Part shown: one piece after another, positions 1 to 64,000 of the stretch
Numbering within the stretch: position 1 is the stretch's first letter
Layout: every line of letters begins with the position of its first letter
Program-made: the position numbers and the translations under genes
The notes under the pieces: generated by a model
Seen by the model: the letters and a program-made list of their open reading frames with translations, nothing else
What the model was told of the DNA's origin: nothing
Database searches by the model: none
Source: Alphaproteobacteria bacterium
GTDB taxonomy: Bacteria; Pseudomonadota; Alphaproteobacteria; UBA828
Direction of reading: 5' to 3'
Assembly: GCA_965220745.1 (NCBI GenBank)
Contig: CBDCQT010000013.1
Coordinates: 384,001-448,000 of the forward strand
Length of the DNA stretch: 64,000 nt

Positions 1-813
1 TCCGAGCTTCATCAGCGCCGCGCCGTCGCCGTCCAGCACTAGTACCGGCCGCGTCGAGTTGAGCGCGACGCCGAGGCCCATTGCCGAGGCGCAGCCCATC
101 GAGCCCACCTGGTAGAGCTGCTGCGGACGATCTTCGAGAGTGAACAACTCTCGTCCGGTCTTGCCGGTGGTCGCGACCACCGCAGCTTCCGCCGGCACGA
201 GTGTCTGAACGCAGCGCAGGAGATCGATCCGCGTCGGACGCTCGCCGCCCTCGCGCAGGTCTTCGATCCGGCCGCGCGGGCGGATGGGCTGGTCCGGCTG
301 ATCGAGGCCGTCATCACGCACGCTGCCCTTCTCCATGATCAGCGCGAAGGGAAGCTCATCGCTTGCCATGGCCTGCTCGGCCCGGTCGAGCGTCGTCGTT
401 ACGTCGTCGGCCTTCCTGGGGAAGCCGGCATGGCCTATGGCGATGGTATCCAGGAGCGATCCCATCACCTCGCCCATGAGCTCATGCTGCGGTTCATCAC
501 TCAGCCCCGGCTGCCCCCGCCAGGTGACGATCAAGAGCGTCGGAATGCGGAAGGGATGGTTGAGCGAGGTCAGAGGGTTGACGGTGTTTCCGAGACCGGA
601 ATTCTGGCACATCACGACTGTTCGTTTGCCCGCGAGCCAGGCGCCTGCCGCCACCGCCACGGCCTCGCCCTCGCTCGTCGCGCCCACGTAGTTGAGTGCC
701 GGGTCGGAAATCACCCGGTTGATCAACGGGGTGAGGAATGAGCAAGGAACGCCGGTATAGAACGAAAACCCGCGTTCCTGCGCGGGCTCGAGAAAGGCGT
801 CGGCCGCGATCAT
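1..813 (-). CDS. aepY: Phosphonopyruvate decarboxylase (ThDP-dependent), 3' end runs off the window start
   Basis: Not in the ORF track; read by hand from ATG 813: MIAADAFLEPAQERGFSFYTGVPCSFLTPLIN...VMCQNSGLGNTVNPLTSL...WRGQPGLSDEPQHELMG...GSMGCASAMGLG...LDGDGAALMKLG. These are the Ppd/ComDE-type motifs plus the GDG ThDP motif in one chain. Confidence 0.88.
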   Translation of the reverse strand, partial: MIAADAFLEPAQERGFSFYTGVPCSFLTPLINRVISDPALNYVGATSEGEAVAVAAGAWLAGKRTVVMCQNSGLGNTVNPLTSLNHPFRIPTLLIVTWRGQPGLSDEPQHELMGEVMGSLLDTIAIGHAGFPRKADDVTTTLDRAEQAMASDELPFALIMEKGSVRDDGLDQPDQPIRPRGRIEDLREGGERPTRIDLLRCVQTLVPAEAAVVATTGKTGRELFTLEDRPQQLYQVGSMGCASAMGLGVALNSTRPVLVLDGDGAALMKLG

Positions 814-844
814 TCGGGTGTCTCCGGTCTCGAGCGATTGGGGG

Positions 845-913
845 ATGATAGACTCTCACGCTGCTCAGAGGCACAGGTTGGCGGCCTTTGGCGATTACGT
901 CGAATATCACTGA
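845..913 (+). pseudogene. Possible 3' relic of a HigB/RelE-type toxin gene
   Basis: 893-913 GATTACGTCGAATATCACTGA encodes DYVEYH*, similar to the (V)DYxDYH* C-terminus typical of HigB toxins. It lies directly before the higA RBS (GAGGAG). Confidence 0.5.
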
Positions 914-924
914 GGAGACGGGGC

Positions 925-1212
925 ATGGCGATGCACAATCCGCCGCATCCGGGAGGGATCGTGAAGCGGCAATGTCTGGAGCCACTGGGGCTAAGCGTGA
1001 CACGGGCTGCTCAGGGACTTGGGGTCACACGCCAAGCACTGTCCGAACTGATTAACGAGCGCACGGGCGTTTCAGTCGATATGGCAATACGGCTGTCGAA
1101 GGCGTTCGGCTCCACACCCGAGACCTGGCTTGGGATGCAAATGGCTTATGATCTTTGGCAGGCCCGCGACCGCGCTCAGCGAATTAATGTAGAGCGCTTT
1201 GCAGCGACCTGA
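925..1212 (+). CDS. higA: HigA-family antitoxin (XRE HTH)
   Basis: MHNPPHPG...LGLSVTRAAQGLGVTRQALSELIN...MAIRLSKAFGSTPETWLGMQMAYDLW is the HigA/VapI signature; GAGGAG RBS upstream. Confidence 0.92.
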   Translation: MAMHNPPHPGGIVKRQCLEPLGLSVTRAAQGLGVTRQALSELINERTGVSVDMAIRLSKAFGSTPETWLGMQMAYDLWQARDRAQRINVERFAAT

Positions 1213-1298
1213 TGGCCCGGCATCCTCCTTTAGCATCGTCTGTAGGACAGGGACGCCACCATTGACAGGCGCCTACGTTCGATAGACGGTCGGGAGCG

Positions 1299-1949
1299 TT
1301 GGTCTGGGCGCGTTGCGCCCGCGCGGGCCGCCGCCACGACCCAGGAGTCGACCGGTTGCGCCGCTATCTGCTCCTCTACCGATTCCTGATCGTCAACATC
1401 GTGGGCGCGGCGCTGCTCGGGCTCGCGGGCGCCCAAGGCTGGATCGCGCGCATTGCCGAGGCAGACCCCACCGGCCTCGTCTTTGTGATCTTCGGCGTCT
1501 TCGCGGTCGGCCTCGCGCTCTGTGGTTACCGTCTGTTCAAGACAAGCGCAGTCCTCAACAGGCTGGAAGAAGGCGAAACGGTCGACCTTCCCGCCGACTG
1601 GACCAGTCCGTCCGTCCGCCCGGAGCTGATGGCCGAGGCGCTCAAGGCGCGGCTCTTCAGCCGTATCGCGGTGGTGCGGCAGATCGCGGCCGCGCTGGTG
1701 GTGCTCGGGCTGATCGGCACGGTGGCGGGCTTCATCATCGCGCTCTCCGGTGTCTCGGCGGAGGAAGCCGGCACCCTCGCCGCCGTGCAGCCGATGATCT
1801 CGACCCTCATCAGCGGCATGTCGGTCGCGCTCTACACGACCCTCGAAGGCGCCGTTCTGGGCCTCTGGCTCACCGTCAACTACCGTATGCTGGCAACCGG
1901 CACCTCCACCCTCTACAGCGAGCTCCTTGCGGCCAATGGACGAGTTTGA
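1299..1949 (+). CDS. MotA/TolQ/ExbB proton-channel family membrane protein
   Basis: Four hydrophobic segments; LGLIGTVAGFIIAL and GMSVALYTTLEG match the GLxGTVxG and ALxTTxxG family motifs. Start codon uncertain. Confidence 0.8.
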   Translation: MVWARCARAGRRHDPGVDRLRRYLLLYRFLIVNIVGAALLGLAGAQGWIARIAEADPTGLVFVIFGVFAVGLALCGYRLFKTSAVLNRLEEGETVDLPADWTSPSVRPELMAEALKARLFSRIAVVRQIAAALVVLGLIGTVAGFIIALSGVSAEEAGTLAAVQPMISTLISGMSVALYTTLEGAVLGLWLTVNYRMLATGTSTLYSELLAANGRV

Positions 1950-2580
1950 CGACGACAGCGGCACGATCTTTCGCGACGTCACGCTGCTCGCGCTCGCCGC
2001 TTTCGTTGCGATGGTGCTCATGCTGTTGCCGTTCCTCAACACAGGTGCGGAGGTCGAGAGCGAGACCGATGGGATCAGCGATCCGGGCAACGTAATCATC
2101 GAGCTCCTGTGGGCGTCGGACCGAGACGCCGACATCGATCTTTGGGTCAAGGCGCCGGAGCGGGCGCCGGTGGGCTTCCCCAACAAGGGCAACGAGGTGG
2201 TCAACCTATTGCGCGACGATCTCGGCCTGTTTCAAGACCTTACCGACATCAATTACGAGATTGTCTACAGTCGCGGCATCGTGGCAGGCGAATGGATCGT
2301 CAACGTTCAGGCCTACCGGCTTGAGGACCCGATCCAGCCGACGCCGGTCGCAGTTCAGGTGGTCGTTAGCGTCAAGCGCGAGGGTGAGGACAGGCCGACT
2401 CCGATCTTGAAGAAGGAGGTCGAGCTGCGCTTCCTCCGCCACGAGCTGACCGTGTTCCGCTTCGCACTGACCGGCAAGGGTGCGCTCGTGCACGGCAGCG
2501 TCAACGACGTCAAACACTCCCTCATTATGGAGTACGCTCGGGCCCACAACCGTCTGCTCGAGGGGCGGCCGGGTGGATAG
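1936..2580 (+). CDS. Single-TM protein with ExbD/TolR/MotB-like TM aspartate and a YfaP/DUF2135-like soluble domain
   Basis: N-terminal FRDVTLLALAAFVAMVLMLL, then W...DADIDLWV, LRDDLG, NYEIV, GEWIVNV..Y. Overlaps the upstream gene. Confidence 0.65.
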   Translation: MDEFDDDSGTIFRDVTLLALAAFVAMVLMLLPFLNTGAEVESETDGISDPGNVIIELLWASDRDADIDLWVKAPERAPVGFPNKGNEVVNLLRDDLGLFQDLTDINYEIVYSRGIVAGEWIVNVQAYRLEDPIQPTPVAVQVVVSVKREGEDRPTPILKKEVELRFLRHELTVFRFALTGKGALVHGSVNDVKHSLIMEYARAHNRLLEGRPGG

Positions 2581-3085
2581 TTTCGCCTATCTCTATGTCG
2601 CCCTTGCGCTGGTGGGAGCCGCGCTCGCCAGCATCGCGGTCTGGTCCAGGCGCAGGGCGCAGTGGAAGGCCGTTGCCGTCGGCCTGCTCGCCGCCCTCGT
2701 CGTGATCGGTTATTTCAGCTATTCCATGCTGCTCTCACGGCCGAAGCCGCTTTCTCTGGACATGATGGACGTGTCCGGAGCGCATGTGCTTTCGGCCGCA
2801 CTGCGCGAGGACGAGGCGATCTATCTCTGGCTTTCCGTCGAGGGGACGCCCCGCTTCTATGCGTTGCCGTGGGACCAGGCGGCGGCCCAGCGGCTCCAGT
2901 CGGTCATGCGCGAGACGCGGCGCTCTGGTCACGATGTGGTAATCCAGAGGGCGGAAGAGGGCAGCGACGTGGACGCACCGGAGGAGGAAGCGACGGGGGC
3001 CAACAACTTCTACGCGGTGCCCCCGCCACTCCTGCTGCCGACGAAGCGGCTCCACGCCATCCGCGGTCCTGCGGGCGAGATGTGA
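2573..3085 (+). CDS. Hypothetical membrane protein (two N-terminal TM helices, Pro-rich C-terminus)
   Basis: GTG at 2573 overlaps the upstream stop; two hydrophobic helices, then LSRPKP...AIYLWL...PRFYALPW...PPPLLLPTK. Confidence 0.7.
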   Translation: MDSFAYLYVALALVGAALASIAVWSRRRAQWKAVAVGLLAALVVIGYFSYSMLLSRPKPLSLDMMDVSGAHVLSAALREDEAIYLWLSVEGTPRFYALPWDQAAAQRLQSVMRETRRSGHDVVIQRAEEGSDVDAPEEEATGANNFYAVPPPLLLPTKRLHAIRGPAGEM

Positions 3086-4278
3086 ACGTGAGCACCAGCA
3101 ACGCTACTGCGCCGGCCATGCCCCGCGCAGCCGCGCCCTACGCCTCGTTTCCCCAGAGGAGCCGCGGGCGTCTCTACCCAGAACCGGAAAGCCGCACGCG
3201 GACGGCCTTCCAACGCGACCGCGACCGCATCATCCATTGCGCGGCCTTCCGCCGGCTTCAGCACAAGACGCAAGTCTTCGTCTATCACGAGGGAGATCAC
3301 TACCGCACGCGCCTCACCCACAGCCTGGAGGTGGCGCAGATCGCGCGCTCGATCAGCCGTGTTCTCAGGGTGGACGAGGATCTCGCCGAGGTGCTGGCGC
3401 TTGCGCACGATCTCGGGCACCCGCCCTTCGGCCATGCGGGCGAGAGCGCGCTCGACCAGGCGATGAAACCCTACGGCGGTTTCGATCACAACGCGCAGAC
3501 CATGCGCATCCTTACCGCGCTGGAGCAGCGCTATAACGACTTCGACGGTCTGAACCTCACCTGGGAGACCCTGGAAGGGGTGGCGAAGCACAATGGTCCG
3601 CGCCTGGAGGAAGCGACCCCCGGTGCCATCGAGGCCTATTCGGCCCGGCACGACCTTGAGCTTCGCACCCACGCCGGCCTGGAGGCTCAGATCGCGGCGC
3701 TGGCAGACGACATCGCCTACAACAATCACGACGTGGACGACGGGCTGCGCGCGGGCCTCTTCACCGTCGAGGATCTGAAGGACGTCCCCCTGGTCGGCGA
3801 AATACTGGATGAGGTCGCCACCGATCACCCGTGCGGCGAGGAGAGCCGCCGGATTCACGAGACGGTTCGGCGCATGATCGGCGCCATGGTCGAAGACGTG
3901 ATTGATGCCAGCCGGCAACGCCTGGAGGAGGTCGGGCCGGCCAATGTCGAGGCCGTGCGCAGCCACGGTGCCCCGCTGATCGCTTTTTCCGACACCATGC
4001 AAGCCCACGGCGAGGGGTTGAAGGCGTTCCTGCGCGAGCGCATGTATCGACATCACAGGGTCAACCGGATGGCCAGCAAGGCACGCAGGACGGTGGGCGA
4101 GCTGTTCGAGCTCTTCATCGACGAGCCGCAATGCCTGCCTGAGGAGTGGCGGGCCCGCTGCGACGGACCGCGAACGCTGAGCACGGCGCGCGTGGTTGCC
4201 GACTACGTCGCGGGGATGACGGATCGCTTCGCCATTCAGGAACATCGCAATCTCTTCGATACGGTGCTGTGGAGATGA
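3082..4278 (+). CDS. dgt: Deoxyguanosinetriphosphate triphosphohydrolase (HD domain)
   Basis: [60 protein letters not shown]. Start is GTG 3082 (GTGA overlap) or ATG 3118. Confidence 0.95.
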
Positions 4279-6029
4279 ATGTTTTCAGTCACTTGTCAGA
4301 GATGATTCATAAAGAAATAGAGGAGTTGTGCGATGCCGGCGCGTTGCCCGCCGGGATCGATCTCTCGGCAGTCCAGGTGGAGCCGCCGCGCGAGGCGGAG
4401 CACGGCGACGCGGCCTGCAACGCGGCGCTGGTGCTGGCCAAGCAGGCGCGACGAAAGCCGCGCGAGATCGCAGAGCATCTGGCGGAGCGGTTGCAAGAGC
4501 ACGTGGAAGTTCGCTCGGTCGAGATTGCCGGTCCCGGCTTCGTCAATCTGCGGCTGACGGACGATTTCTGGTGGGCGCGGTTGGCCGAGCTTCTCGCCAC
4601 TGGGCCTGGGTACGGCGCCAATGACCTGGGTCAAGGGCAGCGCATCAACGTGGAATATGTTTCCGCCAACCCCACCGGGCCGCTCCACGTCGGCCATGCC
4701 AGAGGGGCGGTGGTGGGCGACGCGCTTGCCAATCTGCTCGCCCATATGGGCTTTTCCGTGACGCGGGAATACTACGTGAACGATGCCGGTGCGCAGGTAG
4801 ACACCCTCGCTCGCTCCGTCCATGCCCGCTACCGCGAGGCATGCGGGGAGGCAATCGGGAAAATCCCCGAAGGGCTCTATCCGGGGGACTATCTGGTGCC
4901 TGTGGGCGAGACGCTTGCGGCCCGCGACGGCCGGCGTTGGCTGGCGGAGCCGGAGGCGGTCTGGCTGCCGGAGGTTCGCAGCTTCGCCATCAAGGCTATG
5001 ATGGACCTCGTGCGCGAAGACCTCGACGCACTCGGGGTGCGGCATGATCTCTTCCGCTCGGAGCGCGCGCTGGTCGGTGAGGGTCGGGTCGACGACTCGT
5101 ACGCGGCACTGGAGGGCGCCGGGCTCATTTACAGTGGCGTGCTGGAGCCGCCCAAGGGCAAACGTGACGAGGATTGGGAGCCGCGCGAGCAGAGCCTTTT
5201 CCGTGCTACCAAATTCGGCGATGACACGGACCGGCCGCTCAAGAAATCGGACGGCACCTGGACCTATTTCGCCACCGATATCGCCTATCACCGCGACAAG
5301 ATCGAGCGGGGCTTCGCCGACCTGATCGACGTGTGGGGGGCCGACCACGGCGGCTACGTCAAGCGGATGAAGGCCGCCGTTGCGGCGATTTCCGACGATT
5401 CGGCGACTCTCGACGTCAAGATCTGCCAGATGGTGAAGCTGCTCGACGACGGTGAGCCCGTGGCGATGTCGAAGCGCGCCGGGCGCTTCGTGACGCTGCG
5501 CGATGTCGTCGACGAGGTCGGTCGCGATGTCGTTCGCTTCATCATGCTCACCCGCCGCAACGACGCCCCGCTTGAGTTCGACCTTCGCAAGGTCCTGGAG
5601 CAGTCGCGCGACAACCCGGTTTTCTACGTCCAGTACGCCCACGCCAGGGCGTGTTCGGCATTGCGACGCGGGGCCGAGGTCGTGCCGGAGAACGAGCTCA
5701 CGCCTGCCGCGCTCGCTTCCGCCGATCTTACGTGCCTGGACGACCCGGCCGAGCTTGATCTGATCCGGCGGCTCTGCCAGTGGCCTCGGGTGTTGGCGAG
5801 CGCCGCTATAGCGCATGAACCGCACCGGATCGCCTATCATCTGCAAGAGCTTGCGGGCGCCTTCCATCTGCTCTGGACCAGAGGGAAGGACGACGCGCGG
5901 CTGCGCTTCGTCGATGCGGAGCGACCGTCGGAGACGCGCGCGCGCCTTGCGTTGATCAGCGGCGTCAGGATCGTTATTGCGGAGGGGCTGGCGCTGTTCG
6001 GAGTCGAGCCGGTACAGGAGATGCGATGA
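4275..6029 (+). CDS. argS: Arginine--tRNA ligase
   Basis: [24 protein letters not shown] (HIGH-like), [22 protein letters not shown]; ATGA overlap with dgt. Confidence 0.97.
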
Positions 6030-7297
6030 GCGGCGGCGAAGACGGCTCGGAGACCCCGCCGGCGTCCGAGACTCCGCCCGCGCCCGAGTCGCCGGAAGCG
6101 GAGACGCCGGCGGCACCTCAGGAGCCAGCCGAGCAAGCCGACGAGGGGCGGGCGGAAAGTCGGCGCCCGCGGCTGCTTCCGGTGTGGATACTCTTGGGCG
6201 CTGCCGCGCTTGCAGGCGGCGCCTGGGCGGTGACCGAGCGTATGGGGGGCGGTGGAGGGCCGCCTCCTGACGAGGCTTCGGTGCCGCTCATCACCGCCTC
6301 AGCGGAGCCCTGGAAGGTGCGTCCCGACGATCCGGGCGGATTGAAAATCCCGAACCAGGGCACGCTGATCTACGAGACGCTGACGACTGACGAGCCCGAG
6401 GAAGCGCCCGAGCGAGTTCTGCCGCCGCCGGAGGCGCCGCTGGCTCCGCCAAAGCCGGAGCCCGATAGCGCCGAAGCGCTCGCGGTAGCAGGGTCCGGCG
6501 CAGATACCGCGGTGGCAGCGCTAGAGCCAGATACAGGCGGCGTCGAAGAACCTGCGCTCTCCCCAACGACTGGAGAGGCGACATCCCCAGAACTCGAGGC
6601 ACCGGCGGAGCCCGTCTCGCTCGAAGAGGCACCCCCGCTTGAGCCTGACGGACCTCCGGAGTTCGCGGCGGTCGAGGAAGCGCGCCCCCTCGAACCCAAG
6701 ATTTCGGAAATCGACGGAGTTCTGCTGCCGCCGCCGCCCAAGCCCGGAACACTTGCGGCCATACTGGCCGAGGAGGCACGACTGTCCGAGCTCGATGAGC
6801 CGGCCACGGTCGAAGTCCCCACGCGGGAAACCGCGCCACCGTCAGCAGTCGAGAATTTGCCAGAGCTGGAGGCTGATACGCTGGCTCTGGTCGAAGAAGT
6901 GCTGCAGCGAGACTCTGGGACGCCTCCCGCGTCCCCCCAGGCTGAAGAGGCAGACCCGGTGCCTCTGCCCCCTTACAAACCGCGCCGCCTGGTGCGGGCC
7001 GAGCCGGCTCGCGAAGCGCCCGCTTCATCGGCAACGGATCAACCCCGCGCTTGGCGTTACGTTCAGCTCGGCACCGCGAACGCCAGAGGCCCATTGGAGA
7101 CGCTCTGGGAGACGCTCCGCCGCCGCAACGACGATGCGCTCACCGGCCTCAGCCCGTTGATCATGCCGGTCGATCGCGGCGACAACGGCATCTTCTATCG
7201 GCTGCGCGCCGGTCCTCTGACGGACGTGGCTGCCGCGCAGAGGGTCTGCGAGCGGCTGAAGGCGCGCGGGCGCGAGTGCTTCGTGGCGCGAGACTGA
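6026..7297 (+). CDS. SPOR-domain cell division protein (FtsN-like)
   Basis: One TM helix, long Pro/Glu-rich linker, C-terminal YVQLG...FYRLRAGPL...[13 protein letters not shown]; usual position after argS. Confidence 0.85.
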
Positions 7298-7304
7298 GGA
7301 CGGC

Positions 7305-8339
7305 GTGACGCAGCACGCAGCGCCGCAGGCGGTGATTCTCGGCTGCGCGGGCCCGGTTCTTGACGCGGACGAGCGCCGCTTCATCGCCGATGCCGTTCCG
7401 GCAGGCTTCATCCTGTTCAAGCGCAACTGCGAGACTCCGGAACAATTACGGGCGCTAATCACGGTACTGCGCGAGGCTATCGCTCGACCCGATGCGCCGG
7501 TGTTGATCGACCAGGAGGGCGGTCGCGTGGCCCGTCTCGGCTCGCCGCATTGGCGCGTGCCGCCGGCGCCGGCGCTGCTCGGCGCCTTGACCAAGATCGA
7601 TGAAACCGACGGCGCGCGCGCGGCCTGGCTCAATGCCCGCCTGGTGGCGGCCGACCTGCATCCGCTCGGAATTACGGTCAACTGCGCGCCGGTACTGGAC
7701 CTCCACTTCGGCCATGCCGGTAACGCCATCGGCGACCGCTCGCTCGGCGCCGATCCAAATCTGGTGGCGCGTTTGGGCCGGGCAGTCTGTGACGGCCTCG
7801 CCGCGGGCGGCATCGTGCCAGCAATCAAGCACTTGCCTGGGCACGGACGCGCGGCTGCCGACAGCCACGCGGTGTTGCCGCGTGTCGACGCCTCTCTCGA
7901 CGCACTGCAGGACCGCGATTTTGTGCCTTTTCGCGCGCTTCGCGACGTGCCGGCGGGACTGACGGCCCATGTATGCTATGAGGCGCTCGATCCCGAGCGG
8001 CCCGGTACACTGTCCAGGACCGTGATCGAGGAGGCTGTGCGGGGCGCAATTGGCTTCGACGGCCTGTTGGTAAGCGACGATCTCTCCATGGGCGCCCTGA
8101 CCGGGCCGATCGGCGAACGAGCCCGTGCCGCGCTCACGGCCGGCTGCGATGTGGCCCTTCACTGCAACGGAAACCGCGACGAAATGGAGGATGTCGCTGC
8201 GGCTGTGCCCCGGCTCGACGGCCGCGCGCGGGAGAGATTCGAGCTCATGCTGGCGTCGCGGCGCAAACCCGACCCCTTCGATCAAGCCGCCGGCCGACGT
8301 GAACTGGACGCCCTGCTGGCTCGAGTGACTCCCCCGTGA
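7305..8339 (+). CDS. nagZ: Beta-N-acetylhexosaminidase (GH3)
   Basis: ILFKRN, IDQEGGRV, KHLPGHGRAAADSH, SDDLSM motifs. Confidence 0.93.
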   Translation: MTQHAAPQAVILGCAGPVLDADERRFIADAVPAGFILFKRNCETPEQLRALITVLREAIARPDAPVLIDQEGGRVARLGSPHWRVPPAPALLGALTKIDETDGARAAWLNARLVAADLHPLGITVNCAPVLDLHFGHAGNAIGDRSLGADPNLVARLGRAVCDGLAAGGIVPAIKHLPGHGRAAADSHAVLPRVDASLDALQDRDFVPFRALRDVPAGLTAHVCYEALDPERPGTLSRTVIEEAVRGAIGFDGLLVSDDLSMGALTGPIGERARAALTAGCDVALHCNGNRDEMEDVAAAVPRLDGRARERFELMLASRRKPDPFDQAAGRRELDALLARVTPP

Positions 8340-9040
8340 TCGAGGCGTGGCTCCTCGCCGCATCGGTCTGGGTGATACCGGTGCTGTTCGCCATCACCCT
8401 GCACGAGGCTGCGCACGGCTGGGCGGCGCTCAAGCTCGGCGACGACACGGCGAAGAGGCTCGGCCGCGTCACAATCAATCCGATCAAGCACGTTCATCCG
8501 GTGGGCACGATCCTGTTGCCGGGCGCGCTCATCGCCGTCGGCGCGCCCTTCGTCTTCGGCTTCGCGAAACCGGTGCCGGTCAACCCGGCGCGGCTGCGCA
8601 ACCCCAGGGGCGGCATGGTCCTGGTGGCGCTCGCGGGGCCGGGGATGAACATCCTGCTGGCCTGCGTCTCGGCGTTGCTGCTCCACGTGGCGACGGCCCT
8701 CCCGGCATCGCTGGCGGAGTGGTGGCAGGCGACGTTCACCCTCGGCATCGTCATCAATCTGGTGCTGGCCATCTTCAACATGCTGCCGGTGCCGCCGCTC
8801 GACGGCGGCCGCGTGGTGCACGGCCTGCTGCCGCCGCGCCATGCCGAGCGTTTCGCGCGACTCGAGCGCTTCGGTATAATTGCCGTGCTGGTCGCGTTCT
8901 TTCTCGTGCCGCTGGCCGCGGCCGAGTTCGGCAGCGCGTTCAACCCGCTGGCGGCGATCATCCTGCCGCCGACGGCAGCGGCCTTCGAGTTGATCGTCGG
9001 CCTGTTCGGGGTGGAGGCACTGGTGTCATGGCTGATCTGA
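8336..9040 (+). CDS. Site-2 protease family (M50) membrane metalloprotease
   Basis: HEAAH (HExxH) and FNMLPVPPLDGG motifs. Confidence 0.92.
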   Translation: MIEAWLLAASVWVIPVLFAITLHEAAHGWAALKLGDDTAKRLGRVTINPIKHVHPVGTILLPGALIAVGAPFVFGFAKPVPVNPARLRNPRGGMVLVALAGPGMNILLACVSALLLHVATALPASLAEWWQATFTLGIVINLVLAIFNMLPVPPLDGGRVVHGLLPPRHAERFARLERFGIIAVLVAFFLVPLAAAEFGSAFNPLAAIILPPTAAAFELIVGLFGVEALVSWLI

Positions 9041-9849
9041 CACCGTTTGAAGATGACGCGAGCGCGGAGGGTTCGCCCGCGCGCGACCCATGCGCGGCCG
9101 GCGACGAGCCTACGCTGATCGTCAATCTCGACGGGTTCGAGGGGCCGCTCGACCTGTTGCTCACGCTGGCCCGCAACCAGAAGGTCGACCTCGCCCGCAT
9201 CTCGATACTGGCGCTGGCCGAGCAGTATCTGGACTACGTCGCCCAGGCGCGCCGGCTTCGCTTGGAGCTTGCGGCCAACTATCTGGTCATGGCGGCGTGG
9301 CTCGCCTACCTCAAGTCGCGCCTGCTTCTGCCCGACGAGGGGGAGGACGCCGAGGAGCCGAGCGGCCCCGAGATGGCCGCCGCGCTCGCCCTCAGGCTGC
9401 GGCGCCTGGCCGCGATGCGCGACGCCGCTGCGATCCTGATGGACCGACCGCAGCTCGGGCGGGACGTCTTCGCCGCCGGCGCTGCCGAGGGCCTGCCCGT
9501 GCATGAGGAAGCGCTGCACGAGGGCACGCTCGTCGAGCTGTTGCGGGCCTACGCCGCCCACCGCATCCGCCGCAAGCCTCGCGGCCTGCTGATCGAGCTC
9601 AGCGCCTATCACTCGATGGAAGACGCCTACAAGCGGTTGACCCAGTTGCTGGGCAGCACGCCGGACTGGGAAATCCTGGAGCGCTTCCTGCCGAGCGGCC
9701 CTGGCCCCGAGAGCGATGCAGCCGCGCGCTCGGGCGTGGCGAGCACATTGGCTGCGTCGCTGGAGCTTGCGCGCGAGGGCCAGTTGCAGCTTCGCCAGTT
9801 GGAACCGTTCGGCCCGATCTACCTCCGCCGGAGGCGGAAAGAGACATGA
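9028..9849 (+). CDS. scpA: Segregation and condensation protein A
   Basis: FEGPLDLLL, YLVMAAWLAYLKSRLLLP, LELAREG...QLEPFGPIY. Confidence 0.93.
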   Translation: MADLTPFEDDASAEGSPARDPCAAGDEPTLIVNLDGFEGPLDLLLTLARNQKVDLARISILALAEQYLDYVAQARRLRLELAANYLVMAAWLAYLKSRLLLPDEGEDAEEPSGPEMAAALALRLRRLAAMRDAAAILMDRPQLGRDVFAAGAAEGLPVHEEALHEGTLVELLRAYAAHRIRRKPRGLLIELSAYHSMEDAYKRLTQLLGSTPDWEILERFLPSGPGPESDAAARSGVASTLAASLELAREGQLQLRQLEPFGPIYLRRRRKET

Positions 9850-10583
9850 CTGATTCGCCCGAGTTGTCACTGTCCGCAGAGCCCACCGAAGACGAGGAGC
9901 GTGCGGCCCGTGCGCGCCGCATCATGGAGGCCATGATTTTCGCGGCCGGCCGGCCGGTCGATGCCGCGACGCTCGCGGCGCAAGTGCCGGAGGGCATCGA
10001 TGTCGAGGGGGAGCTCGCCGCACTCGCCGCATTCTACGACCACCGCGGCATCCATCTCGTGAAGGTCGCCGGCGGCTGGACCTTCCGCACCGCCCAGGAT
10101 TTGGCCGATCACTTGGCCGTACACCGGGTCGTCCGCCGGCGTTTGTCGCGCGCGGCCCTGGAGACGCTTGCGATCATCGCCTACCACCAGCCGGTGACGC
10201 GGGCGGAGGTGGAGGAGATTCGCGGCGTCCACCTGGGGCGGGGCACCCTCGATATCCTGCTGGAAGCCGGCTGGATCGCGCCGAAAGGCCGCCGGCGCAC
10301 ACCGGGCCGCCCTGTGACCTGGGTGACCACGCCGGCATTCATGGAGCATTTCGGGCTGGAAAGCCTCGACGACCTTCCCGGCGTCGACGAGCTGGAGGCT
10401 GCGGGCCTGCTCGACACCCCCGATCCGGCGGCGGAAGGACAAGACGAGGCGCCCGCGCAGATGTCGTCGGAGGAGGAGAGCGGGTGTGCGCCCGATGACG
10501 CCGACGATGCCGAAGAGGATGATCCCGCCGAGGCGGTCTCCACGACGGTCGTGCCTCTCTCCGGCCGGGGCGGGTCGCCGTAA
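9846..10583 (+). CDS. scpB: Segregation and condensation protein B
   Basis: LSRAALETLAIIAYHQPVTRAEVEEIRGV, PGRP..W.TT..F..HFGL; acidic tail. Confidence 0.95.
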   Translation: MTDSPELSLSAEPTEDEERAARARRIMEAMIFAAGRPVDAATLAAQVPEGIDVEGELAALAAFYDHRGIHLVKVAGGWTFRTAQDLADHLAVHRVVRRRLSRAALETLAIIAYHQPVTRAEVEEIRGVHLGRGTLDILLEAGWIAPKGRRRTPGRPVTWVTTPAFMEHFGLESLDDLPGVDELEAAGLLDTPDPAAEGQDEAPAQMSSEEESGCAPDDADDAEEDDPAEAVSTTVVPLSGRGGSP

Positions 10584-10770
10584 GCGCGCCGGAAAGCGCA
10601 GAACCGCCACTACCCCCGACCCAAAGTTCCACCGCGAACGCGGCCTGCTCCGCGCGCTTATGCACCTGCAAGGCGTAAGTTGCGCGACGCAACTTGCCTG
10701 TTCCGGCTCATCCCCGTGACCCGTCCTCGTGAAGGGATGAATCTGGGATATGTTCAAAGACTAATTTATT

Positions 10771-10899
10771 GCGGCCTATTCCGGCCTACGCCGGCCCAAA
10801 GTGGCTCAAAGTGACCCAAGGTGGTCCAGGGCGGCCTCTCTCGAAGCGGCTCATTCCGGCCCAAAGTGGCCCAAGGTGGCTCAAGACGGCGTCTCTCGA
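10771..10899. repeat. Degenerate 10-bp-period tandem array arranged as two larger copies
   Basis: Copy 1 (10771-10844): GCGGCCTATT CCGGCCTACG CCGGCCCAAA GTGGCTCAAA GTGACCCAAG GTGGTCCAGG GCGGCCTCTC TCGA. Copy 2 (10846-10899): GCGGCTCATT CCGGCCCAAA GTGGCCCAAG GTGGCTCAAG ACGGCGTCTC TCGA. Confidence 0.85.
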
Positions 10900-11130
10900 T
10901 CCAGAGCCGCGCCCGACGCCCATAACGGTGGCGACTGTCCCGCACGCATGAAGGGTCGTGCGCGTAGAGATCAGTCTCGTGGCCCAGCCCGCCGTGCCTG
11001 CCGCGACCTGTTTGCTCTCGCTCAGCATGGCGCGATCTTGACGCAGCCGCCGCGCGCCGTGCACCGCACGATAGTGCGGGGCGTTAAATCGGTCGGGTTG
11101 GCGGTGGAGCGAAAAAGCGCTCTGTAAGCG

Positions 11131-13887
11131 CTACTCGGCCGCTTCGGCCGGGGCTTCCACCGGAGTGACACGGGCGGCGCAGTACTTGAACTCCGGAATC
11201 TTGCCGAAGGGGTCGAGGGCCGGATTGGTCAGCATGTTGCTGGCGGCTTCGGCAAAGCAGAACGGGACGAAGACCACGCCGGCGGGAACACCTGCATCGG
11301 CGCGGGCGCGAAGGCCGATGGCGCCGCGCCGGGTCTCCACAGTGATCGGCGCACCCGGCGCGATGTCCATGCGCTCGAGCTCGGCCGGTGCGAGGTGGGC
11401 GACCGCTTCGGGCTCGAGGTGGTCGAGCACCGTGGCGCGCCGGGTCATGGCGCCCGTGTGCCAATGCTCCAGCATGCGGCCCGTGGTCAGCACCATGGGA
11501 AACTCGTCGTCGGGCGACTCGTCAGGCGGCACGATGCCGGCGGGCACGAGCTTGCCGCGCTTGCTCGGAGTCGGATAGCCGTCCTCGAAGATCACGTCGC
11601 GGCCGGGCTCTTCCTCGCCCTCGCATGGGTAGGTCACGCCGCCCTCGCGGCGGAGCCGCTCCCACGTGATGTTGTCGAGCGAGGGCATGCAGCCCTTCAT
11701 CTCGGCGAAGACATCGGCCGGCCCGCCATAATTCCAGTCGAGCCCGATACGGCGGGCGATTTCCTGGATGATCCACCAGTCCTGCTTCACGCCGTCGGGC
11801 GCGGTGAGCGCGACGCGCCCCATCTGAACCTGGCGGTTGGTGTTGGTGACCGTGCCGTCCTTCTCCGGCCATGCGGAGGCCGGCAGCACCACGTCGGCGT
11901 GCCAGGCGGTCTCGGTGAGGAAAAGCTCCTGGACGACGAAATGATCGAGAGAGGCGAGCGCTTCGCGCACATGGTGCAGGTTGGGGTCCGACATCGCCGG
12001 GTTCTCGCCCATGATGTACATGCCCCTGACCTGGCCTTCGTGGGCGGCGTTCATCACCTCGACCACGGTGAGGCCGGCGTTGGGGTCGAGCTCGGTGCCC
12101 CAGAACTCCGTGAATTTCGCCTGCGGCTCAGGGTCCGACACCCGCTGGTAATCCGGGTACATCATCGGGATGAGCCCGGCGTCGGAGGCCCCCTGCACGT
12201 TGTTCTGGCCGCGCAGCGGGTGCAAGCCGGTACCGGGGCGGCCAACCTGACCCGCGATCAGCGCCAGCGAGATCAGGCAGCGCGCATTGTCGGTGCCGTG
12301 GATGTGCTGAGAGATCCCCATGCCCCAGAAGATGATCGCCGCCTCGGCACGCCCGTAGAGGCGCGCGACCTCGCGCAGCACGTCGGGCTCGATGCCGCAG
12401 ACCGGCCCCATCTCCTCCGGTGCGTAGTCCTTGAGATGGTTGCGGAGCTGCTCGAACCCTTCCGTGTGGGCCGAGACGTACTGACGGTCGTAAAGCTCTT
12501 CCTCGACGATGACGTGCATCAGCGCGTTGAGTAGCGCCACGTCCGTGCCGGGCTTGAATTGCATGAAGTGGCTTGCGTGGCGGGAGAGCGCCGAGCCGCG
12601 CGGGTCGATCACGATCAGCTTCGCCCCGCGTTTCGCCGCGTTCTTGAAGAAGGTCGCGGCCACCGGATGGTTCGCGGTGGGCTGGGCGCCGATCACGATG
12701 ATGACGTCGGAATGCTCGACCTGGTTGAAGCTCGCGGTGACCGCGCCGGAGCCGATGCATTCCAGCAGCGCCGCCACCGACGAGGCATGGCAGAGCCGGG
12801 TGCAGTGATCGACGTTGTTGGTGCCGAAGCCTGCGCGGACGAGCTTCTGGAAAAGATAGGCTTCCTCGTTCGATCCCTTGGCGGAGCCGAAGCCGGCGAG
12901 CGCGCCGGGGCCGTGCTCATCCCGAATTCGCTTGAGGCCCGCCGCCGCCACGTCGAGCGCTTCGTCCCAGGTGGCCTCCCGGAAGTGGGTGAAGGGGTTT
13001 GCCGGGTCGATATCGATATCGGCCGATTTCGGCGCGTCCTCCCGGCGGATCAGCGGCGTCGTCAGCCGGTGCCGGTGATTCACGTAGTCGAAGCCGAAGC
13101 GCCCCTTGACGCAGAGCCTGCCGTGGTTCGCCGGGCCGTCCCTGCCGTCCACCCACAGGATCTTGTTGTCCTTGACGTTGAAGGTGAGCTGGCAGCCGAC
13201 ACCGCAATAGGGGCAGACGCTGTCGACCTGCTTGGCCGGTATCTCCTTGCCGACCTCCTTGGCCGGCATCAGCGCGCCGGTGGGGCAGGCCTGCACGCAT
13301 TCGCCGCAGGCGACGCAGGTGCTCTCGCCCATCGGGTCGTCGAAGTCGAAGACGATCTTGTTGCGCGCGCCACGGCCCGCCATGCCGATCACGTCGTTGA
13401 CCTGCACCTCGCGGCAGGCACGCACGCAGCGCGTGCAATGGATGCAGGCGTCCAGGTTGACAGCCATCGCCGTGTGAGTGAGGTCGGGGGCAGGCGACTG
13501 CCGCGGTTCGAAACGGCTGGCGGAGAGACCCATAGTCCCCGCCCAGTCCCAGAGCTCGCAGGACGGATCGTGGCTGGACTCGGGCGGGGGCTGATCGGCG
13601 AGCAGCAGCTCCATCACCATGTCGCGGGAGCGCACCGCGCGCTCCGCATCGACGCGCACCACCATACCGTCGGCCGGCTTGCGGATGCAGGAAGCCGCGA
13701 GCACCCGCTCGCCCTCGATCTCCACCATGCAGACCCGGCAGTTGCCGTCCGGCCGGTAGCCGGGCTCAGGCGAATAGCAGAGGTGGGGAATGTCGGTCCC
13801 GGTCCGCTTGGCGACCTGCCAGATGGTCTCGTCCGGCTGCGCGGTGACGGCGCGGCCGTCGAGGGTGAAGCGGATGACGTCGCTCAT
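11131..13887 (-). CDS. fdhF: NAD-dependent formate dehydrogenase alpha subunit (Mo/W-bisPGD, Cys-type)
   Basis: N-terminal 2Fe-2S and 4Fe-4S motifs (CIHCTRCVRAC, CVACGECVQACP), CPYCGVGC, NNVDHCTRLCHASS, LRGQNNVQG, TGRMLEHWH. Confidence 0.95.
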   Translation of the reverse strand: MSDVIRFTLDGRAVTAQPDETIWQVAKRTGTDIPHLCYSPEPGYRPDGNCRVCMVEIEGERVLAASCIRKPADGMVVRVDAERAVRSRDMVMELLLADQPPPESSHDPSCELWDWAGTMGLSASRFEPRQSPAPDLTHTAMAVNLDACIHCTRCVRACREVQVNDVIGMAGRGARNKIVFDFDDPMGESTCVACGECVQACPTGALMPAKEVGKEIPAKQVDSVCPYCGVGCQLTFNVKDNKILWVDGRDGPANHGRLCVKGRFGFDYVNHRHRLTTPLIRREDAPKSADIDIDPANPFTHFREATWDEALDVAAAGLKRIRDEHGPGALAGFGSAKGSNEEAYLFQKLVRAGFGTNNVDHCTRLCHASSVAALLECIGSGAVTASFNQVEHSDVIIVIGAQPTANHPVAATFFKNAAKRGAKLIVIDPRGSALSRHASHFMQFKPGTDVALLNALMHVIVEEELYDRQYVSAHTEGFEQLRNHLKDYAPEEMGPVCGIEPDVLREVARLYGRAEAAIIFWGMGISQHIHGTDNARCLISLALIAGQVGRPGTGLHPLRGQNNVQGASDAGLIPMMYPDYQRVSDPEPQAKFTEFWGTELDPNAGLTVVEVMNAAHEGQVRGMYIMGENPAMSDPNLHHVREALASLDHFVVQELFLTETAWHADVVLPASAWPEKDGTVTNTNRQVQMGRVALTAPDGVKQDWWIIQEIARRIGLDWNYGGPADVFAEMKGCMPSLDNITWERLRREGGVTYPCEGEEEPGRDVIFEDGYPTPSKRGKLVPAGIVPPDESPDDEFPMVLTTGRMLEHWHTGAMTRRATVLDHLEPEAVAHLAPAELERMDIAPGAPITVETRRGAIGLRARADAGVPAGVVFVPFCFAEAASNMLTNPALDPFGKIPEFKYCAARVTPVEAPAEAAE

Positions 13888-15584
13888 GCGAGCTCCTCCG
13901 GGAAGTAGCGCAAGATGGAGAGCAGCGGGTTCGGCGCGGCCTGTCCGAGCCCGCAGATCGAGGCGTCGGCCATCGCAGCACTTAGCTCGCGCAAGAGCGG
14001 CGCGTCCCAGTGGCCGTTACTCATCATGACGGCCGCCTTCTCGCAGCCGACCCGGCAAGGCGTGCATTGCCCGCAGCTCTCGTCTTCAAAGAACCGCATC
14101 AGGTTGAGGGCCGCGCCCTTCAAGTCGTCCTGGTCGGAAAGCACCATGACCGCAGCCGAGCCAATGAAGCAGCCGTGCTCCTCGAGGGTGCCGAAATCGA
14201 GCGGGAGGTCGGCCATTGAGGCTGGCAGGATGCCGCCCGACGCGCCGCCGGGCAGGTAGGCGCGGAAGGTGTGGCCGTCCGCCATGCCGCCGCAATACTC
14301 GGCCAGCAGCTCGTTCATGGTGATGCCTGCGGGCGCCAGCTTGACGCCAGGCTCCTTTACCCGGCCCGACACCGAGAAGCTGTGGAAGCCGGAGCGCCCG
14401 TTGCGCCCTTCGTCGGCGAACCAGCTCGGCCCGCGCTCCAGGATGTCGCGCACCCAGTGCAGCGTCTCGACATTGTTAATGAGCGTGGGTTGTCCCCAGA
14501 GACCGACCTGGGACGGGAAGGGGGGCTTGTGCCGGGGCTCGCCCCGCTTGCCCTCGATGCTCTCCAGCATCGCCGACTCTTCACCGCAGATATAGGCACC
14601 CGCGCCCCGGCGGAGGATGAGCTTGGTCTGGGCCGTAAGGCCCGCGGCGTCGAGCTTCGCGATCTCCTCCAGCAGCACCTCACGGATGCCCGGATACTCG
14701 TCGCGCAGGTAGATGTAACACTCGGCGGCTTCCACAGCCCAACCAGCGATCAGCGAGCCTTCGAGGAAGCGATGCGGATCCTGCTCCATGTAGACCCGGT
14801 CCTTGATCGTGCCGGGTTCGCCCTCGTCCGCGTTTACCGCCATCAGCCGGGGGCCGGTCTCGGCGCGGACGAAGCGCCATTTGCGACCGGTGGGGAAGCC
14901 CGCGCCGCCCTTGCCCTTGAGGCCACTCTCCTCCAGCGCCGTAATTACGTCGCCGACGGACCGCGCGCCCGAGAGGCATTCCTTGAGCACGGTGTAGCCG
15001 CCAGCAGCGACATAGGCGTCGAAATCAACGTAAGGCGGATTGACCGGAGAATGGTCCGCCCCCTCGACGCACGCGAGGATCGAATCGACCGTCGCCTCGG
15101 TCACGTGGCGATGGCCCACCTCGGCCACCGGCGCTTCCTCGCAGCGCCCCATGCAGGGCGCTCGCACGACTCGCACGTTGTCGCCCACCGCCTCGGGTAG
15201 AGCCTTCAATAGCGTGGGCGCGCCGAGACATTCGCAGGTGAGGCTATCGCAAACCCGGACAGTCAGCGGCGGCGGCGGGCTCTCGCCCTCTATCACCACG
15301 TCGAAGTGCGCGTAGAAGGTCGCGACCTCGTAGACCTCAGCCATGGCGAGGCGCATCTCGGCCGCGAGCGCCGCAAGGTGCCTCGCGGAAAGGCAGCCGT
15401 AATGGTCCTGGATCTTGTGGAGGTGCTCGATCAGCAGGTCTTGGCGTCTGGGCTCGTCTCCCAGCAGCGCGCGGATCTCGGCCTGCGCCGCAGGTTCGAC
15501 CTGCCGGCCCTTCTCGGTGTAGCGCGCCCTGCGCCTCCCGCTTCCGGGGTGTCTGGGCGCCTGATTTCCGGCCGATAGGGCCAC
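13884..15584 (-). CDS. Formate dehydrogenase beta (diaphorase) subunit, NuoE+NuoF fusion
   Basis: VATFYAHF, CDSLTC, CMGRC, GKGGAGFPTG, NADEGEPG, GAGAYICGEE, ESCGQCTPCR. GTG 15584 has a GGAGA RBS. Confidence 0.92.
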   Translation of the reverse strand: MALSAGNQAPRHPGSGRRRARYTEKGRQVEPAAQAEIRALLGDEPRRQDLLIEHLHKIQDHYGCLSARHLAALAAEMRLAMAEVYEVATFYAHFDVVIEGESPPPPLTVRVCDSLTCECLGAPTLLKALPEAVGDNVRVVRAPCMGRCEEAPVAEVGHRHVTEATVDSILACVEGADHSPVNPPYVDFDAYVAAGGYTVLKECLSGARSVGDVITALEESGLKGKGGAGFPTGRKWRFVRAETGPRLMAVNADEGEPGTIKDRVYMEQDPHRFLEGSLIAGWAVEAAECYIYLRDEYPGIREVLLEEIAKLDAAGLTAQTKLILRRGAGAYICGEESAMLESIEGKRGEPRHKPPFPSQVGLWGQPTLINNVETLHWVRDILERGPSWFADEGRNGRSGFHSFSVSGRVKEPGVKLAPAGITMNELLAEYCGGMADGHTFRAYLPGGASGGILPASMADLPLDFGTLEEHGCFIGSAAVMVLSDQDDLKGAALNLMRFFEDESCGQCTPCRVGCEKAAVMMSNGHWDAPLLRELSAAMADASICGLGQAAPNPLLSILRYFPEELA

Positions 15585-15732
15585 TCGCGGTCTCCGACGA
15601 TTGTTGTTCCACCGAGTTCGGCGGGCGGTATGACAAACTGCCCCGATGCCTAACACCTAGCCGGTCGACGGTCGAGAATTAGTTTGAATGTCGGTCCAGG
15701 TGCACCGCGTCGCGAGGCAGTGATCGGGCTAC

Positions 15733-15930
15733 TCAAAACGGGTCCTCGTCGAGCGGCGCGGGCGAATCGACCTTCGTGAGGCTGACCACGGCGGCGTTGA
15801 TCAGACGTTTGCCCGCATTTTCGAAATTCGCCGTCACCCGCTCGCCGATCACAGACTGCACCTGCCCGAGGCCCCATTCCGGTGCGTGCGGGTTCGTGAC
15901 CCAGTCGCCTGGCGCGAGGCCCTCGACCAT
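15733..15930 (-). CDS. DUF3553-like small protein
   Basis: PGDWV..P..PEWGLGQVQSV...VTANFENAGK pattern; GAGGA RBS. Confidence 0.8.
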   Translation of the reverse strand: MVEGLAPGDWVTNPHAPEWGLGQVQSVIGERVTANFENAGKRLINAAVVSLTKVDSPAPLDEDPF

Positions 15931-16191
15931 CTCTTTCCTCTCTCAAACCGGCAGGCTGCGAGGTCCTGCTCGCCCCCGGCCATGATAGCCGTGCGATGCT
16001 CCGTCGGCCATTTCCGGGCGTCCCGATACTCCTCACGATCTCAAGAGTTTCAGGCAATTCGTTGAATTGTAACGAAATACTCGCTAAGACGAATTCTCTA
16101 ACACGAGCGGGGAAGGGCGTCGGAATGGCTTGCCGAGGCGCCGGTGCATTCTTATACTCCGCGCCCATTTCAAGGGGGACGCGGCAAGACA

Positions 16192-16617
16192 GTGGCGCAG
16201 AAGCAAATTAAGCTCCCGAACAAGTACCGGCCAACGAGCCGGGAGGAGTTTATGTCGCCGCGGATGCGGGAGTATTTCCGGCGCAAGCTGGAAATGTGGC
16301 GGCAGGATATCCTCGACGAAACCGACGCAACCCTCGAGAAGCTCAGGCTCGATACCGCGCAGGAGCCCGATCTGGCGGATCGCGCCGCCGTCGAATCGGA
16401 ACGCTCGGTCCAGCTTCGCACTCGGGACCGGGCCCGCAAGCTCGTTTCGAAGATCGAAGCTGCGCTGCAGCGGATCGACGACGGCTCCTACGGCTATTGC
16501 GAGGAGACCGCCGAGCCCATCAGCATCCGCCGCCTAGAGGCTCGCCCCATCGCGACCCTCAGTGTCGAGGCGCAGGAGCGTCACGAGCGCCACGAGCGCA
16601 CCCACCGCGACGGCTGA
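16192..16617 (+). CDS. dksA: RNA polymerase-binding protein DksA (single-Cys alphaproteobacterial type)
   Basis: FMSPRMREYFRRKL, PDLADRA coiled-coil tip, YGYCEETAEPISIRRLEARPIA. Confidence 0.95.
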   Translation: MAQKQIKLPNKYRPTSREEFMSPRMREYFRRKLEMWRQDILDETDATLEKLRLDTAQEPDLADRAAVESERSVQLRTRDRARKLVSKIEAALQRIDDGSYGYCEETAEPISIRRLEARPIATLSVEAQERHERHERTHRDG

Positions 16618-16645
16618 CCCGGTAGCACAGAGTTGGCGAGCGGGC

Positions 16646-16726
16646 TCGCGCGGCCCGCTCCAGCCATTTGACGGCCTCCGTATGGTCGTGAACCATTCCG
16701 ACACCCTCGGGGTGCATGAGCCCCCA
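16646..16726 (-). pseudogene. Isolated degenerate Sel1-like repeat fragment
   Basis: Intergenic minus frame reads WGLMHPEGVGMVHDHTEAVKWLERAAR, matching the Sel1 consensus LGxMYxxGxGVxxDxxEAVKWYxxAA, with no surrounding gene. Confidence 0.6.
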
Positions 16727-16760
16727 GCGGGTATCGGGGCGACGCGTGAAGGGGCCCACC

Positions 16761-18485
16761 ATGAGTGAGCGGCCGACCGAGGATGTCGTGGCGATGAGCA
16801 TCCTCGAGGGCACGATGCTCTCCATCTGTCGGGAAATGGGCATCACCCTGATGAAGACGTCGTACTCGACGATCTTCAACGAGGCCCTCGACTTCACTTG
16901 TGTCCTCGCTGATGCGAAGGGCGACATGATCGCGGCGGCGGATTTCTGCCCGGCTCATATCGGCGGCATGCCAGTCGTCATCAAGAGCTGTGTGCGCGAG
17001 ATGGCGCGCGAGGGGCTCGCCGAGGGCGATGTCATCATGCACAACGACCCCTACCGGGGCGGCCTGCACACGCCTGACCACACCTTCTTCATGCCGTTCT
17101 TCGTGGACGGCGAGTTGATGGGCTACGCCGTCTCCATCGGTCATGTGGCAGAGATCGGCGGCATGGTGCCCGGCAGCTTTGCCAGCGAAGGCACGGAAAT
17201 CTTTCACGAAGGCATGCGTGTGCCGCCGGTCCACATCAAGCGGCGCGGCGAGGATGTCGAGGAAGTCTGGAAGCTCGTCCTCGCGAATGTGCGCACGCCG
17301 CGTCACAACTACGGCGACTACCGCGCAATGATCAGCGCCTGCGAGATCGGCGCAAGCCGCATGAGCGCGCTGATCGAGAAATACGGCAAGGCGCGCTTCT
17401 CCGCGCTGACCGACGCGCTCATCCGCTATTCCGAAGGCCGCATGCGCGCGGAGATCGCGGCTATCCCGGACGGGCGCTACAGCTTCGAGGACCACATGGA
17501 GGACGACGGCATCGAGGACCGGCCGCGCAGGGTCGCGGTCGATGTCTTCGTGCAGGGAGACGAGCTGGTCGCCGATTTCGCACGCAGCGACCCGCAAGCG
17601 CGCGGTGCGATCAACGCCACCCTCGGAGTCACCTGGTCGGCCACCTTCAACGCCATGCTCCACGTCACCGACCCGTCGATCCCGCGCAATGCCGGGTGCT
17701 ATCGCCCCATCCGCGTTCTCGCGCGCCCCGGCAGCGTCGCCAATGTGGACTATCCCGCGCCAGAGGTCGGCGGCAACACCGAGACCCATCTCAGGCTCTG
17801 CTACGCCGTCATCGCCGCGCTATCGGAGCGCGTGCCAGAGCGGACGTTTGCCCCCGACGCGGGCACCCATTGCAATTTCCTGTTCGGCGGTCAGCACCCT
17901 GCGACCAGCGAATACTACGTATGCTACGACTTCATGATCGGCGGCTGGGGCGGGCGCCCGTTCGCCGACGGCCACGACACCTGCAATTGCATCAACGGCA
18001 ACTGCCGCACCGTACCCGTCGAGGTCTACGAGACGCGCTTTCCGTGGCTGGTGGAGACCCTTTCCCTGGTTGAAGATTCCGGCGGTCCCGGCCGTTACAG
18101 AGGCGGCCTCGGCAGCACCAAGACCCTCGTCTGCCAGGCCGACGAGATCACGATCAGCCACATGGGGGACCGCCATCGGACCGGGCCGTGGGGGCTGCTG
18201 GGCGGAGGAGAGGGAGGAGCCGCCTCGCTCCTCGTCCGGCGAGCGAATTCAGAGAGCTGGCAGGACGCGTGCGCGGCCTGGGGCAAAGTCTCGCCGTCGA
18301 AGTTCGCCAATGTGGCGATCCGGCGCGGCGACCGGGTGCGACTCACGACCTGCGGCGGCGGCGGGTACGGCAAGCCGGGTACGAGAGCGCCCGAAATGGT
18401 CGCGGAGGATCTCCGTGAGGGCTATGTCTCCGCTGCAGCTGCGGCGCGCTACGACTACGACCCAGAGAAGAGCGGGGCAGAGTAG
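16761..18485 (+). CDS. Hydantoinase B / 5-oxoprolinase family subunit
   Basis: TSYSTIFNEALDF, NDPYRGGLHTPD, HVAEIGG..PGS, DSGGPGRYRGGLG, GGGGYG. Confidence 0.92.
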   Translation: MSERPTEDVVAMSILEGTMLSICREMGITLMKTSYSTIFNEALDFTCVLADAKGDMIAAADFCPAHIGGMPVVIKSCVREMAREGLAEGDVIMHNDPYRGGLHTPDHTFFMPFFVDGELMGYAVSIGHVAEIGGMVPGSFASEGTEIFHEGMRVPPVHIKRRGEDVEEVWKLVLANVRTPRHNYGDYRAMISACEIGASRMSALIEKYGKARFSALTDALIRYSEGRMRAEIAAIPDGRYSFEDHMEDDGIEDRPRRVAVDVFVQGDELVADFARSDPQARGAINATLGVTWSATFNAMLHVTDPSIPRNAGCYRPIRVLARPGSVANVDYPAPEVGGNTETHLRLCYAVIAALSERVPERTFAPDAGTHCNFLFGGQHPATSEYYVCYDFMIGGWGGRPFADGHDTCNCINGNCRTVPVEVYETRFPWLVETLSLVEDSGGPGRYRGGLGSTKTLVCQADEITISHMGDRHRTGPWGLLGGGEGGAASLLVRRANSESWQDACAAWGKVSPSKFANVAIRRGDRVRLTTCGGGGYGKPGTRAPEMVAEDLREGYVSAAAAARYDYDPEKSGAE

Positions 18486-19183
18486 GGGGGAGGGCCGCCC
18501 TCGTCCGCCGCGCGCTCCAGGCACCGGCGGTCTCGGATGATGACGCCGGCGAAGGGGCGCACGATCTCGATGGTGCCATCCCGCACCAGCTCGGCGAGAG
18601 TCCGGCTCACCGTCTCGGAGGCGAGACCCAGATAATCGCCGATCTCGAGCTGGCTCATCGGCAGCGGAACGATCCGCCGCCCGTCCTTGTCGTGCAGCCC
18701 GACGCGGCCGTCGCATTCCAGGAGGAAGCCAGCGAGTCGCTCTCGCGCCGTCTTGCGCCCGAGCCACAAGAGCCGCTCCTGTGCGGCCGAGAGTTCCCGG
18801 TGCAAGGCGTCGAGCAGGCTCTCGCGCAGAGCCGGCGCCGATGCCGCGAGCTCTCTCAGCCGGGCTTGCGGGACGGAACGGACGCTGGCCCGATCGATCG
18901 CCTCGGCGCTGTAGGCATAACGTTCGCCCACCGTGAGCCCCACCAGATCACCGGGGAAGAAGAACGTGATGATCTGCCGTCTCCCGTCCGCCGTCGCCTT
19001 GTAGCCGGCGATGGTGCCTCTCAGCACCCGATGGAAGCGATCGGCGGAATCGCCTTCGAGCGCCAGCGATTCATGCGGCACCAGATGCTTGATGACGCCA
19101 ATTCCATCGAGCCGGTCGAACCCGGCGGGCGGCTCCCCGGCAGCGGCCGGATGCACCGCCCGATTCCTAGCGGCAACGCTCAT
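18455..19183 (-). CDS. fixK: Crp/Fnr-family transcriptional regulator, FixK-like
   Basis: DGRRQI..FFFPGD, ARERLAGFL, IGDYLGLASETVSR recognition helix; no N-terminal Cys cluster; directly downstream of fixLJ. Confidence 0.8.
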   Translation of the reverse strand: MSVAARNRAVHPAAAGEPPAGFDRLDGIGVIKHLVPHESLALEGDSADRFHRVLRGTIAGYKATADGRRQIITFFFPGDLVGLTVGERYAYSAEAIDRASVRSVPQARLRELAASAPALRESLLDALHRELSAAQERLLWLGRKTARERLAGFLLECDGRVGLHDKDGRRIVPLPMSQLEIGDYLGLASETVSRTLAELVRDGTIEIVRPFAGVIIRDRRCLERAADEGGPPPYSAPLFSGS

Positions 19184-19268
19184 GGTGATCTTCCCTTCCC
19201 GCAGCAGTTGCGGGCTTCCCGGATGGGTATTTCGTGGTTTTCGCGTGTCCACGCAATTGGGGTGGTTG

Positions 19269-19288
19269 CGTAAGGAATTCTCCCTACG
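19269..19288. promoter_or_regulatory. Imperfect palindrome upstream of fixK, candidate FixJ-binding site
   Basis: CGTAAGGAATTCTCCCTACG (CGTAAGG / CCCTACG arms), about 90 bp upstream of the fixK start; resembles recalled TAAG..TxCCC FixJ sites. Confidence 0.45.
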
Positions 19289-19347
19289 GGGCAGCACGAA
19301 TGGCATCCGGTGGCGGCGGGCGGCGCGCCGTTATGCGCCGCGGGCGA

Positions 19348-19974
19348 TCAGATGTCGCCCATATCCACCTGCGCGATCATGGCCATACGGACCAGGTGCG
19401 AGAGGCTCGGCGCCTGCAATTTCTCCATGACCCGCGCGCGATGCACCTCGACGGTGCGCGGACTGATGCCGAGTTCGCGAGCGATGACCTTGTTGGCGCT
19501 GCCTCGGGCGAGCCGCTCGAAGACCTCACGCTCCCGCGCGGTGAGCCGATCCAGCCGCCGGTCCACGTCGAGGCGTCGCGCCTCGCGGCTCAGCGTCTCC
19601 TCCCGCAATGCCAGAGCCTGCGCGATGCCGTCGAGGATGGTGCGGTCCGTAAACGGCTTTTCGACGAAATCGACGGCACCCGCCTTGATCGTTTTCACTG
19701 CCATCGCGATGTCGCCGTGGCCGGTGATGATGATGACTGGTAGCGCCGGCGCGACGTCCGTCAGACGCTGCTGCAGCTCCAGCCCGTCCATTTCCGGCAT
19801 CCGCACGTCGACGAGAGCGCAGGCAGGCAAGGCCTGGGGCAGGGCGTTCAGGAAAGCCCGCCCCGAGTCATAGGTGTCGACGTCGTAGCCGGCGGCCTCC
19901 AGCAGCGCACTCAGGGAATCGCGCACCGCATCGTCGTCGTCGATGACGGCGACGGCCTCGGCCCGGTCATTCAT
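19348..19974 (-). CDS. fixJ: Two-component response regulator FixJ
   Basis: DVRMPEMDG, TGHGDIAMAV, GAVDFVEKPF, LuxR HTH LTAREREV...SPRTVEVHRARVMEKL. Confidence 0.93.
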   Translation of the reverse strand: MNDRAEAVAVIDDDDAVRDSLSALLEAAGYDVDTYDSGRAFLNALPQALPACALVDVRMPEMDGLELQQRLTDVAPALPVIIITGHGDIAMAVKTIKAGAVDFVEKPFTDRTILDGIAQALALREETLSREARRLDVDRRLDRLTAREREVFERLARGSANKVIARELGISPRTVEVHRARVMEKLQAPSLSHLVRMAMIAQVDMGDI

Positions 19975-21115
19975 TGGCCCCGTCCCCGACCGGCAGCAGG
20001 AAGTGGAAGGCGGCGCCGCCCTCCGGCGCGTTCTCGGCCCAGAGCCGCCCGCCGTGGGCATCGATGATCGTGCGGCTGATGGCGAGGCCGATCCCCAGGC
20101 CATCCGCCTTGGTGGTCTGGAAGGGGCGGAACGGATTGTCCTCGACGCCCGGCGCAAGGCCAGGGCCGTTGTCCTTGATATCGACTTGGATTTGCCGGGG
20201 GCTGGCTGCCCAGGTCGCGATGCGAATCTTTCGCTCCCCCGGCCCCTCGAACGCCTCGATCGCGTTGCGCAGGATGTTGAGCACGACCTGCTGAACTTCG
20301 ATGCGGTCGATCAGGACGGACGGCAGCGTATCATCCAAGGAGAAGATCAACTCGATGTCGCGGTCGCTCGCGCCGATCAGGGCCAGCGCCGCCGCCTCCT
20401 CGACGATCGCATTGATCGGCTCCAGGCGGCGCACGCTCTCATCCTTCTTGATGAAGCCTCGCAGCCGCTTGATGATCTCTGCAGCTCGCTCGGCCTGCTG
20501 CCCGGCCTTGTCCACGAGATCGGCGATGGGCGTGGGATCCACTTCATCGCGATCAAGTCGCCTTCGCGCCGCCCGTGTGTAGTTCATGACAGCCGTGAGC
20601 GGCTGGTTCAGCTCATGCGCGATGCCCGACGCCATTTCCCCCATGGCGGAAAGCCGCGAGGCATGCATGAGTTCCTGCTGGAGGATGCCGGCGCGGCGCT
20701 GAATGTTCTCCCGCTCGGTGACGTCGTGGAGAAACCCGGTGAAGAGCCGCCCCTGATCGAGCTCGATTTCGCCGATCGCGAGGCGCGCCGGGAACGTGGT
20801 ACCGTCCTTGCGCCTGCCGACCACGACGCGACCAATGCCGATCACGCGCTTCTCGCTGGTCTCGCGGTAGCGCGCCAGGTGGGAGTCGTGGGCTTCCCGA
20901 TGAGGCGAGGGCATCAGCATCTTGACGTTCTGGCCGACGAGCTCGGCGCTGGAATAACCGAAGAGGCGTTCCGCCGCCGGGTTGACCGTATCGATGACGC
21001 CGCTCTCGTCGATGATGACAATGGCGTCCGGGGCGGTCCGGGTGATCGAGCGCAGGCGTTCTTCGCGTTCCCGCGCTGCGGCGATAGCGGAGGCGCTGCT
21101 CCCCGAATCCGCCAT
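19967..21115 (-). CDS. fixL: Heme-PAS oxygen sensor histidine kinase FixL (cytoplasmic)
   Basis: LMPSPHREAHDSHLARY...RVIGIGRVVVGRRKDGTTFP heme-PAS motif; AHELNQPL H-box; GLGIGL G2 box; no TM segment. Confidence 0.92.
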   Translation of the reverse strand: MADSGSSASAIAAAREREERLRSITRTAPDAIVIIDESGVIDTVNPAAERLFGYSSAELVGQNVKMLMPSPHREAHDSHLARYRETSEKRVIGIGRVVVGRRKDGTTFPARLAIGEIELDQGRLFTGFLHDVTERENIQRRAGILQQELMHASRLSAMGEMASGIAHELNQPLTAVMNYTRAARRRLDRDEVDPTPIADLVDKAGQQAERAAEIIKRLRGFIKKDESVRRLEPINAIVEEAAALALIGASDRDIELIFSLDDTLPSVLIDRIEVQQVVLNILRNAIEAFEGPGERKIRIATWAASPRQIQVDIKDNGPGLAPGVEDNPFRPFQTTKADGLGIGLAISRTIIDAHGGRLWAENAPEGGAAFHFLLPVGDGANE

Positions 21116-21137
21116 TCGCCCGCCTGGTCCCGCCCGC

Positions 21138-21704
21138 TCAATCCAGGTGCTTGCGGATGATCTCCGCCATCTTTTCCGGCCCCTGGCCGAAAACGAAGTG
21201 GGTCAGATAGTCGCCGTCGGGGTCCATGAAATAGATGTAGGACGTGTGATCGACCAGATAGGCGCCGTCTTCGTCCGGCTCGTTGAGCCGATAGAAGACG
21301 CGGTAGGCCTTGGCCGCGGCGTGGATTTGCTCGTCGCTGCCCGTCAACCCGACCATGCGCGGGTGGAACGAGGGCACGTAGTCGGCCAGGTATTCGACCG
21401 TATCGCGCGCCGGATCGACCGTGACGAAGAGTGGCTGGACCTCGTCGCCGAGTTCGCCGAGCTCGTCCACGGCCTGGCCCATGATGAGCAGCTCCGTCGG
21501 GCAGATGTCCGGGCAGTAGGCGTAGCCGAAATAGACCAGCAGGTAGCGGTCGTCGAAGCTCTCTTCGGTGACCGTCTGCCCAGTGTGGTCGACGAGCTCG
21601 AAGGGACCCCCGATGGAGGCGGCTTGCGCGGCCGGCACTCCGATCCACAAGGTTGCGCCGATGACGGCAGTAGCGGCGACAATCGTGCGGAACATGCGGT
21701 GCAT
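21138..21704 (-). CDS. SCO1/SenC-family copper chaperone
   Basis: IGGPFELVDH, FGYAYCPDICP (CxxxC), TVDPARD, YLVDH. Confidence 0.93.
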   Translation of the reverse strand: MHRMFRTIVAATAVIGATLWIGVPAAQAASIGGPFELVDHTGQTVTEESFDDRYLLVYFGYAYCPDICPTELLIMGQAVDELGELGDEVQPLFVTVDPARDTVEYLADYVPSFHPRMVGLTGSDEQIHAAAKAYRVFYRLNEPDEDGAYLVDHTSYIYFMDPDGDYLTHFVFGQGPEKMAEIIRKHLD

Positions 21705-21822
21705 GGGCGTGCCCCTCTCGCTTCACTCGCCGTCCCCGTAATGTAGTGCGCCGCACCGCTTCGGTCGATGGCCGGGACGGAATACGGCTACACTCGCGAG
21801 AGGCAGTTATTGGGAGAGCCGG

Positions 21823-22698
21823 ATGAGCGGGGAGGCGATCTATCGAGGCTACGATCGGGCGGCGCTGGACGCGCAGTACAACAACCGCGCGCGCATCCCC
21901 GAGTACGTCGACTACTTCGACCGCTGGCTGGCGTGGAGCGCGGAGACCCGCGCGGCGCTGCCAGGCGGGCGGGACATCGCTTACGGCGATCTTCCGGTCG
22001 AGACCCTCGATATCTTTCCGGCGGAGCGGCATGACGCTCCGATCCTCATCATGATCCACGGCGGCTACTGGTATTCGCTCGACAAGCATCACGACAGCTT
22101 CGTGGCCGAGGGGTGCCGGCCCCACGGCGTGGCCACCGTCGTCATCAACTACGGCCTCGCCCCCGACTACCGCATGGACGAAATCGTGCGGCAGAACCGC
22201 GCCGCAGCCGCCTGGGTATGGCGCAATGCCGCGTCGATCGGGGGCGATCCGAGGCGCATCCACGCGCTCGGCCAGTCGGCAGGGGGACACCTCGCCGCCA
22301 TGCTGCTGGCGACAGACTGGCCTGCCTTCGGCGCCGGCCTGCCGGCCGATCTCGTCAAGAGCGCGGTCTCGATCTCGGGCATCTATGACCTGGAGCCCAT
22401 CCGCCTCTGCTACCTCAATGACAAGGTCGGCATGGACGACGCCGAGGCGCGGCGCAACAGCCCGGTGGCGCAGCGCTATCCGGTGGCGGCGCCGCTGATG
22501 CTGGTCTCGGGCGACATCGAATCGAAGGAATACGAGCGCCAGGCCGCCGATATGGCAACGGTGTGGGAGAAGAACGGCTACCCGCTGAGCCGGCTGGAGC
22601 TACCCGGCTACAACCACTTCACCATGGCCGACCAGCTTCGAGAGCCCGACAGCGATCTGACGCGGGCGACGATGGCGCAGATGGGCGTGCCCTCCTGA
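21823..22698 (+). CDS. Alpha/beta hydrolase (arylformamidase / kynurenine formamidase-like)
   Basis: LDAQYN, HGGYW, GQSAGGHL, SGIYDLEP, NHF. Confidence 0.85.
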   Translation: MSGEAIYRGYDRAALDAQYNNRARIPEYVDYFDRWLAWSAETRAALPGGRDIAYGDLPVETLDIFPAERHDAPILIMIHGGYWYSLDKHHDSFVAEGCRPHGVATVVINYGLAPDYRMDEIVRQNRAAAAWVWRNAASIGGDPRRIHALGQSAGGHLAAMLLATDWPAFGAGLPADLVKSAVSISGIYDLEPIRLCYLNDKVGMDDAEARRNSPVAQRYPVAAPLMLVSGDIESKEYERQAADMATVWEKNGYPLSRLELPGYNHFTMADQLREPDSDLTRATMAQMGVPS

Positions 22699-22701
22699 AC
22701 C

Positions 22702-23688
22702 TCAGTCCATCGTGAGCACGGCGGCGCCCTGAAGCTGGCCCGCGCGCAGGCGATCCAGGGCGGTGTTGGCCTCGGCAAGCGGCATGGGCTCGATGTGCAT
22801 CTCGATCGCTGTCTTCGCGGCGAGCGTCAAAAAATCCTCGCCGTCGCGTCGCGTGAGGTTGGCGACCGAGACGATGCGCCGTTCCCGCCACAGAAGCTCG
22901 TAGGGGAACGAGGGAATGTCGCTCATGTGGATGCCGGCGCTCACCACGGTGCCGCCTGGCGCGATGGCGCGGAGCGCAGCCGGCACCAGGGCGCCCACGG
23001 GTGCGAAGAGCAGTGCGGCGTCCAACTCCTCCGGCGGTGCCTCGTCCGATGCACCGGCCCATTCGGCGCCGAGGCCGCGGGCGAAGTCGATTGCCGCCCG
23101 ATCGCCCGGCCGGACGAAGGCGAACACGCGGCGGCCCTGAGACCTTGCCACCTGGGCGATGATGTGCGCCGCCGCGCCGAAGCCGTAGAGGCCGAGGCGC
23201 TCGGCATCGCCTGCCATCGCGAGCGCGCGGTAGCCGATCAGTCCGGCGCAGAGCAGCGGCGCCGAGTGCGCGTCGTCGCGCTCGCTCGGCAGGGGGAAGC
23301 AGTAGCGCTCGTCGGCGATGCAGTAGTCGCCGTAGCCGCCGTCCAGGGTGTAGCCGGTGAAGCGCGCGTCCGGGCACAGGTTCTCCCGGCGGCTCCGGCA
23401 ATAGCGACAGGTGCCGCAGGTCCAGCCGAGCCACGGGATGCCGACGCGCTCCCCCTCGGCGAAGCGATCGACGCCCGCGCCGAGCGCCGCGATCCGGCCC
23501 ACGATTTCATGCCCCGGCACGACCGGCAGGCGGGGCTCGGTCAGGTCGCCGTCCACCACGTGGAGATCGGTGCGGCAGACCCCGCAGGCCGAAACCCGGA
23601 CCAAAACCTCGCCCGCGCCGGGCTCGGGCACTGGCCGCTCTTCCAGGCTGAGCGCGGGGCTATTGCCGTGATAAACCATGGCGCGCAT
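22702..23688 (-). CDS. Zinc-dependent alcohol dehydrogenase family protein
   Basis: [23 protein letters not shown]...[15 protein letters not shown]. Confidence 0.92.
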
Positions 23689-23713
23689 GGCAGCAGCCCC
23701 GGTCACCGCCGGT

Positions 23714-25753
23714 TCATGCCTCGGTGATTCTGAGGAAGCCCAGATCGTCCACCCGGACGCGCTGGCCGGGACAGACCAGGGTCGTCGACGACGGCTCTTC
23801 GACGATGACCGGGCCATCCGCCTCGAAGCCCGGCGGCAGCAGGTCGCGGTCGTAGACGCGGGTCTCGTGCCGGCCGTCCTCACCGAAATCGACCGTGCGC
23901 CCAATCCGCGCCCCCGCGTCCGCCGAGCGACCCTCCGCAGTCCAGGGTGTGAGCTCGGGCCGGGCGACATCGGCCGTTGCGGTGAGACGGAACGTGACCA
24001 GCTCGACCGGCGTCTCCGCGAGGCGGAAGGTGTAGGCGCGCTCGTGTGCGGCGTGGAACGCGTCGAGGATCGATTCGCGGCCCGCCCCATCGAGGTCGAT
24101 CGGGATTGTCACCGCGTGCTCCTGCCCGAAATAGCGCATGTCGAGATGGCAGGCGGTGGTGAACGTACCGCGCCCGCCTTCTGACCTGAAATAGCGCTCC
24201 GCTTCCTCGTGCAGCTCTGCAAAGAGCGCGCGCACATCCGCGATCTCGAGCGTATCCACACGCTGGAGCGCGGTGCGCAAGAAATCCCGGCGGGGCGCCG
24301 TCGCCAGCATGCCCCAGGCCGAGAAGAGGCCGGGATAGCGCGGTACCACGATCTCATTCACGCCGAGTTCGCGGCCGAGGCTCGCGCCGTGCATGGCGCC
24401 GCCGCCGCCACCCACCATCAGCGCGAAATCGTTGGGATCGTGGCCGCGCTGGATCGAGACCAGCTTGAGCGCGTTGATCATGTTGGCATCGACCAGGCGA
24501 ATCACGGCGACCGCCGCCTCGTCGACGCTGCAGCCCAGCCCGTCGGCGATCTTGCCCATGGCAGTCCGCGCCAGCCCAACATCGAGGGAGAATTGCCCGC
24601 CGGCGAAGTTTGCCGGGTTGAGCACGCCGGTGATGAGCTTGGCGTCGGTCACGGTGGGCTCGGTTCCGCCGCGACCGTAGCAGGCGGGCCCCGGATCGGC
24701 GCCGGCGCTGCGGGGGCCCACGCAGAGCGTGCCGCCTTCGTCGAACCAGGCGATGGAGCCGCCGCCCGCGCCGATCTCCACGATGTCGATCACCGGCACC
24801 CGCACCGGATAGCCGTAGCGGATGCGCGTCGCCTCCAGCCGGTAGTCGGTGGTGACCTTGGGCTCGCCGCCCTCGATGGTGGAGCACTTGGCGGTGGTGC
24901 CGCCGATGTCGAGATAGATCACGTCGGGCTCGTCGCAGAGCCGGCCGATCAGCGCGGCGCCGTTGACGCCCGCCGCCGGCCCGGATTCGAGCAGCGTGAT
25001 CGGGTGCTCCCTAGCCCAGCCGAAGCTCGTGGTCCCGCCGTTCGACTGCATCGCCATCATCGGGCAGTCGAGCCCGAGCCTGTCGATGCCGGCCTCCAGG
25101 GTGTCGAAGTAGCGCTGCACGATCGGCTGCACGTAGGCGTTGAGCACGGCTGTGTTGGCGCGTTCGTACTCGCGCCACTCCCGCGTGATCTCGTGGGAGG
25201 CGGTGATCGCGACACCGTTGAGACGCTCGCGCAAGTAGGCCGCCGTTTCCTCCTCGTGCGCGGGCGCGGCGTAGGAGTGGAGGAACTGGATGGCGATGGC
25301 CTCCACGCCCTGGGACCGGCACACCTCGACCACGCGGTCCAGGTCTTCGACATGCAGCGGCACGCGGACCCGCCCCTTGGCGTCGACCCGCTCGCGCACT
25401 TCGAAGCGCAGCCGGCGCGGCACGAAGGGGACCTCCTTGCGGTAGCGCAGGTTGTAGAGGTCGGGCCGGTTGCCGCGCGCGATCTCCAGCACGTCGCGAA
25501 AGCCCTCGGTGGTGACCAGCGCGGTCTTGGCGCCGGTCCGCTCGGTGATGGCGTTGATGACGGTCGTCCCGCCGTGAACGAAATAGTCCACAGCGTCGGC
25601 GTCGAGCTGCGCCTGGTCGATGGTGTCGAGCACGCCTCGCGTCAGGTCGTCCGGCGTGCTGAGCGACTTGGCGACGCTGAGCGCGCCGGTCTCCTCGTCG
25701 AAGTAGACGAGATCGGTGAAGGTCCCGCCGATGTCGGTCGCCAGTCGGCCCAC
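23714..25753 (-). CDS. Hydantoinase A / 5-oxoprolinase family ATP-dependent subunit
   Basis: DIGGTFTD, HGGTTVINA, EYERANT, SGPAAG, DIGGTT, EIGAGGGS, SAGADPGPACY. Confidence 0.93.
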   Translation of the reverse strand: MGRLATDIGGTFTDLVYFDEETGALSVAKSLSTPDDLTRGVLDTIDQAQLDADAVDYFVHGGTTVINAITERTGAKTALVTTEGFRDVLEIARGNRPDLYNLRYRKEVPFVPRRLRFEVRERVDAKGRVRVPLHVEDLDRVVEVCRSQGVEAIAIQFLHSYAAPAHEEETAAYLRERLNGVAITASHEITREWREYERANTAVLNAYVQPIVQRYFDTLEAGIDRLGLDCPMMAMQSNGGTTSFGWAREHPITLLESGPAAGVNGAALIGRLCDEPDVIYLDIGGTTAKCSTIEGGEPKVTTDYRLEATRIRYGYPVRVPVIDIVEIGAGGGSIAWFDEGGTLCVGPRSAGADPGPACYGRGGTEPTVTDAKLITGVLNPANFAGGQFSLDVGLARTAMGKIADGLGCSVDEAAVAVIRLVDANMINALKLVSIQRGHDPNDFALMVGGGGGAMHGASLGRELGVNEIVVPRYPGLFSAWGMLATAPRRDFLRTALQRVDTLEIADVRALFAELHEEAERYFRSEGGRGTFTTACHLDMRYFGQEHAVTIPIDLDGAGRESILDAFHAAHERAYTFRLAETPVELVTFRLTATADVARPELTPWTAEGRSADAGARIGRTVDFGEDGRHETRVYDRDLLPPGFEADGPVIVEEPSSTTLVCPGQRVRVDDLGFLRITEA

Positions 25754-26200
25754 TGCGTTCTCCCTGCCTCGCGTCGGCGCCGATTATTCACCGCCGCAGG
25801 CGGGGGTCAAACGGGGCGACCCGCGGCGCCGGAACACCGTCTGTCATGCAACTGCAACACAGATGTCACAATTGACTCTCGGCGTTTCGGGAAGAATCGA
25901 CGTGTGAGTATGGCCGATGACCGGGAACCAGCTTGCGCGTGTCTCGACGCAATTCGATGCCAAACCGGCGGCTGCGGGAGATTGGGTTCGTTCTGTCGTT
26001 TCGCAAATCCATCATCTCGCCTTTCCGTCCTGATCCGATCGACAGGGTTCGCAGGTGTCTAACCCGGATTGCCCACGCTGTGCTCCGGTCCATGGTGCGG
26101 TCGCCGGATCTGCCGGGGGCAGGCCGGAATGTGCCGTGCAGGCCATGACATCGGGGAAGGTTCCGGGTTAAGCGCTGAACGAACGAGTCCGGGGGAGGGG

Positions 26201-26896
26201 ATGGAACGGTTCGATCTTGGGCGGCGGCTCTTCGCGGAGTGGCTGGGGACGCTGCTGCTGCTCGCCGTGGTCGTCGGCTCCGGCATCATGGGCGAGACGC
26301 TCTCGGGCGGAAACGTCGCGCTCGCGTTGCTCGGCAACACGATCCCCACCGGCGCCATCCTGGTGGTGCTCATCGTGATCTTCGGCCCCATCTCCGGCGC
26401 GCACTTCAACCCCGCCGTCACGCTCAGCTTCCTGATACGCCGCGAGATCGGCCTGCGCGACGCCGGGCTCTACCTGCTGGCGCAGATCGCAGGCGGCATC
26501 TGCGGCGCGATGCTGGCGCACGGCATGTTCGAGGAGCCAATCGTCGCCGCGTCCCTGAAGGAGCGCACCGGCTTCTCCCAATGGCTCGGCGAGTTCACCG
26601 CGACCTTCGGGCTGGTGGCGACGATCCTGGGTTGCCTGCGTTTCAGGCCCGAGCTGGTGCCCTATGGCGTCGGCCTCTTCATTACCGCCGGCTACTGGTT
26701 CACGTCGTCCACGTCGTTCGCGAACCCGGCGGTGACCATCGCCCGCTCGCTCACTGACACGTTCTCCGGGATCATGCCTCTGCACATGCCGGCCTTCATC
26801 GTCGCCCAGCTGATCGGCGCCGTGGTGGCGACGTTGCTGCTCGGCTGGCTGGTCAAGGCCCGCCGGCCGGCGGCAGCCGAGCCTGACCCGAGCTAG
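26201..26896 (+). CDS. MIP/aquaporin family protein, AqpS-like (arsenic-associated subtype)
   Basis: VVGSGIM, SGAHFNPAVT and YWFTSSTSFANPAVT (two NPA boxes); GGAGG RBS. Confidence 0.88.
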   Translation: MERFDLGRRLFAEWLGTLLLLAVVVGSGIMGETLSGGNVALALLGNTIPTGAILVVLIVIFGPISGAHFNPAVTLSFLIRREIGLRDAGLYLLAQIAGGICGAMLAHGMFEEPIVAASLKERTGFSQWLGEFTATFGLVATILGCLRFRPELVPYGVGLFITAGYWFTSSTSFANPAVTIARSLTDTFSGIMPLHMPAFIVAQLIGAVVATLLLGWLVKARRPAAAEPDPS

Positions 26897-27684
26897 AACG
26901 AGGCCAGCGCCACCTCGACCGCGCCGAGCGCCCCGAAATCCGCGCGCACGTGCTTCTTGTGCGCGATCGGCGCCGGCACGATGCAGGTGCCGGTGATGAC
27001 CACGTCGCCGGCCGCGAGCGGTACGCCGTGGCGGACCCGGTCGTTCGCCAGCCAGGTGAGCGCGATGCGCGGGTCGCCCAGCGCGTTCGCGCCCTTGCCT
27101 GTCGCCGCCTCTTCGTCATCGATGGAGACGACGACCGGATGGGCGGCGAGATCGACCTCGCGCCAGCCTTCCGGCGCCTCTGGCCCCAGCACGCAGTACT
27201 CTGTGCAGCCGTTGTCGGCGATGAGCTGGGCGGCGCCCACGACGGTGAAGTCCCTGAAGCGCGAATCCGGAATCTCGATCGCCGGGTGCAGCGCCGCCAC
27301 CGCGTCCATCACTGCGTCCACCGTGTAGTCGCCGTCCCCGCCGGGCAGGTCCGCACCTAAGCGGAACGCGAACTCCGCCTCGACCACCGCCATGTGCAGG
27401 TGGCCGGCCGGCAGCTTGGTGCCGCTCTGGTGGAGCTTGCTCTCCCACAGGCGCCCGGCGAGGGGGCCGTCCACGCCGATGTGCTTCTGGCCGGCCTCGC
27501 TGGTGGCCGCGATCTTCCAGCCCACGGGCGTGGCGCCGGCGAGGCGTGCGAGCGCGGCCTGCACCGCGTAGCCCTCGGCGGTCGTGCTCGGGCGGCACTC
27601 TTCGGGCAGGCCGTCGATCAGGTGATGGCCGCTCCAGGCCGTCCAGATGGCCTGCGCCGCCGCGTCGCTCTTCGTGTCAGTCAT
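26893..27684 (-). CDS. 2-keto-4-pentenoate hydratase / FAA hydrolase family
   Basis: GWKIAAT, EAEFAF, AIEIPDSRF, IADN, GDP...L.WLAN, ITGT. Confidence 0.88.
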   Translation of the reverse strand: MTDTKSDAAAQAIWTAWSGHHLIDGLPEECRPSTTAEGYAVQAALARLAGATPVGWKIAATSEAGQKHIGVDGPLAGRLWESKLHQSGTKLPAGHLHMAVVEAEFAFRLGADLPGGDGDYTVDAVMDAVAALHPAIEIPDSRFRDFTVVGAAQLIADNGCTEYCVLGPEAPEGWREVDLAAHPVVVSIDDEEAATGKGANALGDPRIALTWLANDRVRHGVPLAAGDVVITGTCIVPAPIAHKKHVRADFGALGAVEVALASF

Positions 27685-27730
27685 GGGCTCAATCTAGCGA
27701 GTGGGAGCATGAAGCAACAAGCGCCCCCGG

Positions 27731-28336
27731 TCAGCCATTGGCAGGGGCGGCCAGGGGGACGTGGGGCGCGGTATCCATCGGCAGCAGGCCGATGAGGCGG
27801 GGATCATCGACGATATCGACCTCGCTGTGGGTGATGGCGAAACCATGCTTCTGGTAGAAGGCGAGAGCGCCGGGGTGGTCCAGGGTGCAGGTATTGAGGA
27901 TCATGCGGCGGGGTCGGTGACGCCCGACGGCGGCGAGCGCATGGGCGAGCAGCCAGCCGCCAAGCCCCTTGCCGATCCACGTCGGAATCAGGCCGAAATA
28001 ACGCAGCTCGATATCCGGCGCCGGCCGCAGGTTCAGCTCGATCAGGCCGATCTCTGCGCCGGCGACCGCCGCCACATAGACCTCGGTCTCCTCCTCCGCG
28101 AGATGGGCCGCGAGCCTCGCCTCGTCCCACGTCAGCCGGCTCCACCAGAGCCAGTCGTCGCCGATGGCGTGATAGAGGCGCAGGTAATCGGCGACCGGCA
28201 TGGCCTGCCGCTGCTCGAGGGTAACGCCGGGCGCGGGCGCCGGCGGCGGCGCCTCTGGCGGCGCTTCCATCGCGAGGTGGGTAATCACCGTGTAGAGCTT
28301 GCCGGCCGGAACGGCCTCCGCCGCAGTCGCGCTCAT
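27731..28336 (-). CDS. GNAT family N-acetyltransferase
   Basis: YFGLIP..IGKGLG acetyl-CoA motif; TCTLDHPGALAFYQKHGF. Confidence 0.85.
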   Translation of the reverse strand: MSATAAEAVPAGKLYTVITHLAMEAPPEAPPPAPAPGVTLEQRQAMPVADYLRLYHAIGDDWLWWSRLTWDEARLAAHLAEEETEVYVAAVAGAEIGLIELNLRPAPDIELRYFGLIPTWIGKGLGGWLLAHALAAVGRHRPRRMILNTCTLDHPGALAFYQKHGFAITHSEVDIVDDPRLIGLLPMDTAPHVPLAAPANG

Positions 28337-28346
28337 GCCCCGGCGC

Positions 28347-29114
28347 TCACAGGCCGCAAGAGATGCCCTCGTCCAGTAGCATGAGCGAGCCGTGGGCGGC
28401 GCGCCCGTCCTCGGAGCAGAGGAAGAGCGCGGCGGACGCCATGTCGTCGGCCTCGGAATAGGTGCGGTTGCTCGGCGTCACCGCGGTCATGCCCTCCAGC
28501 ATCTCCTTGAACTGCGGCTCGGTGCGGATCTTCACGTTCATCGGCGTCGCCGTGTTGCCGGGCAGGATCGCGTTCACCGCGATGTTGTGCGGGCTCAGCT
28601 CCAGCGCCAGCGCGCGGGTGAGGTAGTTGACCGCCGCCTTCGACGCGCAATAGACCGAGAAGCTCTTGAACCCCATCACCCCCGTCACCGACGAGAGGTT
28701 GACGATCTTGCCGCCGCCCTGCGCGATCATCACCGGCGCCACCTCGTTGATCGCGAAGAAAGTGCCTTTCACGTTGATGTCCATGGTCGCGTCGTACTCG
28801 GCCTCGCTGGTCTCGCCGATGGGCGTCGGCTCGAAGATGCCGGCCGAGTTGACCAGGATGTCGATGCGCCCGAAGGCATCCTTCACGGCGCCGACCAGCG
28901 CCTTGACCGCATCCACGTCGCGCACGTCGGCGACGAAGGCCTGGGCCGCGCCGCCCGCCGCCTCGATTCTCTCCACGACCTGCTGCGCCTTGGCCAGATC
29001 GGAGGAGCCGACGACAGCGACGCGCGCGCCCTCGGCCGCGAACCTGACCGCGATCGCCTCGCCGATGCCCGAGGACCCTCCGGTGACCAGCGCCGTCTTT
29101 CCCTCCAGTTTCAC
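28347..29114 (-). CDS. Short-chain dehydrogenase/reductase
   Basis: TGGSSGIG, VNSAG, YCASK, PGNTAT; GTG start with GAGGAG RBS. Confidence 0.92.
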   Translation of the reverse strand: MKLEGKTALVTGGSSGIGEAIAVRFAAEGARVAVVGSSDLAKAQQVVERIEAAGGAAQAFVADVRDVDAVKALVGAVKDAFGRIDILVNSAGIFEPTPIGETSEAEYDATMDINVKGTFFAINEVAPVMIAQGGGKIVNLSSVTGVMGFKSFSVYCASKAAVNYLTRALALELSPHNIAVNAILPGNTATPMNVKIRTEPQFKEMLEGMTAVTPSNRTYSEADDMASAALFLCSEDGRAAHGSLMLLDEGISCGL

Positions 29115-29280
29115 GATCCTCTCCTCCCCGGTCTCTCGTTGCGCAGTGTGAACACGTGCCGCTCCCTGCAAGGGCGGCGAGAATATCAGCGACGCACGGG
29201 AAAGTCTTTCGACCGGCGGGGCGGCAGCCGATAATGGCGCGGGGCGCGCGGCCCCGGCCGACCGAACGAGGGGAGGAGCC

Positions 29281-30909
29281 ATGCACGGCCTGATGCAGGA
29301 GATTCCGCTGATGATCTCGTCGTTGATTCGTTACGCAGCCGAGTATCACGGTGACCGCCAGGTGGTTTCGCGCACCGTCGAAGGCCCGATCCACCGCTAC
29401 GGCTACGCCGAGTGCGAGCGCCGCGCGCGGCGCGTCGCCAACCTCATGGCCCGGCTCGGCATCAAGCACGGCGACCGGGTCGGCACGCTGGCCTGGAACG
29501 GCTACCGCCATCAGGAGCTCTTCTACGGCGTCTCCGGCATGGGCGCCGTGCTGCACACGGTGAACCCGCGCCTCTTTACCGAGCAGATCGTCTACATCAT
29601 CAACCACGCCGAGGACCGGGTGCTGTTCGTGGACCTCACCTTCGTCGAGCTGGTGGAGCGGATCGTGGACCAGCTCACCACGGTCGAGCAGGTCGTGGTG
29701 ATGACCGACGAAGAGCACATGCCGGAGACCGCGCTTCCCAACGTCCTCTGCTACGAGACCCTGCTCGCGGGCGAGAGCGAGGACTACGACTGGCCGATCT
29801 TCGACGAGCGCGCTGCGTCCTCGCTCTGCTACACCTCGGGCACGACCGGTAACCCCAAGGGCGTGCTCTACAGCCACCGCTCAACCCTGCTGCACGCCAT
29901 GGCCGCCTGCCAGAACAGCGCCATGGGCATCTCCGCCCACGACGTGCTGATGCCGATCGCGCCGATGTACCACGGCAACGCCTGGTCGCTGCCCTATCTC
30001 GGCTGCCTCTCCGGCGCGGGCCTGGTGCTGCCCGGCACCAAGATGGACGGCCAGAGCCTGCAGGAGCTGATCGAAGGGGAGGGGGTGACCTTCGCCTTGG
30101 GCGTGCCCACGGTCTTCACCATGCTGATCGACCATCTCGACGAGAGCGGCAAGACGGTCGAAAGCCTGGAGCGCGTCGCCATCGGCGGCTCGGCGGTGCC
30201 GCGCGCGATGATCGAGCGGCTGGCCGACCCCTACGGCGTGACCGTGCACCAGCTCTGGGGCATGACCGAGACCTCGCCGCTCGGCACCATGGCGACGGCG
30301 ACTCCTGCGATCGACGCGCTCGCTGCCGAGGAGCGCCAGGCGGTGCTGAGCCAGCAGGGCCGCGTACAGTTCGGCCTGGAGCTCCAGATCACCGATGCCG
30401 ACGGCGCGCCGGTGCCCCGCGACGGCAAGACTTTTGGCGACATGTGGGTGCGCGGCAATTGGGCCGCCAGCGGCTACTTTAAGGGCGAGGGCGGGGACAA
30501 GCTCGACGACGACGGCTGGTTCCCCACCGGCGACGTCGCCACCCTCGACGAGCACGGCTTCATGCGCATCACCGACCGCACCAAGGACGTGATCAAGTCG
30601 GGCGGCGAGTGGATCAGCTCCATCGACCTGGAGAATGCGGCGGTGGGTCATCCCGACGTGAAGCAGGCCGCCGTCATCGGCGTCTTCCATCCCAAGTGGG
30701 AGGAACGGCCGCTCATGGTGGTGGTGCCGCGGGACGGCTGCGCGCCCGACAAGGACACCATCAACGCCTACCTCGCCGCCAGGGTCGCGAAGTGGTGGCT
30801 GCCCGACGACGTGGTGCTGGTCGACGAGCTGCCGCTGACCGCCACCGGCAAGATCCAGAAGTCGCGCCTGCGCGAGATGTTTCAAGATTACCGTCTGCCG
30901 GACGCCTGA
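29281..30909 (+). CDS. Acyl-CoA ligase (DmdB/AlkK-like long-chain-fatty-acid--CoA ligase)
   Basis: [43 protein letters not shown]. Confidence 0.92.
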
Positions 30910-30941
30910 ACGGCTTTTCCCGCCACACTCCCGCCTGCGCC

Positions 30942-31706
30942 TCACTCCGGCCCGAGGGACAGGATCGATGTGGGGCTGGTGCGATACACGCGCGGAGCGA
31001 TTTCCGTCCAGGATTCATAGCGATTATCCGGGCTCAAGTGGGATTCGTCGGGATTAGCCGGGATTGAGTGAGATTCGCCGGGATTGACCGGGACTGCGGG
31101 GAACTCTGCGGGGTTCCACGGGTCCACCGGCACCGATGTGACGGTGCGGGGAGCAGGCGGGGGCCTGCCCTCCACCTCCGCGCGGATGATGGCGACGGCC
31201 TCCGGCGAGAGCCCGCCCTGGCCCTTGGCCTGGCCGGCGCCCTGCGCCGCCTTCTTCGCCGCCTGCTCCCGGTCTTTGCGCAGCTTGTCGGTGCCTTCGA
31301 TGCGCTTGAGGGTGAGGGCGAGGCGGGCGAGCTCCTCCGTCGACACGGGCTCTTCCCGCGCGCTGAGACGAGCCATGGTGGCGAGCGCCATGGTCCGCAG
31401 GGTCTCGATCAGGATGAGCCCCGCCTGGCCCTCCGGGCGCTCGCCCAGCGCGTCCACCCACGCCTTGATGGTGCGGTCGGTCTCCTGCTGCTGGCGGATC
31501 AGGTCGCGCATGTTCTTGGCGTAGCGGCCGACGGCCGAGCGCGAGCATGTCTCGCCCTCGGCCCGGATGCGGGCGGTGATCTCGTCAATGGTGGCGCCGT
31601 CCGCGATGGCCGCGTCCACGGCCTCGCGCAGCTTGGCCGGCAGGCGGTCGACAGAGGAGCGCCCGAACGTCCCGGCCGTTGTGCTCTTGGGGGGTTCGTT
31701 TTGCAT
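30942..31706 (-). CDS. DUF3486 / Mu gp27-like phage protein with repetitive C-terminal tail
   Basis: GRSSVDRLP...ATIDEI...SRSAVGRY and a late GLSPE motif, characteristic of the Mu gp27 family. Alternative start at 31742. Confidence 0.75.
31011..31120. repeat. Degenerate 10-bp-period tandem array in the 3' part of the DUF3486-like gene
   Basis: Eleven units: GGATTCATAG CGATTATCCG GGCTCAAGTG GGATTCGTCG GGATTAGCCG GGATTGAGTG AGATTCGCCG GGATTGACCG GGACTGCGGG GAACTCTGCG GGGTTCCACG. Confidence 0.85.
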
Positions 31707-31975
31707 GGCGTGGCTGTGCCCGCGGGATGTTTCCTGGCTCATCCCGCGATGCTGCCCCACGCCGCCCCTCCCTGTGCACCGCACCATGGTCCGGTTTCTC
31801 CCCCCGGCAGCCAACGAGGCGTTTGCCATCGATGCGAACCGGGCCGCAGGCCCGGACGGCGCGACAGCGCCGCGCGCGAAGCGCGGAGCCAAGCGAACGG
31901 AGTTCGCGCCCGGCGATTGAGGGAAATGAAAGAGTCAGGAGGGGACAGAGGGAGGTGGGGTCGCGAAGGCCCCGC

Positions 31976-34195
31976 CTAATGCGCCGACATCGTCTCGATG
32001 AGGTAACGGTCGAGTTCGACGACGAGTGCCAGGTCGTCCCGCTCCAGGGCCTCGCGGGCGGTGGGTGTCATCAGGAGGGCGCTGCACGGCACCTCTGCAA
32101 TCACCGGCGTCCGCGACACATGCGGCGCGAGCGCCGCGCCGGCGACAAGCGCATCGCCAGGGCCGTACTCCTCCACCCTAGAGCCGGTGTCGTCCTCGCG
32201 GGCGACGGCCCGGCCCTCGGTCACGAGGAGCATGCCGTCCATCACCTCGTCACGTGCCACCATGGTCTCGCCGGCCTCAAAGCTGCGGGTCTCCAGCCAG
32301 GGCGTGAGCCGATCCACGAGCGCCTCGAAGCGGGACTGCCTGTCGAGGTCGCGCATGGCGTGATCGACGGAAAGTCCGAACAGCTTCTCCCGCGCCTCGT
32401 CCGAGCCGCCGTGCTGCCGATCCCACTCGGCGATGACGAGGTCCTCGCAGCGTTCCAGCGCACGGTCGAGGTCCTCGACCAGGATCAGCGAATCCCGCAA
32501 GGGCGCAGGCAGGCCGCGATGGAGGATGGAGCGGACGTGCTCGGCTGCGGCGCTGAGCACGATCCGCGTGCCCCGCGCGTGCGCAGCCCGGACCGCGCGG
32601 CCCATGACGTTCGCGGCCGAGCTGTCGAAGCCCGAGACCTGGGCGAAGTCCAGCAACACGCACAGGGGAGGCGGGTCGGTCTTGAAAACCCGGTTCAGAC
32701 GGTCGCCGATGGCGGCGGCGTTGCCGAAGATGACATAGCCGCGCAGCCGATAGACCTGCACCCGCTCGCCCCAATGGCGGAGAATGGCGCCATGGGTGGC
32801 GGAACGGGTCCTCTTGCTGCGCTGCTCGCGCAGGGTGAAGGCGACCTCGACGACGCTCACCTTGCTGAAGCGCACGACGAAGAAGACCACGGCCGCCGCG
32901 AGCCCCACGGCCACGCCCTCCAGAAACCCGACGAAGACGATGACGAGCGAGACCGCGAGGACGATGCCGTAATCCAGCCACGGCAGCGTCTTGCGGTTGG
33001 AGACCAGCACTTCGTAGGGCAGGTTGAGTCCGACGAACAGCACAAGACCGCCGAGCACCGGCGTCGGAATCAGCGCCAGGACGTCGCCGCCGACGAACAG
33101 AATCAGGCCGACGATGACCGCGACCGTGATCCCCGTCAGCCGGGTCTCGGCCCCGGTTGCGTGGCTGACCGCGGAGTTGGGGATCGAGTTGCAGCCGGGG
33201 GCGCTGCCGCCGAGCCCGGCCAACAGGCTGGAGACGCCTTCCGCGCGGAACTCCCTATTCAGGTCGATCTGGACGCCGCTGATCAGCTCCAGCCCGCCCG
33301 CACAGAACACGAGGCTGATCAAGGCGACCAGCATCACGGCCAGGATTCCGGGAAGCTGAGACGTCACGACACCCCAGTCCACGAGAGCGAGATCGCCCAG
33401 CCCGATTGGGGGCCAGGCGGAGCCCGCCGGAATACCCACGAACAGGATGCCCGCCGCAGTGGCTTCCGCGAGCGAAATGTCGAGTGCGAAAAGCGTGGCG
33501 TGGCAGACCCCGATCGCGACCACTGCCGATCCGGGCAGGATGAGATAGTGGGGCCGGACCTTGGCGACGACGAGCAGCAGGACACCATAGAACACGGCCG
33601 GCGCCCACTTCTGGATCGTGTCGATCTCGGCCAGCGTGGGCAGCGTCTCCCACGTCATCGTGATTCCGCTCGCCACCGCGACGCTGCTCTTGACCAGGAA
33701 CCAGCCGAGCCCCGCAAGAAACCCGCCAACCAGGGGGTAGGGCATGAAGCGGAACAGACGGGCGAGCCCGAACCAGCCTATGAGCAGGTAGCAGATCGCC
33801 GTCGCCACGGTCGACAGGCCGACAATGACGATCATCGTCGCAAACACCGCCTCGCCGCTGGCGGAAACCATGACGGCGGCGACCGCAGCGCCGATCGTCA
33901 GCAGCACCGCAGCCGGCGCGAAGTGGGGGACGGAGATCGTGCCCTTGTAGGTGCACGCGAGCGCCGTGAGAAAGCACATGACGAGCGTGCCGAACAGGAT
34001 CGCACCCGTGCCCTGGGGGACGAGCGGGGAGAGTGGGCCCGAGAAGATGATGGAGGCGATGGCGGCTTCGCCGACCAGCACGATCACAGCGATGATGAGG
34101 CCCGTGGAGAGCGCAGTCGGCAGCATGGCCGAGCCGGCATCGGCCCGCAGCTCCGATGCGAGTGCGCGAACCGCGAGCGCGATTCGTGTCGTCAT
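31976..34195 (-). CDS. SulP-family anion transporter with STAS and cNMP-binding domains
   Basis: Many TM helices, RFMPYPLVGGFLAG, STAS region (LRGYVIFGNA...LDFAQVSGFDSSA), C-terminal cNMP-like domain. Confidence 0.88.
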   Translation of the reverse strand: MTTRIALAVRALASELRADAGSAMLPTALSTGLIIAVIVLVGEAAIASIIFSGPLSPLVPQGTGAILFGTLVMCFLTALACTYKGTISVPHFAPAAVLLTIGAAVAAVMVSASGEAVFATMIVIVGLSTVATAICYLLIGWFGLARLFRFMPYPLVGGFLAGLGWFLVKSSVAVASGITMTWETLPTLAEIDTIQKWAPAVFYGVLLLVVAKVRPHYLILPGSAVVAIGVCHATLFALDISLAEATAAGILFVGIPAGSAWPPIGLGDLALVDWGVVTSQLPGILAVMLVALISLVFCAGGLELISGVQIDLNREFRAEGVSSLLAGLGGSAPGCNSIPNSAVSHATGAETRLTGITVAVIVGLILFVGGDVLALIPTPVLGGLVLFVGLNLPYEVLVSNRKTLPWLDYGIVLAVSLVIVFVGFLEGVAVGLAAAVVFFVVRFSKVSVVEVAFTLREQRSKRTRSATHGAILRHWGERVQVYRLRGYVIFGNAAAIGDRLNRVFKTDPPPLCVLLDFAQVSGFDSSAANVMGRAVRAAHARGTRIVLSAAAEHVRSILHRGLPAPLRDSLILVEDLDRALERCEDLVIAEWDRQHGGSDEAREKLFGLSVDHAMRDLDRQSRFEALVDRLTPWLETRSFEAGETMVARDEVMDGMLLVTEGRAVAREDDTGSRVEEYGPGDALVAGAALAPHVSRTPVIAEVPCSALLMTPTAREALERDDLALVVELDRYLIETMSAH

Positions 34196-34245
34196 CGGAC
34201 CATTGTGGCGGAATACGAGCCGGGTGCCGAACGGGAAAGAGGCGC

Positions 34246-35064
34246 TCAGCTATACCAGGCGGGCGCGGTGTCGTAGCCGGCGAACGCCTCGCCGTCATGG
34301 CCGACGAAGATTTCCGCGTCGCGCTCCAGCGCGACATCCTTGAGGCGCTTCATCGAGGCGACCGCCTTCACCGGGTCCAGGTGGAAGCTCGGGATGATCT
34401 CCTGCTCCAGTCCCTTGCGGGTGTAGGCGGCGTCGGCGGTGAACAGCATGGGCCGCCTGCCCGCGAGCTCCACCAGCAGGCTGTAGTGCCCGGCGGTGTG
34501 GCCCGGCGTCTCGATCAGGTGGAGGCCCTTGGCGATCTCCTGATCGCCGCTGATGAGCTCGAACCTGGGCGTCCAGATGTCGCTCTCGGGATCCTCCGGC
34601 ACGTCGCGTCCCTCTTTCGCGAGCCGTTCGCGGTAGAGATCGGCGTGGAAGCTCATGTCGGAGTAGCCCAGCATCTCGAACGGCGCCGGGGACGCGCACT
34701 GGGCGAATTCGAGCGCGTGGCAGACCGTGCAGGCCTCACGCAGGTGGCGGTTTCCGCCGCAGTGGTCGAAGTGGTAGTGCGAGTTGACGACGTAGTCCAC
34801 GTCCTCCGACCGGTAGCCGGCGAGCACCAGCGCGCCGACCAGGGTCTGCGTCTCCGACTGGATCGGCTTCTCGAAGGGCAGCACGGCATTGACGTGGTCG
34901 CAGTCGAAGCCGGTATCGAAGAGATAGAGTCCGTCGGCGTGGTCGATCAGCACGCTGTAGACCGGGAAGCGCACCTCACCGGCCGGCCCGCGGTTCCAGT
35001 AGATGTGGAAGCCGTCGATCACCAGCGTGCCGCCGTCCAGGATGAAGACCCGTGTCTGTTTCAT
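34246..35064 (-). CDS. pldA: 4-pyridoxolactonase-like metallo-beta-lactamase (AHL-lactonase family)
   Basis: HYHFDH metal motif and TPGHTAGH. LDGG.LV.DG.H..WNRGP.GEVRFPVYS, VLPFEKPIQ and PFE.LGYSD match my recollection of Mesorhizobium 4-pyridoxolactonase. Confidence 0.8.
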   Translation of the reverse strand: MKQTRVFILDGGTLVIDGFHIYWNRGPAGEVRFPVYSVLIDHADGLYLFDTGFDCDHVNAVLPFEKPIQSETQTLVGALVLAGYRSEDVDYVVNSHYHFDHCGGNRHLREACTVCHALEFAQCASPAPFEMLGYSDMSFHADLYRERLAKEGRDVPEDPESDIWTPRFELISGDQEIAKGLHLIETPGHTAGHYSLLVELAGRRPMLFTADAAYTRKGLEQEIIPSFHLDPVKAVASMKRLKDVALERDAEIFVGHDGEAFAGYDTAPAWYS

Positions 35065-35096
35065 CGCGTCGTCCTCCGTCCCTGTCGCGCTCCAAT

Positions 35097-36035
35097 CTAC
35101 CGCTGCCCGCGCACGTAGGGCAGGCCGAGTGCGGCGGGCAGGCTCGCGCGCCGTGCGAACAGCACCAGCACGATCATCACCATGAGGAAGGGCAGCATCT
35201 GCACCACATCCGTGGGCACGTTGACGCCGCCCACCTGGAGCGCCGTGGTGAGCGAGAGGCTCGCGCCGAAGAGGAAGGCGCCGATCAGCACCCAGATCGG
35301 CCGCCCGCGCGCCAGCATCGCGAGCACGATGGCGATGAAGCCGGCGCCCCCGGTCATGAAGGGGACGAAGATGCCGGCACCGATCATCGCCATGTAGGCG
35401 CCGCCCATACCGGCCATCGCGCCAGTGAAGAGCACCGACCAGGTGCGCGTTGCGGTCACGCTGATGCCGGCGGCGTCGAGCGCATCGGGCTTGTCGCCGG
35501 CGGCCTGCAGGTTGAGCCCGACGTGGGTGTTGCGGAAGAGGTAGGCGAGGACCAGCACGAGGAAGACCGCGATGTAGACCATCGGATGCCGGGCGAAGAG
35601 GCTCGGCCCGATGATCGGAATCTCGCTCAATCCCGGAATATCCAGGGTTTCGACCCGCGGCAGGCGCGGGTAGGTGCGGCTGAACTGCACGTGGTGGAGG
35701 AGGGCGGTGATCCCATCCGCGCCGAGGGTGAGCGCGATTCCGATCACGATCTGGTTCAGCCCCAAGCGCACGCAGAAGAGCGCCATCAGCATCGCCATCA
35801 CGAGGCCCGCGGCGGCGCCCGCGAGGAAGCCGAGCCAGAGCGAGTTCGTGCCGAAGGCGGTGGCGAAGCCGGCGTAGGCGCCGAACAGCATCATCCCCTC
35901 GATGCCGATATTGAGGACGCCGGCCTTCTCCGAGACCTGCTCACCGAGCCCCGCCAGCAGCAGCGGCACGCCGGCCGCGACCGCGCCCGCGATCAGCGAG
36001 ATCAGGAAGGCATCGCTGAGCAGGCCCTGCGACAT
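35097..36035 (-). CDS. ABC transporter permease (BMP/nucleoside type)
   Basis: LGEQVSEKAGVLNIGIEGMM, GAGFIAIV, MLPF, PAALGLPY. Confidence 0.9.
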   Translation of the reverse strand: MSQGLLSDAFLISLIAGAVAAGVPLLLAGLGEQVSEKAGVLNIGIEGMMLFGAYAGFATAFGTNSLWLGFLAGAAAGLVMAMLMALFCVRLGLNQIVIGIALTLGADGITALLHHVQFSRTYPRLPRVETLDIPGLSEIPIIGPSLFARHPMVYIAVFLVLVLAYLFRNTHVGLNLQAAGDKPDALDAAGISVTATRTWSVLFTGAMAGMGGAYMAMIGAGIFVPFMTGGAGFIAIVLAMLARGRPIWVLIGAFLFGASLSLTTALQVGGVNVPTDVVQMLPFLMVMIVLVLFARRASLPAALGLPYVRGQR

Positions 36036-36041
36036 GGCCGG

Positions 36042-37127
36042 TCAGTCCCGTGCCGCCATCTGGCGGCGCTGGCCGAGCCACTCGGTGAGCGCGAGGAAGA
36101 TCAACATGAGCGCTACCAGCACCAGGATGAAGTAGTTGGGCAGCCCCGCCTTGCGCGAGGCGGTCTCGCCGCCGATGGAGAGCACGGCGAAGAAGAAGAC
36201 GAAGCCGATCACGGCGATGCCGTTGAAGCGGGCGAGGAAGACCAGGGGGATGATCATCAGGCCGTAGGCCGGGTTCCAGTCGGCCCGCACGTTGCCCCAG
36301 ACACCGAGGATCTCGACCGAGCCGGCGAGTCCGGCGAGGCCTGCGCTCAGCGCGAACACGGCGACCATCAGCGCGCCGAGCGGGAGCCCAACGTGCACCG
36401 CAGCGCGGGGGTTCGCGCCCACGAGACGCAGACGCAGGCCGAACGATGTCCGCGTCATCAGCCAGTGGATGAACAGGATCACCGCGAGGCCGACGATCAC
36501 GCCCACGTTGATCGTGCTGCCGAAGAGGCGCGGCAGGCGGTCGTCAGTCGCCAGCGTCTCGGTCTGCGGCACTGTGGTGGTGGGGTCGTCGAAGGGGAGC
36601 TTGATGAGCACGTTCGCCGCGCTGATCCCCAAAAAACTCATCATCAGCGTGGTCACGATCTCGTTGACCCCGTAGTAGGCCTTGAGCAGCGCCGGCAGCA
36701 GCGACCAGACGGCGCCAACGGCCATTGCCACCACCATTACCAGCGGCAGCACCAGCCAGACCGGCAGCACCGTGACCAGCGCCGGCGCGAGCGCGGCCGA
36801 AATCACCGCAGCCAGCAGGAACTGCCCGTCGACGCCCAGGTTCCAGAGGCCGGCCCGGAAGGCGACGATCAGGCTCGCGCCGAGCAGCAGTAATGGCGCG
36901 CAGCGGGTGATCGTGTCCTGCAGCCCGATCCAGCTCAGCAGGCCGCGTCGGACGATGTGGTAGTAGAAGGCGCCGGGGTCCGCGCCGAGCACCAGCAGGA
37001 TCAGCGCGCCGACGCCAAGCGCGAGCACGATAGGCAGCAGCGCCGCCGCAACCGGCACGGCCCAGCGGCGCAACGCGGTCGCGCCGGAGGCGAGCCGCTC
37101 CTCATGTGCGGTCGGCGCGTGTGTCAT
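36042..37127 (-). CDS. ABC transporter permease (BMP/nucleoside type)
   Basis: AFRAGLWNLGVDGQ, NEIVTTLM, GANPRAA. Confidence 0.9.
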   Translation of the reverse strand: MTHAPTAHEERLASGATALRRWAVPVAAALLPIVLALGVGALILLVLGADPGAFYYHIVRRGLLSWIGLQDTITRCAPLLLLGASLIVAFRAGLWNLGVDGQFLLAAVISAALAPALVTVLPVWLVLPLVMVVAMAVGAVWSLLPALLKAYYGVNEIVTTLMMSFLGISAANVLIKLPFDDPTTTVPQTETLATDDRLPRLFGSTINVGVIVGLAVILFIHWLMTRTSFGLRLRLVGANPRAAVHVGLPLGALMVAVFALSAGLAGLAGSVEILGVWGNVRADWNPAYGLMIIPLVFLARFNGIAVIGFVFFFAVLSIGGETASRKAGLPNYFILVLVALMLIFLALTEWLGQRRQMAARD

Positions 37128-37134
37128 CGCGCGA

Positions 37135-38718
37135 TCACGCCTGGGCGCCGACCCCGATCATGAGCTCGCCGACCCGGCGCGCCGCGTCGCCGTCGTTCTC
37201 CACGATGCCGACCATACGGCCGTCGAGCATGACCCCGATGCGGTCCGAGAGCTCCAGAATTTCGTCGAGGTCGGTCGAGATCAGAATCGTCGCGACGCCC
37301 GCATCGGCGTTCTCGCAGATCGCACGGCGGGCGCGGCGGATGTTGTTCAGGTCGAGCCCATACGTGGGCTTGTTGTAGATCACTGCCATCGGCTGGGCAT
37401 CGAGCTCGCGGGCGAGCAGCGCCTTCTGCACGTTGCCGCCGGAGAGATGCCCGAGCGGGGTCTCGGGGCCAGGCACGCGCACGTCGTGCTCGGCGATGAG
37501 CGTGCGCGCGTGGCGCTCCACCTCGGCGTTACGGATGATGCCGTGGCGCCAGAAGGGCTCGTCGCCGATCCGCTTCAGCAGCAGGTTGAGGCCGACGGGG
37601 AAGGCGGAGACGGTGCCTTCGCCGAGCCGGTCGTCGGTGACGTAGCGGAGCCCCGCGTGCTGGCGCTGGCGCACGCTCAGCCCCTCGATGGCCGTGCCGT
37701 CGAGCACGATGCGGCCCGCGTCCGCGTGGCGCTGCCCGGCGATCGCCTCGGCGAGCTGCTTCTGGCCGTTGCCGTCGACGCCCGCGATCCCGAAGACTTC
37801 GCGCTCCCGCACCGCGAAGCTCACACCCGCGTCGCCCGCCGCCGCCGGGCTGCCAGTCGGTCGGAGGTCGTCCACCTCGATCACCACTCGCTCGCCCGGC
37901 GCGGCCTCGCGCTGGGCGCGGCTCCGTTCGGGCACCGTCCCATCGGCAGCGGTGCCGAACATCAGGTCGACGATGTGGTCGATGGCCTCTTGCGGCGCGA
38001 GCTCAGCGAGGGTTTCCGGCGGAAGCTCGCCCACCTTGCGGCCTTGTCTCAGCACCGAGACCCGGTCGCCGAAGCGCACCGCCTCGTGCAGCTTGTGGGT
38101 GATGAAGAGCACCGCGATGCCGGCGTCCCGCAGCCGACCGATCACCCGCCCCAGGTCCTCGACACCCTGCGGCGTCAGCATCGAGGTCGCCTCGTCGAGG
38201 ATCAGCACGCTCTCGCCCCGCCACAGCGCCTTGACGATCTCGACGAGCTGCTGCTGACCGAGCGAAAGCGAGCCGAGCGGCGCGTCCTCCGGCAGCGCGA
38301 TGCCGAGCAGGCCGGCGATCTCGCTCAGCCTCGCGCGGGTCGCGGCGCGGTTCATGGGCGCGCGCCAGGAGGACCCCAGCATCAGGTTCTCAAGCACGGT
38401 GAGCGTCGGCACCAGGGTCGGGTGCTGGTAGACGGTGCCGATGCCGAGGTCGAGCGCGGTGCGCGGGCTCGCAATCCGGGTCTCGCGTCCGCGAATCTCG
38501 ACGGTGCCGGAATCGGGACGCTGCATCCCCGAGAGGATCGAGATCAGCGTCGACTTGCCGGCGCCATTCTCGCCCAGCAGTGCGTGAACCTCCGCCGGGT
38601 AGACGGCGAGCGAGACCGCGTCGTTGGCGACGACTCCGGGGAAACGCTTAGTGATGTCCCGCAGCACGACGATCGGCTCGGCCGTACTCGCGGCGGGATC
38701 AAGGGAGCGGGAGGCCAT
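37135..38718 (-). CDS. ABC transporter ATP-binding protein (CUT2, tandem domains)
   Basis: GENGAGKST, ILDEAT, LSGGNVQK, ISTDLDEI. Confidence 0.93.
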   Translation of the reverse strand: MASRSLDPAASTAEPIVVLRDITKRFPGVVANDAVSLAVYPAEVHALLGENGAGKSTLISILSGMQRPDSGTVEIRGRETRIASPRTALDLGIGTVYQHPTLVPTLTVLENLMLGSSWRAPMNRAATRARLSEIAGLLGIALPEDAPLGSLSLGQQQLVEIVKALWRGESVLILDEATSMLTPQGVEDLGRVIGRLRDAGIAVLFITHKLHEAVRFGDRVSVLRQGRKVGELPPETLAELAPQEAIDHIVDLMFGTAADGTVPERSRAQREAAPGERVVIEVDDLRPTGSPAAAGDAGVSFAVREREVFGIAGVDGNGQKQLAEAIAGQRHADAGRIVLDGTAIEGLSVRQRQHAGLRYVTDDRLGEGTVSAFPVGLNLLLKRIGDEPFWRHGIIRNAEVERHARTLIAEHDVRVPGPETPLGHLSGGNVQKALLARELDAQPMAVIYNKPTYGLDLNNIRRARRAICENADAGVATILISTDLDEILELSDRIGVMLDGRMVGIVENDGDAARRVGELMIGVGAQA

Positions 38719-38841
38719 GGTCAGGCCACCTTGCTACCGGTCAGGTCGGGCGGCACTGAGTCGGCCGCCGGGAAAGGGCAGGCGGTGCCCGGCGCGCGGT
38801 GCTCTTGCGCCGCCGGGCGTCGCCTGCGTTCTCTGCGTGCG

Positions 38842-39885
38842 CTACTCAGCCGCGTCCACCGACGACATCAGAGCGCGTACCTCCGTGGCCTCCCAGATCG
38901 CGGGCACGTCGATCTCGCCCGCGATGATTTGGGCCCGGACGTCCATCAGCCCCGCCCACATCTCGTCGGAGATGTGCGCCGTCCGCAGCAGCTGCACCGA
39001 ATCGTCGGCGAGCTGGATGGCATAGCCGACGGTGCCGAACGTGCCGCTCTTCAGGTCTTCGACCATCGCGGAGTAGACCGGCACCATGTTCCAGACCACG
39101 GATGAGAGCAGGTGGCCCTTGTCGATCTCGCTCTTGTCGCCGATCACGTCGATGAACAGCACCTTGCCGCCATCGGCCGCAGGCACCGTCTCCACCGCCT
39201 GAAGCATGCCGAAGGTGGAGCCGTCGCCCTGGCCGAACACGATGTCGGCACCGGCCGCGATCACCGATTCCGTGACCCGCTTGCCGCCCGCCGCATCGGC
39301 GTAGGCCGCGGGCCCGATCACGGCGTAGAGCAGGTCCACGTCGGGATTGGCGGCGCGCGCGCCCATGGCGAAGCCGGCGGACTGCGAGTTCCAGGACGGC
39401 GGCTCGCCCGAGACGACGATGCCGAGCGTGCCGGTGCGCGAAAGCTGCGCCGCCAGCATGCCGGCCATGTAGGCGCCGTCATGCCCGCTCAGCGTGTAGT
39501 CGGCCACAAGACCCGGCACCATGTCTTCAGGCCTGTCCACGATCGCCACCGCAACCCCGGTTTCGGCGGCGATCTCGGGCGCTGCGGTGTTGTAGCCGCT
39601 GGCGTGGGCGATCATCAGGTCGGCCCCTTCGGCCGCGAGCTCGCGCAGCGTCGGCCGCACGTCGCCGTAGCCGAGGCCTTCGGCCGAGATGACCTCGAGC
39701 CCCATGGCCTCGCCGACCGCCCGTGTCGCGTCGACGCCCTGCTGGTTCCAGCCGAAGTCGGTGCCCTGCTCAGGCACCAGGACCGCAATCGTGTCGATCT
39801 CCTGCGCCTGCGCACCGGTGATCACCGCGGCCAGACCGATCGCTGCGAGCGCCGATACGGCCATTCTGTGCAACTTGGGTGTCAT
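38842..39885 (-). CDS. BMP-family ABC transporter substrate-binding protein
   Basis: Signal peptide MTPKLHRMAVSALAA...AQA; DFGWNQQG, AYMAGMLAA, GADIVF. True start is ATG 39885 (GGAG RBS), inside the 1097-aa track ORF. Confidence 0.88.
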   Translation of the reverse strand: MTPKLHRMAVSALAAIGLAAVITGAQAQEIDTIAVLVPEQGTDFGWNQQGVDATRAVGEAMGLEVISAEGLGYGDVRPTLRELAAEGADLMIAHASGYNTAAPEIAAETGVAVAIVDRPEDMVPGLVADYTLSGHDGAYMAGMLAAQLSRTGTLGIVVSGEPPSWNSQSAGFAMGARAANPDVDLLYAVIGPAAYADAAGGKRVTESVIAAGADIVFGQGDGSTFGMLQAVETVPAADGGKVLFIDVIGDKSEIDKGHLLSSVVWNMVPVYSAMVEDLKSGTFGTVGYAIQLADDSVQLLRTAHISDEMWAGLMDVRAQIIAGEIDVPAIWEATEVRALMSSVDAAE

Positions 39886-39998
39886 GGTCGGTTCTCCCCT
39901 TGCTACGGTGATTTGGGCCTCCGCCGCGCCAAACTGCGACGGAGGCCCGTTCGTTCCCGGCACCGGGCGGGCGACCGCGCGCCCGGCCCTGGATACGG

Positions 39999-40979
39999 TT
40001 ACAGAAGCTCCATATCGCTCAGCAGCTTCTGGATCGCCGGCTCGTTCATGTTCTCCAGCGTCACCACCGCCGCCGGAATGGCCACGACGCGCGGCTCGAT
40101 CGTCTCGCCCTTGATGATCTTGTCCAAGGTGTAGACGCCGTCGTATCCCATCTTGAACGGGTCCTGCAGGACGAGCGCGTCGATATAGCCCTCCTTGAAC
40201 AGCTCGAACTCTTCGGCCGAGCTGTCGAAGGCGACGATGCGGAGATCGAGTTCCCTCTGCTTGGAAAGCTGACCCGCGCCGGTGCCGGCGCCGTCGCACG
40301 CACCATAGAAGCCGACGAGGTCGGGATTGCCGGTGTGCATGTCGGTGGCGATGTTCAGTGCCTTGGCCGGCTTGCATTCCGAGTACTGCACCGGCAGCAC
40401 CTCGATGTCGGGATAGTTCTTCATCTCCTCGACGAAGCCGTTCTCGCGCTCGTACCCGGTCTGGGAGCCGGCGGTGATGCCGATGTCGCCGACCTTGCCC
40501 TTGCCGCCGATCAGCCCCGCCAGGTGCTTGGCTGCGGCCCTGGCGGCGCCGATGTTGTCGGTGGCGATGTAGGCGAGCGAGGTGTCGGGGTCGATGCCGG
40601 AATCCACCGTGATCACCGGCACGCCGGCCTCGATGGCCTTGGTCACCGGGTCGGACAGCGCCTTGGCGTCGGTTGCGGCGATGAGGATGCCGTCGATCCT
40701 GCGCGTCACCATGTCGTTGACCAGGTTGATCTGGCCCGCGATCTGTGTCTGGTCCTGGGTGCCGACATAGAGGACCTCGTAGCCGAGCTCCGCGCCGGCC
40801 TTCTCCGCGCCCCGCTTGATGGCAAGCCAGAACGACGAATCGGTCGATTTCGGGATCCACGCCAAGGTCTTGTCCGCCGCGAACGCGTCGGAGCCGAACC
40901 CTGCCGCCGACACTGCGGCGATAACGGCGGCCGCGGCCACCGCGCGTAAAGACCTGATGATGGAAACGCGCAATTTCAT
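39999..40979 (-). CDS. Sugar ABC transporter substrate-binding protein (RbsB-like)
   Basis: Signal peptide, PKSTDSSFW, IATDN, RENGF, VAFD, QDPFKMGY; GGAGGAG RBS. Confidence 0.9.
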   Translation of the reverse strand: MKLRVSIIRSLRAVAAAAVIAAVSAAGFGSDAFAADKTLAWIPKSTDSSFWLAIKRGAEKAGAELGYEVLYVGTQDQTQIAGQINLVNDMVTRRIDGILIAATDAKALSDPVTKAIEAGVPVITVDSGIDPDTSLAYIATDNIGAARAAAKHLAGLIGGKGKVGDIGITAGSQTGYERENGFVEEMKNYPDIEVLPVQYSECKPAKALNIATDMHTGNPDLVGFYGACDGAGTGAGQLSKQRELDLRIVAFDSSAEEFELFKEGYIDALVLQDPFKMGYDGVYTLDKIIKGETIEPRVVAIPAAVVTLENMNEPAIQKLLSDMELL

Positions 40980-41030
40980 GGTTTCTCCTCCCATTACGGC
41001 ACACGCGCCGATTACCGGCGCGTGGCCTCG

Positions 41031-42056
41031 TTATTGTTCTCCACCGCGCCTCAGACGCCGCCAATTGTCGATGTAGACGGCGGCGATGAGGATAGCACCG
41101 ATGGCCACTAGCTGCCAGAAGGCGTACACGCCGAGCACGTTCAGCCCATTGCGCAGCGTGGCGATGATGAGCGCCCCGATCCACGACGCGATCAGGCTGC
41201 CCTGGCCGCCGAAGAGGCTGGTTCCGCCGATCACCACGGCGGCGATCGAGTCGAGTTCGTAGCCCACCCCGCCCGCCGGCTGGCCGCTGCCGATGCGCGA
41301 GGCTTCGGTGAGGCCGGCGATGCCGGCGGTAACGCCGCTCAGGCCGTAGATCAGGATCAGGTAGAGCGGGACGTTGACGCCCGAGACCTTGGTCGCCTGC
41401 TCGTTGCTCCCGATCGAGACGGTGTAGCGGCCGAGCCGGGTGCGCAGCAGCACGAACACGCCGATCGCGTAGAGCCCCAGCGTGGCGATTGTCGGCACCG
41501 GCACCACCCCCCAGACGCGGCCCTGGCCCAGAATCTCGAAGCCGTCCGCCACCCTGAAGATGGGAATGCCTTCGGTGATGATCAGCGCGTAGCCGCGGGC
41601 GATCCCCATCATGCCGAGGGTCGCGACGAAGGGCGGGATGCGGAGATAGCCGACCGCGACGCCGTTGGCCGCGCCGAAGAAGGCGCCGACGACGATTCCG
41701 GCGATGACGCCGGCGCCGAGGCCGTATCCCGCGTCCATCACCATGGTGGACGTGACCGCGGAGGCGGCGAGGATCGCGCCGACCGAGAGGTCGATGCCCT
41801 TGGAGAGGATGACGAAGGTCTGCCCCACCGCGATCAGCGCGATCACGGCGGCCTGGACGGTGATCTCGAACAGGTTGCTGACGGTGAAGAAGTAGGGCGA
41901 GAGCTGCGACAGGATCAGCCACAGCAGGAGCAGGATGCCGGCGGTGAAGACCGTGGGGTTCTCGATGATCGCGCGTTCCACCGCGCCAAGGAGACGCCCG
42001 GCAGGCGATTTCGGGTCCAAGCCCAGGAAGCGGGTCGTCAGGTCGGGACGAGCCAA
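41031..42056 (-). CDS. Sugar ABC transporter permease (RbsC-like)
   Basis: GIDLSVG, IPPFVATLG, GSNEQATKVSGV, YELDSIAAVVIGGTSL.GG; TTG start. Confidence 0.9.
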   Translation of the reverse strand: MARPDLTTRFLGLDPKSPAGRLLGAVERAIIENPTVFTAGILLLLWLILSQLSPYFFTVSNLFEITVQAAVIALIAVGQTFVILSKGIDLSVGAILAASAVTSTMVMDAGYGLGAGVIAGIVVGAFFGAANGVAVGYLRIPPFVATLGMMGIARGYALIITEGIPIFRVADGFEILGQGRVWGVVPVPTIATLGLYAIGVFVLLRTRLGRYTVSIGSNEQATKVSGVNVPLYLILIYGLSGVTAGIAGLTEASRIGSGQPAGGVGYELDSIAAVVIGGTSLFGGQGSLIASWIGALIIATLRNGLNVLGVYAFWQLVAIGAILIAAVYIDNWRRLRRGGEQ

Positions 42057-42228
42057 ACCATGCCCTCGCGCAACGTACCGGGCTCGACTCTAGGCAAGTG
42101 CGCGGAGGCGCGCAATTTCGCGCCCTGCCACACACGACTGCGCGCTGCGGCGGTAACGACGTGGAGTGAACGGGAGAAACCGGATTGTGAGCCCCGACAG
42201 GCAGTCGGGTGCCGGGGGAAGATACTGC

Positions 42229-42714
42229 CTACAGCGTCGCGCTCAGCGCCTTCGCCGCCTCAATCTCTTCGGCGGTCATCAGCGCCGCGACCGACTCGAG
42301 GATCAGCTGGGCGTTCGGGCTCTTCTTCTCGGCTGCCCGGTGAAGCCAGGCGTAGGCGCGCACGAGGTCGCGGGGCACCTCGCTGCCGCGCGCATACATC
42401 GTGCCGAGCAGGATCTGCGCCTCGGTGAGCCCGGCGCTGGCCGCCTGCTCGTACCAGGGCACTGCGTCAGCGGGCTCGCCCTTGATCTGATAGGCCATGC
42501 CGAGCGCGTATGCCGCCTGAAAATTGCCGGCCTCGGCGAGTGGCTGCCATTCGCCGATTGCCGTCTCGTAGTCGCCGGCCGTGTACGCCTGCCAGCCCGC
42601 CTGCATGTCCGCCCGCGCGGGGACGGACGCGTGCACGAACGCCAGCGACAGAAGCAGACCTGCCGCGACCGCCAGCATCCCGCCGGTGCGCCGGCGGTGC
42701 AGCCCGGAAGACAT
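42229..42714 (-). CDS. Secreted Sel1-repeat protein
   Basis: Signal peptide; AYTAGDYETA...PLAEAG..AAYALG, AQILLGTMYARG..VPRDLVRAYAW. Confidence 0.85.
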   Translation of the reverse strand: MSSGLHRRRTGGMLAVAAGLLLSLAFVHASVPARADMQAGWQAYTAGDYETAIGEWQPLAEAGNFQAAYALGMAYQIKGEPADAVPWYEQAASAGLTEAQILLGTMYARGSEVPRDLVRAYAWLHRAAEKKSPNAQLILESVAALMTAEEIEAAKALSATL

Positions 42715-42731
42715 GCAGAATCCTGCGGGTT

Positions 42732-42899
42732 CTATTTGATCTTCGCTTCCTTGAAGACCACGTGCTTGCGGGCGACGGGGTCGAACTTGCGGAGCGAAAG
42801 CTTCTCGGTCTGAGTGCGCGGGTTCTTGCGTGTCGTGTAGTAGAACCCCGTACCCGCCGAGCTGACGAGCTTGATCAGGATGCTGTTGGCCTTGGCCAT
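42732..42899 (-). CDS. rpmG: 50S ribosomal protein L33 (Cys-free type)
   Basis: Too short for the track; read by hand: [55 protein letters not shown]. Confidence 0.97.
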
Positions 42900-43003
42900 T
42901 GGTTATGCTCGGCTATTTGGTGTCGCGGACGCGGCGACATTACCGCGCGGTTACAAACTGTCAAGCGGCGGAACGAAGAGGCCGCCCCGCCGCCAGATCA
43001 GAA

Positions 43004-43555
43004 TCACTCTGCCGCTTGAGAACCCTCGAGCAGCACGAGGTCGCCGTGCTCGTCGAGGCCGATGCCGTGGCGTCGCCCTTCCTCGATGGTCTCCTCGGGC
43101 CAGTGCACTTTGCCCGGATCGGTGCCGCCGACCACCGCCAGCATGAGCGCCGTTTCGTCGCCCGCGTTGCGGAAGCCCCGGCTTGCGCCGATGGGGACCG
43201 ACACGGTGTCGTAAGGCTCCAGCACCACCTCGTGGCGCTGGCCGTCGCTGTTCTGCCAGTAGATGCCCCACTTGCCGGTCAGCGGAATGAACACCTCGTT
43301 GGTCTCGTGAATGTGCAACGAGGCGCCCTTGCCGGGATCGGCCTTGATCAGGCCGACATTGAAGTCGCGGTTGTCGGTGATCGGGGGCTTGAGCTCTTTG
43401 TCCTCGACCACGCCGCGGCCGATGATGTTGAAGATGTCGCGCTCGTAGCCCGGAATCAGCGCATCGACGAACGCATGGGCGCTCGACTTCAGGTCCTTGT
43501 AGCGGGCGACTCGCTCGCTCTCCATGTACTCGGGGCTGACATCGATCCGTTCCAT
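43004..43555 (-). CDS. Cupin-domain protein
   Basis: PGKGASLHIHETNEVF and SVPIG..RGFRN cupin motifs; AGGAG RBS before ATG 43555. Confidence 0.85.
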   Translation of the reverse strand: MERIDVSPEYMESERVARYKDLKSSAHAFVDALIPGYERDIFNIIGRGVVEDKELKPPITDNRDFNVGLIKADPGKGASLHIHETNEVFIPLTGKWGIYWQNSDGQRHEVVLEPYDTVSVPIGASRGFRNAGDETALMLAVVGGTDPGKVHWPEETIEEGRRHGIGLDEHGDLVLLEGSQAAE

Positions 43556-43654
43556 GGCGAAGCTCCTGCTGCTGTCATGCACCTCTAGAGGCCGGCTCGG
43601 CCGGCGTCCCGGCTCCCGTGGCGGGTCGTCGTAAACGGGTGTGTGCCCGCCTCC

Positions 43655-44305
43655 TCAGTAAAGTTCGGTGCGATAGTTCTCCTCGACGAACTCGTCGGTT
43701 TCCTTGACCGTTTCCTCCGAAGGCGGCTCCTCCGGCGGCGCCGTCTGCTCTAGGATGATCCGGCCCAGCGACGGCATTTCGCGGCGGTTCTGCCTGCTCT
43801 CCTCGTCCCAAAGCCGCGAGCGCTTGAACGCCTTGGCGCAGTGCAGGAAGGCTTCCTGGACCTCGACCTTGATGCCGACCTTCGGCTCCTTGCCTTTGAC
43901 CACGGCGGCCTGGGCCAGCGCCTCGTCGCGGATGATCGTCGCCTTGCCGTTCACCCGCAGCGTGTCGTCGAAGCCGGGGACCAGAAACAGCAGGCCGACG
44001 TTCGGGTTCTCGATGATGTTGGTCATCGTATCGAGCCGGTTGTTGCCGGGCCTGTCCGGGATGAAGAGCGTGTTGTCGTCGAGCACCTGAACGAAGCCCG
44101 GCGGGTCGCCGCGCGGCGAGACGTCGGCGCGGCCGCTTTCGCCGCTGGTGCCGATGCAGAGAAACGGCGAGCGGCTGATGAAATCCTTGCAGTGCTTGTC
44201 CAACGAGGGGATGCACTTCTTCACCGAGATTTCCATGGTCTCGCCCATGGTCTCGCGCAGGTCGTCTTCCTGCTCGAAAACGCGTGTCTCTCCGGTGTCG
44301 TCCAT
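43655..44305 (-). CDS. FMN-binding pyridoxamine 5'-phosphate oxidase-fold protein (MSMEG_1061-like)
   Basis: DVSPRGDPPGF, IPDRPGNNRLD, LRVNG, HCAKAFKRSRLW. Confidence 0.88.
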   Translation of the reverse strand: MDDTGETRVFEQEDDLRETMGETMEISVKKCIPSLDKHCKDFISRSPFLCIGTSGESGRADVSPRGDPPGFVQVLDDNTLFIPDRPGNNRLDTMTNIIENPNVGLLFLVPGFDDTLRVNGKATIIRDEALAQAAVVKGKEPKVGIKVEVQEAFLHCAKAFKRSRLWDEESRQNRREMPSLGRIILEQTAPPEEPPSEETVKETDEFVEENYRTELY

Positions 44306-44479
44306 CGCGCCCGGCTCCCAGTCCTTTCGCTATAATCCTCGGAGTCTAGCAAAGTGCGCCCCGTCGGGCCATCGCTCGCTGTCCCGCCGTCCCCGCATGG
44401 CCGCAGCGCGTGACCGCGGCGGCGCCCTGTGGCATCTATCGAGTGTTCGCGCTGTCCATCGATTCGTTAGGACCCTGCC

Positions 44480-47400
44480 ATGAGCCACGCCGATTTCGTC
44501 CACCTCAGGGTCCGCACCGCCTATTCGCTGCTGGAGGGCGCGATCAGGCTCGACGAGCTGGTCGAGACCTGCCGCGACTGGCGGATGCCCGCTTGCGCCA
44601 TCGCCGATCGCGGCAACATGTTCGGCGCCTTGGCCTTCTCGGAGGCTTGCACCGGGGCCGGTGTGCAGCCCATCGTCGGCTGCGACCTCGCGATCGGCAC
44701 GCGCACGGAGCAGCCCGGCCAGCAGGGCCGCGCAGCATCGTGGCTCCTGCTACTCGCCCAGGACGAGACCGGCTATCGAAACCTGACCGCGCTGACCAGC
44801 GACGCCTACCTGCAGGACGGCGCCGGCGGGCAACCTCTCGTCACCCTGGACGAGCTGGCGGCGCGGGCGGAGGGTCTGCTCGCGCTCACGGGCGGCCCCG
44901 CCGGGCCGGTCGGGCGTCTCCTCATCGACGGTCAGGTCAATGCCGCGCGCGCGCTGCTGGTGCAGCTCGGCGAGATCTTTCCCGGCCGGCTCTATGTCGA
45001 GCTCATGCGCCACGGTTTGCCGGAGGAGGAGCAGATCGAGGCGCAGCTGATCGCGCTCGCCGATGAGCTCGACCTGCCGCTGGTCGCGACTAACGACGCC
45101 TATTTCCTGCGTGCGGAGACCTACGAGGCCCATGACGCGCTTCTCTGCATCGCCCAGAACAGCCATGTCGAGGACGAGAACCGGCGCCGGCTCACCCCGC
45201 AGCACCGCTTCCGCCCGGCAGACGAGATGCGAGCGCTCTTCGCCGACCTGCCGGAGGCCGTCGACAACACCCTGGTCGTCGCCCGGCGCTGCGCCGTCAT
45301 GGCACCGACGCGGAAGCCGATCCTGCCGGTCTTCCCCACCGCTGGCGAGGCGAGCGAGGCCGACGCCTTGCGCGCCCAGGCGGAAGAGGGATTGGAGCGC
45401 CGCCTGCAAGCGCAGGTCTACAGCGCGGACATGGACGATGCGGCACGCGAGGCGGCAGCGGCGCCCTATCGCGAGCGCCTCGCCTACGAGCTCGGCGTCA
45501 TCATCGAGATGCAATTCGCGGGCTACTTCCTCATCGTCGCCGACATTGTGCGCTGGGCGCGGGGCGAGGGGATTCCGGTGGGCCCCGGCCGAGGCTCGGG
45601 CGCGGGCTCCGTGGTGGCCTGGTCGCTCACCATCACCGATCTCGACCCGCTCCGCTTCGGCCTTCTGTTCGAGCGTTTTCTCAATCCCGAGCGGGTGTCG
45701 ATGCCGGATTTCGACATCGACTTCTGCCCCGAGCGCCGCGACGAGGTGATCGACTACGTCTGCCGGCGCTACGGCAAGGACCGCGTCGCCCAGATCATCA
45801 CCTTCGGCAAGCTCCAGGCCCGCGCGGTGCTGCGCGATGTCGGCCGCGTGCTCGGCCTCGGCTACGGCCGGGTCGATCGGCTCTGCAAGCTGGTCCCCTA
45901 TAACCCCGCCAACCCGGTGACCCTGCAGCAGGCGCTGGACAACGAACCCCGGCTCAAGGCCGAGCGCGACGACGATGTGACGGTCGCGCGCCTGATCGAG
46001 ATATCGCTCCAGCTCGAAGGGCTGTACCGCCACGCCTCGACTCACGCCGCAGGTATCGTGATTGGCGACCGGCCCCTCAGCGAGCTCGTGCCGCTTTATC
46101 GCGACCCGCGCTCGGAGATGCCGGCGACCCAGTTCTCGATGAAGTACGCCGAGATGTCCGGGCTGGTGAAGTTCGACCTGCTGGGTCTCAAGACCCTCAC
46201 GGTGCTCGATCATGCGAGCGCAATGCTGCACGAGGCCGACGTCGAGATCGATATCGATGCGCTCCCGCTCGACGATCAGAAGACCTACAAGATGCTGGGC
46301 AGCGGCGCCGCAATGGGGGTGTTCCAGCTGGAGAGCGCGGGCATGCGGGACGCGCTGCGCAGCCTCAAGCCGGACTGCATCGAGGACATCATCGCCCTCG
46401 TCGCGCTCTACCGCCCAGGCCCGATGGACAACATTCCCCGCTACATCGCCTGCAAGCACGGCAAGGAGAAGCCGGACTATCTGCACCCGATGCTGACCGG
46501 CCTCCTGGAGGAGACCTTTGGCGTCATCATCTACCAGGAGCAGGTGATGGAGATCGCCAAAGTTCTCGCCGGCTATAGCCTGGGCTCCGCCGACCTGCTG
46601 CGCCGCGCCATGGGCAAGAAGATCAAGGCGGAGATGGATGCCCAGCGGGAGACCTTCGTGAATGGCGCGCTCGCCAACGACGTCGCCCGCAATGATGCGA
46701 CCCGCATCTTCGAGCTGGTGGCGAAGTTCGCCGGCTACGGCTTCAACAAGTCCCACGCCGCGGCCTACGCGCTGGTCGCCTACCAGACCGCGTACCTCAA
46801 GGCCAACCACCCGGTCGAATTCATGGCGGCTTCCATGAGCCTGGAGATCAACAACACCGACCGGCTGGAATTGTTCCGCCGGGAGCTGGAGCGGCTCGGG
46901 ATTCCCCTGCTGCCGCCCGACATCAACGCCTCGCGGGCGACCTTCTCGGTCGAGGGCCAGGCCGATGGCACCAAGGCAATCCGCTATGCGCTTGGCGCGA
47001 TCAGGAACGTCGGCGTGCAGGCGATGACGGCACTCGCAGAAGAGCGCGAGGCGAATGGGCCGTTTGCCGATCCCTTCGATTTCGCCGGCCGGGTCGATCC
47101 GCATCAGATTAACCGCCGCCAGATCGAGAATCTGGCGAAGGCCGGCGCCTTCGACAGCCTCACGCCGAACCGCAAGCAGATGGCGGAGGGCGCCGAGGTG
47201 CTTCTCGCCTATTCGGGACAGGCCAAGCTTTCGCGCTCCCAGGCCTCGCTCTTCGACGAGTCCGACGCGTCGCTCGCGCCGAGGCCGCGCCTGCCGGAGC
47301 AGGAGGACTGGGACCAGAACGAGAAGCTGGCGGCGGAGCACGAGGCGGTCGGCTTCTATCTCTCCGCCCATCCCCTCGATTCCTACGAGGACGCGCTGAA

Positions 47401-47953
47401 GGGCCTCTCGGTCACGCCTGCCGCCGAGGTGGCGCAGCAGGTGGCGCGAGGCATCACGCGCTTCCGCTTGGCTGGGATGGTGCTGAACGTCAGGGAGCGC
47501 GGGCCGGGCTCGCGGCGCTACGCCTTCATCCAGCTTTCCGACCCGAGCGGCAGCTTCGAGGTGGCGGCTTTCCGCGAGACCTACGGCGAGGGCCGCGACG
47601 TGCTGGAGCCCGGCAAGCCGGTTCTGGTGACCGCGCAGGCCCGCATCGAGGGCGAGGAGGTCAAGCTCTCCGCTCAGAGCTTCGACGACCTGGACGCCCG
47701 GCTCGCGCGCAATCTCACCGGCCTCGCGGTGCATGTGAACGACCCGGATGCGGTGACGCCGCTCGGTGACCTTCTTGCAAGCCAGCGGCAGGGCAGCGGC
47801 CGCATCGTGCTCTTCGTCGAGACCGGCGGCGAGGGCACGGTCGAGATCGAGCTGCCCACGGCGTATCCGCTGAGCCCCGCTCTCAGGAACGAGATCGGCG
47901 CGCTCGCCGGAGTCACGACCGTCCAGGAACTTTCGGCGGCACGGGCCGGCTAA
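44480..47953 (+). CDS. dnaE: DNA polymerase III alpha subunit
   Basis: FVHLRV..AYSLLEG, GPGRGSGAGS, RVSMPDFDIDF, STHAAG, YGFNKSHA. Confidence 0.97.
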   Translation: MSHADFVHLRVRTAYSLLEGAIRLDELVETCRDWRMPACAIADRGNMFGALAFSEACTGAGVQPIVGCDLAIGTRTEQPGQQGRAASWLLLLAQDETGYRNLTALTSDAYLQDGAGGQPLVTLDELAARAEGLLALTGGPAGPVGRLLIDGQVNAARALLVQLGEIFPGRLYVELMRHGLPEEEQIEAQLIALADELDLPLVATNDAYFLRAETYEAHDALLCIAQNSHVEDENRRRLTPQHRFRPADEMRALFADLPEAVDNTLVVARRCAVMAPTRKPILPVFPTAGEASEADALRAQAEEGLERRLQAQVYSADMDDAAREAAAAPYRERLAYELGVIIEMQFAGYFLIVADIVRWARGEGIPVGPGRGSGAGSVVAWSLTITDLDPLRFGLLFERFLNPERVSMPDFDIDFCPERRDEVIDYVCRRYGKDRVAQIITFGKLQARAVLRDVGRVLGLGYGRVDRLCKLVPYNPANPVTLQQALDNEPRLKAERDDDVTVARLIEISLQLEGLYRHASTHAAGIVIGDRPLSELVPLYRDPRSEMPATQFSMKYAEMSGLVKFDLLGLKTLTVLDHASAMLHEADVEIDIDALPLDDQKTYKMLGSGAAMGVFQLESAGMRDALRSLKPDCIEDIIALVALYRPGPMDNIPRYIACKHGKEKPDYLHPMLTGLLEETFGVIIYQEQVMEIAKVLAGYSLGSADLLRRAMGKKIKAEMDAQRETFVNGALANDVARNDATRIFELVAKFAGYGFNKSHAAAYALVAYQTAYLKANHPVEFMAASMSLEINNTDRLELFRRELERLGIPLLPPDINASRATFSVEGQADGTKAIRYALGAIRNVGVQAMTALAEEREANGPFADPFDFAGRVDPHQINRRQIENLAKAGAFDSLTPNRKQMAEGAEVLLAYSGQAKLSRSQASLFDESDASLAPRPRLPEQEDWDQNEKLAAEHEAVGFYLSAHPLDSYEDALKGLSVTPAAEVAQQVARGITRFRLAGMVLNVRERGPGSRRYAFIQLSDPSGSFEVAAFRETYGEGRDVLEPGKPVLVTAQARIEGEEVKLSAQSFDDLDARLARNLTGLAVHVNDPDAVTPLGDLLASQRQGSGRIVLFVETGGEGTVEIELPTAYPLSPALRNEIGALAGVTTVQELSAARAG

Positions 47954-47968
47954 AGACCGGTTCAGGCC

Positions 47969-47997
47969 TTGCGCGCCCGGGGCGCCGGCGCTATCAA
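47969..47997 (+). promoter_or_regulatory. Candidate sigma70 promoter for rpsB-tsf
   Basis: TTGCGC-N17-TATCAA, followed by a GC-rich structured leader before rpsB. Confidence 0.5.
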
Positions 47998-48120
47998 GCG
48001 CCCACCTGCGTAGAGCAGGAATTCACACGCGGAAGACGGCACCCCGGAGGGCGTGCCGATCCGGTGCCCGGCCCAGCCGGGGCATGATCCGCGGAGGAGG
48101 AACCGGAGAAAGGACGGCCA

Positions 48121-49101
48121 ATGGCTTTGCCAGAATTCACCATGCGCCAGCTTCTAGAAGCCGGCGTGCATTTCGGGCACCAGACCAGGCGTTGGAACCC
48201 GAAGATGCGCCCCTATCTGTTCGGCGCGCGCAACGGCGTTCACGTCATCGATCTCGAACAGACCGTGCCGCTGCTTCATCAGGCGCTGGTTTCCCTGCGC
48301 GACGTGGCCGCCGGCGGCGGGCGCATCCTCTTCGTCGGCACCAAGCGGCAGGCGTCTCGGCCGATCGCGGAGACCGCCAAGCGTTGCGGCCAGTACTACG
48401 TCAACCACCGCTGGCTGGGCGGCATGCTGACCAACTGGAAGGCGATCTCGGGCTCGATCAAGACCCTCGCCGACCTCGAAGCGACGCTTGCCGACGAGTC
48501 CGCAGGCCTGACCAAAAAGGAAATGCTGCAGCTGGTCCGGCGCCGCAACAAGCTCGACCTCGCACTCGGCGGCATCCGCGACATGGGCGGCGTGCCGGAC
48601 ATGCTCGTGGTCATCGACACCAACAAGGAAGACATCGCGATCCTGGAGGCGCGCAAGCTGGGCATCCCGGTGGTCGCGATCATCGACAGCAATTGCGATC
48701 CCGACCTCATCACCCACCCGGTTCCCGGTAACGACGACGCGATCCGCGCGATCAACCTCTATTGCGACCTGTTCGCCCGCGCGGTCATCGACGGCTTGCA
48801 GGAGGAGCTTGCCGCTTCCGGCGCCGACATCGGCGCTGCCGAGGAAGGGCTGGCCGAGGACCTGCCGCCGGCCGATGCCGAGGCAACCGCCGACGCTCCC
48901 GCCGAAGCGGCTGCGGAGGCCGAGAAGTCACCGGCCGATGGCGATGCGGCGCCGGAAGCCCCTGCGGAGGCCGCCGCGACACCGGAGGCGGCCGAGGCAT
49001 CGGACGCGCCGGCTGCGCCGGAAGCTCCGGAAGCGGCTCAGGCGGCCGAAGCGAACGCAGCGCCGGAAGGCGGAGAGGCAGAGCAGGCGGCAGGCGCGTG
49101 A
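48121..49101 (+). CDS. rpsB: 30S ribosomal protein S2 (with Ala/Glu/Pro-rich C-terminal extension)
   Basis: [37 protein letters not shown]. Confidence 0.98.
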
Positions 49102-49130
49102 TCGCACCGCGCATTCAGGAGTAGCGAACG

Positions 49131-50057
49131 ATGGCTCAGATCACGGCCGCGCTGGTCAAGCAACTGCGCGACAAGACCGGCGCCGGCATGATGGATTGTA
49201 AGAAGGCGCTGACCGAGACCGACGGCGAGTTGGAAGCGGCGGTCGATTGGCTGCGCAAGAGCGGCCTCGCCCAAGCCCAGCGCAAGGCCGGCCGCACCGC
49301 AGCCGAAGGGCTGATCGGGCTGGCGACGGCGCCGGGCAGGGCGGCGATGGTCGAGATCAACGCCGAGACCGACTTCGTCGCGCGCAACGGTGACTTTCAG
49401 GCGGTGGTGCGCGAGGTCGCGACATTGGCGCTGGATTGCGAGGGCGATGTCGAGCGCTTGTCTGCCGCGTCCTATCCGGGGACCGGCCGCACGGTCGCCG
49501 AGGAAATCACCAATCTCGTCGCCACCATCGGCGAGAACATTCAGCTGCGGCGGACAGCGGTCCTCTCCACGCCCTCGGGCGCGGTCGGCGACTACATCCA
49601 CATGCCGGCAACGCCGGGGCTCGGCCGGCTCGGCGTGATCGTCGCGGTCGAATCGGACGCGTCCGCCGACAGCCTTGCTCGTCCTGCCCATGAGTTCGCC
49701 ATGCACATCGCGGCCGCCAGCCCGCACGCGGTCTCGCGCGACTCCCTCGATCAGGCGATGGTCGAGCGCGAGCGCGCGGTGCTCGCGGAGCAGGCCCGCG
49801 CCGAGGGCAAGCCCGAGAAGATCATCGAGAAGATGATCGAGGGCAGGCTGCGCAAGTTCTTCGAGGAGGTCGTGCTGCTCGAGCAGACCTGGATCCTCGA
49901 TGGCGAGAGCCGGGTTAAGGCGGTGCTGGAGCGGCTTACCGCCGATCTCGGCACCTCGGTCTCCGTGAGCGGCTTCGTCCGCTACCAGCTGGGCGAGGGG
50001 ATCGAGCGGGAAAGCAAGGACTTCGCCGCCGAGGTCGCCGAGCAGCTCGGTTCTTGA
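49131..50057 (+). CDS. tsf: Elongation factor Ts
   Basis: [36 protein letters not shown]. Confidence 0.98.
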
Positions 50058-50085
50058 GTATCAGCCTTCAGCCCCGGAGCCGGCG

Positions 50086-50805
50086 ATGACCGCTTCTCCC
50101 CGCTTCAAGCGCATCCTCCTGAAGATATCCGGCGAGGCGCTGCGGGGAAACGAGCCTTACGGCATCAATGGCGACGCGGTGGACCGCCTCGCGGGCGAGA
50201 TCGCCGAGGTCCATGAGAGGGGCGTCGAGGTCTGCGCCGTGGTCGGCGGCGGCAACATCTTTCGCGGCTCCTCCCACGAGGCCGCCGGCATGGAACGCGC
50301 CACCGCCGATTACATCGGCATGCTGGCCACGGTGATGAATGCGGTCGCCATGCAGCACGCGCTGGAGCGTATGGGCAAGGCCACCCGGGTGCTCTCTGCG
50401 CTCCCCATCGCGCCGGTCTGCGAGCCCTACATTCGCCGGCGCGGGCAGCGCCATCTGGAGAAGGGGCGGATCGTGCTCTTCGCCGGCGGCACCGGCAATC
50501 CCTTCTTCACTACCGATACGGCAGCGGCGCTGCGGGCGGCGGAGATGGGCTGCGACGCCCTGCTCAAAGGCACCAAGGTCGACGGAGTCTACGCCGCCGA
50601 TCCCGAGGTCGACGCTGCCGCGACGCGCTTCGAGCGGCTCTCCTACATGGACGTGCTCTCCAAGGACCTGAAGGCCATGGACGCGTCGGCGATCTCGCTG
50701 GCGCGGGAAAACGACATTCCGATTGTGGTATTCTCCATTCAGAAGAAGGGCGGGCTCGCCGCCGTACTGGACGGGAACGGACCCTTCACCGTCATCTCTG
50801 ACTAG
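50086..50805 (+). CDS. pyrH: UMP kinase
   Basis: [33 protein letters not shown]. Confidence 0.97.
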
Positions 50806-50815
50806 GGCTGCCGCG

Positions 50816-51373
50816 ATGGCCGATCCTGATCTCGACGACCTGGAACGCCGGATGAACGGCGCCGTCGAGGCGCTCCGGAAGGAGTTGGGCGGTCTCCGCA
50901 CCGGGCGGGCGTCCTTGAGCCTGCTGGAGCCCATCGTGGTCGAGGCCTACGAGACGGAGATGCCCCTCAACCAGGTCGCGACCATCAACGTCCCCGAGCC
51001 GCGCATGCTCTCGGTCCAGGTCTGGGACAAGACGCAGGTGAAGGCGGTGGAGAAGGCAATCCGCTCCTCCGATCTCGGGCTCAATCCCATCGTCGACGGC
51101 CAGTCTCTCCGCATCCCGATCCCGGAGCTGAACGAGGAACGCCGCCACGAACTCGCCAAAGTTGCCGGCAAGTATGCGGAGCAAGCCAAGGTGGCGGTGC
51201 GCAACGTCCGGCGCGACGGCATGGACCAGCTCAAGAAGATGGAGCGCGCGGGCGAGCTCGGTGAGGACGAATCGCGGCTGTGGGCGGGCGAAATTCAGGA
51301 GATGACCGACGGGTTCGTCAAGAAGATGACCGAGATGTTCGAGGCCAAGGAACAGGAGATTTTGCAGGTCTGA
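50816..51373 (+). CDS. frr: Ribosome recycling factor
   Basis: [29 protein letters not shown]. Confidence 0.97.
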
Positions 51374-51375
51374 AC

Positions 51376-52110
51376 ATGGCGCTCGCGCGATCATTCGCCG
51401 ACCGGCAGGATTCCGGCCTGCACGTCGGCATCATTCTGGACGGAAACGGACGCTGGGCACGGGCGCGGGGTTTGCCGAGAGCGGCGGGGCACCGGCGCGG
51501 CGCCGAGGTCGTGAAGAGAATTTTGCGGGGTTGCCCCGACCGGGGCATCCGCTACCTCACCATCTACGCGTTCTCGTCGGAAAACTGGAAGCGGCCCGAG
51601 GGCGAGGTTGCGGACCTCATGGGGCTGCTGCGGCTCTACCTGCGCCGCGAGGTCGCCGATCTGCATACGAATGGGGTCCAGATCGCCTTCATCGGCGACC
51701 GCTCGCGGCTGAGCAGGGAGATCAACGCCCTCATCGACGAGGCCGAGGAAAGCACCCGGCACAACGCCACGATTACCCTCACCGTCGCCGTCAACTACGG
51801 CGGGCGGCAGGAGATCGTGGATTCGGTGCGCCGGATCGCCGAGCAGGTCCGCGACGGGGCGCTCGATACCGACCAGATTTCCGAGGAGACGGTTCAGCGC
51901 CACCTCCAGACCCGCGACCTGCCGGACCTCGATCTGGTGATCCGCACCAGTGGCGAGCAGCGCCTCAGCAACTTCCTGCTGTGGCAGTCGGCCTATACCG
52001 AGCTCGTGTTCGTGCCGACGCTCTGGCCCGACTTCACCCTGGAGCACCTCGATCAGGCGATCGGCGAGTTCCAGAGCCGCGAGCGGCGCTACGGCGGCGC
52101 CCGGAGCTAG
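51376..52110 (+). CDS. uppS: Undecaprenyl diphosphate synthase (isoprenyl transferase)
   Basis: ILDGNGRWA, YAFSSENWKRP, NYGGR, IRTSGEQRLSNFLLWQ. Confidence 0.96.
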   Translation: MALARSFADRQDSGLHVGIILDGNGRWARARGLPRAAGHRRGAEVVKRILRGCPDRGIRYLTIYAFSSENWKRPEGEVADLMGLLRLYLRREVADLHTNGVQIAFIGDRSRLSREINALIDEAEESTRHNATITLTVAVNYGGRQEIVDSVRRIAEQVRDGALDTDQISEETVQRHLQTRDLPDLDLVIRTSGEQRLSNFLLWQSAYTELVFVPTLWPDFTLEHLDQAIGEFQSRERRYGGARS

Positions 52111-52150
52111 TCGGCGGGCCGGGGCAGCGGGGCAGGGCCGGGAGAAGAGA

Positions 52151-53572
52151 ATGACCTTGTCCGCGCGAGAGCTCTGCACCCTGACCGCCACCGAGGCGAT
52201 TGCCGCGTTCAAGGCCGGGACGCTCTCGCCGGTCGCGCTCATGGAAGCGACGCTGGCGCGGATCGAGGCCGTCAACCCCGCGCTCAATGCCTTCACCGAG
52301 GTCCATGCCGAGCGCGCGCTCGACCAAGCCCGCGCGGCGGAGGCCGCCTACGCGCGCGGGGAGGTGCGACCGCTGGAGGGGATACCGGTCGCGATCAAGG
52401 ACTTTCACCCGGTCGCCGGCGAGCTCACCACCTTCGGCTCCAAGGCGTTCGCCGACCACAGGCCCGAGCGCTCCGCGCCGACCGTTTCCCGCCTGCTCGA
52501 CGCCGGCGGCATCATGCACGCGCGCACGACCACGCCGGAATTCGCCTACGCGCCGATCACCGCGAGCCCGCTCTGGGGCGTCACCCGCAACCCCTGGAGC
52601 CTGGAGCACGCCCCCGGCGGCTCGTCGGGCGGCGCCGGCGCCGCGCTCGCCGCCGGCATGACGATGCTGGCGGATGGCACCGATGCGGGCGGCTCCGTCC
52701 GCATCCCGGCCGCCGCCTGCCATATCGTCGGCTACAAGCCGCCGTTCGGACGCAATCCGCTGGACCGGGATCATCCCATCGAATCGCTGCTCCACTACGG
52801 GCCGATGACGCGGAGCGTCGGCGACGCCGCGCTGATGCAGAACGTGATGTCGGGCGCCCACGGCGACGACATGTGCTCGCTCAAGGAGCGCATCGTTCTG
52901 CCCGAGAGCTATGCGCCGATCGAGGGCTGGACCGTCGGCTTCTCCATGGACCTCGGCATGTTCGAGATCGATCCCGAGGTGGCCCGCAACACGGAGGCCG
53001 CGGTGGAGGTGTTTCGTCGCCTCGGCTGCACCATCCGCGAGGTGACGCCGGACTGGGGCGGGTTCGACCTGCCCCATCCCTACCTCCGCTATTGGGAGGG
53101 CATGGCGGCGTCGAGTCTCGGCGGCATGGTCGACGAGTGGCGCGACGATATGGACCCCTACATGGTCGGCATCATCGAGAACGGCCGCGCGCACTCGGCG
53201 GAGACGATCTACCGCTGCAACATCGTGCGCGGTGCGATGTTCCGCTCGCTGGCGCCGATCCTGGAGGACTGCAACATCCTGGTCTGCCCGTCGCTCGCCG
53301 TGCCGACGGTGGCGGCGGCGCACGATTGCGGCGACGAGGATTTCCGGGTCAACGGCAAGCCGGTTCACGCCTATCTGGGCTGGAACCTCTGCTACCCCTT
53401 CAACATGGTGAGCCAATGCCCGGTGATCGCGGTGCCGAGCGGGCTCAGCTCTGACGGCCTGCCCACCGGCATTCAGATCGTCGGGCGGACCTACGACGAC
53501 CCGAGCGTCTTCCAGGCCGCGGCGGCCTACGAGGCGGCCAATCCGTGGCGGGACGTGCTCCCGCCAATCTGA
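52151..53572 (+). CDS. Amidase-signature family amidase
   Basis: PVAIKD, GGSSGG, GTDAGGSVRIPA (Ser-cisSer-Lys triad). Confidence 0.93.
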   Translation: MTLSARELCTLTATEAIAAFKAGTLSPVALMEATLARIEAVNPALNAFTEVHAERALDQARAAEAAYARGEVRPLEGIPVAIKDFHPVAGELTTFGSKAFADHRPERSAPTVSRLLDAGGIMHARTTTPEFAYAPITASPLWGVTRNPWSLEHAPGGSSGGAGAALAAGMTMLADGTDAGGSVRIPAAACHIVGYKPPFGRNPLDRDHPIESLLHYGPMTRSVGDAALMQNVMSGAHGDDMCSLKERIVLPESYAPIEGWTVGFSMDLGMFEIDPEVARNTEAAVEVFRRLGCTIREVTPDWGGFDLPHPYLRYWEGMAASSLGGMVDEWRDDMDPYMVGIIENGRAHSAETIYRCNIVRGAMFRSLAPILEDCNILVCPSLAVPTVAAAHDCGDEDFRVNGKPVHAYLGWNLCYPFNMVSQCPVIAVPSGLSSDGLPTGIQIVGRTYDDPSVFQAAAAYEAANPWRDVLPPI

Positions 53573-53618
53573 CCAGCCGCAGCTATCGCGCCGCGACTAT
53601 CGAAGCAGAGACCGAGCC

Positions 53619-54938
53619 ATGACCGACGATCTGCTGACCCGCGATGGGCGCACCATCGCCGACATCGAGCGGATTCGCTTCTTTCCGGCGACCACCGTGG
53701 GGGGCGAGGGCTCCTACGTGATCGAGGAGGGCGGCCGGCGCGTGCTCGACTTCAGCGCGTCGTGGGGCGCGGCGTGTCTGGGCTACGGCCACCCGGCGCT
53801 GGCCGAGGCGGTGAGCGAGGCCGTGGGCAACATGGGCGCGGTCAGCCTCGCCTCGTGCGCGGTCGGGCACGCGGTCGGGCTGGCGGAGGACCTGCTGGCG
53901 CGCCTGCCCGGCGATCGCGAGCGGCGGGTCTGGTTCGGCCATGCCGGCTCCGACGCCAACGACGCGGTGGTGCGCCTGCTTGAGGCGGCGACACCGCGCC
54001 GCGGCATCCTCTCCTTCGTCGGCGCCTATCACGGCGGCAGCGCCGCCTCGATGTCGGTCTCGGGCCACAGCTCCCAGAGCCACGCGCCGGCGCGGGACGG
54101 CCTCACGCGGCTGCCGTATCCCGACCCATACCGCCCGCAGTTCACGCCCGATCTGGTCCAAGGCGCCCTCGACGACCTCGATCGACGCTTCGAGAGCGAG
54201 CTTCCGCCAGAGGAGATCGCCGCCGTCTTCATCGAGCCGATCCAGTCGGACGGCGGCCTCATCGTGCCGCCCGCCGGCTTCCTCAAGGGGCTGGAGGAGC
54301 GCTGCCGCGCCCACGGCATCCTCATCGTGGTGGACGAGGTCAAGGTGGGAATGGGCCGCACCGGTCTTTTCCATGCCTTCGAGGCCGAGGGCCTGAGCCC
54401 GGACATCGTGGTCTACGGCAAGGGCCTGGGCGGCGGTCTGCCGATCTCGGCCGTGGTCGGGCCGGCGGAGCTGATGAACCTTCAGCCTGCCTTCGCCATC
54501 ATGACGGCCGCCGGCAATCCGGTCTGCGCCGCTGCCGGCCGCGCCGTCCTGCGCACCATCGAGGAGGAGGACCTGATGGCGAGGGCAGCGCTCAGGGGAG
54601 AGCACCTGCTGGCGGGGCTGGCGCGGCTCGCCCAGCGCCATGCGCTGATCGGCCATGTGCGCGGGCGGGGCCTGACGTGCGGTGTTGAGCTGGTCCGCGA
54701 CCCGGTGAGCAAGGGGCCCGCGCGCGCCGAGACGGCGAAGGTCGCCTTCCGCGCCCACCAGCTCGGGCTGATCTTCTATTACGTCGGCATGGAGTCGAAC
54801 GTGCTCGAGCTCACTCCGCCGCTGACCATCTCCGAGGACGAGATCGACGAGGGCCTCGCCATCCTCGACCGGGCGCTGGAGGACGTGGCAGCGGGCCGCG
54901 TCTCGGACGCAGACATTGCCGCCTTCGCCGGGTGGTAG
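53619..54938 (+). CDS. Alpha-amino-epsilon-caprolactam racemase-like PLP enzyme (class III aminotransferase fold)
   Basis: RFFP, WGAACLGYGHP, EPIQSDGGLIVPP (Asp where GABA aminotransferases usually have Glu), DEVKVG, GKGLGGG, YYVGM..NVLE.TPPL and C-terminal FAGW all agree with my recollection of Achromobacter ACL racemase. Confidence 0.78.
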   Translation: MTDDLLTRDGRTIADIERIRFFPATTVGGEGSYVIEEGGRRVLDFSASWGAACLGYGHPALAEAVSEAVGNMGAVSLASCAVGHAVGLAEDLLARLPGDRERRVWFGHAGSDANDAVVRLLEAATPRRGILSFVGAYHGGSAASMSVSGHSSQSHAPARDGLTRLPYPDPYRPQFTPDLVQGALDDLDRRFESELPPEEIAAVFIEPIQSDGGLIVPPAGFLKGLEERCRAHGILIVVDEVKVGMGRTGLFHAFEAEGLSPDIVVYGKGLGGGLPISAVVGPAELMNLQPAFAIMTAAGNPVCAAAGRAVLRTIEEEDLMARAALRGEHLLAGLARLAQRHALIGHVRGRGLTCGVELVRDPVSKGPARAETAKVAFRAHQLGLIFYYVGMESNVLELTPPLTISEDEIDEGLAILDRALEDVAAGRVSDADIAAFAGW

Positions 54939-54965
54939 CGGCCCCACGCATGGCGCGGGGCCGCT
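54937..54965. terminator. GC-rich hairpin between convergent genes
   Basis: AGCGGCCCC...GGGGCCGCT inverted repeat between the racemase-like gene and dctP; no clear U tract. Confidence 0.45.
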
Positions 54966-54974
54966 GATCGCGGA

Positions 54975-56018
54975 TCAACCGTAACGGTAGGGGCGTCCCG
55001 CCCTCTCCATGTCCGCGTTGTACTGCTTGAAGACCTCGACCACCTTGGCCTTGGTCTCCGATTCGGCCGCGATCTCGTCCCAGAACGTGCGCGCGGCGGC
55101 CTCCACTTGCGCCCATTCGTCGTCCGGGATCGAGGTCAGCTGCATCTTGGTCCCGTGCACGCGCAGGCTGGCCTCGCCGCCCCAGTACCACCACTGACGG
55201 TAGTAGTGGGACTGGTCGCAGATGACGCGGAGCAGCGTCTGCAGGTCTTCGGGAACCTCGTTCCAGCGCTCCATGTTCGCGTAGAAGTGGCCGATCCAGG
55301 CGCCCGAGATGTTGTTGGTGAGGAAGTAATTGGTCACGTCGGCCCAGCCCACCGTGTAATCCTCGGTGATGCCGGACCAGGCGACGCCGTCGAGCTCACC
55401 GGTCTGCACCGCGACCTCGATGTCCTCCCACGGGAGCGTCACCGGCACCACGCCGAACTGGGTCAGGAAGCGCCCGGCGGTGGGGAAGGTGAACACCCGC
55501 TTGCCCTCCAGGTCGGCGAGCGAGTGGATCGGGTCCTTGGTCGCGAAGTGGCAGGGGTCCCAGGCGCCCGCCGAGATGTGCTTGACGCCGACCTTCTCGT
55601 ACTCCGCGCCCCAGATCTCGTTGAGGCCGTACTGGTTGAAGAGCACGGGCACGTCGAGCGAGTAGCGCGATGCGAACGGGAAGTAGCCGCCGAAGACGGT
55701 GACCTCGGTCGGCGAGGCCATGGAATCGTCGTCGGACTGCACCGCGTCGATGGTGCCGCGCTGCATGGCGCGGAAGAGCTCGCCCGTCGGCACGATCTGA
55801 TCGGAAAAGAACAGCTCGATCTGCATGCGCTCGCCCGCGATCTTGTTGAACATTTCGATCGCGGGCACCACCACGTGCTCGGCCAGGGCGGGGCCGGCAT
55901 AGGTCTGCATCCGCCAGGTGATCTGCGCCTGCGCAACCGAAGGCTTCACGATGGCAGCGGCTGCGGCAGCGGCCGGCACTGCGGCGGCGGCCTTGAGAAG
56001 ATTACGCCGTGTTGTCAT
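54975..56018 (-). CDS. dctP: TRAP transporter substrate-binding protein with Tat signal
   Basis: MTTRRNLLK twin-arginine signal, WRMQT, DLEGKR; AAGGAG RBS. Confidence 0.88.
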   Translation of the reverse strand: MTTRRNLLKAAAAVPAAAAAAAIVKPSVAQAQITWRMQTYAGPALAEHVVVPAIEMFNKIAGERMQIELFFSDQIVPTGELFRAMQRGTIDAVQSDDDSMASPTEVTVFGGYFPFASRYSLDVPVLFNQYGLNEIWGAEYEKVGVKHISAGAWDPCHFATKDPIHSLADLEGKRVFTFPTAGRFLTQFGVVPVTLPWEDIEVAVQTGELDGVAWSGITEDYTVGWADVTNYFLTNNISGAWIGHFYANMERWNEVPEDLQTLLRVICDQSHYYRQWWYWGGEASLRVHGTKMQLTSIPDDEWAQVEAAARTFWDEIAAESETKAKVVEVFKQYNADMERAGRPYRYG

Positions 56019-56065
56019 GGGTCTTTCTCCTTCCAGGTTGATGTGACATTGAACCGGGTAATCGA

Positions 56066-57391
56066 TCAGTTGCCGTAAACGTAAGCCGGGAACCACAGGG
56101 CGATTTCCGGGAAGATCATGATGATGGCAAGTGCAACGATCATCACGCCCACGAAGGGAATGATTGATCGATAAATGTCGCGCAAGGTGATTTCGGGCGG
56201 GGCCATGGCCCGCATCAGGAACAGATTGTAGCCGAATGGCGGCGTCATGTACGCGATCTGGGTGGTGATGGTGTAGAGGATGCCGTACCAGATCAGGTTG
56301 AAGCCCAGCGCGTCGACCAGCGGCACGTAAAGAGGCGCCACGATCACCAGCATTGCCGTGTCGTCGAGGAACGTTCCCATCACGAGGAACGAGAGCTGCA
56401 TGAGAATGAGGACCATCCAGGGCGAAAGCCCCATCTGCTCGGTGAACAGGTTCTCGATCGCGTGCGCGGCCCCGAGACCGTCGAACACCGAGCCGAAGGC
56501 CAATGCCGCCATGATGATCCACATGAACATGCAGGTGATGCGGAGCGTGTTGCGCACCGAGTTCTCGAAGACCTGCCGGGTCATGCGCCGTCTGACCACG
56601 GCGGCGAGAAAGGCGGCGAGCGCGCCGATGGCCGAGGATTCGACGAGCGAGGTGGACCCGGTGACGAAGGGCACGATCATCACCGCGTAGATGAACAGCG
56701 GCAGGAGGCCGGCGCGGAGGAGCTTTAGCTTTTCGACTCGGGGAATGTCGCGGTCCGCCTTGGGAAGAACCGGACCGAGGTTCGGCGTGATCCGGCAGCG
56801 CAGCCAGATATAGAGGACGAAGAGCGCGGCCATCATGAGGCCGGGGAAGAGCCCCGCGAGCCAGAGCTGCCCCACGGGCTGGCGCGCGATCATCGCGTAG
56901 AGCACGAGCACCACGGATGGGGGCACAAGGATGCCGAGCGAGCTTCCGGCCTGGATAACCCCGGTCACCATGCGCTTGTCGTAGTTGCGCCTGAGCAGCT
57001 CCGGCAGCGCGATGGTGGCGCCGATGGCCATGCCCGCGACGCTGAGCCCGTTCATCGCCGAGACCAGCACCATGAGGCCGATGGTGCCCATGGCGAGCCC
57101 GCCGGCCATACCGCCGGTCCAGACGTGGAACATGCGGTAAAGATCGTCCGCGATTCTCGATTCCGAGAGGACGTAGCCCATGAAAATGAACATCGGCAAC
57201 GTGAGCAGCGGATACCATTTCATGAGCTTCATGGCGGCGGAGAAGCCCAGGTCGAAACCGCCGCGATCGCCCCAGAGCAGGAGCGCGGACAGAACGGCGA
57301 CGAAACCGATGGCGGCGAAGACGCGCTGGCCGGTCGCCAGCATGAGCATCATCAGCGCGAACATCAGGACGGTGATGAGCTCGTAGGACAT
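56066..57391 (-). CDS. dctM: TRAP transporter large permease
   Basis: LPMFIFMG, LGILVPPSVVL, YMTPPFG. Confidence 0.9.
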   Translation of the reverse strand: MSYELITVLMFALMMLMLATGQRVFAAIGFVAVLSALLLWGDRGGFDLGFSAAMKLMKWYPLLTLPMFIFMGYVLSESRIADDLYRMFHVWTGGMAGGLAMGTIGLMVLVSAMNGLSVAGMAIGATIALPELLRRNYDKRMVTGVIQAGSSLGILVPPSVVLVLYAMIARQPVGQLWLAGLFPGLMMAALFVLYIWLRCRITPNLGPVLPKADRDIPRVEKLKLLRAGLLPLFIYAVMIVPFVTGSTSLVESSAIGALAAFLAAVVRRRMTRQVFENSVRNTLRITCMFMWIIMAALAFGSVFDGLGAAHAIENLFTEQMGLSPWMVLILMQLSFLVMGTFLDDTAMLVIVAPLYVPLVDALGFNLIWYGILYTITTQIAYMTPPFGYNLFLMRAMAPPEITLRDIYRSIIPFVGVMIVALAIIMIFPEIALWFPAYVYGN

Positions 57392-57900
57392 CAAAATTCC
57401 TCGCGCCGGAGTCGCAAGATGTCCTTGAAAAACTCGGAAACCGCCTGGAAAACCATCAAGACGATGCCGGTGACCATGACCACCTTGATGGGCCAAAGAT
57501 AAGGCCGCCAGGCACTGGGGCTCCGCTCGCCGCCGTATTGAAAACTGTAGATCGTGGAGTCGATTCCGCCCCAGAGAAGAACCGCCAGATAGAAGAGCAG
57601 AAAGAACACCGTAAAGACGTCGAACCACGCCTTTCGGCGGGCGGACCACGAACCATAGAACAGGTCCATCCGCACGTTCGCGTCCGTTTGAACCGCATAA
57701 GGACCGCCCAGAATGTAATAGCCCACCATCGCGAATTGGGCCATTTCGAGCGTCCACAATGAGGGATTGAAAAACGTCTTCGAGAGCGACGACCAGAGCA
57801 AAATCGCCATGATCGCGAACATGCCGTACATGATGATGCGCCCGACGCGGCGGTTGACCGTGTCCACGACCAGAATGTAGCCGCGCATCGCGCCGGTCAC
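57391..57900 (-). CDS. dctQ: TRAP transporter small permease
   Basis: Four TM helices, WTLE and NVRMDLFY motifs. Confidence 0.88.
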   Translation of the reverse strand: MTGAMRGYILVVDTVNRRVGRIIMYGMFAIMAILLWSSLSKTFFNPSLWTLEMAQFAMVGYYILGGPYAVQTDANVRMDLFYGSWSARRKAWFDVFTVFFLLFYLAVLLWGGIDSTIYSFQYGGERSPSAWRPYLWPIKVVMVTGIVLMVFQAVSEFFKDILRLRREEF

Positions 57901-57957
57901 GTCCGCGCCTCCCGCGATGGAACCCTCAGATGCTCGGGCAGCGGCACGACGACCCTC

Positions 57958-58953
57958 TCAACGCGGGGCGCAGGCCCTGATGGTGCCTTCGGCAATCGCT
58001 TTGGCGTTAGGGCCGCCAGCCATGGGTGCGATCATCGGCAGGTCGATGCCCGAGGCGCGATAGGCCTCGATCCGCTCGCGGCAGCGCTCGGGCGTCCCGG
58101 CGATGCAGACCGTGTCGATGTGCGCGTCGCTCACCACCCGGGTGGCCGCCTCGCGCTCGCCGCGTCCCCATAGCTTGGCGATCTTCGCTGCTTCCTCGCC
58201 GAAGCCCTGGTCCTGCGCCATCCGGTTGTAGCGGGGGAAGAAGCCCGTATACATGGCGACGCCGGGTCTCAGCGCATCGTAGGCGTCGGCAGGATCATCG
58301 GCGGCTGCGGTCGGGACCAGTGTGGTGACGTCGACCGCGCCGGGGTCGCGCCCCGCCGCCTTCGCCCCGGCGGCAATGTACTCGCGCGCCTCCGCGCCGA
58401 CATCGAGCGTGGTGCGGGTCAGGATCAAGCCGTCTGCTTCCTCACCGCATATCCCGATCATCTTGGGAAAGACCGCGGCGTAGTAGATGGGCAGGCTGGG
58501 GCGGAACGGCTGAAACCAGAGCTCGTAGTTCTCGATGGTGACGGTCTCGCCCTGGTAGGAAACCTGGCCGTCGCGCAACAGGCGGCGCACGACCTCCGCG
58601 GTCTCCCGCACTCGGGTCACCGGCTTGCTGTAGACGAGGCCGTGCTCAGGCTCGACCTGGACCTTGTGGCTGGAGCCCAGGCCGAGAATGAACCGACCCT
58701 CGGAAAGCTGATCGACCACCGCCGCCGACATCGCGATGGTCGGCGCCGAGCGCACGAAGACGCTGGAGATGCAGGTGCCGAGCTTGACCCGACTGGTCTG
58801 CGCCGCGACTGCCGAGAGCACCGCGAACTGGTCGCCGCCGTGCCCCTCCGCCATCCACACCGAGTCATAGCCGAGCGATTCGGCGAGTTGCGCGCACTCG
58901 ACGGTTTCGGACGCGTTCAACCCAGCCGAGAACGCGACTCCCACTCTGCTCAT
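57958..58953 (-). CDS. LLM-class flavin/F420-dependent oxidoreductase
   Basis: AESLGYDSVWMAE, SEGRFILGLG, ADG, CIAGTPE. Confidence 0.9.
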   Translation of the reverse strand: MSRVGVAFSAGLNASETVECAQLAESLGYDSVWMAEGHGGDQFAVLSAVAAQTSRVKLGTCISSVFVRSAPTIAMSAAVVDQLSEGRFILGLGSSHKVQVEPEHGLVYSKPVTRVRETAEVVRRLLRDGQVSYQGETVTIENYELWFQPFRPSLPIYYAAVFPKMIGICGEEADGLILTRTTLDVGAEAREYIAAGAKAAGRDPGAVDVTTLVPTAAADDPADAYDALRPGVAMYTGFFPRYNRMAQDQGFGEEAAKIAKLWGRGEREAATRVVSDAHIDTVCIAGTPERCRERIEAYRASGIDLPMIAPMAGGPNAKAIAEGTIRACAPR

Positions 58954-59098
58954 GCCCTGCCTCCCCGGCTATTCGGTTGCCTCACGTTGCCCTGGATCGT
59001 ACAGAGGGCGAAAGGCGAATCCAAACCCGCCTCCATGCGTGGGCCGGCCCCGTTGGGCGCGGCGCCGAGGAGTGCGGGTACGCGGGGAGGGCAGTGAT

Positions 59099-59610
59099 AT
59101 GGGCGGATATCTGATCACCGGCGGCCGGCTGCTCGACGCCACCGGCGCGTCACCGCAGGACAGTGTTTCGGTGCTGGTGGAGGGCAACCGCATCCGCAAG
59201 ATCGGCCCGGACCGGGAGGTCGCGGCCGCAGCCGAAACCCTGGGCGGTTACCGGACCATCGATGCCGCCGGCCACACCGTCATGCCGGGCATGATCGACG
59301 CCCACTGCCATATCTCCTACGGCGACATCCTCTCGTTCGAGGAGCTCGACCTCTACGCGGGCGTGGAGTACCGCACGCTGCGCGCCGCCAACAACGCGCG
59401 CAAGGTGCTGCGCGCGGGCGTTACCGCGTTCTCCGATCCTGGCTCCACATGGAACATCTCGGTGGCGGTCCGCGACGCCATCAACGCCGGCCTGATCGAG
59501 GGGCCGCGCATGGCCTCGGCCGGGCGCTACATCACCACCTTCAACGCCATCGGCTCGCCCTGGCCGTCGTGGATGGAGCACCCCAAGTCGTCGTTCGCCG
59601 TGCTCTGCAA
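59099..59610 (+). pseudogene. Amidohydrolase (prolidase-like metal-dependent hydrolase), 5' part, interrupted by the IS
   Basis: VMPGMIDAHCH, LRAGVT, GPRM. The frame runs into the IS at ...SSFAVLC. Confidence 0.9.
59603..59610 (+). repeat. 8-bp target site duplication, left copy (CTCTGCAA)
   Basis: Identical to 62283-62290 and abuts the left IR. Confidence 0.95.
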
Positions 59611-59634
59611 GGGGATTACAAAGGCTGGTTGACA
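59611..59634 (+). repeat. Left terminal inverted repeat
   Basis: GGGGATTACAAAGGCTGGTTGACA. Confidence 0.95.
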
Positions 59635-59657
59635 TTCCGGCCCGGACTCGCTAAGTT
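59629..59657 (+). promoter_or_regulatory. Candidate transposase promoter with its -35 inside IRL
   Basis: TTGACA (59629-59634)-N17-TAAGTT (59652-59657). Confidence 0.65.
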
Positions 59658-59693
59658 CTATCAACCTATCCGTATCGGAAATGGAGACAGGAC

Positions 59694-60680
59694 ATGGCCC
59701 GCAAGGCGCCCGGCAAATCTCACCGCGAGGGACTGACCATCGTCGAGTTAGTGGACATGTTCCCGACCGAAGAGGCCGCCACGACATGGTTTGAGGATAC
59801 GATCTGGCCCGACGGCCGGCATTGCCCCAAGTGTGGCTCCGAGCGCACAGGCAAGGCGAGCCATGCCAGGATGCCCTATTGGTGCACGGACTGCCGGAGC
59901 TACTTCAGCGTCCGTACGAACACCCCCATGGCCCGGTCGAACGTGCCCCTGCGCAAGTGGGCCATTGCGATTTACCTGTGCCTGACGAGCCTCAAGAGCG
60001 TCTCCAGCATGAAGCTCAAGCGTGACATCGGAGTGTCGCAGCCCACCGCGTGGTTCATGCTCCAGCGTATCCGGGAGGCTTGGGCGGAAGACGACGATGA
60101 CGAGCTCGATGGCCCGGTAGAGGTCGATGAGACCTACATGGGAGGCGAGCGCAAGAACATGTCGATCGCCCGGCGCAAGGCACTCCGCGAGGCGAACACG
60201 GGGCGTGGTTCTGTCGGCAAGACGGCCGTTGTGGGCATCAAGGACCGCGAGAGCGGGGAAGTCCGTGTCGAGGTCGTATCGAGTGTCGACGGCAAGACCT
60301 TGCAGGGTTTCGTCCGCGAGAACACAGAGGCCGGCGCCAAGGTCTATACGGACGAAGCATCGGCTTACAAGGGACTGGCGCGGGACTTTGACCATGAGGG
60401 CGTGCGCCACAGCGTCAGTCAGTACGTCCGGGGGCAAGCCCACATCAACGGCATGGAATCGTTCTGGTCAATGCTCAAGAGGGCGCATGACGGCACGTTT
60501 CACAAGATCAGTCCCAAGCACCTGCAACGCTACGTTTCGGAGTTTGCAGGCAAGCACAATATCCGGGACTCAGGAACGCTTGCGCAGATGCGGGACACTG
60601 TCGCCCGTATGGTTGGCAGGAACCTTTTCTACCGGGACTTGACCGCCGACAACGGACTGTCGAACGCGGGCCGGTCGTAA
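59694..60680 (+). CDS. IS1595-family transposase
   Basis: Zn ribbon CPKC...CTDC, HTH (SSMKLKRDIGVSQPTAW), VEVDETY, YTDE..AY, HINGMESFW, KHLQRYVSEF; GGAG RBS. Confidence 0.96.
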   Translation: MARKAPGKSHREGLTIVELVDMFPTEEAATTWFEDTIWPDGRHCPKCGSERTGKASHARMPYWCTDCRSYFSVRTNTPMARSNVPLRKWAIAIYLCLTSLKSVSSMKLKRDIGVSQPTAWFMLQRIREAWAEDDDDELDGPVEVDETYMGGERKNMSIARRKALREANTGRGSVGKTAVVGIKDRESGEVRVEVVSSVDGKTLQGFVRENTEAGAKVYTDEASAYKGLARDFDHEGVRHSVSQYVRGQAHINGMESFWSMLKRAHDGTFHKISPKHLQRYVSEFAGKHNIRDSGTLAQMRDTVARMVGRNLFYRDLTADNGLSNAGRS

Positions 60681-60776
60681 AGGTTCAACCCGGCGAAAAA
60701 GGGCTTTGGCCAGCTTTTCCGGGGTTGCTCCGACAAGGTGAACTTTCGGGTCTAGCATCGGAACGCCACGGGTCAT
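60570..60776 (-). CDS. Small hypothetical protein (68 aa) overlapping the transposase 3' end in antisense
   Basis: AAGGAG RBS 8 nt before ATG 60776; MTRGVPMLDPKVHLVGATPEKLAKALFRR... Confidence 0.55.
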   Translation of the reverse strand: MTRGVPMLDPKVHLVGATPEKLAKALFRRVEPLRPARVRQSVVGGQVPVEKVPANHTGDSVPHLRKRS

Positions 60777-60792
60777 CGATTCGACTCCTTGC

Positions 60793-60820
60793 TTGACGAA
60801 AGGAAGGAACACGGTAATTT
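60793..60820 (+). promoter_or_regulatory. Candidate promoter for the leader plus micropeptide transcript
   Basis: TTGACG-N16-TAATTT. Confidence 0.45.
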
Positions 60821-60854
60821 CGCCCAAGTGGCCGCGACGAATCGCGGTGACCCG

Positions 60855-60888
60855 AACGAAAGAGCCCCCCGCTGGAGGCGGGAGGCTC
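60855..60888 (-). terminator. Rho-independent terminator
   Basis: 11-bp stem (60862-60872 / 60878-60888), 5-nt loop, U-rich tail on the minus strand. Confidence 0.7.
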
Positions 60889-60942
60889 GATCAAAAGGGT
60901 CTGGTGTTGACCTGGAGAGGCGCACCAAACGGGCGTCAGAAC
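60855..60942 (-). ncRNA. Candidate antisense small RNA of about 85-90 nt
   Basis: Promoter TTGACA (60976-60971)-N16-TAGGAT (60954-60949); hairpin UUUGGUG/CACCAGA with a CUCC loop; terminator GAGCCUCCCGC-CUCCA-GCGGGGGGCUC-UUUCGUU. The stem irregularities are G-U wobbles only on the minus strand. Confidence 0.6.
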
Positions 60943-61006
60943 GCGGGTATCCTACCGACTCCCGCGAGCCTGTCAAGTGCGCTCTCCGAACGAAAGGAGA
61001 GCCAAC

Positions 61007-61081
61007 ATGGCTATCCCCTATCCTGTTCCAAAACAACCGAAACCTCCACATGTCCCGTGGCCGCCAGAGCCATGGTGTTAG
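61007..61081 (+). CDS. Candidate 24-aa proline-rich micropeptide MAIPYPVPKQPKPPHVPWPPEPWC
   Basis: AAAGGAGAG RBS shortly before ATG 61007, sequestered in a GCTCTCC/GGAGAGC hairpin; followed by a strong hairpin at 61091-61121. Too short for the ORF track. Confidence 0.55.
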   Translation: MAIPYPVPKQPKPPHVPWPPEPWC

Positions 61082-61089
61082 TCGATCTT

Positions 61090-61130
61090 GCCCCCGGTGG
61101 GTCTGCATGACTCGCCGGGGGGGGGGGGGC
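61090..61130. terminator. GC-rich hairpin with a G13 run between convergent cargo ORFs
   Basis: CCCCCGGTGGGTC-TGCAT-GACTCGCCGGGGG; G run at 61117-61129. Confidence 0.55.
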
Positions 61131-61360
61131 TACCAAGCTTTGGTGCTTATGGTGGGAGACGTAGAGCGCTCTTCAGGCCAAGAGGCGGTCACAGTCTCTT
61201 GGTCTGTATCCACGTTCTCACGGACGAGCTCGCTTCCGTCCGGGAAACGATACGTAAGGGTCTTTGTGACATACTCTGCCTTGCGGGCAACGCCAAGCCA
61301 GAACAGCACGCCGCGCGCGCCGTTCGCGACCCTCAGTTGCAATCGCTCGGCAATGCTCAC
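61130..61360 (-). CDS. Hypothetical cargo protein (76 aa)
   Basis: GTG start; TLTYRFPDGSELV resembles TTTYREQPDGSRIV in the 61898-62230 ORF. Confidence 0.5.
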   Translation of the reverse strand: MSIAERLQLRVANGARGVLFWLGVARKAEYVTKTLTYRFPDGSELVRENVDTDQETVTASWPEERSTSPTISTKAW

Positions 61361-61361
61361 G

Positions 61362-61443
61362 ATCCATCAACCTATCCGTATCGAATCCATCAACCTATCC
61401 GTATCGAAAAAGCTATCCGTATCGAAAAAGCTATCCGTATCGA
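61362..61443 (+). repeat. Four-copy tandem array with core CTATCCGTATCGA (2 x 23 bp plus 2 x 18 bp)
   Basis: ATCCATCAACCTATCCGTATCGA at 61362-61384 and 61385-61407; AAAAGCTATCCGTATCGA at 61408-61425 and 61426-61443. ATCAACCTATCCGTATCG also occurs at 59660-59677. Confidence 0.95.
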
Positions 61444-61579
61444 ATTGTTGCACAGATACTCCGACAAGGCTACCCTCCTTCCCTGCGTGCGGTTCGGCGA
61501 GGGCGGGCAGGAGCGCCCCACGCCTTGATTACCGGGCGCTCCAGGCGGGGTGCTGTCCCTGTACACGGCACCCCGCCGT

Positions 61580-61879
61580 TCATTCCTTGTCGGTGCCTGT
61601 TCCGGCCGCGTGCATTCTGCCGGCAATGCGGACCGGCGTGGGAGAGACGACCTCCGCCCCGCCGTCTATGTGGATGTGGAACACTCCGCCTGGGGCGCGA
61701 AAGTCCTGATAGGTTGCGCCAGGCGCCAAGTTGATTTGTACCTGCGGCGGCGACTCTCGTTGCTCCCGCAGCTCGGCAAGCTCTTTCTCCAATTGGGCAA
61801 TTCGCTTGGGCGCGGTAAGCATAGCGCTCACCCTTCCCCACCCAACGCGGAGCAACTCGACAGAAAACCACGATTCCAT
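61580..61879 (-). CDS. Hypothetical cargo protein (99 aa) with a short coiled coil and conserved C-terminal motif
   Basis: RIAQLEKELAELREQ; ends PVRIAGRMHAAGTGTDKE. Followed by hairpin GGCGGGGTGCTGT/ACGGCACCCCGCC at about 61544-61577. Confidence 0.65.
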   Translation of the reverse strand: MESWFSVELLRVGWGRVSAMLTAPKRIAQLEKELAELREQRESPPQVQINLAPGATYQDFRAPGGVFHIHIDGGAEVVSPTPVRIAGRMHAAGTGTDKE

Positions 61880-61897
61880 CCACGCATCATACTCTTC

Positions 61898-62230
61898 CTA
61901 CTCCTTGTCAGAAACCTTGTCAGTACCCGTGCCGGTCACATGCATTCTGCCGGCAAGACGCATAGGCTTGGCGAGCGTGGTCTGAGTGACGATCCGCGAG
62001 CCGTCCGGTTGCTCCCGGTAGGTGGTCGTGTCGTTCAAGCGGACCTCGGGGCCGAGGACCGACTTGGGTTTTCTCTTGCGGTCTATCCAGACACATACGC
62101 CCATGCCCACAAGGGCCAAGACGATGACGGCTATCCATATCCCTACGGACCAATGGGCCGTGAAGATATCCATCATTGCGCCGGCCCCCAGATCGAGGGC
62201 GAAAAAGCAGACTGCGAAATACCTAGCCAT
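61898..62230 (-). CDS. Hypothetical membrane cargo protein (110 aa), probably leaderless, with conserved C-terminal motif
   Basis: Hydrophobic N-terminal half then RKRKPK; ends PMRLAGRMHVTGTGTDKVSDKE. ATG lies 6 nt after the predicted -10 box. Confidence 0.65.
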   Translation of the reverse strand: MARYFAVCFFALDLGAGAMMDIFTAHWSVGIWIAVIVLALVGMGVCVWIDRKRKPKSVLGPEVRLNDTTTYREQPDGSRIVTQTTLAKPMRLAGRMHVTGTGTDKVSDKE

Positions 62231-62236
62231 TCTGCG

Positions 62237-62264
62237 ATCATATCGATTCCCCCGGTCGTGTCAA
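62237..62264 (-). promoter_or_regulatory. Candidate inward-facing promoter with its -35 inside IRR
   Basis: TTGACA (62264-62259)-N16-TATGAT (62242-62237). Confidence 0.65.
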
Positions 62265-62282
62265 CTACTCTTTGTAATCCCC
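62259..62282 (-). repeat. Right terminal inverted repeat
   Basis: TGTCAACTACTCTTTGTAATCCCC. Confidence 0.95.
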
Positions 62283-63179
62283 CTCTGCAACACGCGCGAG
62301 GAGATGGTCACGGAGGCGCGCCGCGAGATCAAGGACGGCGTCGACATCGTGAAGGTGGCCGGCGACGGCGACGTGCTCACCGGCGAGGCGGAGCTTGCCG
62401 GCAGCATCGGGCTCGACGACCTGCGCGCCATCGCCGAAGTCACCCACCGTCTCGGTAAGGTCTGCACCATCCACGCGCGCTCGGGCCGCGCGGCGGCCGA
62501 TGCCATCCGCGCCGGCTTCGACTGGATCATCCACGGCTCCTACATGTCCGACAACGATCTTGACGTGCTCTTCCGCAACCCGACGCCGCTGATCCCGACC
62601 TTCTCGCTGCTGGCGAACACCCTCGAATGGGGCCCGGACCTCGGCTGCTCGGGCTTCATCCTCGACGCCTACAAGGATGAGGTCGAGCGCCTTGCCAGCG
62701 TCGTCTCGCGAGCCCATGCCGAGGGAATCACTATCATCGCCGGCACCGACAGCGGCCAGGGCTCGGTGCCCTACGGCGAATGGCACGCGCGCGAGATGGA
62801 GCACCTGATGACCTATGGCGGCCTGAGCGCGGTGGAGGCGATCCGCGCGGGTACCGCTAACGCGGCGCTGACGCTCGGCATGGAGGACGAGATCGGTACC
62901 TTGGAGGAAGGCAAGCTCGCCGACATTCTGGTGGTGGATGGCGACCCGCTCGCCGATATCGCCGTGCTGCAGGACCGGGAGCGCCTCGCGGTCGTGATGA
63001 AGGACGGCGCAGTGGTCGACACAGAGGCGCCGATCCCCGAGCCCGCGCGCTACAACTGGGAAAAGCCCATGCTCTACTGGGAGGATCCGCGGATGCCGAC
63101 CCAGAGCTTCGTGCGCGAGCACGCGACCAGCAAGCCGCGCTGGATGCAGCAGGAACGCCGTCTCGACGCAGCGGAGTAG
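62283..63179 (+). pseudogene. Amidohydrolase, 3' part (begins with the right TSD copy)
   Basis: LCNTREEMV...VDIVKV, TIHA, WIIHGS, AGTDSG, GKLADILVVDGDPL. Removing the IS plus one TSD restores one 1401-nt frame (466 aa). Confidence 0.9.
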
Positions 63180-63188
63180 GGGCGTCCC

Positions 63189-64000
63189 TTACCGCCGCAT
63201 GGTCGGGGCTGAGCCCGGCGGGAACTTGGGAACCGGGCAGTCGGGCGGCTCGGCGGCATCGTCGCGGTAGTCAAAATAGCCCCACACCGCCCAGTGGTCC
63301 GAGAGATCGCAGTAGCCTTGCCCGCGCACGGCCGAGAACAGCGTGCGGTCCTCGAAGTCGAAGAGGCTGCGGAAGACCATCGGGCAGTTGTGGTGGTAGC
63401 GCGGCTCGCGCCAGCCCCTCTTGGCGAGGACGTAATCGACATAGCCGTTGCCGCGCCGCGCCCAGTCGCTACGCGACTCGCGGGTGAAGCGGTGCCCCCG
63501 AAACGACGGCTCCAGGACACCAAGCGGCTCGTCGTCGAGCAGGCTGTCGAACGCGTGGCTGAGCACGTTGAAGTCGCCGCCGACGATGATCGGCTCCGAG
63601 CGCGGGATCCCCGAGTGCTCTTCGATGAACCGCCGGATGGCGCGGAACTGCGCCGCCTTGGCCGTGCGCTGCTCCCTGCTCCAGCCGAATTGCGCGTGCG
63701 TGCCGATGACGTGGTAGCGCGCGCCGCCCTTGTCGATGCGGGCATAGACGAAGCCCTTGGCGGCGTTGCAGTCCGGCTCCACGCAGTCGGCGTAGACCAA
63801 CTCCTTGGCGACACCGATGGGATGCCTGCTGGCGATCAGCACGCCGCCGTCCTCGCCGAACCAGGTATCGCCCTCGCCGCCGCGCGGCGCGTCCTCGGTG
63901 AGAGCCTGTTCGTAGACTGCGCCTTTTTCGCAGCTTGAGGCGGCGCGGCAGGCGGTGCCCAGGATGCGGGTCGAATAGCGAAAGCCCTGCGCCCTCAGTC
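63189..64000 (-). CDS. Sphingomyelinase C-like endonuclease/exonuclease/phosphatase (EEP) protein, 5' end outside the window
   Basis: Frame open to the window end; EDGGVLIASRHPI, AKGFVYARI, IGTHAQ, GGDFNV, VDYVL, DLSDHWAV. Confidence 0.8.
   Translation of the reverse strand, partial: LRAQGFRYSTRILGTACRAASSCEKGAVYEQALTEDAPRGGEGDTWFGEDGGVLIASRHPIGVAKELVYADCVEPDCNAAKGFVYARIDKGGARYHVIGTHAQFGWSREQRTAKAAQFRAIRRFIEEHSGIPRSEPIIVGGDFNVLSHAFDSLLDDEPLGVLEPSFRGHRFTRESRSDWARRGNGYVDYVLAKRGWREPRYHHNCPMVFRSLFDFEDRTLFSAVRGQGYCDLSDHWAVWGYFDYRDDAAEPPDCPVPKFPPGSAPTMRR

What the first reader, a model, noticed from the sequence alone, without database searches (positions are those of the whole stretch)
59611..62282. 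IS1595 transposon whose 1.6-kb cargo is an organised set of microproteins and regulatory RNA signals
Seen: after the transposase come five short ORFs (24-110 aa), several strong hairpins and a tandem array; the element has four TTGAC-type candidate promoters. None of the cargo matches a family I recognise. Known: IS1595-family elements can carry passenger genes, typically resistance genes or regulators. Inference: a compact multi-layer module (maintenance, transposition control or defence) that automated annotation would largely miss.
Basis: partly seen in the sequence, partly recalled or inferred. Interest (0 to 1): 0.75.

Follow-up and report, generated by a model that had tools for sequence, protein, structure and literature searches.

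The report
IS1595 transposon carrying unknown small genes
A 2.7-kb jumping gene has landed inside an enzyme gene and carries, besides its transposase, several small conserved genes of unknown function, a likely small RNA and a repeat array that may be a control site.

Summary
Window 59611-62282 is a complete, single-copy IS1595-family transporter IS: 24-nt inverted repeats, intact 328-aa transposase, 8-bp target duplication CTCTGCAA. It sits inside an amidohydrolase gene that is uninterrupted in 9 of 9 related genomes examined.

The 1.6 kb after the transposase is not junk. Four small ORFs belong to conserved but unnamed protein families: ORF68, ORF76, and the paralogs ORF99 and ORF110. There is also a promoter-plus-terminator unit that looks like an ~88-nt sRNA, and a 4-unit repeat array with a fifth unit on the transposase promoter.

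It is not one fixed module. Each piece is shared with a different IS1595 relative. ORF68 is backbone of this IS clade (332 homologues). The sRNA unit also sits in another transporter IS and in a 458-bp transposase-less mini-element that has transposed. ORF110 recurs next to the right end of one relative. ORF76 occurs three times, each time with CTATCC(G/A)TATCGAAAA repeats.

My best mechanistic guess, which is inferred and not shown, is that ORF76 is a small DNA-binding protein that binds these repeats and represses the transposase promoter. No toxin-antitoxin or defence signature was found, and no RNA data were available. The element is a known kind; its contents are uncharacterised.

The parts
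59603..59610 (.). Left copy of the 8-bp target-site duplication CTCTGCAA
   Evidence: Read. It is a single copy in 9 of 9 orthologous loci.
59611..59634 (+). IRL, GGGGATTACAAAGGCTGGTTGACA. It holds the -35 TTGACA (59629-59634) of the putative transposase promoter; the -10 TAAGTT is at 59652-59657.
   Evidence: I1. I read the promoter by eye; the scan did not report it.
59657..59681 (+). Lone repeat unit TCTATCAACCTATCCGTATCGGAAA. It starts at the last base of the -10, covers the predicted start site and ends just before the SD (GGAG, 59683-59686). This is an operator-like position.
   Evidence: D1.
59694..60680 (+). IS1595-family transposase, 328 aa, with a zinc ribbon and a DDE domain
   Evidence: It is 74-78% identical to the transposases of four related elements.
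60570..60776 (-). ORF68, a 68-aa conserved small protein (MTRGVPMLDPKVHLVGATPEKLAKALFRR...). It is convergent with the transposase gene and overlaps its last ~110 nt. SD AAGGAG lies at 60790-60785.
   Evidence: 332 homologues, most listed ones 65-68 aa; the most conserved part lies outside the overlap. 8 of 12 places in 6 genomes overlap an IS1595 transposase gene.
60832..60847 (-). Perfect palindrome CCGCGA-TTCG-TCGCGG, conserved downstream of the sRNA terminator
   Evidence: On its own it folds only marginally better than shuffles (z -1.6).
60855..60976 (-). Candidate sRNA unit: promoter TTGACA-16-TAGGAT (60976->60949), transcript of about 88 nt (~60942->60855), terminator GAGCCTCCCGCCTCCAGCGGGGGGCTC + TTTCGTT (60888->60862) with CCUCC motifs
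   Evidence: for promoter and terminator. Fold z -5.1. Conserved in G011 (2 places) and G039 (3 places), with promoter columns invariant. 7 of 27 pairs show two-sided changes in a 3-sequence alignment. The Rfam ar14 match is only 22.6 bits against a gathering score of 58.8.
61007..61081 (+). 24-aa proline-rich ORF (MAIPYPVPKQPKPPHVPWPPEPWC) with SD GAAAGGAGAG (60992-61001), divergent from the sRNA promoter. Not verified as a gene.
   Evidence: No homologue was found. In G011 and G039 other, unrelated small ORFs hold the same position.
61087..61130 (.). Strong hairpin followed by a run of 13 G (61117-61129), lying between the convergent 24-aa ORF and ORF76. It is stronger on the + strand RNA.
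   Evidence: -34.6 against -20.1 kcal/mol. A similar hairpin lies in the C5 element. Contigs of three runs of one sample agree on the G run.
61130..61360 (-). ORF76, a 76-aa protein (GTG start) of a very rare family; candidate DNA-binding protein for the repeats
   Evidence: The 78-aa paralog in the C5 element is 51% identical. Five further small relatives were found among 1.84 billion representatives. AF2 model: pLDDT 84, helix-helix-strand-strand-strand. No fold match.
61362..61446 (+). Array of 4 direct repeats (spacing 23, 18, 18) with core CTATCCGTATCGAA, abutting the ORF76 start
   Evidence: The same core occurs 10 times at a 17-bp period next to IRR of the C5 element. A near-identical core occurs 5 times beside an ORF76 homologue in a metagenomic locus.
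61505..61582 (-). Double hairpin directly after ORF99, with no U-tract. 70 nt of it are 87% identical to a stretch after a small ORF in the C3 element.
61580..61879 (-). ORF99 (possibly 80 aa from ATG 61822, which has the better SD). It is soluble with a coiled-coil-like N-terminus, and its C-terminus is paralogous to ORF110.
   Evidence: 55% over 29 aa; D2 (57 nt, 77%); (P0009 has the same N-terminal type).
61898..62230 (-). ORF110, a small membrane protein: two predicted helices plus the conserved segment GPE(I/V)RLNDTTTYREQPDGSRIVTQTTLAKP
   Evidence: 10 proteins at E<=0.01, itself included. Homologue ORF133 lies at the same place next to IRR in the G015 element. AF2 model pLDDT 64.6.
62237..62282 (-). 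IRR (62282->62259) with an inward promoter TTGACA-16-TATGAT (62264->62237). The ORF110 ATG follows 6 nt after the -10, so the message is nearly leaderless.
62283..62290 (.). Right copy of the target-site duplication CTCTGCAA

Best explanation
This is a recently inserted, single-copy transporter IS (tIS) of the IS1595 family. Its non-transposase DNA is a mosaic of small units drawn from a pool that circulates among IS1595 relatives of this genus.

Shown:
- The element is complete: IRs, an intact transposase and an 8-bp duplication. It interrupts a gene that is intact in relatives.
- ORF68 is a conserved accessory gene of this IS clade, convergent with the transposase gene.
- A promoter-plus-terminator unit that looks like an ~88-nt sRNA gene follows ORF68. 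The same unit sits in another tIS and in an active 458-bp mini-element.
- ORF110 (membrane protein) and its partial paralog ORF99 are read inward from a promoter embedded in IRR. This layout (IRR-embedded -35, near-leaderless start) recurs in the G015 element.
- The rare ORF76 family occurs in three contexts, each time with CTATCC(G/A)TATCGAAAA direct repeats.

Inferred:
- ORF76 is a small sequence-specific DNA-binding protein.
- The four sites upstream of its own start, and the single site lying over the start region of the transposase promoter, let it regulate itself and repress the transposase. This would keep the element at low copy number.
- The sRNA and the convergent ORF68 transcript add antisense control on the 3' side of the transposase message.

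The role of ORF110/ORF99 is unknown. I guess a membrane-associated function that is selfish or of use to the host, not needed for transposition.
For: Element and insertion:
- IRs, TSD, transposase domains.
- Only one full-length copy in the 4.8-Mb genome.
- Removing the element plus one TSD copy restores a 466-aa ORF with no stop. Its halves match Amidohydro_1 profile positions 1-89 and 99-345.
- In 9 of 9 loci fetched from congeneric genomes (of 17 with a match) the two flanks overlap by exactly the 8 bp.

Mosaic:
- The 1,602-bp cargo matches only short pieces in 5 of 61 related genomes, the window's own included.
- An ORF-by-ORF BLASTP over nine elements shares ORF68 with four, ORF110 with one and ORF76 with one.

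ORF68:
- 332 proteins at E<=0.01 among 337 candidates.
- The invariant residues cluster in the N-terminal 35 residues, which lie almost wholly outside the overlap with the transposase gene.
- 8 of 12 places in 6 of 401 class genomes overlap the end of an IS1595 transposase gene.

sRNA unit:
- Promoter and terminator found by the scan; fold z -5.1.
- Invariant promoter block and variable but still paired terminator stem across WIN, G011 and G039.
- In G039 two identical 458-bp copies carry IS1595-type IRs and different 8-bp duplications.

ORF76 and repeats:
- Paralog in the C5 element with a 10-unit array beside its IRR.
- Metagenomic homologue with 5 units of AACCTATCCATATC(G/A) about 650 nt downstream, and a lone unit at the start of the next operon.
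- The 12-mer occurs 5 times in the window against 0.17 expected.
- The lone unit starts at the last base of the -10 and runs to just before the SD of the transposase gene.
- The repeat core is identical between the window and C5 while the two proteins are only 51% identical.

IRR promoter: 11 of 12 consensus matches. G015 has a -35 in its IRR and a similarly placed start for ORF133 (read by eye).
Against: - No RNA or protein evidence: no listed run is on record as RNA, and only contigs could be laid.
- ORF76 has no detectable similarity to any DNA-binding family or fold. By my own count of residues it is not basic (net charge about 0).
- The C5 element has no repeat unit at its transposase promoter, so transposase repression cannot be the general role of the pair.
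- The array is inverted relative to the ORF76-type gene in C5 compared with the window.
- In the metagenomic locus the array lies in a convergent intergenic region, not at the gene's own promoter.
- No convincing promoter for ORF76 itself was found.
- The sRNA comparison rests on only three distinct sequences.
- The 24-aa ORF has no homologue.
- ORF99's start is uncertain.
Confidence: 0.6

Rival explanations
1. One reading: the cargo is one co-adapted multi-layer module (toxin-antitoxin-like maintenance, or phage defence) that travels as a fixed unit. For example, the small membrane protein ORF110 would be a toxin held in check by ORF99, by the sRNA or by ORF76.
For: - ORF110 is a small two-helix membrane protein expressed from a strong promoter, with an adjacent soluble paralog.
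- A strongly folding small RNA unit is present.
- The related C5 element sits beside an OLD-like ATPase/TOPRIM gene.
Against: - The cargo is not fixed. No other genome or element holds the set, and the pieces are shared separately.
- There is no hit at curated level in Pfam, NCBIfam, PHROGs or PADLOC. The best PADLOC row is BrxB at E 0.035, 11.8 bits.
- The sRNA is not antisense to ORF110 or ORF99; it lies 900 nt away.
- In G015 the ORF110 homologue travels with a methyltransferase-like gene instead.
Confidence: 0.12
2. The repeats act as RNA. A minus-strand transcript running from the IRR promoter through the array (the leader of ORF76) carries copies complementary to the transposase message's 5' end. 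It represses the message in trans, as an antisense RNA.
For: - Three units, including the one at the transposase gene, share a perfect 18-mer, ATCAACCTATCCGTATCG (D1).
- The double hairpin after ORF99 has no U-tract, so read-through into the array is plausible.
- In the metagenomic locus the lone unit also overlaps the start of a gene on the opposite strand.
Against: - The predicted transcription start lies inside the unit, so only about 13-14 nt would be in the transposase RNA (read).
- The C5 element has 10 units but no complementary site at its transposase gene.
- Co-occurrence with one protein family in three contexts fits a protein-DNA pair better.
Confidence: 0.12
3. ORF76 plus the array is a relic of a phage or plasmid iteron or centromere cassette (origin or partition site with its binding protein). 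The IS picked it up by chance, and it has no role in the IS. The lone unit near IRL is a remnant of recombination.
For: - The metagenomic homologue lies in a phage-like region (phrog_757 methyltransferase 2.5e-46, phrog_6247 4.7e-56).
- Its array lies in an AT-rich convergent intergenic region next to an 8-bp GC-rich repeat tract, which looks like an origin.
- The unit periods of 17-35 bp are iteron-like.
Against: - Two different IS1595 elements, with transposases about 52% identical, each carry the pair.
- In both elements, a unit reads the same way inward from the nearest terminal IR.
- The lone unit sits exactly on the transposase promoter.
- No Rep, ParA or other partner gene is present.
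Confidence: 0.13
4. Most of the cargo is decaying non-functional DNA. The ORFs and hairpins are by-products of GC-rich sequence.
For: - The 24-aa ORF has no homologue.
- Many spurious ORFs exist in all six frames of this 60-67% GC DNA.
- None of 10 cargo ORFs of related elements has a Pfam hit.
Against: - ORF68, ORF76 and ORF110 each have homologues with conserved motifs at DNA divergence too great for BLASTN.
- The promoter block of the sRNA unit is invariant across three genomes.
- The repeats are 30-fold above chance.
- The element is intact and its target site is clean.
Confidence: 0.03

Closest known systems
Transporter IS (tIS) of the IS1595 family, e.g. ISNha5 (Siguier, Gagnevin and Chandler 2009). 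I saw this only as a passage and reference in PMC11891212; the 2009 paper itself was not read.
   Same: An IS1595-type transposase and IRs enclose extra genes not obviously needed for transposition. The duplication is 8 bp; that 8 bp is typical of the family is recalled, not from a call.
   Different: The passage names transcription regulators as ISNha5 passengers. Here the passengers are four unnamed small proteins, a candidate sRNA and a repeat array. I could not test which IS1595 subgroup this belongs to, because no ISfinder copy was available.
MITEs (transposase-less derivatives of an IS)
   Same: The 458-bp G039 element has IS1595-type IRs, 8-bp duplications and two identical copies. It derives from an element laid out like the window's: it keeps a remnant of the ORF68 start, the sRNA unit and a divergent small ORF.
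   Different: The window's element is autonomous. The mini-element matters only as evidence that the sRNA unit belongs to this IS lineage.
Small architectural or regulatory DNA-binding proteins that coat tandem direct repeats: phage P2 Cox and lambda Xis (recalled, not from a call)
   Same: The size is 65-90 aa. They are associated with arrays of direct repeats inside a mobile element, and a site lies at a promoter. The predicted order of two helices then a beta hairpin is at least compatible with a winged helix.
   Different: There is no sequence or fold match. The element uses a DDE transposase, not an integrase. Binding is not shown.
Antisense RNA control of transposases: IS10 RNA-OUT and IS200 art200 (recalled)
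   Same: A small structured RNA with its own promoter is encoded on the strand opposite to the transposase gene within the IS. The convergent ORF68 message overlaps the transposase 3' end.
   Different: The candidate sRNA lies downstream of the transposase gene, not over its 5' end. No pairing with the transposase start region was found.
Rfam RF02344, alphaproteobacterial ar14 sRNA
   Same: The length is similar, the RNA has several stem-loops and it has C/U-rich CCUCC motifs. It is the only Rfam row at E<=1.
   Different: The score is 22.6 bits against a gathering score of 58.8. The homologous units in G011 and G039 give no ar14 row at E<=1. It is not a member.

Membership tests
IS1595 family insertion sequence | DDE transposase of the ISXO2/IS1595 type | tested here: met
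   PF12762 2.4e-42 (145 bits, cut-off 27). NF033547 3.5e-58 (197 bits, cut-off 75), profile 1-215 of 215.
IS1595 family insertion sequence | N-terminal zinc-ribbon domain | tested here: met
   PF12760 3.5e-08, 33.7 bits against cut-off 25.4.
IS1595 family insertion sequence | Terminal inverted repeats and a short fixed-length target duplication (8 bp; the typical length is recalled) | tested here: met
   24-nt IRs. The 8-bp CTCTGCAA is duplicated here and single in 9 of 9 orthologous loci. Six related elements and the C5 element have IRs starting GGGG(A/C)TTAT.
Transporter IS (tIS) | Passenger genes between the IRs that are not transposition genes | tested here: met
   1.6 kb with ORF76, ORF99 and ORF110 lies between the transposase gene and IRR. 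Whether they are dispensable for transposition cannot be tested here.
Rfam ar14 (RF02344) | Covariance-model score at or above the gathering score | tested here: not met
   22.6 bits against 58.8, E 0.22. No row for the homologous loci.
Toxin-antitoxin system (type I or II) | A recognisable toxin or antitoxin family, or an antisense RNA overlapping a small hydrophobic toxin gene | tested here: not met
   No TA family appears in Pfam or NCBIfam at E<=1. The sRNA unit does not overlap ORF110 or ORF99. Toxicity itself was not tested.
Known anti-phage defence systems (PADLOC-DB 2.0) | A protein matching a defence model | tested here: not met
   ORF110, ORF99 and ORF68: no row at E<=0.1. ORF76: BrxB at E 0.035, 11.8 bits, taken as chance. 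The 24-aa ORF was queried one base out of frame there, so it was in effect not tested.
Ribbon-helix-helix centromere or operator binders (ParG, omega, CopG type; features recalled) | N-terminal beta strand followed by two helices | tested here: not met
   The AF2 model of ORF76 has the order helix 3-12, helix 18-27, then three strands, with pLDDT about 90 for residues 1-60. This is a prediction only.
Winged-helix excisionase or Cox-like proteins (features recalled) | Winged-helix fold, and cooperative binding to tandem direct repeats | tested here: inconclusive
   The secondary-structure order is compatible. Foldseek found nothing at E<=0.001, and VIA-align's best Z was 2.6. Binding cannot be tested here.

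The most novel reading that the evidence does not exclude
IS1595-lineage transposons carry their own trans-acting control kit. One part is a previously undescribed small DNA-binding protein family (ORF76, no known fold) that recognises CTATCC(G/A)TATCGAAAA repeats placed subterminally and on the transposase promoter, like the arm-type sites of integrases but as a separate protein. Another is an IS-borne sRNA that is kept even in transposase-less mini-elements. The third is the widespread 68-aa ORF68 encoded antisense to the transposase 3' end. Together they would set transposition rate and copy number, which would be a new layer of IS self-regulation.
Probability: 0.2. Interest if true: 0.7.

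Novelty: new variant of a known kind. Interest (0 to 1): 0.5.

Why it matters
Transporter ISs are known, but their passengers are usually described as resistance genes or regulators. Here a whole clade of IS1595 elements carries only unnamed small genes: none of 10 cargo ORFs of the relatives has a Pfam hit. The clade also carries a probable sRNA, which shows that ISs move micro-genes and RNA genes that annotation pipelines skip.

The ORF76-repeat pair gives a directly testable candidate for cargo-encoded control of a DDE transposase. ORF68, with 332 homologues, is an unstudied accessory gene of a widespread IS clade. The element also inactivated a conserved amidohydrolase gene in this strain.

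Tried and rejected
- Plasmid and phage collections gave no match: the whole element by blastn against plasmids, ORF68 and ORF76 by tblastn against plasmids, and ORF76 against phages.
- ORF76 gave no candidate in the word-indexed 5.8-billion collection.
- The ORF76 profile matched in 3 of 401 class genomes. The two matches outside the own genome are weak (E 0.003 and 0.007) and lie inside long ORFs, so I took them as chance.
- For ORF76 in genome contigs, 37 pattern stretches were found but none was confirmed.
- For ORF76 in viral contigs, none was confirmed, and the repeat pattern gave no match.
- The repeat pair pattern in genome contigs gave 9 loci. By eye, 7 are coding Asp/Ser/Thr-type repeats and 2 are unrelated intergenic repeats, none with an ORF76 or IS1595 gene nearby. 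I rejected all as chance.
- The representative search listed 10 proteins at E<=0.001. The 5 long ones (592-1987 aa, 3-8 stretches) match only the short repeated 'F-P-D-G-S'-like motif, and I left them out of alignment A6.
- PDB sequence searches with the three family profiles gave nothing below E 1.
- ESM Atlas gave only unnamed clusters, with best scores 0.93 and 0.83.
- The ORF110 model is of low confidence (pLDDT 64.6) and was not searched against fold libraries.
- hhalign of the ORF68 profile against three other small cargo ORFs with a 'GATPE..A.AL.R'-like motif gave probabilities of 71%, 16% and 8% over 13-23 columns. This is a lead, not homology.
- Sequencing runs: no RNA holder was listed. 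Contigs of X1-X3 (one sample) cover the element without differences, and X5 (a second study) holds five identical pieces of 151-229 nt.
- A contig joint 59539/62411 with 17 other letters, and a joint 60608/62259 (side 24), are probably relatives' sequences. I did not use them as evidence.
- ARAGORN finds no tRNA in the element or in the C5 and C3 loci.
- I did not build a covariance model for the sRNA, because there are only three distinct sequences.
- I did not run complex prediction, because no protein-protein claim is made.

Full report
**1. The element is real and its borders are as given**

Window 59611-62282 (2,672 bp) is bounded by 24-nt inverted repeats, GGGGATTACAAAGGCTGGTTGACA and GGGGATTACAAAGAGTAGTTGACA (88% complementary). 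It is flanked by the direct repeat CTCTGCAA.

The 328-aa ORF 59694-60680 is a full-length IS1595-family transposase: PF12762 2.4e-42, zinc ribbon PF12760 3.5e-08, NF033547 3.5e-58 over the whole profile.

The element interrupts an amidohydrolase gene.
- Taking out the element and one copy of the 8-mer gives a 466-aa frame without a stop.
- The two halves match Amidohydro_1 positions 1-89 and 99-345.
- The left flank is found in 18 of 21 genomes of the genus. In all 9 loci that I fetched, the left and right flanks overlap by exactly the 8 bp. These are empty sites with a single CTCTGCAA.

The genome (4.82 Mb, 13 contigs) holds one full copy only; other matches are diverged transposase genes and two short cargo pieces. 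The element's GC content is 60% against 67% for the window.

Contigs of three runs of one sample cover the element without differences. A run of a second study holds five identical pieces. No run is on record as RNA.

**2. What lies after the transposase gene**

Reading the minus strand inward from IRR:
- IRR holds TTGACA-16-TATGAT (11 of 12), with the ORF110 ATG 6 nt behind the -10.
- ORF110 runs 62230->61898.
- ORF99 runs 61879->61580. A better-placed SD precedes the ATG at 61822.
- A double hairpin without a U-tract lies at 61582->61505 (-46.1 kcal/mol, z -3.4).
- Four direct repeats lie at 61446->61362.
- ORF76 runs 61360->61130 and has a GTG start.
- A run of 13 C/G and a hairpin lie at 61130->61087.
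- A second strong promoter lies at 60976->60949, with a terminator at 60888->60862. I take this as the sRNA unit.
- A perfect palindrome lies at 60847->60832.
- ORF68 runs 60776->60570, has the SD AAGGAG, and overlaps the last ~110 nt of the transposase gene.

On the plus strand, a 24-aa proline-rich ORF (61007-61081) with the SD GAAAGGAGAG diverges from the sRNA promoter and ends at the hairpin. The hairpin folds better as plus-strand RNA (-34.6 against -20.1 kcal/mol).

In IRL, TTGACA-17-TAAGTT precedes the transposase gene. The fifth repeat unit (59657-59681) starts at the last base of the -10 and ends just before the SD.

**3. Which ORFs are genes**

*ORF68*
- 332 proteins at E<=0.01 among 337 candidates; most of the listed ones are 65-68 aa.
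- In a 23-sequence alignment the invariant residues (P6 P10 L14 G16 A17 T18 L22 L26 R28 P32 L33 P35) lie in the N-terminal half, which lies almost wholly outside the transposase overlap. The conservation is therefore not a shadow of the transposase frame.
- In a sample of 401 genomes of the class, 6 have it. Of 12 places, 8 overlap the 3' end of an IS1595 transposase gene that is 66-79% identical to this one. The other 4 are N-terminal pieces without a transposase gene within 1.5 kb.
- ORF68 is therefore backbone of this IS clade, not cargo.

*ORF110*
- 10 proteins at E<=0.01, itself included. All share GPE(I/V)RLNDTTTYREQPDGSR(I/V)VTQTTLA behind one or two hydrophobic helices.
- The AF2 model is weak (pLDDT 64.6) and shows two long helices and a beta hairpin.

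*ORF99*
- It shares only the C-terminal segment with ORF110 (55% over 29 aa; 57 nt at 77%).
- It has a coiled-coil-like N-terminus, as in family member P0009.

*ORF76*
- It is absent from the word-indexed collection.
- It has a 78-aa paralog in contig C5 of the same genome (51% identity) and five small relatives of 65-102 aa among 1.84 billion representatives.
- Its AF2 model (pLDDT 84) has two helices followed by three strands. No fold match was found: Foldseek gave nothing at E<=0.001 and VIA-align's best Z was 2.6.

*The 24-aa ORF* has no homologue, so I leave it as a candidate.

No cargo ORF has a Pfam, NCBIfam, PHROG or PADLOC match at a meaningful level.

**4. The cargo is a mosaic shared piecewise with other IS1595 elements**

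I delimited seven further elements with GGGG(A/C)TTAT-type IRs:
- G015, 2,241 bp.
- G011 contig 2, 3,253 bp.
- G008, two elements.
- G011 contig 1, 4,490 bp.
- Own contig C12, 3,161 bp.
- Own contig C3, 3,964 bp, with a frameshifted transposase gene.
- Own contig C5, 2,525 bp, with TSD CGTTGTTC.

All carry 1-3 kb of extra DNA, and their long cargo ORFs read inward from IRR. None of the 10 cargo ORFs tested has a Pfam hit at E<=0.001.

Shared with the window (unless stated):
- ORF68 in the four closest elements, whose transposases are 74-78% identical.
- ORF110 only in G015, again next to IRR, followed there by a methyltransferase-like gene (PF13489 1.2e-10).
- ORF76 only in C5.
- A 70-nt double-hairpin piece only in C3 (87%).
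- The sRNA unit in G011 contig 1 and in G039.

The whole cargo as DNA matches only short pieces, in 5 of 61 related genomes, the window's own included.

**5. The sRNA unit**

- The scan finds both the promoter and a terminator with a TTTCGTT tail.
- The 120-nt stretch folds at -58.7 kcal/mol, z -5.1.
- Across the window, G011 and G039, the block GCGCACTTGAC-GG-TCGCGGGA-TCG-TA-GAT is nearly invariant. The first stem-loop is conserved. The terminator stem differs in sequence but stays paired (7 of 27 pairs with two-sided changes, from only three sequences).
- Rfam offers only ar14, at 22.6 bits against a gathering score of 58.8, and gives nothing for the relatives.
- In G039 the unit sits in a 458-bp element with IS1595-type IRs. 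Two copies are identical, with different 8-bp duplications (TTTTTTTA and TTTTTTAT), and there is a third partial copy.
- This mini-element also keeps a remnant resembling the ORF68 start and a divergent 54-aa ORF. It therefore descends from an element laid out like the window's.
- The unit occurs in 3 of 49 genomes of the order and once in the own genome.

**6. The repeats and ORF76**

- The core CTATCCGTATCG occurs 5 times in the window, against 0.17 expected.
- In the genome, all other exact copies are the nine in C5. Its array has 10 units at a 17-bp period, one of them with a mismatch, directly inside the IRR of the C5 element and upstream of a TTGACA-17-CATAAT promoter for ORF84-ORF78.
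- Read inward from the nearest IR, a unit has the same orientation in both elements.
- A metagenomic locus with an ORF76 relative (42% identity) has five units of GACATCGGCAACCTATCCATATC(G/A) at a 31-35-bp period about 650 nt downstream, and a lone unit at the start of the next operon. The context is phage-like.

So there are three contexts (two of them in one genome), one protein family and one DNA motif. From this I infer a protein-site pair. The position of the lone unit on the transposase promoter suggests repression.

Points against:
- No similarity to known DNA binders.
- No unit at the C5 transposase gene.
- The array is inverted relative to the gene in C5.
- No clear promoter for ORF76 itself.

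**7. Comparison with what is known**

Transporter ISs of the IS1595 family are described. A passage in PMC11891212 cites Siguier et al. 2009 and names ISNha5 with transcription-regulator passengers. I did not read the 2009 paper. Full-text searches for IS1595 with 'passenger genes', and for ISNwi1, ISNha5 and ISPna2, returned nothing on small-ORF or sRNA cargo. These searches cover open-access text only.

The element is thus a known kind with uncharacterised contents. The ORF76-repeat pair, the IS-borne sRNA and ORF68 are, as far as these searches go, undescribed.

**8. Verdict**

- The mechanism I favour is cargo-encoded control of the transposase by ORF76, at about one in three.
- The wider statement (a tIS with a mosaic of real small genes) I hold at about 0.85.
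- The combined confidence is 0.6.

Noticed in passing
L011:1952-4476 (G000 contig C5, 22951-25475): A second complete IS1595 transporter IS in the same genome (IRs GGGGCTTATATAG..., TSD CGTTGTTC). Its cargo holds a tRNA-like gene on the minus strand (L011:3390-3292; Rfam tRNA 60.9 bits, E 8.3e-11). That gene has a ~26-nt variable arm, anticodon loop CUUGGAA (anticodon UGG by my reading) and an encoded CCA, yet ARAGORN does not call it. The element also has a 21-aa proline-rich ORF with a strong SD near IRL. A class-II-shaped tRNA with a proline anticodon on an IS deserves its own look.
   Followed up: partly
L033:3399-3856 and L024:1344-1801 (G039): A 458-bp transposase-less mini-IS1595 (MITE) is present in two identical copies with different 8-bp duplications. 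It carries the sRNA-like unit and a 54-aa ORF. A partial third copy lies in L027.
   Followed up: yes
L012:2934-6897 (G000 contig C3): A third IS1595 transporter IS, with a frameshifted transposase gene. Its cargo comprises 138-aa, 126-aa (phrog_14750, 7.4e-34) and 62-aa ORFs and further ORFs. It shares a 70-nt double hairpin (87%) with the window's element.
   Followed up: partly
window 61117-61129: A run of 13 G directly after the ORF76 stop, forming part of the hairpin. Contigs of three runs of one sample agree on its length. Variation in length could not be judged from contigs.
   Followed up: partly
L011:4464-5864: Next to the C5 element lies a 466-aa OLD-like ATPase/TOPRIM gene (PF13304 7.2e-16, PF20469 1.5e-07). 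This is the kind of gene found in defence islands.
   Followed up: no
L029, L031, L032, L013 (related elements): All related transporter ISs have cargo operons that read inward from IRR. None of 10 cargo ORFs tested (129-576 aa) has a Pfam match at E<=0.001, so this is a pool of unknown genes moved by this IS clade.
   Followed up: partly
G000:C13:777450-777551 and G000:C6:95503-95577 (L058, L061): Stand-alone matches to the N-terminal part of ORF68 (residues ~4-37 and ~3-27) lie without an IS1595 transposase gene within 1.5 kb. They may be IS remnants or independent small genes with the GATPE..LAKAL motif.
   Followed up: no
L033:4862-4964: A group II intron domain (RF01999, 96 bits) and an IS3-like ORF flank the G039 mini-element, so this is a nest of mobile elements.
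   Followed up: no
L048:5475-5720: In the metagenomic locus with the ORF76 relative, a tract of about 30 copies of an 8-bp unit (CGGCAGCC, with variants) lies between the gene and the repeat array. Its function is unknown.
   Followed up: no

Follow-up and report, generated by a model that had tools for sequence, protein, structure and literature searches.

A rare conserved block with predicted RNA hairpins within an IS1595-family transporter insertion sequence of an alphaproteobacterium

The flagged region at positions 60793–61130 of the window (the whole 64,000-nucleotide stretch of DNA analysed here) is enclosed by a 2,672-bp transporter insertion sequence (tIS) of the IS1595 family, located at 59611–62282. 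Insertion of the tIS split an amidohydrolase gene, the two parts of which match positions 1–104 and 94–345 of the family profile. The features of the element outside the flagged region, together with the target-site duplication, are as follows.

59603–59610, no strand: left copy of the 8-bp target-site duplication, CTCTGCAA (sequence, contig joints)
59611–59634, plus strand: left inverted repeat, GGGGATTACAAAGGCTGGTTGACA, 24 nt, 88% complementary to the right inverted repeat
59629–59657, plus strand: inward promoter-like site for the transposase, TTGACA (59629–59634), 17-nt spacer, TAAGTT (59652–59657), read from the sequence
59694–60680, plus strand: IS1595-family transposase, 328 aa (PF12762, E 2.4e-42; PF12760, E 3.5e-8; NF033547)
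60570–60776, minus strand: orfS, 68 aa (MTRGVPMLDPKVHLVGATPEKLAKALFRR...), with the RBS AAGGAG at 60790–60785
61362–61444, no strand: tandem repeats with the common core CTATCCGTATCG, a 23-nt unit in 2 copies and an 18-nt unit in 2.8 copies (repeat search)
61580–62230, minus strand: two paralogous small passenger ORFs of 99 aa (61580–61879) and 110 aa (61898–62230) (ORF list, repeat search)
62237–62264, minus strand: inward promoter-like site TTGACA-16-TATGAT, 11/12 in the consensus scan, with its -35 within the right inverted repeat
62259–62282, minus strand: right inverted repeat, followed by the right copy of CTCTGCAA at 62283–62290

The element has 24-nt inverted repeats at its ends and a copy of CTCTGCAA on both sides; 8 bp is the usual length of the target duplication in the IS1595 family. 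Its empty site is present in a co-occurring variant, in which contigs in X1 and X4 join 59602 to 62283, and the 2680 bases skipped in these contigs equal the 2672 of the element plus 8. The four DNA sequencing runs containing this organism come from one sample of one study. The transposase combines a DDE domain of the IS1595 type (PF12762) with an N-terminal zinc ribbon (PF12760) and scores 197 bits against NF033547, compared with a cut-off of 75. Its inward left-end promoter-like site matches the consensus at 8/12 positions and is absent from the consensus-scan list. The G+C content is 0.600 within the element and 0.675 in the remaining window.

The passenger genes between the inverted repeats include orfS and the family of the 110-aa ORF, which has an N-terminal hydrophobic segment and matches 13 representative clusters (E <= 0.001). 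A minus-strand ORF of 76 aa at 61130–61360 (ORF76) was rejected as a gene; it is unsupported and has no homologue with common words. An extra copy of the tandem-repeat core CTATCCGTATCG lies at 59657–59681, in the 5' region of the transposase. The other IS1595-type copies in the same genome have transposases 53–59% identical to this one, and no orfS-type ORF was found in them by motif. A distant-mode blastn search of the plasmid collection with the whole element as a query gave no match. In the available part of the preprint that describes them, tIS of the IS1595 family are elements with passenger genes inside the inverted repeats besides the transposase (bioRxiv 10.1101/2021.05.26.445724). 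The present element resembles those described there in its single IS1595-type transposase, terminal inverted repeats, 8-bp duplication and passengers within the repeats; unlike them, it carries small ORFs without assigned function and an RNA block.

In a first-pass annotation, the flagged region was interpreted as an antisense-controlled gene for a proline-rich micropeptide. All sequence features described there are present in the DNA where they had been placed, and they are listed here together with those added by our analysis. Neither the location within a tIS nor the possible course of the minus-strand RNA into orfS was part of that annotation.

60793–60820, plus strand: promoter-like site, TTGACG (60793–60798), 16-nt spacer, TAATTT (60815–60820), 8/12 match
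60832–60847, minus strand: SL3, hairpin CCGCGA-UUCG-UCGCGG, conserved only in the window and in genomes G040 and G004
60862–60888, minus strand: SL2, G+C-rich terminator-like hairpin of 11 pairs, 9 of them G-C, tail TTTCGTTCGG / UCUUUCGUU (consensus scan)
60899–60930, minus strand: SL1, stem GUUUGGUG/CACCAGAC with a C/U-rich loop (alignment of six loci)
60914–60925: repeat arm C, GGAGAGGCGCAC on the plus strand (the proposed anti-anti-SD); read on the minus strand, it forms the 5' half of the loop of SL1
60949–60976, minus strand: promoter-like site TTGACA-16-TAGGAT (consensus scan, 10/12)
60977–60987: repeat arm B, GTGCGCTCTCC on the plus strand (the proposed anti-SD); on the minus strand GGAGAGCGCAC, abutting the -35
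60981–61002: SD hairpin, GCTCTCC (60981–60987), loop GAACGAAA, GGAGAGC (60996–61002), the plus-strand 3' arm being SD-like
61007–61081, plus strand: 24-codon proline-rich ORF, MAIPYPVPKQPKPPHVPWPPEPWC, with ATG at 61007, in a variable cargo slot; not conserved
61090–61129, no strand: hairpin CCCCCGG..CCGGGGG and a run of 13 G (61117–61129) (sequence, folding)

The part of the window at 60827–61002 is kept in five further distinct loci: one each in G040 and G004, two copies in G202 (G202a and G202b), and one metagenome contig. In the order-level search with a 680-nt query, the conserved stretch was 60828–60987 alone. This block was matched in two of 48 other genomes (G040 and G004), and some part of the query in six of 49, G000 included. 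The class-level sample of 401 genomes yielded one convincing match to the block, in G202, where the second copy was found in addition; matches of 20–42 nt in six further genomes of this sample (E 1e-4 to 1e-2) were taken as chance, by length. Pattern scans of the whole collections returned three stretches in genome contigs and one in metagenomes. With a looser pattern, 11 stretches were found in viral contigs, which is about the estimated chance number; all were rejected, because GGAGAG upstream and ACACC downstream are missing from every one of them. The G004 copy sits in a MITE of ~462 bp whose inverted repeats are of the tIS type; the MITE contains these repeats, the block, a 54-aa ORF and nothing else. 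Counted from the alignment, the identity between both copies of G202 is ~93% in the block, versus 79% over the 319 nt just downstream.

The complementarity between the proposed anti-SD and anti-anti-SD segments holds up in this comparison. Arm C (GGAGAGGCGCAC) is complementary to arm B (GTGCGCTCTCC) save one bulged G, and the resulting 11-nt inverted repeat is kept in all six loci; arm B has an A to G substitution in GGAGAG in G040 and another in GCGCAC in G202b. The hairpin said to lock the RBS between GCTCTCC and GGAGAGC is likewise present, and equivalents of it that differ in sequence were found in all five homologues examined. The SD-like arm is paired in this hairpin to the CUCC end of the 11-nt repeat in 5/5 loci examined. 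Covariation, suggested earlier as a check, was partly informative: SL1 contains a compensatory pair and an invariant U.G, and six of 18 pairs changed on both sides, a count reached by 63 of 500 shuffles. The covariation is thin because there are only six distinct homologues, falling into two related groups. As judged from these alignments, the block and its predicted hairpins are conserved, and we take the block to be a genuine RNA module of a mobile element, rare and so far undescribed.

The minus-strand promoter-like site proposed in the first-pass annotation was listed independently by the consensus scan (60976–60949, 10/12), which found two promoter-like sites in 3 kb versus 0.6 expected from shuffles. 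The promoter and terminator scan covered five loci (the window, G004, G040, G202a and the metagenome locus; L038 was left out). The minus-strand site passes it in the window, G004 and G040, and falls below the threshold in G202a and the metagenome locus; its spacer is unusually conserved within the window's subgroup. The terminator-like end attributed to the minus-strand RNA was also listed by the scan, as the hairpin 60888–60862 (SL2) with the tail TTTCGTTCGG. A hairpin is found at the SL2 position in 5/5 loci, with a sequence unrelated from locus to locus; it was flagged as terminator-like in the window and G004, and the same scan gave no such flag to SL2 of G040, G202a and the metagenome locus. 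Only the window's subgroup has the promoter-like site and a U-tail on SL2.

In SL1, 97.9% of the alignment cells are paired, the pair 66–92 is C-G in four sequences and U-A in two, and the invariant U.G is at 65–93. Its loop is C/U-rich in five of the six loci. CUCC occurs in both loops of the minus-strand RNA, as had been noted: CCUCUCC in the loop of SL1 and CUCCA in that of SL2. The RNA 60943–60822 has a predicted folding energy of -61.1 kcal/mol (z = -4.57), and none of 200 dinucleotide shuffles was as good. The plus-strand leader 60827–61135 reaches -152.1 kcal/mol (z = -5.11; 0/100 dinucleotide shuffles as good), which agrees with its earlier description as structured.

Several predictions differ between the strands. 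The RNAalifold energy is -22.16 kcal/mol for the minus strand versus -16.32 for the plus strand, and the minimum free energy of the 210-nt segment is lower on the minus strand in 5/5 loci. For each of SL1, SL2 and hairpin H, the minus-strand fold has the greater stability in four of five loci, and 47/48 cells of SL1 pair on the minus strand compared with 40/48 on the plus strand. In the B:C helix, both substitutions of G202b are G.U-compatible on the minus strand only; 12 of the 13 G.U cells of this helix are uninformative, because they come from two invariant columns. For the long B:C helix to form in the minus-strand RNA, transcription would have to begin upstream of the promoter-like site, which conflicts with the proposed start. 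Taken as folding predictions, these asymmetries favour the minus strand.

The plus strand is probably also used, as indicated by SD-like arms followed by start codons (an ATG lies 4–7 nt beyond the arm in four of five loci) and by the positionally conserved TTGACG. The plus-strand promoter proposed earlier was only partly confirmed. Its sequence is present and has counterparts in G004 (TTGACG-18-TAGATT) and G040 (TTGACG-17-TATCCG), with TTGACG at an identical position relative to the first hairpin in all three loci; it matches the consensus at only 8/12 positions and has no entry in the consensus scan, since this is below the threshold. The -35 of this site (TTGACG, 60793–60798) is overlapped by the RBS of orfS. 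On the minus strand, the bases 60793–60820 are directly upstream of the orfS RBS.

The orfS gene is convergent with the transposase gene and overlaps its last ~110 nt, so that the orfS mRNA would be antisense to the transposase message. Its product has 78 homologues (E <= 0.01, 56–86% identity). Compared with L003, orfS has 13 synonymous and no non-synonymous codon differences (22 codons outside the overlap). By its homologues and this codon evidence, orfS is a real gene under purifying selection. An orfS-type ORF, recognized by the motif GATP..(L/V)A.A(L/I) or a near variant, is located on the minus strand downstream of the block in four of the six loci (the window, G202a, G202b and the metagenome locus). 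G040 and G004 carry the block without orfS downstream; hence, the block is no orfS leader there. Searches of Pfam and NCBIfam gave no family match for orfS, and the ESM Atlas search no usable one. The AlphaFold model (mean pLDDT 59.5) is mostly disordered, with at most two short helices.

The micropeptide proposed as the output of the region did not withstand the comparison with relatives, which keep the pairings; none of the homologues of the block keeps the 24-codon ORF. Instead, the slot is occupied by unrelated ORFs of 74, 54 or 219 aa, or by none. The GC3 of the 24-codon ORF is 0.42 versus 0.71–0.90 for most other window ORFs measured, the exceptions being orfS (0.56) and the unsupported ORF76 (0.67), and six of its ten proline codons are CCA or CCT. 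An ORF of 24 codons is by itself at chance level for this DNA. Type I toxins are small toxic proteins, usually hydrophobic helices, and are conserved among homologous loci; this 24-aa ORF, in which 10 residues are Pro, lacks a hydrophobic stretch. Its likeness to the PRPPH core of apidaecin-type peptides is presumably limited to KPPHV, and the ORF list of the window offers no signal peptide or processing context for it. A new ribosome-acting proline-rich peptide is therefore not supported, and the 24-codon ORF is most likely a by-product of the slot rather than a selected peptide. Among the cargo ORFs of the relatives, the 219-aa ORF of G202 has three database homologues of 205–219 aa (two at NCBI), of which those of 219 aa fit an ATG start directly after the SD-like arm. 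No Pfam family was found for the cargo ORFs at E < 0.05; for the 74-aa ORF, the Atlas leads DUF3104 and DUF2158 score below 0.9 and are leads only.

We favour, at about even probability, the interpretation of the flagged region as an internal control region of the tIS, the core of which (60827–61002) would act mainly on the minus strand as a leader or attenuator of orfS. The sigma-70-like promoter (60976–60949) would fire and start a structured RNA containing SL1, then SL2, then SL3. Attenuation at SL2 would yield an RNA of ~90 nt, and the read-through transcripts could form the leader of orfS (60776–60570). The orfS product or its mRNA may damp the transposase. On the plus strand, the putative SD-occluding hairpin would stand ahead of a cargo slot with a different ORF in each relative, and transcription of the two strands might interfere mutually. 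An extended version of this scheme seems unlikely to us. It assumes a portable convergent-promoter RNA switch of ~170 nt in one subgroup of IS1595-type tIS and MITEs, which would make cargo expression and transposition control mutually exclusive. In that version, plus-strand transcription would feed an SD-occluded slot with variously captured ORFs, the minus-strand RNA would stop at SL2 or continue into orfS and transposase antisense, and the proline-rich ORF would be a short leader or ribosome-pausing ORF, not a toxin.

It is possible, with a rather low probability, that the ~90-nt RNA instead acts in cis as an antisense RNA on the leader of a plus-strand mRNA (start 60793–60820), pairing with it, shifting its SD pairings and controlling the slot ORF in a hok/sok- or IS10-like manner. 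The recurrence of both promoter-like sites, three complementary segments and the SD hairpin in G004 and G040 is consistent with such control, as are the MITE of G004, where there is no orfS and the minus-strand RNA would end at the flagged terminator, the spacing of ATG past the SD-like arm and the start of the 219-aa homologues. Folding with and without blocking of the antisense-covered part counts against it and does not reproduce the postulated switch that frees the RBS: the SD is predicted to be paired in both states in 6/6 loci (P unpaired 0.00–0.25), and only G004 shifts as predicted, from 0.15 to 0.01, in a thermodynamic model that ignores kinetics. Moreover, the wobble pairs and the energies of SL1, SL2 and H favour the minus strand, the window's plus-strand promoter is weak (8/12), and the peptide is unconserved, not hydrophobic and of low GC3.

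Of the other explanations, a DNA operator appears improbable. Here the inverted repeat GGAGAGCGCAC...GTGCGCTCTCC, a third partial copy and the palindrome at the -10 would bind a regulator, possibly orfS, which would then be autoregulated, and no RNA helices would form. The repeat arms do lie on either side of the promoter-like site, near -46 and +20 to +30, in all six loci, and the conserved spacer and the four orfS-type genes downstream fit an operator as well; however, the structure predicted for orfS is largely disordered, a single short helix apart, and no DNA-binding family matches it, the repeats are kept without orfS in G040 and G004, and the -10 palindrome shifts in sequence and register yet remains a hairpin, which fits RNA better. 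An sRNA like the alphaproteobacterial ar14/cuckoo RNAs, which would act in trans as an anti-SD and block the RBS of the transposase or of host mRNAs through its C/U-rich loops, seems quite improbable to us. A weak Rfam match on the minus strand (60857–60969, 22.6 bits, E 0.36) and the CUCC-containing, C/U-rich loops point to it, but the score falls far short of the gathering score of 58.8, the match takes the promoter region as the first hairpin, CCUCCUCCC, the loop motif that defines the family, is missing, and no CUCC occurs in the SL2 loops of the homologues. The duplex predicted with the start region of the transposase has an ordinary energy: 37.5% of 3,000 random 51-mers form one as good or better, so that the earlier suggested pairing of the CUCCA loops with the transposase RBS is at chance level. 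Lastly, the block might be a decaying remnant of an older element, without present function, that now travels with the tIS and the MITE. The rarity of the family (three genome stretches and one metagenome stretch in the whole-collection scans) and contexts rich in other IS elements are compatible with decay, but the G202 copies are clearly more alike within the block than just downstream, and hairpins are kept while their sequences change; we regard this as the least probable of the explanations.

Type I toxin-antitoxin systems such as hok/sok combine a long folded leader with alternative SD pairings and with a cis-antisense RNA transcribed from a promoter inside the leader. The block shares with them a folded leader, alternative SD pairings and an internal antisense promoter-like site, all as predicted here from the sequence; unlike in hok/sok, the ORF is unconserved and, in the window, not hydrophobic, and the ORFs of relatives are mutually unrelated. 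In IS10, the RNA-IN/RNA-OUT pair provides antisense control of the transposase. For IS200, the available part of the report describes control of the transposase by art200 and an SD-sequestering stem (PMC4513863). In common with IS200 and IS10, the present locus is a mobile element with face-to-face promoters, a short structured RNA opposite a 5' leader and an RBS-hiding hairpin, each as predicted here. In contrast to these elements, where the transposase is controlled, the block is located downstream of the transposase, between a variable slot and orfS. The ar14/cuckoo RNAs (RF02344) are described, in the available part of their report, as having 2–4 adjacent hairpins with CCUCCUCCC in each loop (PMC4615179). 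So far as described there, they resemble the block in their alphaproteobacterial origin, adjacent hairpins, C/U-rich anti-SD-like loops and terminal hairpin, and differ from it in the loops, which are CGCCUCUCCAGGUCAA and CUCCA here, the latter not kept in SL2 of the homologues. A scan of nine homologous loci with RF02344 at E <= 1 gave no match.

A literature search for IS1595 with antisense or small RNA found no such RNA block described. The family is rare, so its wider importance is modest. If the block works as a leader or attenuator of orfS, it would represent an undescribed RNA family without an Rfam match, link passenger expression and a conserved antisense small gene with how an IS1595-type transposon is controlled, and add RNA-based control to an IS family without an earlier case in the literature searched. 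The block would also be mobile by itself in a MITE of ~460 bp, and could serve as a compact natural cassette for studies of convergent-promoter regulation.

The 24-codon ORF is nested in a GTG-start ORF (60977–61081) of the ORF list. The GTG in the anti-SD arm was rejected as a conserved start; it lacks an SD of its own and is GCG in G202b. In all four loci that have a downstream ATG ORF, this GTG shares its reading frame. In the X4 contig, the G run at 61117–61129 is shorter by one G.

The conserved block at window positions 60827-61002 lies inside a mobile element of 2672 bp (59603-62290 including the duplications) that interrupts an amidohydrolase ORF; the two resulting parts correspond to positions 1-104 and 94-345 of the Pfam profile. 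The components of the element that bear on the block are as follows.

59611-59634 and 62259-62282: inverted repeats of 24 nt (repeat search)
Flanking both inverted repeats: direct repeat CTCTGCAA (sequence)
59694-60680: IS1595-family transposase (profile searches)
60776-60570, minus strand: orfS, a 68-aa gene directly downstream of the block on that strand, with an RBS (AAGGAG) 8 nt upstream

The G+C content is 0.600 inside the element versus 0.675 elsewhere in the window. Among the DNA contigs of the runs containing this stretch, two runs from a single sample (X1 and X4) include a contig in which position 62283 follows 59602, with several base differences near the joint. Because the 2680 skipped bases equal the length of the element together with that of one duplication copy, the joint is an empty site in a co-occurring variant without the insertion. 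The element is single-copy in its own genome, which also has four more distant IS1595-type transposase genes (53-59% identical; C12, C10, C5 and C3; L040-L043); a motif search found no orfS-type ORF beside these four. Elements of this kind, IS-like but carrying passenger genes, are termed 'tIS' and are described in bioRxiv 10.1101/2021.05.26.445724 as confined to the IS1595 and IS66 families.

The first-pass annotation proposed an antisense-controlled proline-rich micropeptide, and all sequence features on which it was built are present. The plus strand has TTGACG-16-TAATTT at 60793-60820 (8/12, under the threshold of our consensus scan), a hairpin GCTCTCC/GGAGAGC at 60981-61002 enclosing the SD-like GGAGAG, an ATG at 61007 with a 24-codon ORF to 61081, and a closing hairpin with a run of 13 G after it. 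Arm C, GGAGAGGCGCAC (60914-60925), is complementary to arm B, GTGCGCTCTCC (60977-60987). On the minus strand, the consensus scan recovered both TTGACA-16-TAGGAT at 60976-60949 (10/12) and the terminator-like hairpin at 60888-60862. Both strands are predicted to fold far more stably than their shuffles (z = -4.57 and -5.11).

A DNA search of 49 genomes of the order with 60681-61360 as the query matched only two parts of it, apart from one 43-nt match in G047 (61309-61351, E 7e-4). Positions 60828-60987 were matched in G040 (two copies) and G004 (three places), and positions 60690-60798 in G030, G040 and G045, adjoining related transposases. Sampling 401 genomes at class level brought in G202, which has a second copy, 79% identical. 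An exact-pattern scan of genome_contigs returned three stretches, the same loci as in G040 and G004, and a scan of metagenomes returned one; eleven viral-contig stretches were rejected as chance matches. The block family is rare, with six distinct members here. The G004 block is inside a repeated unit of ~462 bp, flanked by T-rich repeats, with ends GGGAATTACCCTATTACGTTGAC and GGGGATTACCACATTACGTTGAC of the same type as the inverted repeats of the window. This unit is a MITE that contains only the block and a 54-aa ORF:

L004 1337-1813 (G004), also L008 and partly L011: MITE-like element, ~462 bp

An IS3-family element has one MITE copy inserted between its orfA and orfB, and the neighbourhoods of these loci are crowded with mobile DNA, including group II intron domains at L004 2807-2909 (RF01999, 96 bits) and L009 2750-2825 (RF00029, 37.5 bits, just below threshold).

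In minus-strand order, the block consists of six parts, for which counts were taken from the six-sequence alignment.

Part 1, minus strand: arm B, GGAGAGCGCAC
Part 2, minus strand: TTGAC, a spacer of 16-17 nt, and TAGGAT, TAAGAT or TAGTTT
Part 3, minus strand: hairpin H around the latter hexamer
Part 4, minus strand: hairpin SL1, GUUYGGUG...CACCRGAC
Part 5, minus strand: hairpin SL2, with sequence unrelated from locus to locus
Part 6, minus strand: hairpin SL3 (CCGCGAUUCGUCGCGG), only in the window, G040 and G004

The SL1 loop starts with GUGCGCYCUCC, which is arm C, the complement of B. In SL1 97.9% of cells are paired; at pair 66-92, four sequences have C-G and the other two U-A, whereas 65-93 is an invariant U.G. 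Helix B:C has 95.8% of cells paired and is mostly invariant. Six of 18 pairs are changed on both sides, a number reached by 63 of 500 shuffles; only 2/500 attained the observed fraction of paired cells, and only 3/500 the covariation score. Overall, the covariation is thin.

The 210-nt segment folds better on the minus strand in all five loci compared. That strand also gives the greater stability in four of the five for each of SL1, the SL2 region and H, and the plus strand does so in three for the SD hairpin A:B. RNAalifold gives -22.16 kcal/mol and 24 pairs for the minus strand versus -16.32 and 20 for the plus strand. Pairing cells number 47/48 on minus versus 40/48 on plus for SL1, and 59/60 versus 46/60 for the inner B:C helix, where two invariant columns account for 12 of the 13 G.U cells. 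In the second G202 copy, both B:C substitutions are tolerated as G.U only on the minus strand. We conclude that SL1 and SL2 are predicted structures of a minus-strand RNA. Inclusion of arm B in this transcript would require a start upstream of the promoter-like site.

The orfS product has 78 database homologues (45-98 aa, 56-86% identity), and its N-terminal 35 residues are highly conserved among the 21 of them that were aligned. Comparison with L003 gave 13 synonymous and no non-synonymous differences in the 22 codons outside the transposase overlap. It has no Pfam or NCBIfam family, and its predicted model is mostly disordered. An orfS-type ORF follows the block in four of the six loci and is absent after it in G040 and G004. 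In the metagenome locus and both G202 copies, these ORFs are small and resemble orfS in their core motif (...DATPEEVARAIL..., ...GATPGMVATALMRP..., ...VRPEDLVRALV...); they are separated from the block by a further conserved segment. Related IS copies without the block have orfS adjoining the transposase in the same convergent, overlapping layout. Read on the opposite strand, the bases of the plus-strand -35 are immediately 5' of the orfS RBS. Besides the block, a second segment is conserved; it is located between the block (or the IS end) and ORFs of the orfS type, may form a leader element of its own, and has no Rfam match at E <= 1 in L009 and L010.

L014 1655-1790, also L038, L025, L009 and L010: segment CCCGCCUAUUCGCC...GGCUGUUCUAUUCRGCGGG

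On the plus strand, each of the five homologues examined has an SD-like sequence hairpinned to arm B' at its CUCC end, with an ATG 4-7 nt after it in four; the metagenome locus has no canonical start there. TTGACG and a -10-like hexamer are found at the same distance from SL3 in the window, G004 (flagged by the consensus scan) and G040 (from sequence). Because both this spacing and the SD-ATG layout recur, plus-strand use of the block is plausible. The slot is occupied by mutually unrelated ORFs of 24 aa (window), 74 aa (G040), 54 aa (G004) and 219 aa (G202), the last with three database homologues of 205-219 aa. The proposed architecture is more than chance, but the switch ascribed to it, in which B:C pairing releases the SD, was not reproduced by folding. 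In thermodynamic partition functions for six loci the SD stays paired with or without the antisense-covered part blocked (probability unpaired 0.25/0.25, 0.00/0.00, 0.15/0.01, 0.00/0.01, 0.00/0.02 and 0.01/0.01). The suggested loop pairing with the transposase start region is ordinary. A GTG in the anti-SD arm (window 60977, homologous in L002, L004 and L014) shares the reading frame of the ATG ORF downstream of it in all four loci, where the two are 30, 24, 45 and 33 nt apart; the second G202 copy has GCG instead.

The proline-rich peptide is not sustained as the product, the micro-ORF being unconserved in relatives (no match in the 49 genomes) and atypical in GC3: 0.42 versus 0.71-0.90 in the transposase, two passenger ORFs and three host genes, with 0.56 in orfS and 0.67 in the unsupported ORF76. 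CCA and CCT together account for six of its ten Pro codons, and its apparent likeness to apidaecin amounts to five residues. Given the conserved SD, we estimate that a start codon within 4-9 nt followed by 24 sense codons is unremarkable. The first-pass interpretation has partial support as regards the architecture; as regards the peptide it is unsupported.

IS10 and hok/sok follow a logic similar to that of the block. So does IS200, with art200 and an SD-sequestering stem (PMC4513863). Unlike in these systems, the gene controlled by the block would not be a transposase, and no toxin is evident. A literature search found no specific description of IS1595 with an antisense or small RNA. Rfam gave only a sub-threshold ar14 match (22.6 bits versus 58.8) and nothing at E <= 1 in nine related loci. 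The ar14/cuckoo definition in PMC4615179 places CCUCCUCCC in every loop, and the block RNA departs from it. We rate the chances as roughly even that the block encodes a conserved minus-strand structured RNA inside an IS1595-family tIS, on DNA common to an SD-occluded plus-strand slot for variable cargo. The minus-strand RNA would be an sRNA or else attenuate orfS as its leader. Start sites and the direction of control are putative.

The 13-G run (61117-61129), which separates the micro-ORF from the end of the unsupported 76-aa ORF on the minus strand, has 12 G in one assembly (X4 contig), which could reflect slippage, assembly error or phase variation. Two paralogous small minus-strand ORFs of 99 aa (61580-61879) and 110 aa (61898-62230) share the C-terminal end R(I/L)AGRMH..GTGTDK; the latter has a hydrophobic N-terminal segment, 13 representative clusters in a library of 1.84 billion proteins, and no known family. 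Tandem repeats with the common core CTATCCGTATCG, a 23-nt unit x2 and then an 18-nt unit x2.8, occupy 61362-61444, and a further copy is found at 59657-59681 between the promoter-like site and the start codon of the transposase; they resemble a group of sites bound by a single DNA-binding factor of the element.

Follow-up and report, generated by a model that had tools for sequence, protein, structure and literature searches.

In the 64,000-nt window that was analysed here, a 2672-bp IS1595-family element (59611-62282) carries, just inside its transposase-distal terminal repeat, a small gene, ORF110, of a rare family that returns in the same slot across diverged elements, each time with a promoter-like site that is embedded in the repeat. 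A second small gene of the element, ORF99, is by sequence comparison a mosaic, which joins a body of the type found at another slot locus (L046) to the last ~29 residues of the ORF110 type. The common end of the two proteins, P(M/V)R(L/I)AGRMH(V/A)(T/A)GTGTDK, has diverged mostly through synonymous changes. Taken as a whole, we consider it probable that the explanation lies in a slot family of an IS1595 lineage, a mosaic ORF99, and a protein module that associates with itself.

The transposase type, the inverted repeats and the 8-bp duplication place the element in the IS1595 family, and the genes unrelated to transposition between its inverted repeats make it a transporter IS. Transporter IS of this family, with their passenger genes, were defined by Siguier, Gagnevin and Chandler (2009), as cited in passages of PMC3129680. 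Like these, the window element codes for one DDE transposase whose N-terminus is a zinc ribbon (PF12762 at 2.4e-42, 145 bits against a cut-off of 27, and PF12760 at 3.5e-8), and it has short inverted repeats (24 nt, 88% complementary), an 8-bp target duplication and passengers, here ORF76, ORF99, ORF110 and a candidate small RNA. The first-pass annotation had already regarded the small ORFs as IS1595 cargo, and the anatomy bears this out; its coordinates and quoted ends for ORF110 and ORF99, both on the minus strand, were also correct. The target of the insertion is an amidohydrolase gene. When 59611-62290 is removed in silico, an open frame of 515 codons from 58952 is regained, and a contig from a run of the same sample (X3) represents the empty site, joining 59602 to 62283 over 8 shared letters at depth 2. 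The element ends read GGGGATTAC, which fits the end motif of the ISNwi1 subgroup, a motif that we take to be ggnnatTAT. For the transposase, a -10 (TAAGTT, 59652-59657) is suggested by alignment with TATATT in two related elements, L020 and G045; it was absent from the promoter-scan output. The features are collected in Table 1.

Table 1. Features of the element and its flanks (window coordinates)
Feature	Position	Strand	Remarks
Target-site duplication, left copy	59603..59610	.	8 bp CTCTGCAA
Left terminal inverted repeat	59611..59634	+	GGGGATTACAAAGG...TTGACA; the inner TTGACA is the putative transposase -35
Single copy of CTATCCGTATCG repeat	59656..59678	+	follows the putative -10 and precedes the transposase start
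IS1595-family transposase, 328 aa	59694..60680	+	Pfam DDE_Tnp_IS1595 and Zn_ribbon_IS1595
Candidate small RNA, cargo	60857..60969	-	promoter-like site and terminator; fold z-score -4.4
ORF76, small passenger gene	61130..61360	-	carries TLTYRFPDGSELV; another IS1595 element of this genome has a homologue
Four tandem copies of ...CTATCCGTATCGA repeat	61362..61443	+	directly upstream of ORF76
GC-rich hairpin	61544..61577	.	directly past the ORF99 stop
ORF99	61580..61879	-	without membrane anchor; short coiled coil, L046-type body, ORF110-type tail
Shared tail codons, ORF99	61586..61636	-	PVRIAGRMHAAGTGTDK
ORF110	61898..62230	-	membrane anchor, basic stretch, conserved core, tail; repeat-proximal family member
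Shared tail codons, ORF110	61916..61966	-	PMRLAGRMHVTGTGTDK, then 12-nt tandem duplication (VSDK)
Promoter-like site, ORF110	62237..62264	-	TTGACA-16-TATGAT, 11 of 12; -35 inside the inverted repeat
Right terminal inverted repeat	62259..62282	-	pairs with 59611-59634
Target-site duplication, right copy	62283..62290	.	CTCTGCAA

ORF110, which the first-pass annotation had taken as cargo, is not an arbitrary passenger: its place at the element end is fixed, and it has a promoter of its own. The layout of this slot is repeat-TTGAC-N16/17-xATGAT-N6(8)-ATG, and the start of the gene lies roughly 50 nt inside the transposase-distal terminal repeat; at ORF110 the promoter-like site stops 6 nt short of the ATG. 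The same layout is present at L020, at two places for G045_157, at G045_154, G040_169 and L046, and a relic of the repeat is left at G414. Among eight distinct genes with readable DNA, the slot is held by seven (five clear family members, the relic-repeat case G414 and the ORF99-type gene L046), the exception being ORF99. In the complete elements that could be read, those of the window, L020 and G045, the family gene is convergent with the transposase gene. Promoter and ATG are 6-8 nt apart, a spacing that implies a leaderless mRNA, and the slot genes are predicted from this geometry to be expressed without a leader. A scan for the repeat-proximal promoter pattern gave 24 stretches; 21 of them had no upstream IS repeat and were chance matches.

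Between the window, L020 and G045 elements, transposase identity is only 75-77%, and since the slot has been kept over this distance, its association with the element is old. The family is not needed for transposition in general, because an unrelated membrane protein occupies the same slot in L066 and further IS1595 relatives of the same genome do not have a family member. Two G045 elements have transposases that are 99.7% identical and yet carry different versions of the gene. The tandem arrangement at G045 is made up of two element ends that abut, and both have a repeat. Since most elements have only one gene of this kind, a hetero-oligomer cannot be the general mode of action.

The conserved unit of the ORF110 family is a core of about 35 residues together with a tail. 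The core reads PEIRLNDTTTYREQPDGSRIVTQTTLAKPVRI.G, with 18 invariant columns in the family alignment A2, and is followed by the Gly/Thr-rich tail. ORF110 carries the pattern E.R..TTTY.EQ..GSR.VTQTTLA and then PVRI.G (profile E 2.5e-41), whereas ORF99 has only PVRIAG plus the tail and ORF76 only TYR.PDGS..V. Across the family the protein ends in PVRI[SA]G[IV]G.T..GGSA[ST]L and an acidic terminus, of which AGRMH..GTGTDK is a local, shortened variant. The exact AGRMH..GTGTDK tag, which the earlier reading had expected to recur in other small ORFs, was found nowhere beyond the window, neither in the six-frame translation of the 4.8-Mb genome nor by word search of 5.8 billion proteins. Its idea of a modular family survives in part: the N-termini do vary and a C-terminal part is common, but what is conserved is the core plus tail and not a 17-residue tag. 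The synonymous rate exceeds the non-synonymous rate both for the ORF110 core against L020 (pS 0.53, pN 0.108) and for the C-terminal 63 codons of the G045 pair (pS 0.46, pN 0.095).

The N-terminal half is fast-changing across the family, the tail is shuffled, and relatives begin with a membrane anchor, an anchor plus coil, or a coil only. In ORF110 the hydrophobic segment lies at residues 29-47 (Kyte-Doolittle 19-residue mean 2.75) and its C-flank is rich in K and R, so the membrane anchor proposed for one of the proteins holds; the coiled coil proposed for another, ORF99, is short (KRIAQLEKELAELREQ), read from the sequence, and weakly supported, by weak Pfam matches alone. Of 26 sequences scanned, 17 have a hydrophobic segment, and in 13 of these the last one is flanked by 3-7 K/R on the C-side, with 0-1 on the N-side. 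Such a flank would place the conserved part of the family in the cytoplasm, a topology that is predicted from the K/R distribution. Export, one of the functions suggested earlier, is disfavoured by the same flanks, and the tail as an export or sorting signal was rejected as being against the predicted topology.

The family is rare. Of 49 genomes from the order, 4 have it, and these all belong to one genus; samples of 400 other genomes from the class and 400 from the phylum gave 1 and 0. ORF110 has nine homologues besides itself among 18 candidates, and a search of 1.84 billion representative clusters assigned 15 to the family at E<=1e-3. Pfam, NCBIfam and PHROG gave no match above threshold, the sub-threshold ones being hydrophobic or coiled-coil matches, and no domain for DNA binding or of a known regulator came out of the domain searches. 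With alignment A3, the best E in a PDB sequence search was 2.4; a cluster look-up of seven homologues returned no names. There was no match in plasmid records for ORF110 or G045_157, nor in phage records for ORF110, and none of the 44 pattern stretches from a metagenome contig scan with alignment A2 was confirmed. At the level of titles and abstracts, the literature search found no description of a repeat-proximal small gene in IS1595 elements.

The case for ORF99 as a mosaic comes from where its similarities begin and end. Against L046 it matches at BLASTP E 9e-11 over coil and body, the tail being excluded, with pS 0.92 and pN 0.30; against ORF110 it matches at E 2e-8 over the last 29 residues only. 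Against the family profile the hhalign match is weak (E 4.6e-4, probability 33%) and mostly driven by the tail, and L046 itself is not significant against that profile (E 0.17). Own-genome searches with ORF110 and ORF99 returned only themselves and each other's tail. ORF99 lies 18 nt behind ORF110. Upstream of 61879, TATGAT-N6-ATG is kept, while the repeat and the -35 are absent. The database gene call (P0011) starts at MLTAPK, giving 80 aa (61580-61822), and this start is preceded by GGAAGGG, a Shine-Dalgarno-like site. Tails are found on differing bodies a second time, in P0019 and the G045 genes, which are 67-73% identical at residues 78-128 only, with different cores. Sequence comparison thus supports the view that tails are common to different bodies in both cases.

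Within the tail, it is the peptide rather than the DNA that is conserved, as the first-pass annotation had stated. Its count of seven differences in the 13 codons of AGRMH..GTGTDK was exact: five are synonymous (CAT/CAC, GGC/GGA, ACG/ACA, GGT/GGC, ACT/ACC) and the remaining two, GTG/GCG and ACC/GCC, replace a residue. Over the 17 codons of P.R.AGRMH..GTGTDK there are 12 nucleotide differences, eight at codon position 3, three at position 1 and one at position 2, a third-position excess with a binomial P(>=8 of 12) of 0.019. By the Nei-Gojobori method the same 17 codons give 7.5 synonymous and 4.5 non-synonymous changes, with pS 0.577, pN 0.118 and pS/pN 4.9. The two wrong-frame controls both contain a stop, and their pattern is reversed (pS/pN 0.188/0.274 and 0.091/0.297). 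The tail DNA is 77% identical over 57 nt, and GRMH..GTGT is confined to ORF110 and ORF99 in the six-frame translation of the whole 4.8-Mb genome. The explanation that we find probable as a whole includes that both tails have been held by purifying selection since their exchange or homogenisation, a test of selection that covers 17 codons. A recent DNA repeat was ruled out as the source of the tail by too much synonymous divergence. A resemblance of the last ORF110 codons to the inverted repeat (~11 nt) was too short to be used.

The course of events may be pictured as follows. An IS1595-family transporter IS would have jumped into the amidohydrolase gene, bringing with it an ORF110-family gene in a fixed slot inside the transposase-distal repeat, reading inward from a repeat-embedded -35. 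The protein would be built, in order, of one or two N-terminal hydrophobic helices (a coiled coil only in some relatives), a basic stretch, and a cytoplasmic remainder with a beta-rich core of ~35 residues and a Gly/Thr/Ser-rich tail that usually has an acidic end. ORF99 would be a second slot-type gene that has lost anchor, repeat and -35, now stands behind ORF110, and has had its last ~29 residues replaced by, or homogenised with, the ORF110 tail. Our best guess is that core and tail form a small beta module, cytoplasmic, tethered to the membrane and self-associating, and that the anchorless ORF99 would co-assemble with the membrane-bound ORF110 through its matching tail. The element may benefit through control of transposition, or through a host or phage-exclusion function. 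A more ambitious version, in which a dedicated, leaderless far-end gene acts for the element and the exchangeable tail is an assembly code for mixed oligomers (ORF110 with ORF99, and the G045 pair), we regard as unlikely.

Other explanations compete with this one, and the state of ORF99 bears most directly on the first. The shared tail could be history only: ORF99 would be what is left of a second, decaying element end, to which recombination brought the 3' end of ORF110, and the tail would have no role; we think that this is improbable. ORF99 is without three things that L046 possesses, an anchor, an inverted repeat and a -35, and this fits a gene on its way out; a word search of the 5.8-billion-protein set returned only ORF99 itself among 26 candidates, and the abutting ends at G045 illustrate how pairs can arise without a joint function. 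Against decay, however, the frame of ORF99 is open over 99 codons, the synonymous excess in the tail is reversed in wrong frames, and the divergence from L046 is likewise mainly synonymous. Its GC by codon position (0.66/0.49/0.70) is gene-like: ORF110 and the transposase have a similar profile, the overlapping frames do not. The database also calls the gene, with a Shine-Dalgarno-like site. That these are chance open frames in GC-rich DNA, and their similarity a non-coding DNA repeat, is very improbable, since homologues of ORF110 keep a strongly conserved core through many synonymous changes. The high-GC window does hold many long spurious ORFs on both strands, and ORF76 is missing from the protein database; the tail differences are nevertheless skewed to the third position, the wrong-frame controls run into stops, and the overlapping alternative frames have a non-coding-like GC by codon position.

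Two further proposals take the genes as functional and differ in whom they serve. As an accessory factor of the element, the protein, tethered to the membrane, would tune transposition, target choice or copy number by binding the transposase or the element ends, and its inward promoter would in addition drive antisense transcription towards the transposase gene. The fixed position and dedicated repeat promoter across lineages with diverged transposases would suit this, as would the convergent orientation, and accessory IS genes, often regulatory, are treated as a recognised class in passages of PMC3129680. We nevertheless rate it somewhat below the remnant reading: other IS1595 relatives do without the gene, L066 holds an unrelated one in the slot, no DNA-binding or regulator domain was found, and the different gene versions beside near-identical G045 transposases speak against tight co-evolution of the two. 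Host-directed cargo for defence or exclusion, which would block phage or other incoming DNA or kill an infected cell, and in which ORF99 would be the soluble partner of membrane-bound ORF110 or its sensor, is to our mind more doubtful again. Small membrane proteins that travel on mobile elements are common among superinfection-exclusion and abortive-infection proteins, and the family is likewise small, anchored, fast-changing in its N-terminal half and shuffled in its tail; in L020 and L046, methyltransferase genes adjoin the slot gene. PADLOC, however, gave no consistent match (for any model one member in 23 at most, with a best E of 0.0029; ORF76 had no match), PHROGs gave no consistent match, the phage and plasmid records contained no match, and most elements have the single gene with no partner. 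No toxin-antitoxin family was matched, and most elements again have one gene only.

Known systems offer partial likenesses to the preferred slot family. Accessory or regulatory proteins or end-embedded promoters are known from IS10, IS50, IS1 (InsA), IS911 (OrfA) and IS21 (IstB), and the window element likewise has a second gene inside it and a promoter -35 in its terminal repeat. The ORF110 family is not related to these proteins in sequence, is membrane-anchored and optional within its IS family, and has no recognisable DNA-binding or ATPase domain. The phage proteins Imm and Sie are small membrane proteins that exclude or abort infection; the ORF110 family shares with them a size of ~100 residues, an N-terminal anchor, a mobile element as carrier and a rapidly varying sequence, but it is known from its sequence, with no PADLOC or PHROGs family match and no relative in phage records. 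In its long forms (G045, G040, G414, L046) it has the anchor, coiled coil and small C-terminal module of the bitopic FtsB and FtsL, which end in a short C-terminal domain; unlike in these, its C-terminus is predicted to be cytoplasmic, the opposite topology, and there is no sequence similarity. The difference from other IS1595 transporter IS is that members of a single passenger family take the same fixed slot in diverged elements, and that this slot has its own promoter embedded in the repeat. IS1595-family elements are taken to need the transposase only, and their passengers are treated as arbitrary. A small family that keeps its slot and repeat-embedded promoter across ~75%-identical transposases would be a new kind of element-linked function, and a simple case in which the gain of a mobile element from a membrane protein can be tested. 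In the mosaic tails, very small genes, of a kind mostly overlooked by gene callers and family databases, are seen to exchange modules. For the present the practical weight is modest, the family being rare and its roles proposed from sequence.

ORF76 would, within the same probable explanation, be a separate small passenger family that has in common with ORF110 only the hairpin-like TYR.PDGS motif. The earlier observation that TYR.(.)PDGS links ORF110 to 61130-61360 was right, and elsewhere in the 4.8-Mb genome, translated in six frames, T.?Y[RH].{1,2}PDGS does not occur. The hhalign match of ORF76 to the ORF110 family is weak (E 1.3e-3 over 19 columns, probability 18.5%). A scheme of three clear paralogues (W110, W99 and W76) was dropped: similarity of the L046/ORF99 body to the ORF110 core is undetectable, and ORF76 contributes a short motif only. 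ORF76 gave no candidate at all in the protein database; its homologue at L032 3703-3939 matches at BLASTP 1e-22, with pS 0.90 and pN 0.27 over 50 codons. Weak matches at G041 (two places, one TGA each) and G035 (E 0.009) were set aside, the G041 locus having no clear ORF. L032 also carries a 17-nt array of the motif that is repeated at 61362-61443. The candidate small RNA at 60857-60969 lies outside the shared-tail finding and resembles ar14 weakly (22.6 bits, gathering score 58.8). The segment 61509-61578, in which the hairpin past ORF99 falls, is 87% identical to contig C3 of the same genome.

Two of the small genes in the IS1595 element, ORF110 and ORF99, were recovered with the C-terminal ends that the first-pass annotation had ascribed to them when coordinates and translation were rechecked. 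A codon by codon recount over AGRMH..GTGTDK gave the same 7 differences, 5 of them synonymous, that had been reported, and the claim that the peptide is what is conserved is borne out over a longer stretch. From P.R. onward, 17 codons hold 12 differences, of which 8 fall at the third position (P = 0.019 if all three positions are equally likely to change), and the Nei-Gojobori proportions of synonymous and non-synonymous change are pS 0.577 and pN 0.118. Reading in either wrong frame brings in stops and reverses the pS/pN ratio. The BLASTP match between the two proteins (E 2e-8) is confined to their last 29 residues. When the whole 4.8-Mb genome was translated in six frames, GRMH..GTGT turned up in ORF110 and ORF99 only, and T.Y[RH]..PDGS, noticed earlier as common to ORF110 and ORF76, is found in these two only. 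The observation on the tail is confirmed.

The element carrying these genes is 2672 bp long, is bounded by inverted repeats and has the 8-bp duplication CTCTGCAA on both flanks. It interrupts an amidohydrolase gene, and in-silico excision together with one copy of the duplication regains a 515-codon frame; in a run of the same sample, one low-depth contig joins 59602 to 62283, as in the empty site. Short pieces of the transposase gene, ORF99 and ORF110, all 100% identical, also turn up in a run from another study, with the flanks absent. The full element is single-copy in its own genome. By every feature tested it is an ordinary IS1595-family member; passenger carriage is described for this family and the element likewise carries passengers, which makes it a "transporter IS" in the sense cited in PMC3129680.

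Features of the IS1595 element and their positions in the window
Feature	Position	Strand	Detail
Inverted repeats	59611-59634 and 62259-62282		24 nt each
Motif CTATCCGTATCG, one copy	59656-59678		between putative transposase -10 and start
IS1595-type transposase	59694-60680		DDE_Tnp_IS1595 2.4e-42
Conserved stretch of about 100 nt	60678-60776	minus	past the transposase stop
Candidate small RNA	60857-60969	minus	IS cargo
ORF76	61130-61360	minus
Motif CTATCCGTATCG, four copies	61362-61443		directly upstream of ORF76
Stretch of 70 nt	61509-61578		GC-rich hairpin, 3' of ORF99
ORF99	61580-61879	minus
ORF110	61898-62230	minus

The main new point of the analysis is a fixed slot at the end of the element. 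Every family gene with readable surrounding DNA was surveyed, and 7 of the 8 distinct genes start about 50 nt inside the transposase-distal IS1595 terminal repeat and read inward. These are ORF110, the L020/G030 gene, G045_157 (in two places), G045_154, G040_169, the gene at locus L046 and, with a degraded repeat, that of genome G414; the sole exception is ORF99. The alignment of element ends gives TTGAC(A) from the inner end of the repeat, 16-17 nt, (T/C/G)ATGAT, then 6 nt (8 in one case) and ATG, and a generic promoter scan of the window scored the promoter-like site of ORF110 at 11/12. As the -10 ends 6 nt before the start codon, the transcript is expected to begin at or beside the ATG, and ORF110-type mRNA would be leaderless. 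Pairwise identity among the transposases of the window, L020 and G045 elements is only 75-77%, so the slot association is old. The association is not obligatory. Different cargo is found in other IS1595 relatives of the same genome, and in the public element L066 the repeat and promoter of the window recur and drive an unrelated membrane protein, some 190 residues long and with a hydrophobic segment at its N-terminal end (2743-2806 and downstream of that locus), so the slot is open to other cargo. Two G045 elements have transposases 99.7% identical, yet carry different versions of the slot gene. This related pair (L026, G045:C7:221000-236000) differs also in its cargo; at the same locus a solo end, made of the repeat and ORF157, abuts a complete element, with a group II intron reverse transcriptase nearby. 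Literature searches at the level of titles and abstracts turned up no description of a conserved, repeat-proximal, apparently leaderless small membrane-protein gene for IS1595 elements.

The ORF110 protein family matches nothing named. A word-indexed protein search returned 9 homologues; 1.84 billion representatives, searched with a profile, yielded 15 clusters at E<=1e-3, none with a name attached, and no match above threshold was found among Pfam, NCBIfam, PHROG and PADLOC models or PDB sequences. Members of 75-174 residues have one common layout: one or two N-terminal hydrophobic helices, replaced by a coiled coil in the database proteins P0009 and P0017; a K/R-rich stretch; an almost invariant core, LGPEIRLNDTTTYREQPDGSR(I/V)VTQTTLAKPVRI(S/A)G; and a Gly/Thr/Ser-rich segment, often GGSA(T/S)L, before a usually acidic terminus. 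Of the 17 sequences with a hydrophobic segment, 13 carry 3-7 K/R after the last one, against 0-1 before it; by the positive-inside rule, this excess predicts a cytoplasmic location for the conserved part. Between ORF110 and the L020 gene the core has pS 0.53 and pN 0.108 (36 codons), so it is under strong purifying selection. A "long-core" branch, LPDGTN(I/V)V.MADG..RLALPVR, comprises two genes of G045 and those of G040 and G414. The protein P0003 and the G414 gene (L029 686-1441) extend past the tail into a further helical domain, AREIW...WAYWAF..RLEE.GRG...EDIDPT.EI.AT.K.W, with no Pfam match above threshold. The distribution of the family is sparse and uneven. Of 49 genomes of the order, 4 have it, all belonging to a single genus; samples of 400 further genomes of the class and 400 of the phylum gave 1 and 0, respectively; the plasmid and phage records searched gave no match.

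ORF99 is a mosaic of an L046-type body and an ORF110-type tail. It matched no other protein in a large protein set. The repeat-proximal gene of L046, found by a promoter-pattern scan, encodes an anchor, a coiled coil, a body and an acidic tail, and ORF99 matches it (E 9e-11) over coiled coil and body, with the tail outside the match; ORF99 itself lacks the hydrophobic helix. The body that the two have in common has no detectable relation to the ORF110 core (hhalign E 0.17), and the family profile matches ORF99 modestly (E 4.6e-4, probability 33%), mostly through the tail. This tail, PVRIAGRMHAAGTGTDKE, is similar to ORF110 and to the PVRI(S/A)G found across the family, and is unlike that of L046. 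A tail common to different bodies is seen elsewhere too: P0019 has a core of another kind, and between its tail and those of the G045 genes identity is 67-73%. Within the G045 pair the N-terminal halves differ, and the last 63 codons are conserved (pS 0.46, pN 0.095). Upstream of the ORF99 start at 61879, TATGAT-N6-ATG is kept and lines up with the other ends at -10 and start, and the end alignment has neither repeat nor -35 there. In the simplest history, two element ends would have become adjacent, as they still are in G045, where each tandem gene keeps its own repeat; ORF99 would then have lost its inner repeat and anchor, and exchanged its 3' end with that of ORF110. The 17 tail codons hold about 7.5 synonymous vs 4.5 non-synonymous changes, gathered since then on this history, so both tails were kept; that ORF99 is a remnant without function is unlikely. 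The 70-nt stretch 3' of ORF99 is 87% identical to L031 4503-4571 on contig C3 of the same genome, beside another IS1595 relative, and may be a shared terminator or small repeat element.

The analysis establishes that the genes are real, that they recur in a slot which has a promoter-like site of its own, that the core is conserved, and that the tail is swapped among genes and conserved thereafter. The anatomy is neat and testable; the family is rare. The conserved part, too small for an enzyme, would be cytoplasmic and either held at the membrane or multimerised by the coiled coil. Short alternating polar and hydrophobic runs around the PDG and PVRI.G turns suggest a few beta strands, and self-association through these predicted strands is the most likely mechanism; in the window, the matching tail would bring ORF99, which has no anchor, together with membrane-bound ORF110. 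Such an assembly might serve in the control of transposition or be directed at the host, in exclusion or defence, and we give both roles low and roughly equal weight.

ORF76 is assigned to a small passenger family of its own. All that links it to the ORF110 family is the motif T.TYR.PDGS..V (hhalign E 1.3e-3, 19 columns), and a hairpin may be common to both. A clear homologue (E 1e-22; pS 0.90, pN 0.27) lies elsewhere in the genome, in a second passenger-carrying IS1595 element of 2525 bp with 31-nt inverted repeats (L032 1952-4476, contig C5:21000-28000). The motif CTATCCGTATCG co-occurs with the ORF76 family, and its repeats look like an operator or iteron. In the second element it forms a 17-nt array of about 10 units (L032 4278-4447), upstream of ORF84 and ORF78; the exact motif was not found elsewhere in the genome. 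Its orientation relative to the transposase gene is not the same in the two elements. The second element sits in a Gabija defence locus, where GajA (2.4e-174) breaks off at the element's edge, having reached position 461 of the 570 in the model, and GajB (7.5e-156) is found past the opposite edge.

The candidate small RNA, with a fold z-score of -4.4, is preceded by a promoter-like TTGACA-16-TAGGAT and ends in a GC-rich terminator of 11 bp that has a T tail. Its weak full-length match to Rfam ar14 (22.6 bits, E 0.21) is below the gathering score of 58.8, so by that threshold it falls outside the Rfam family. The conserved stretch past the transposase stop, present also at L020 6947-7050, reads MTRGVP(M/V)LDPKVHLVGATPEKLAKALFRR on the opposite strand, with no Pfam match, and may be a small gene or else a signal in the DNA or RNA. 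Other IS1595 passengers in the genus (L033 1295-2611, L026 10870-12597 and L044 5035-5883) are predicted to be secreted proteins or lipoproteins; they have in common a C-terminal end, ...GNTFRETGGDDGRLTGIFTG..HEGAAGTLERSDL..AFGASR or similar, and one of them reads a metalloprotease-like HELLH motif.
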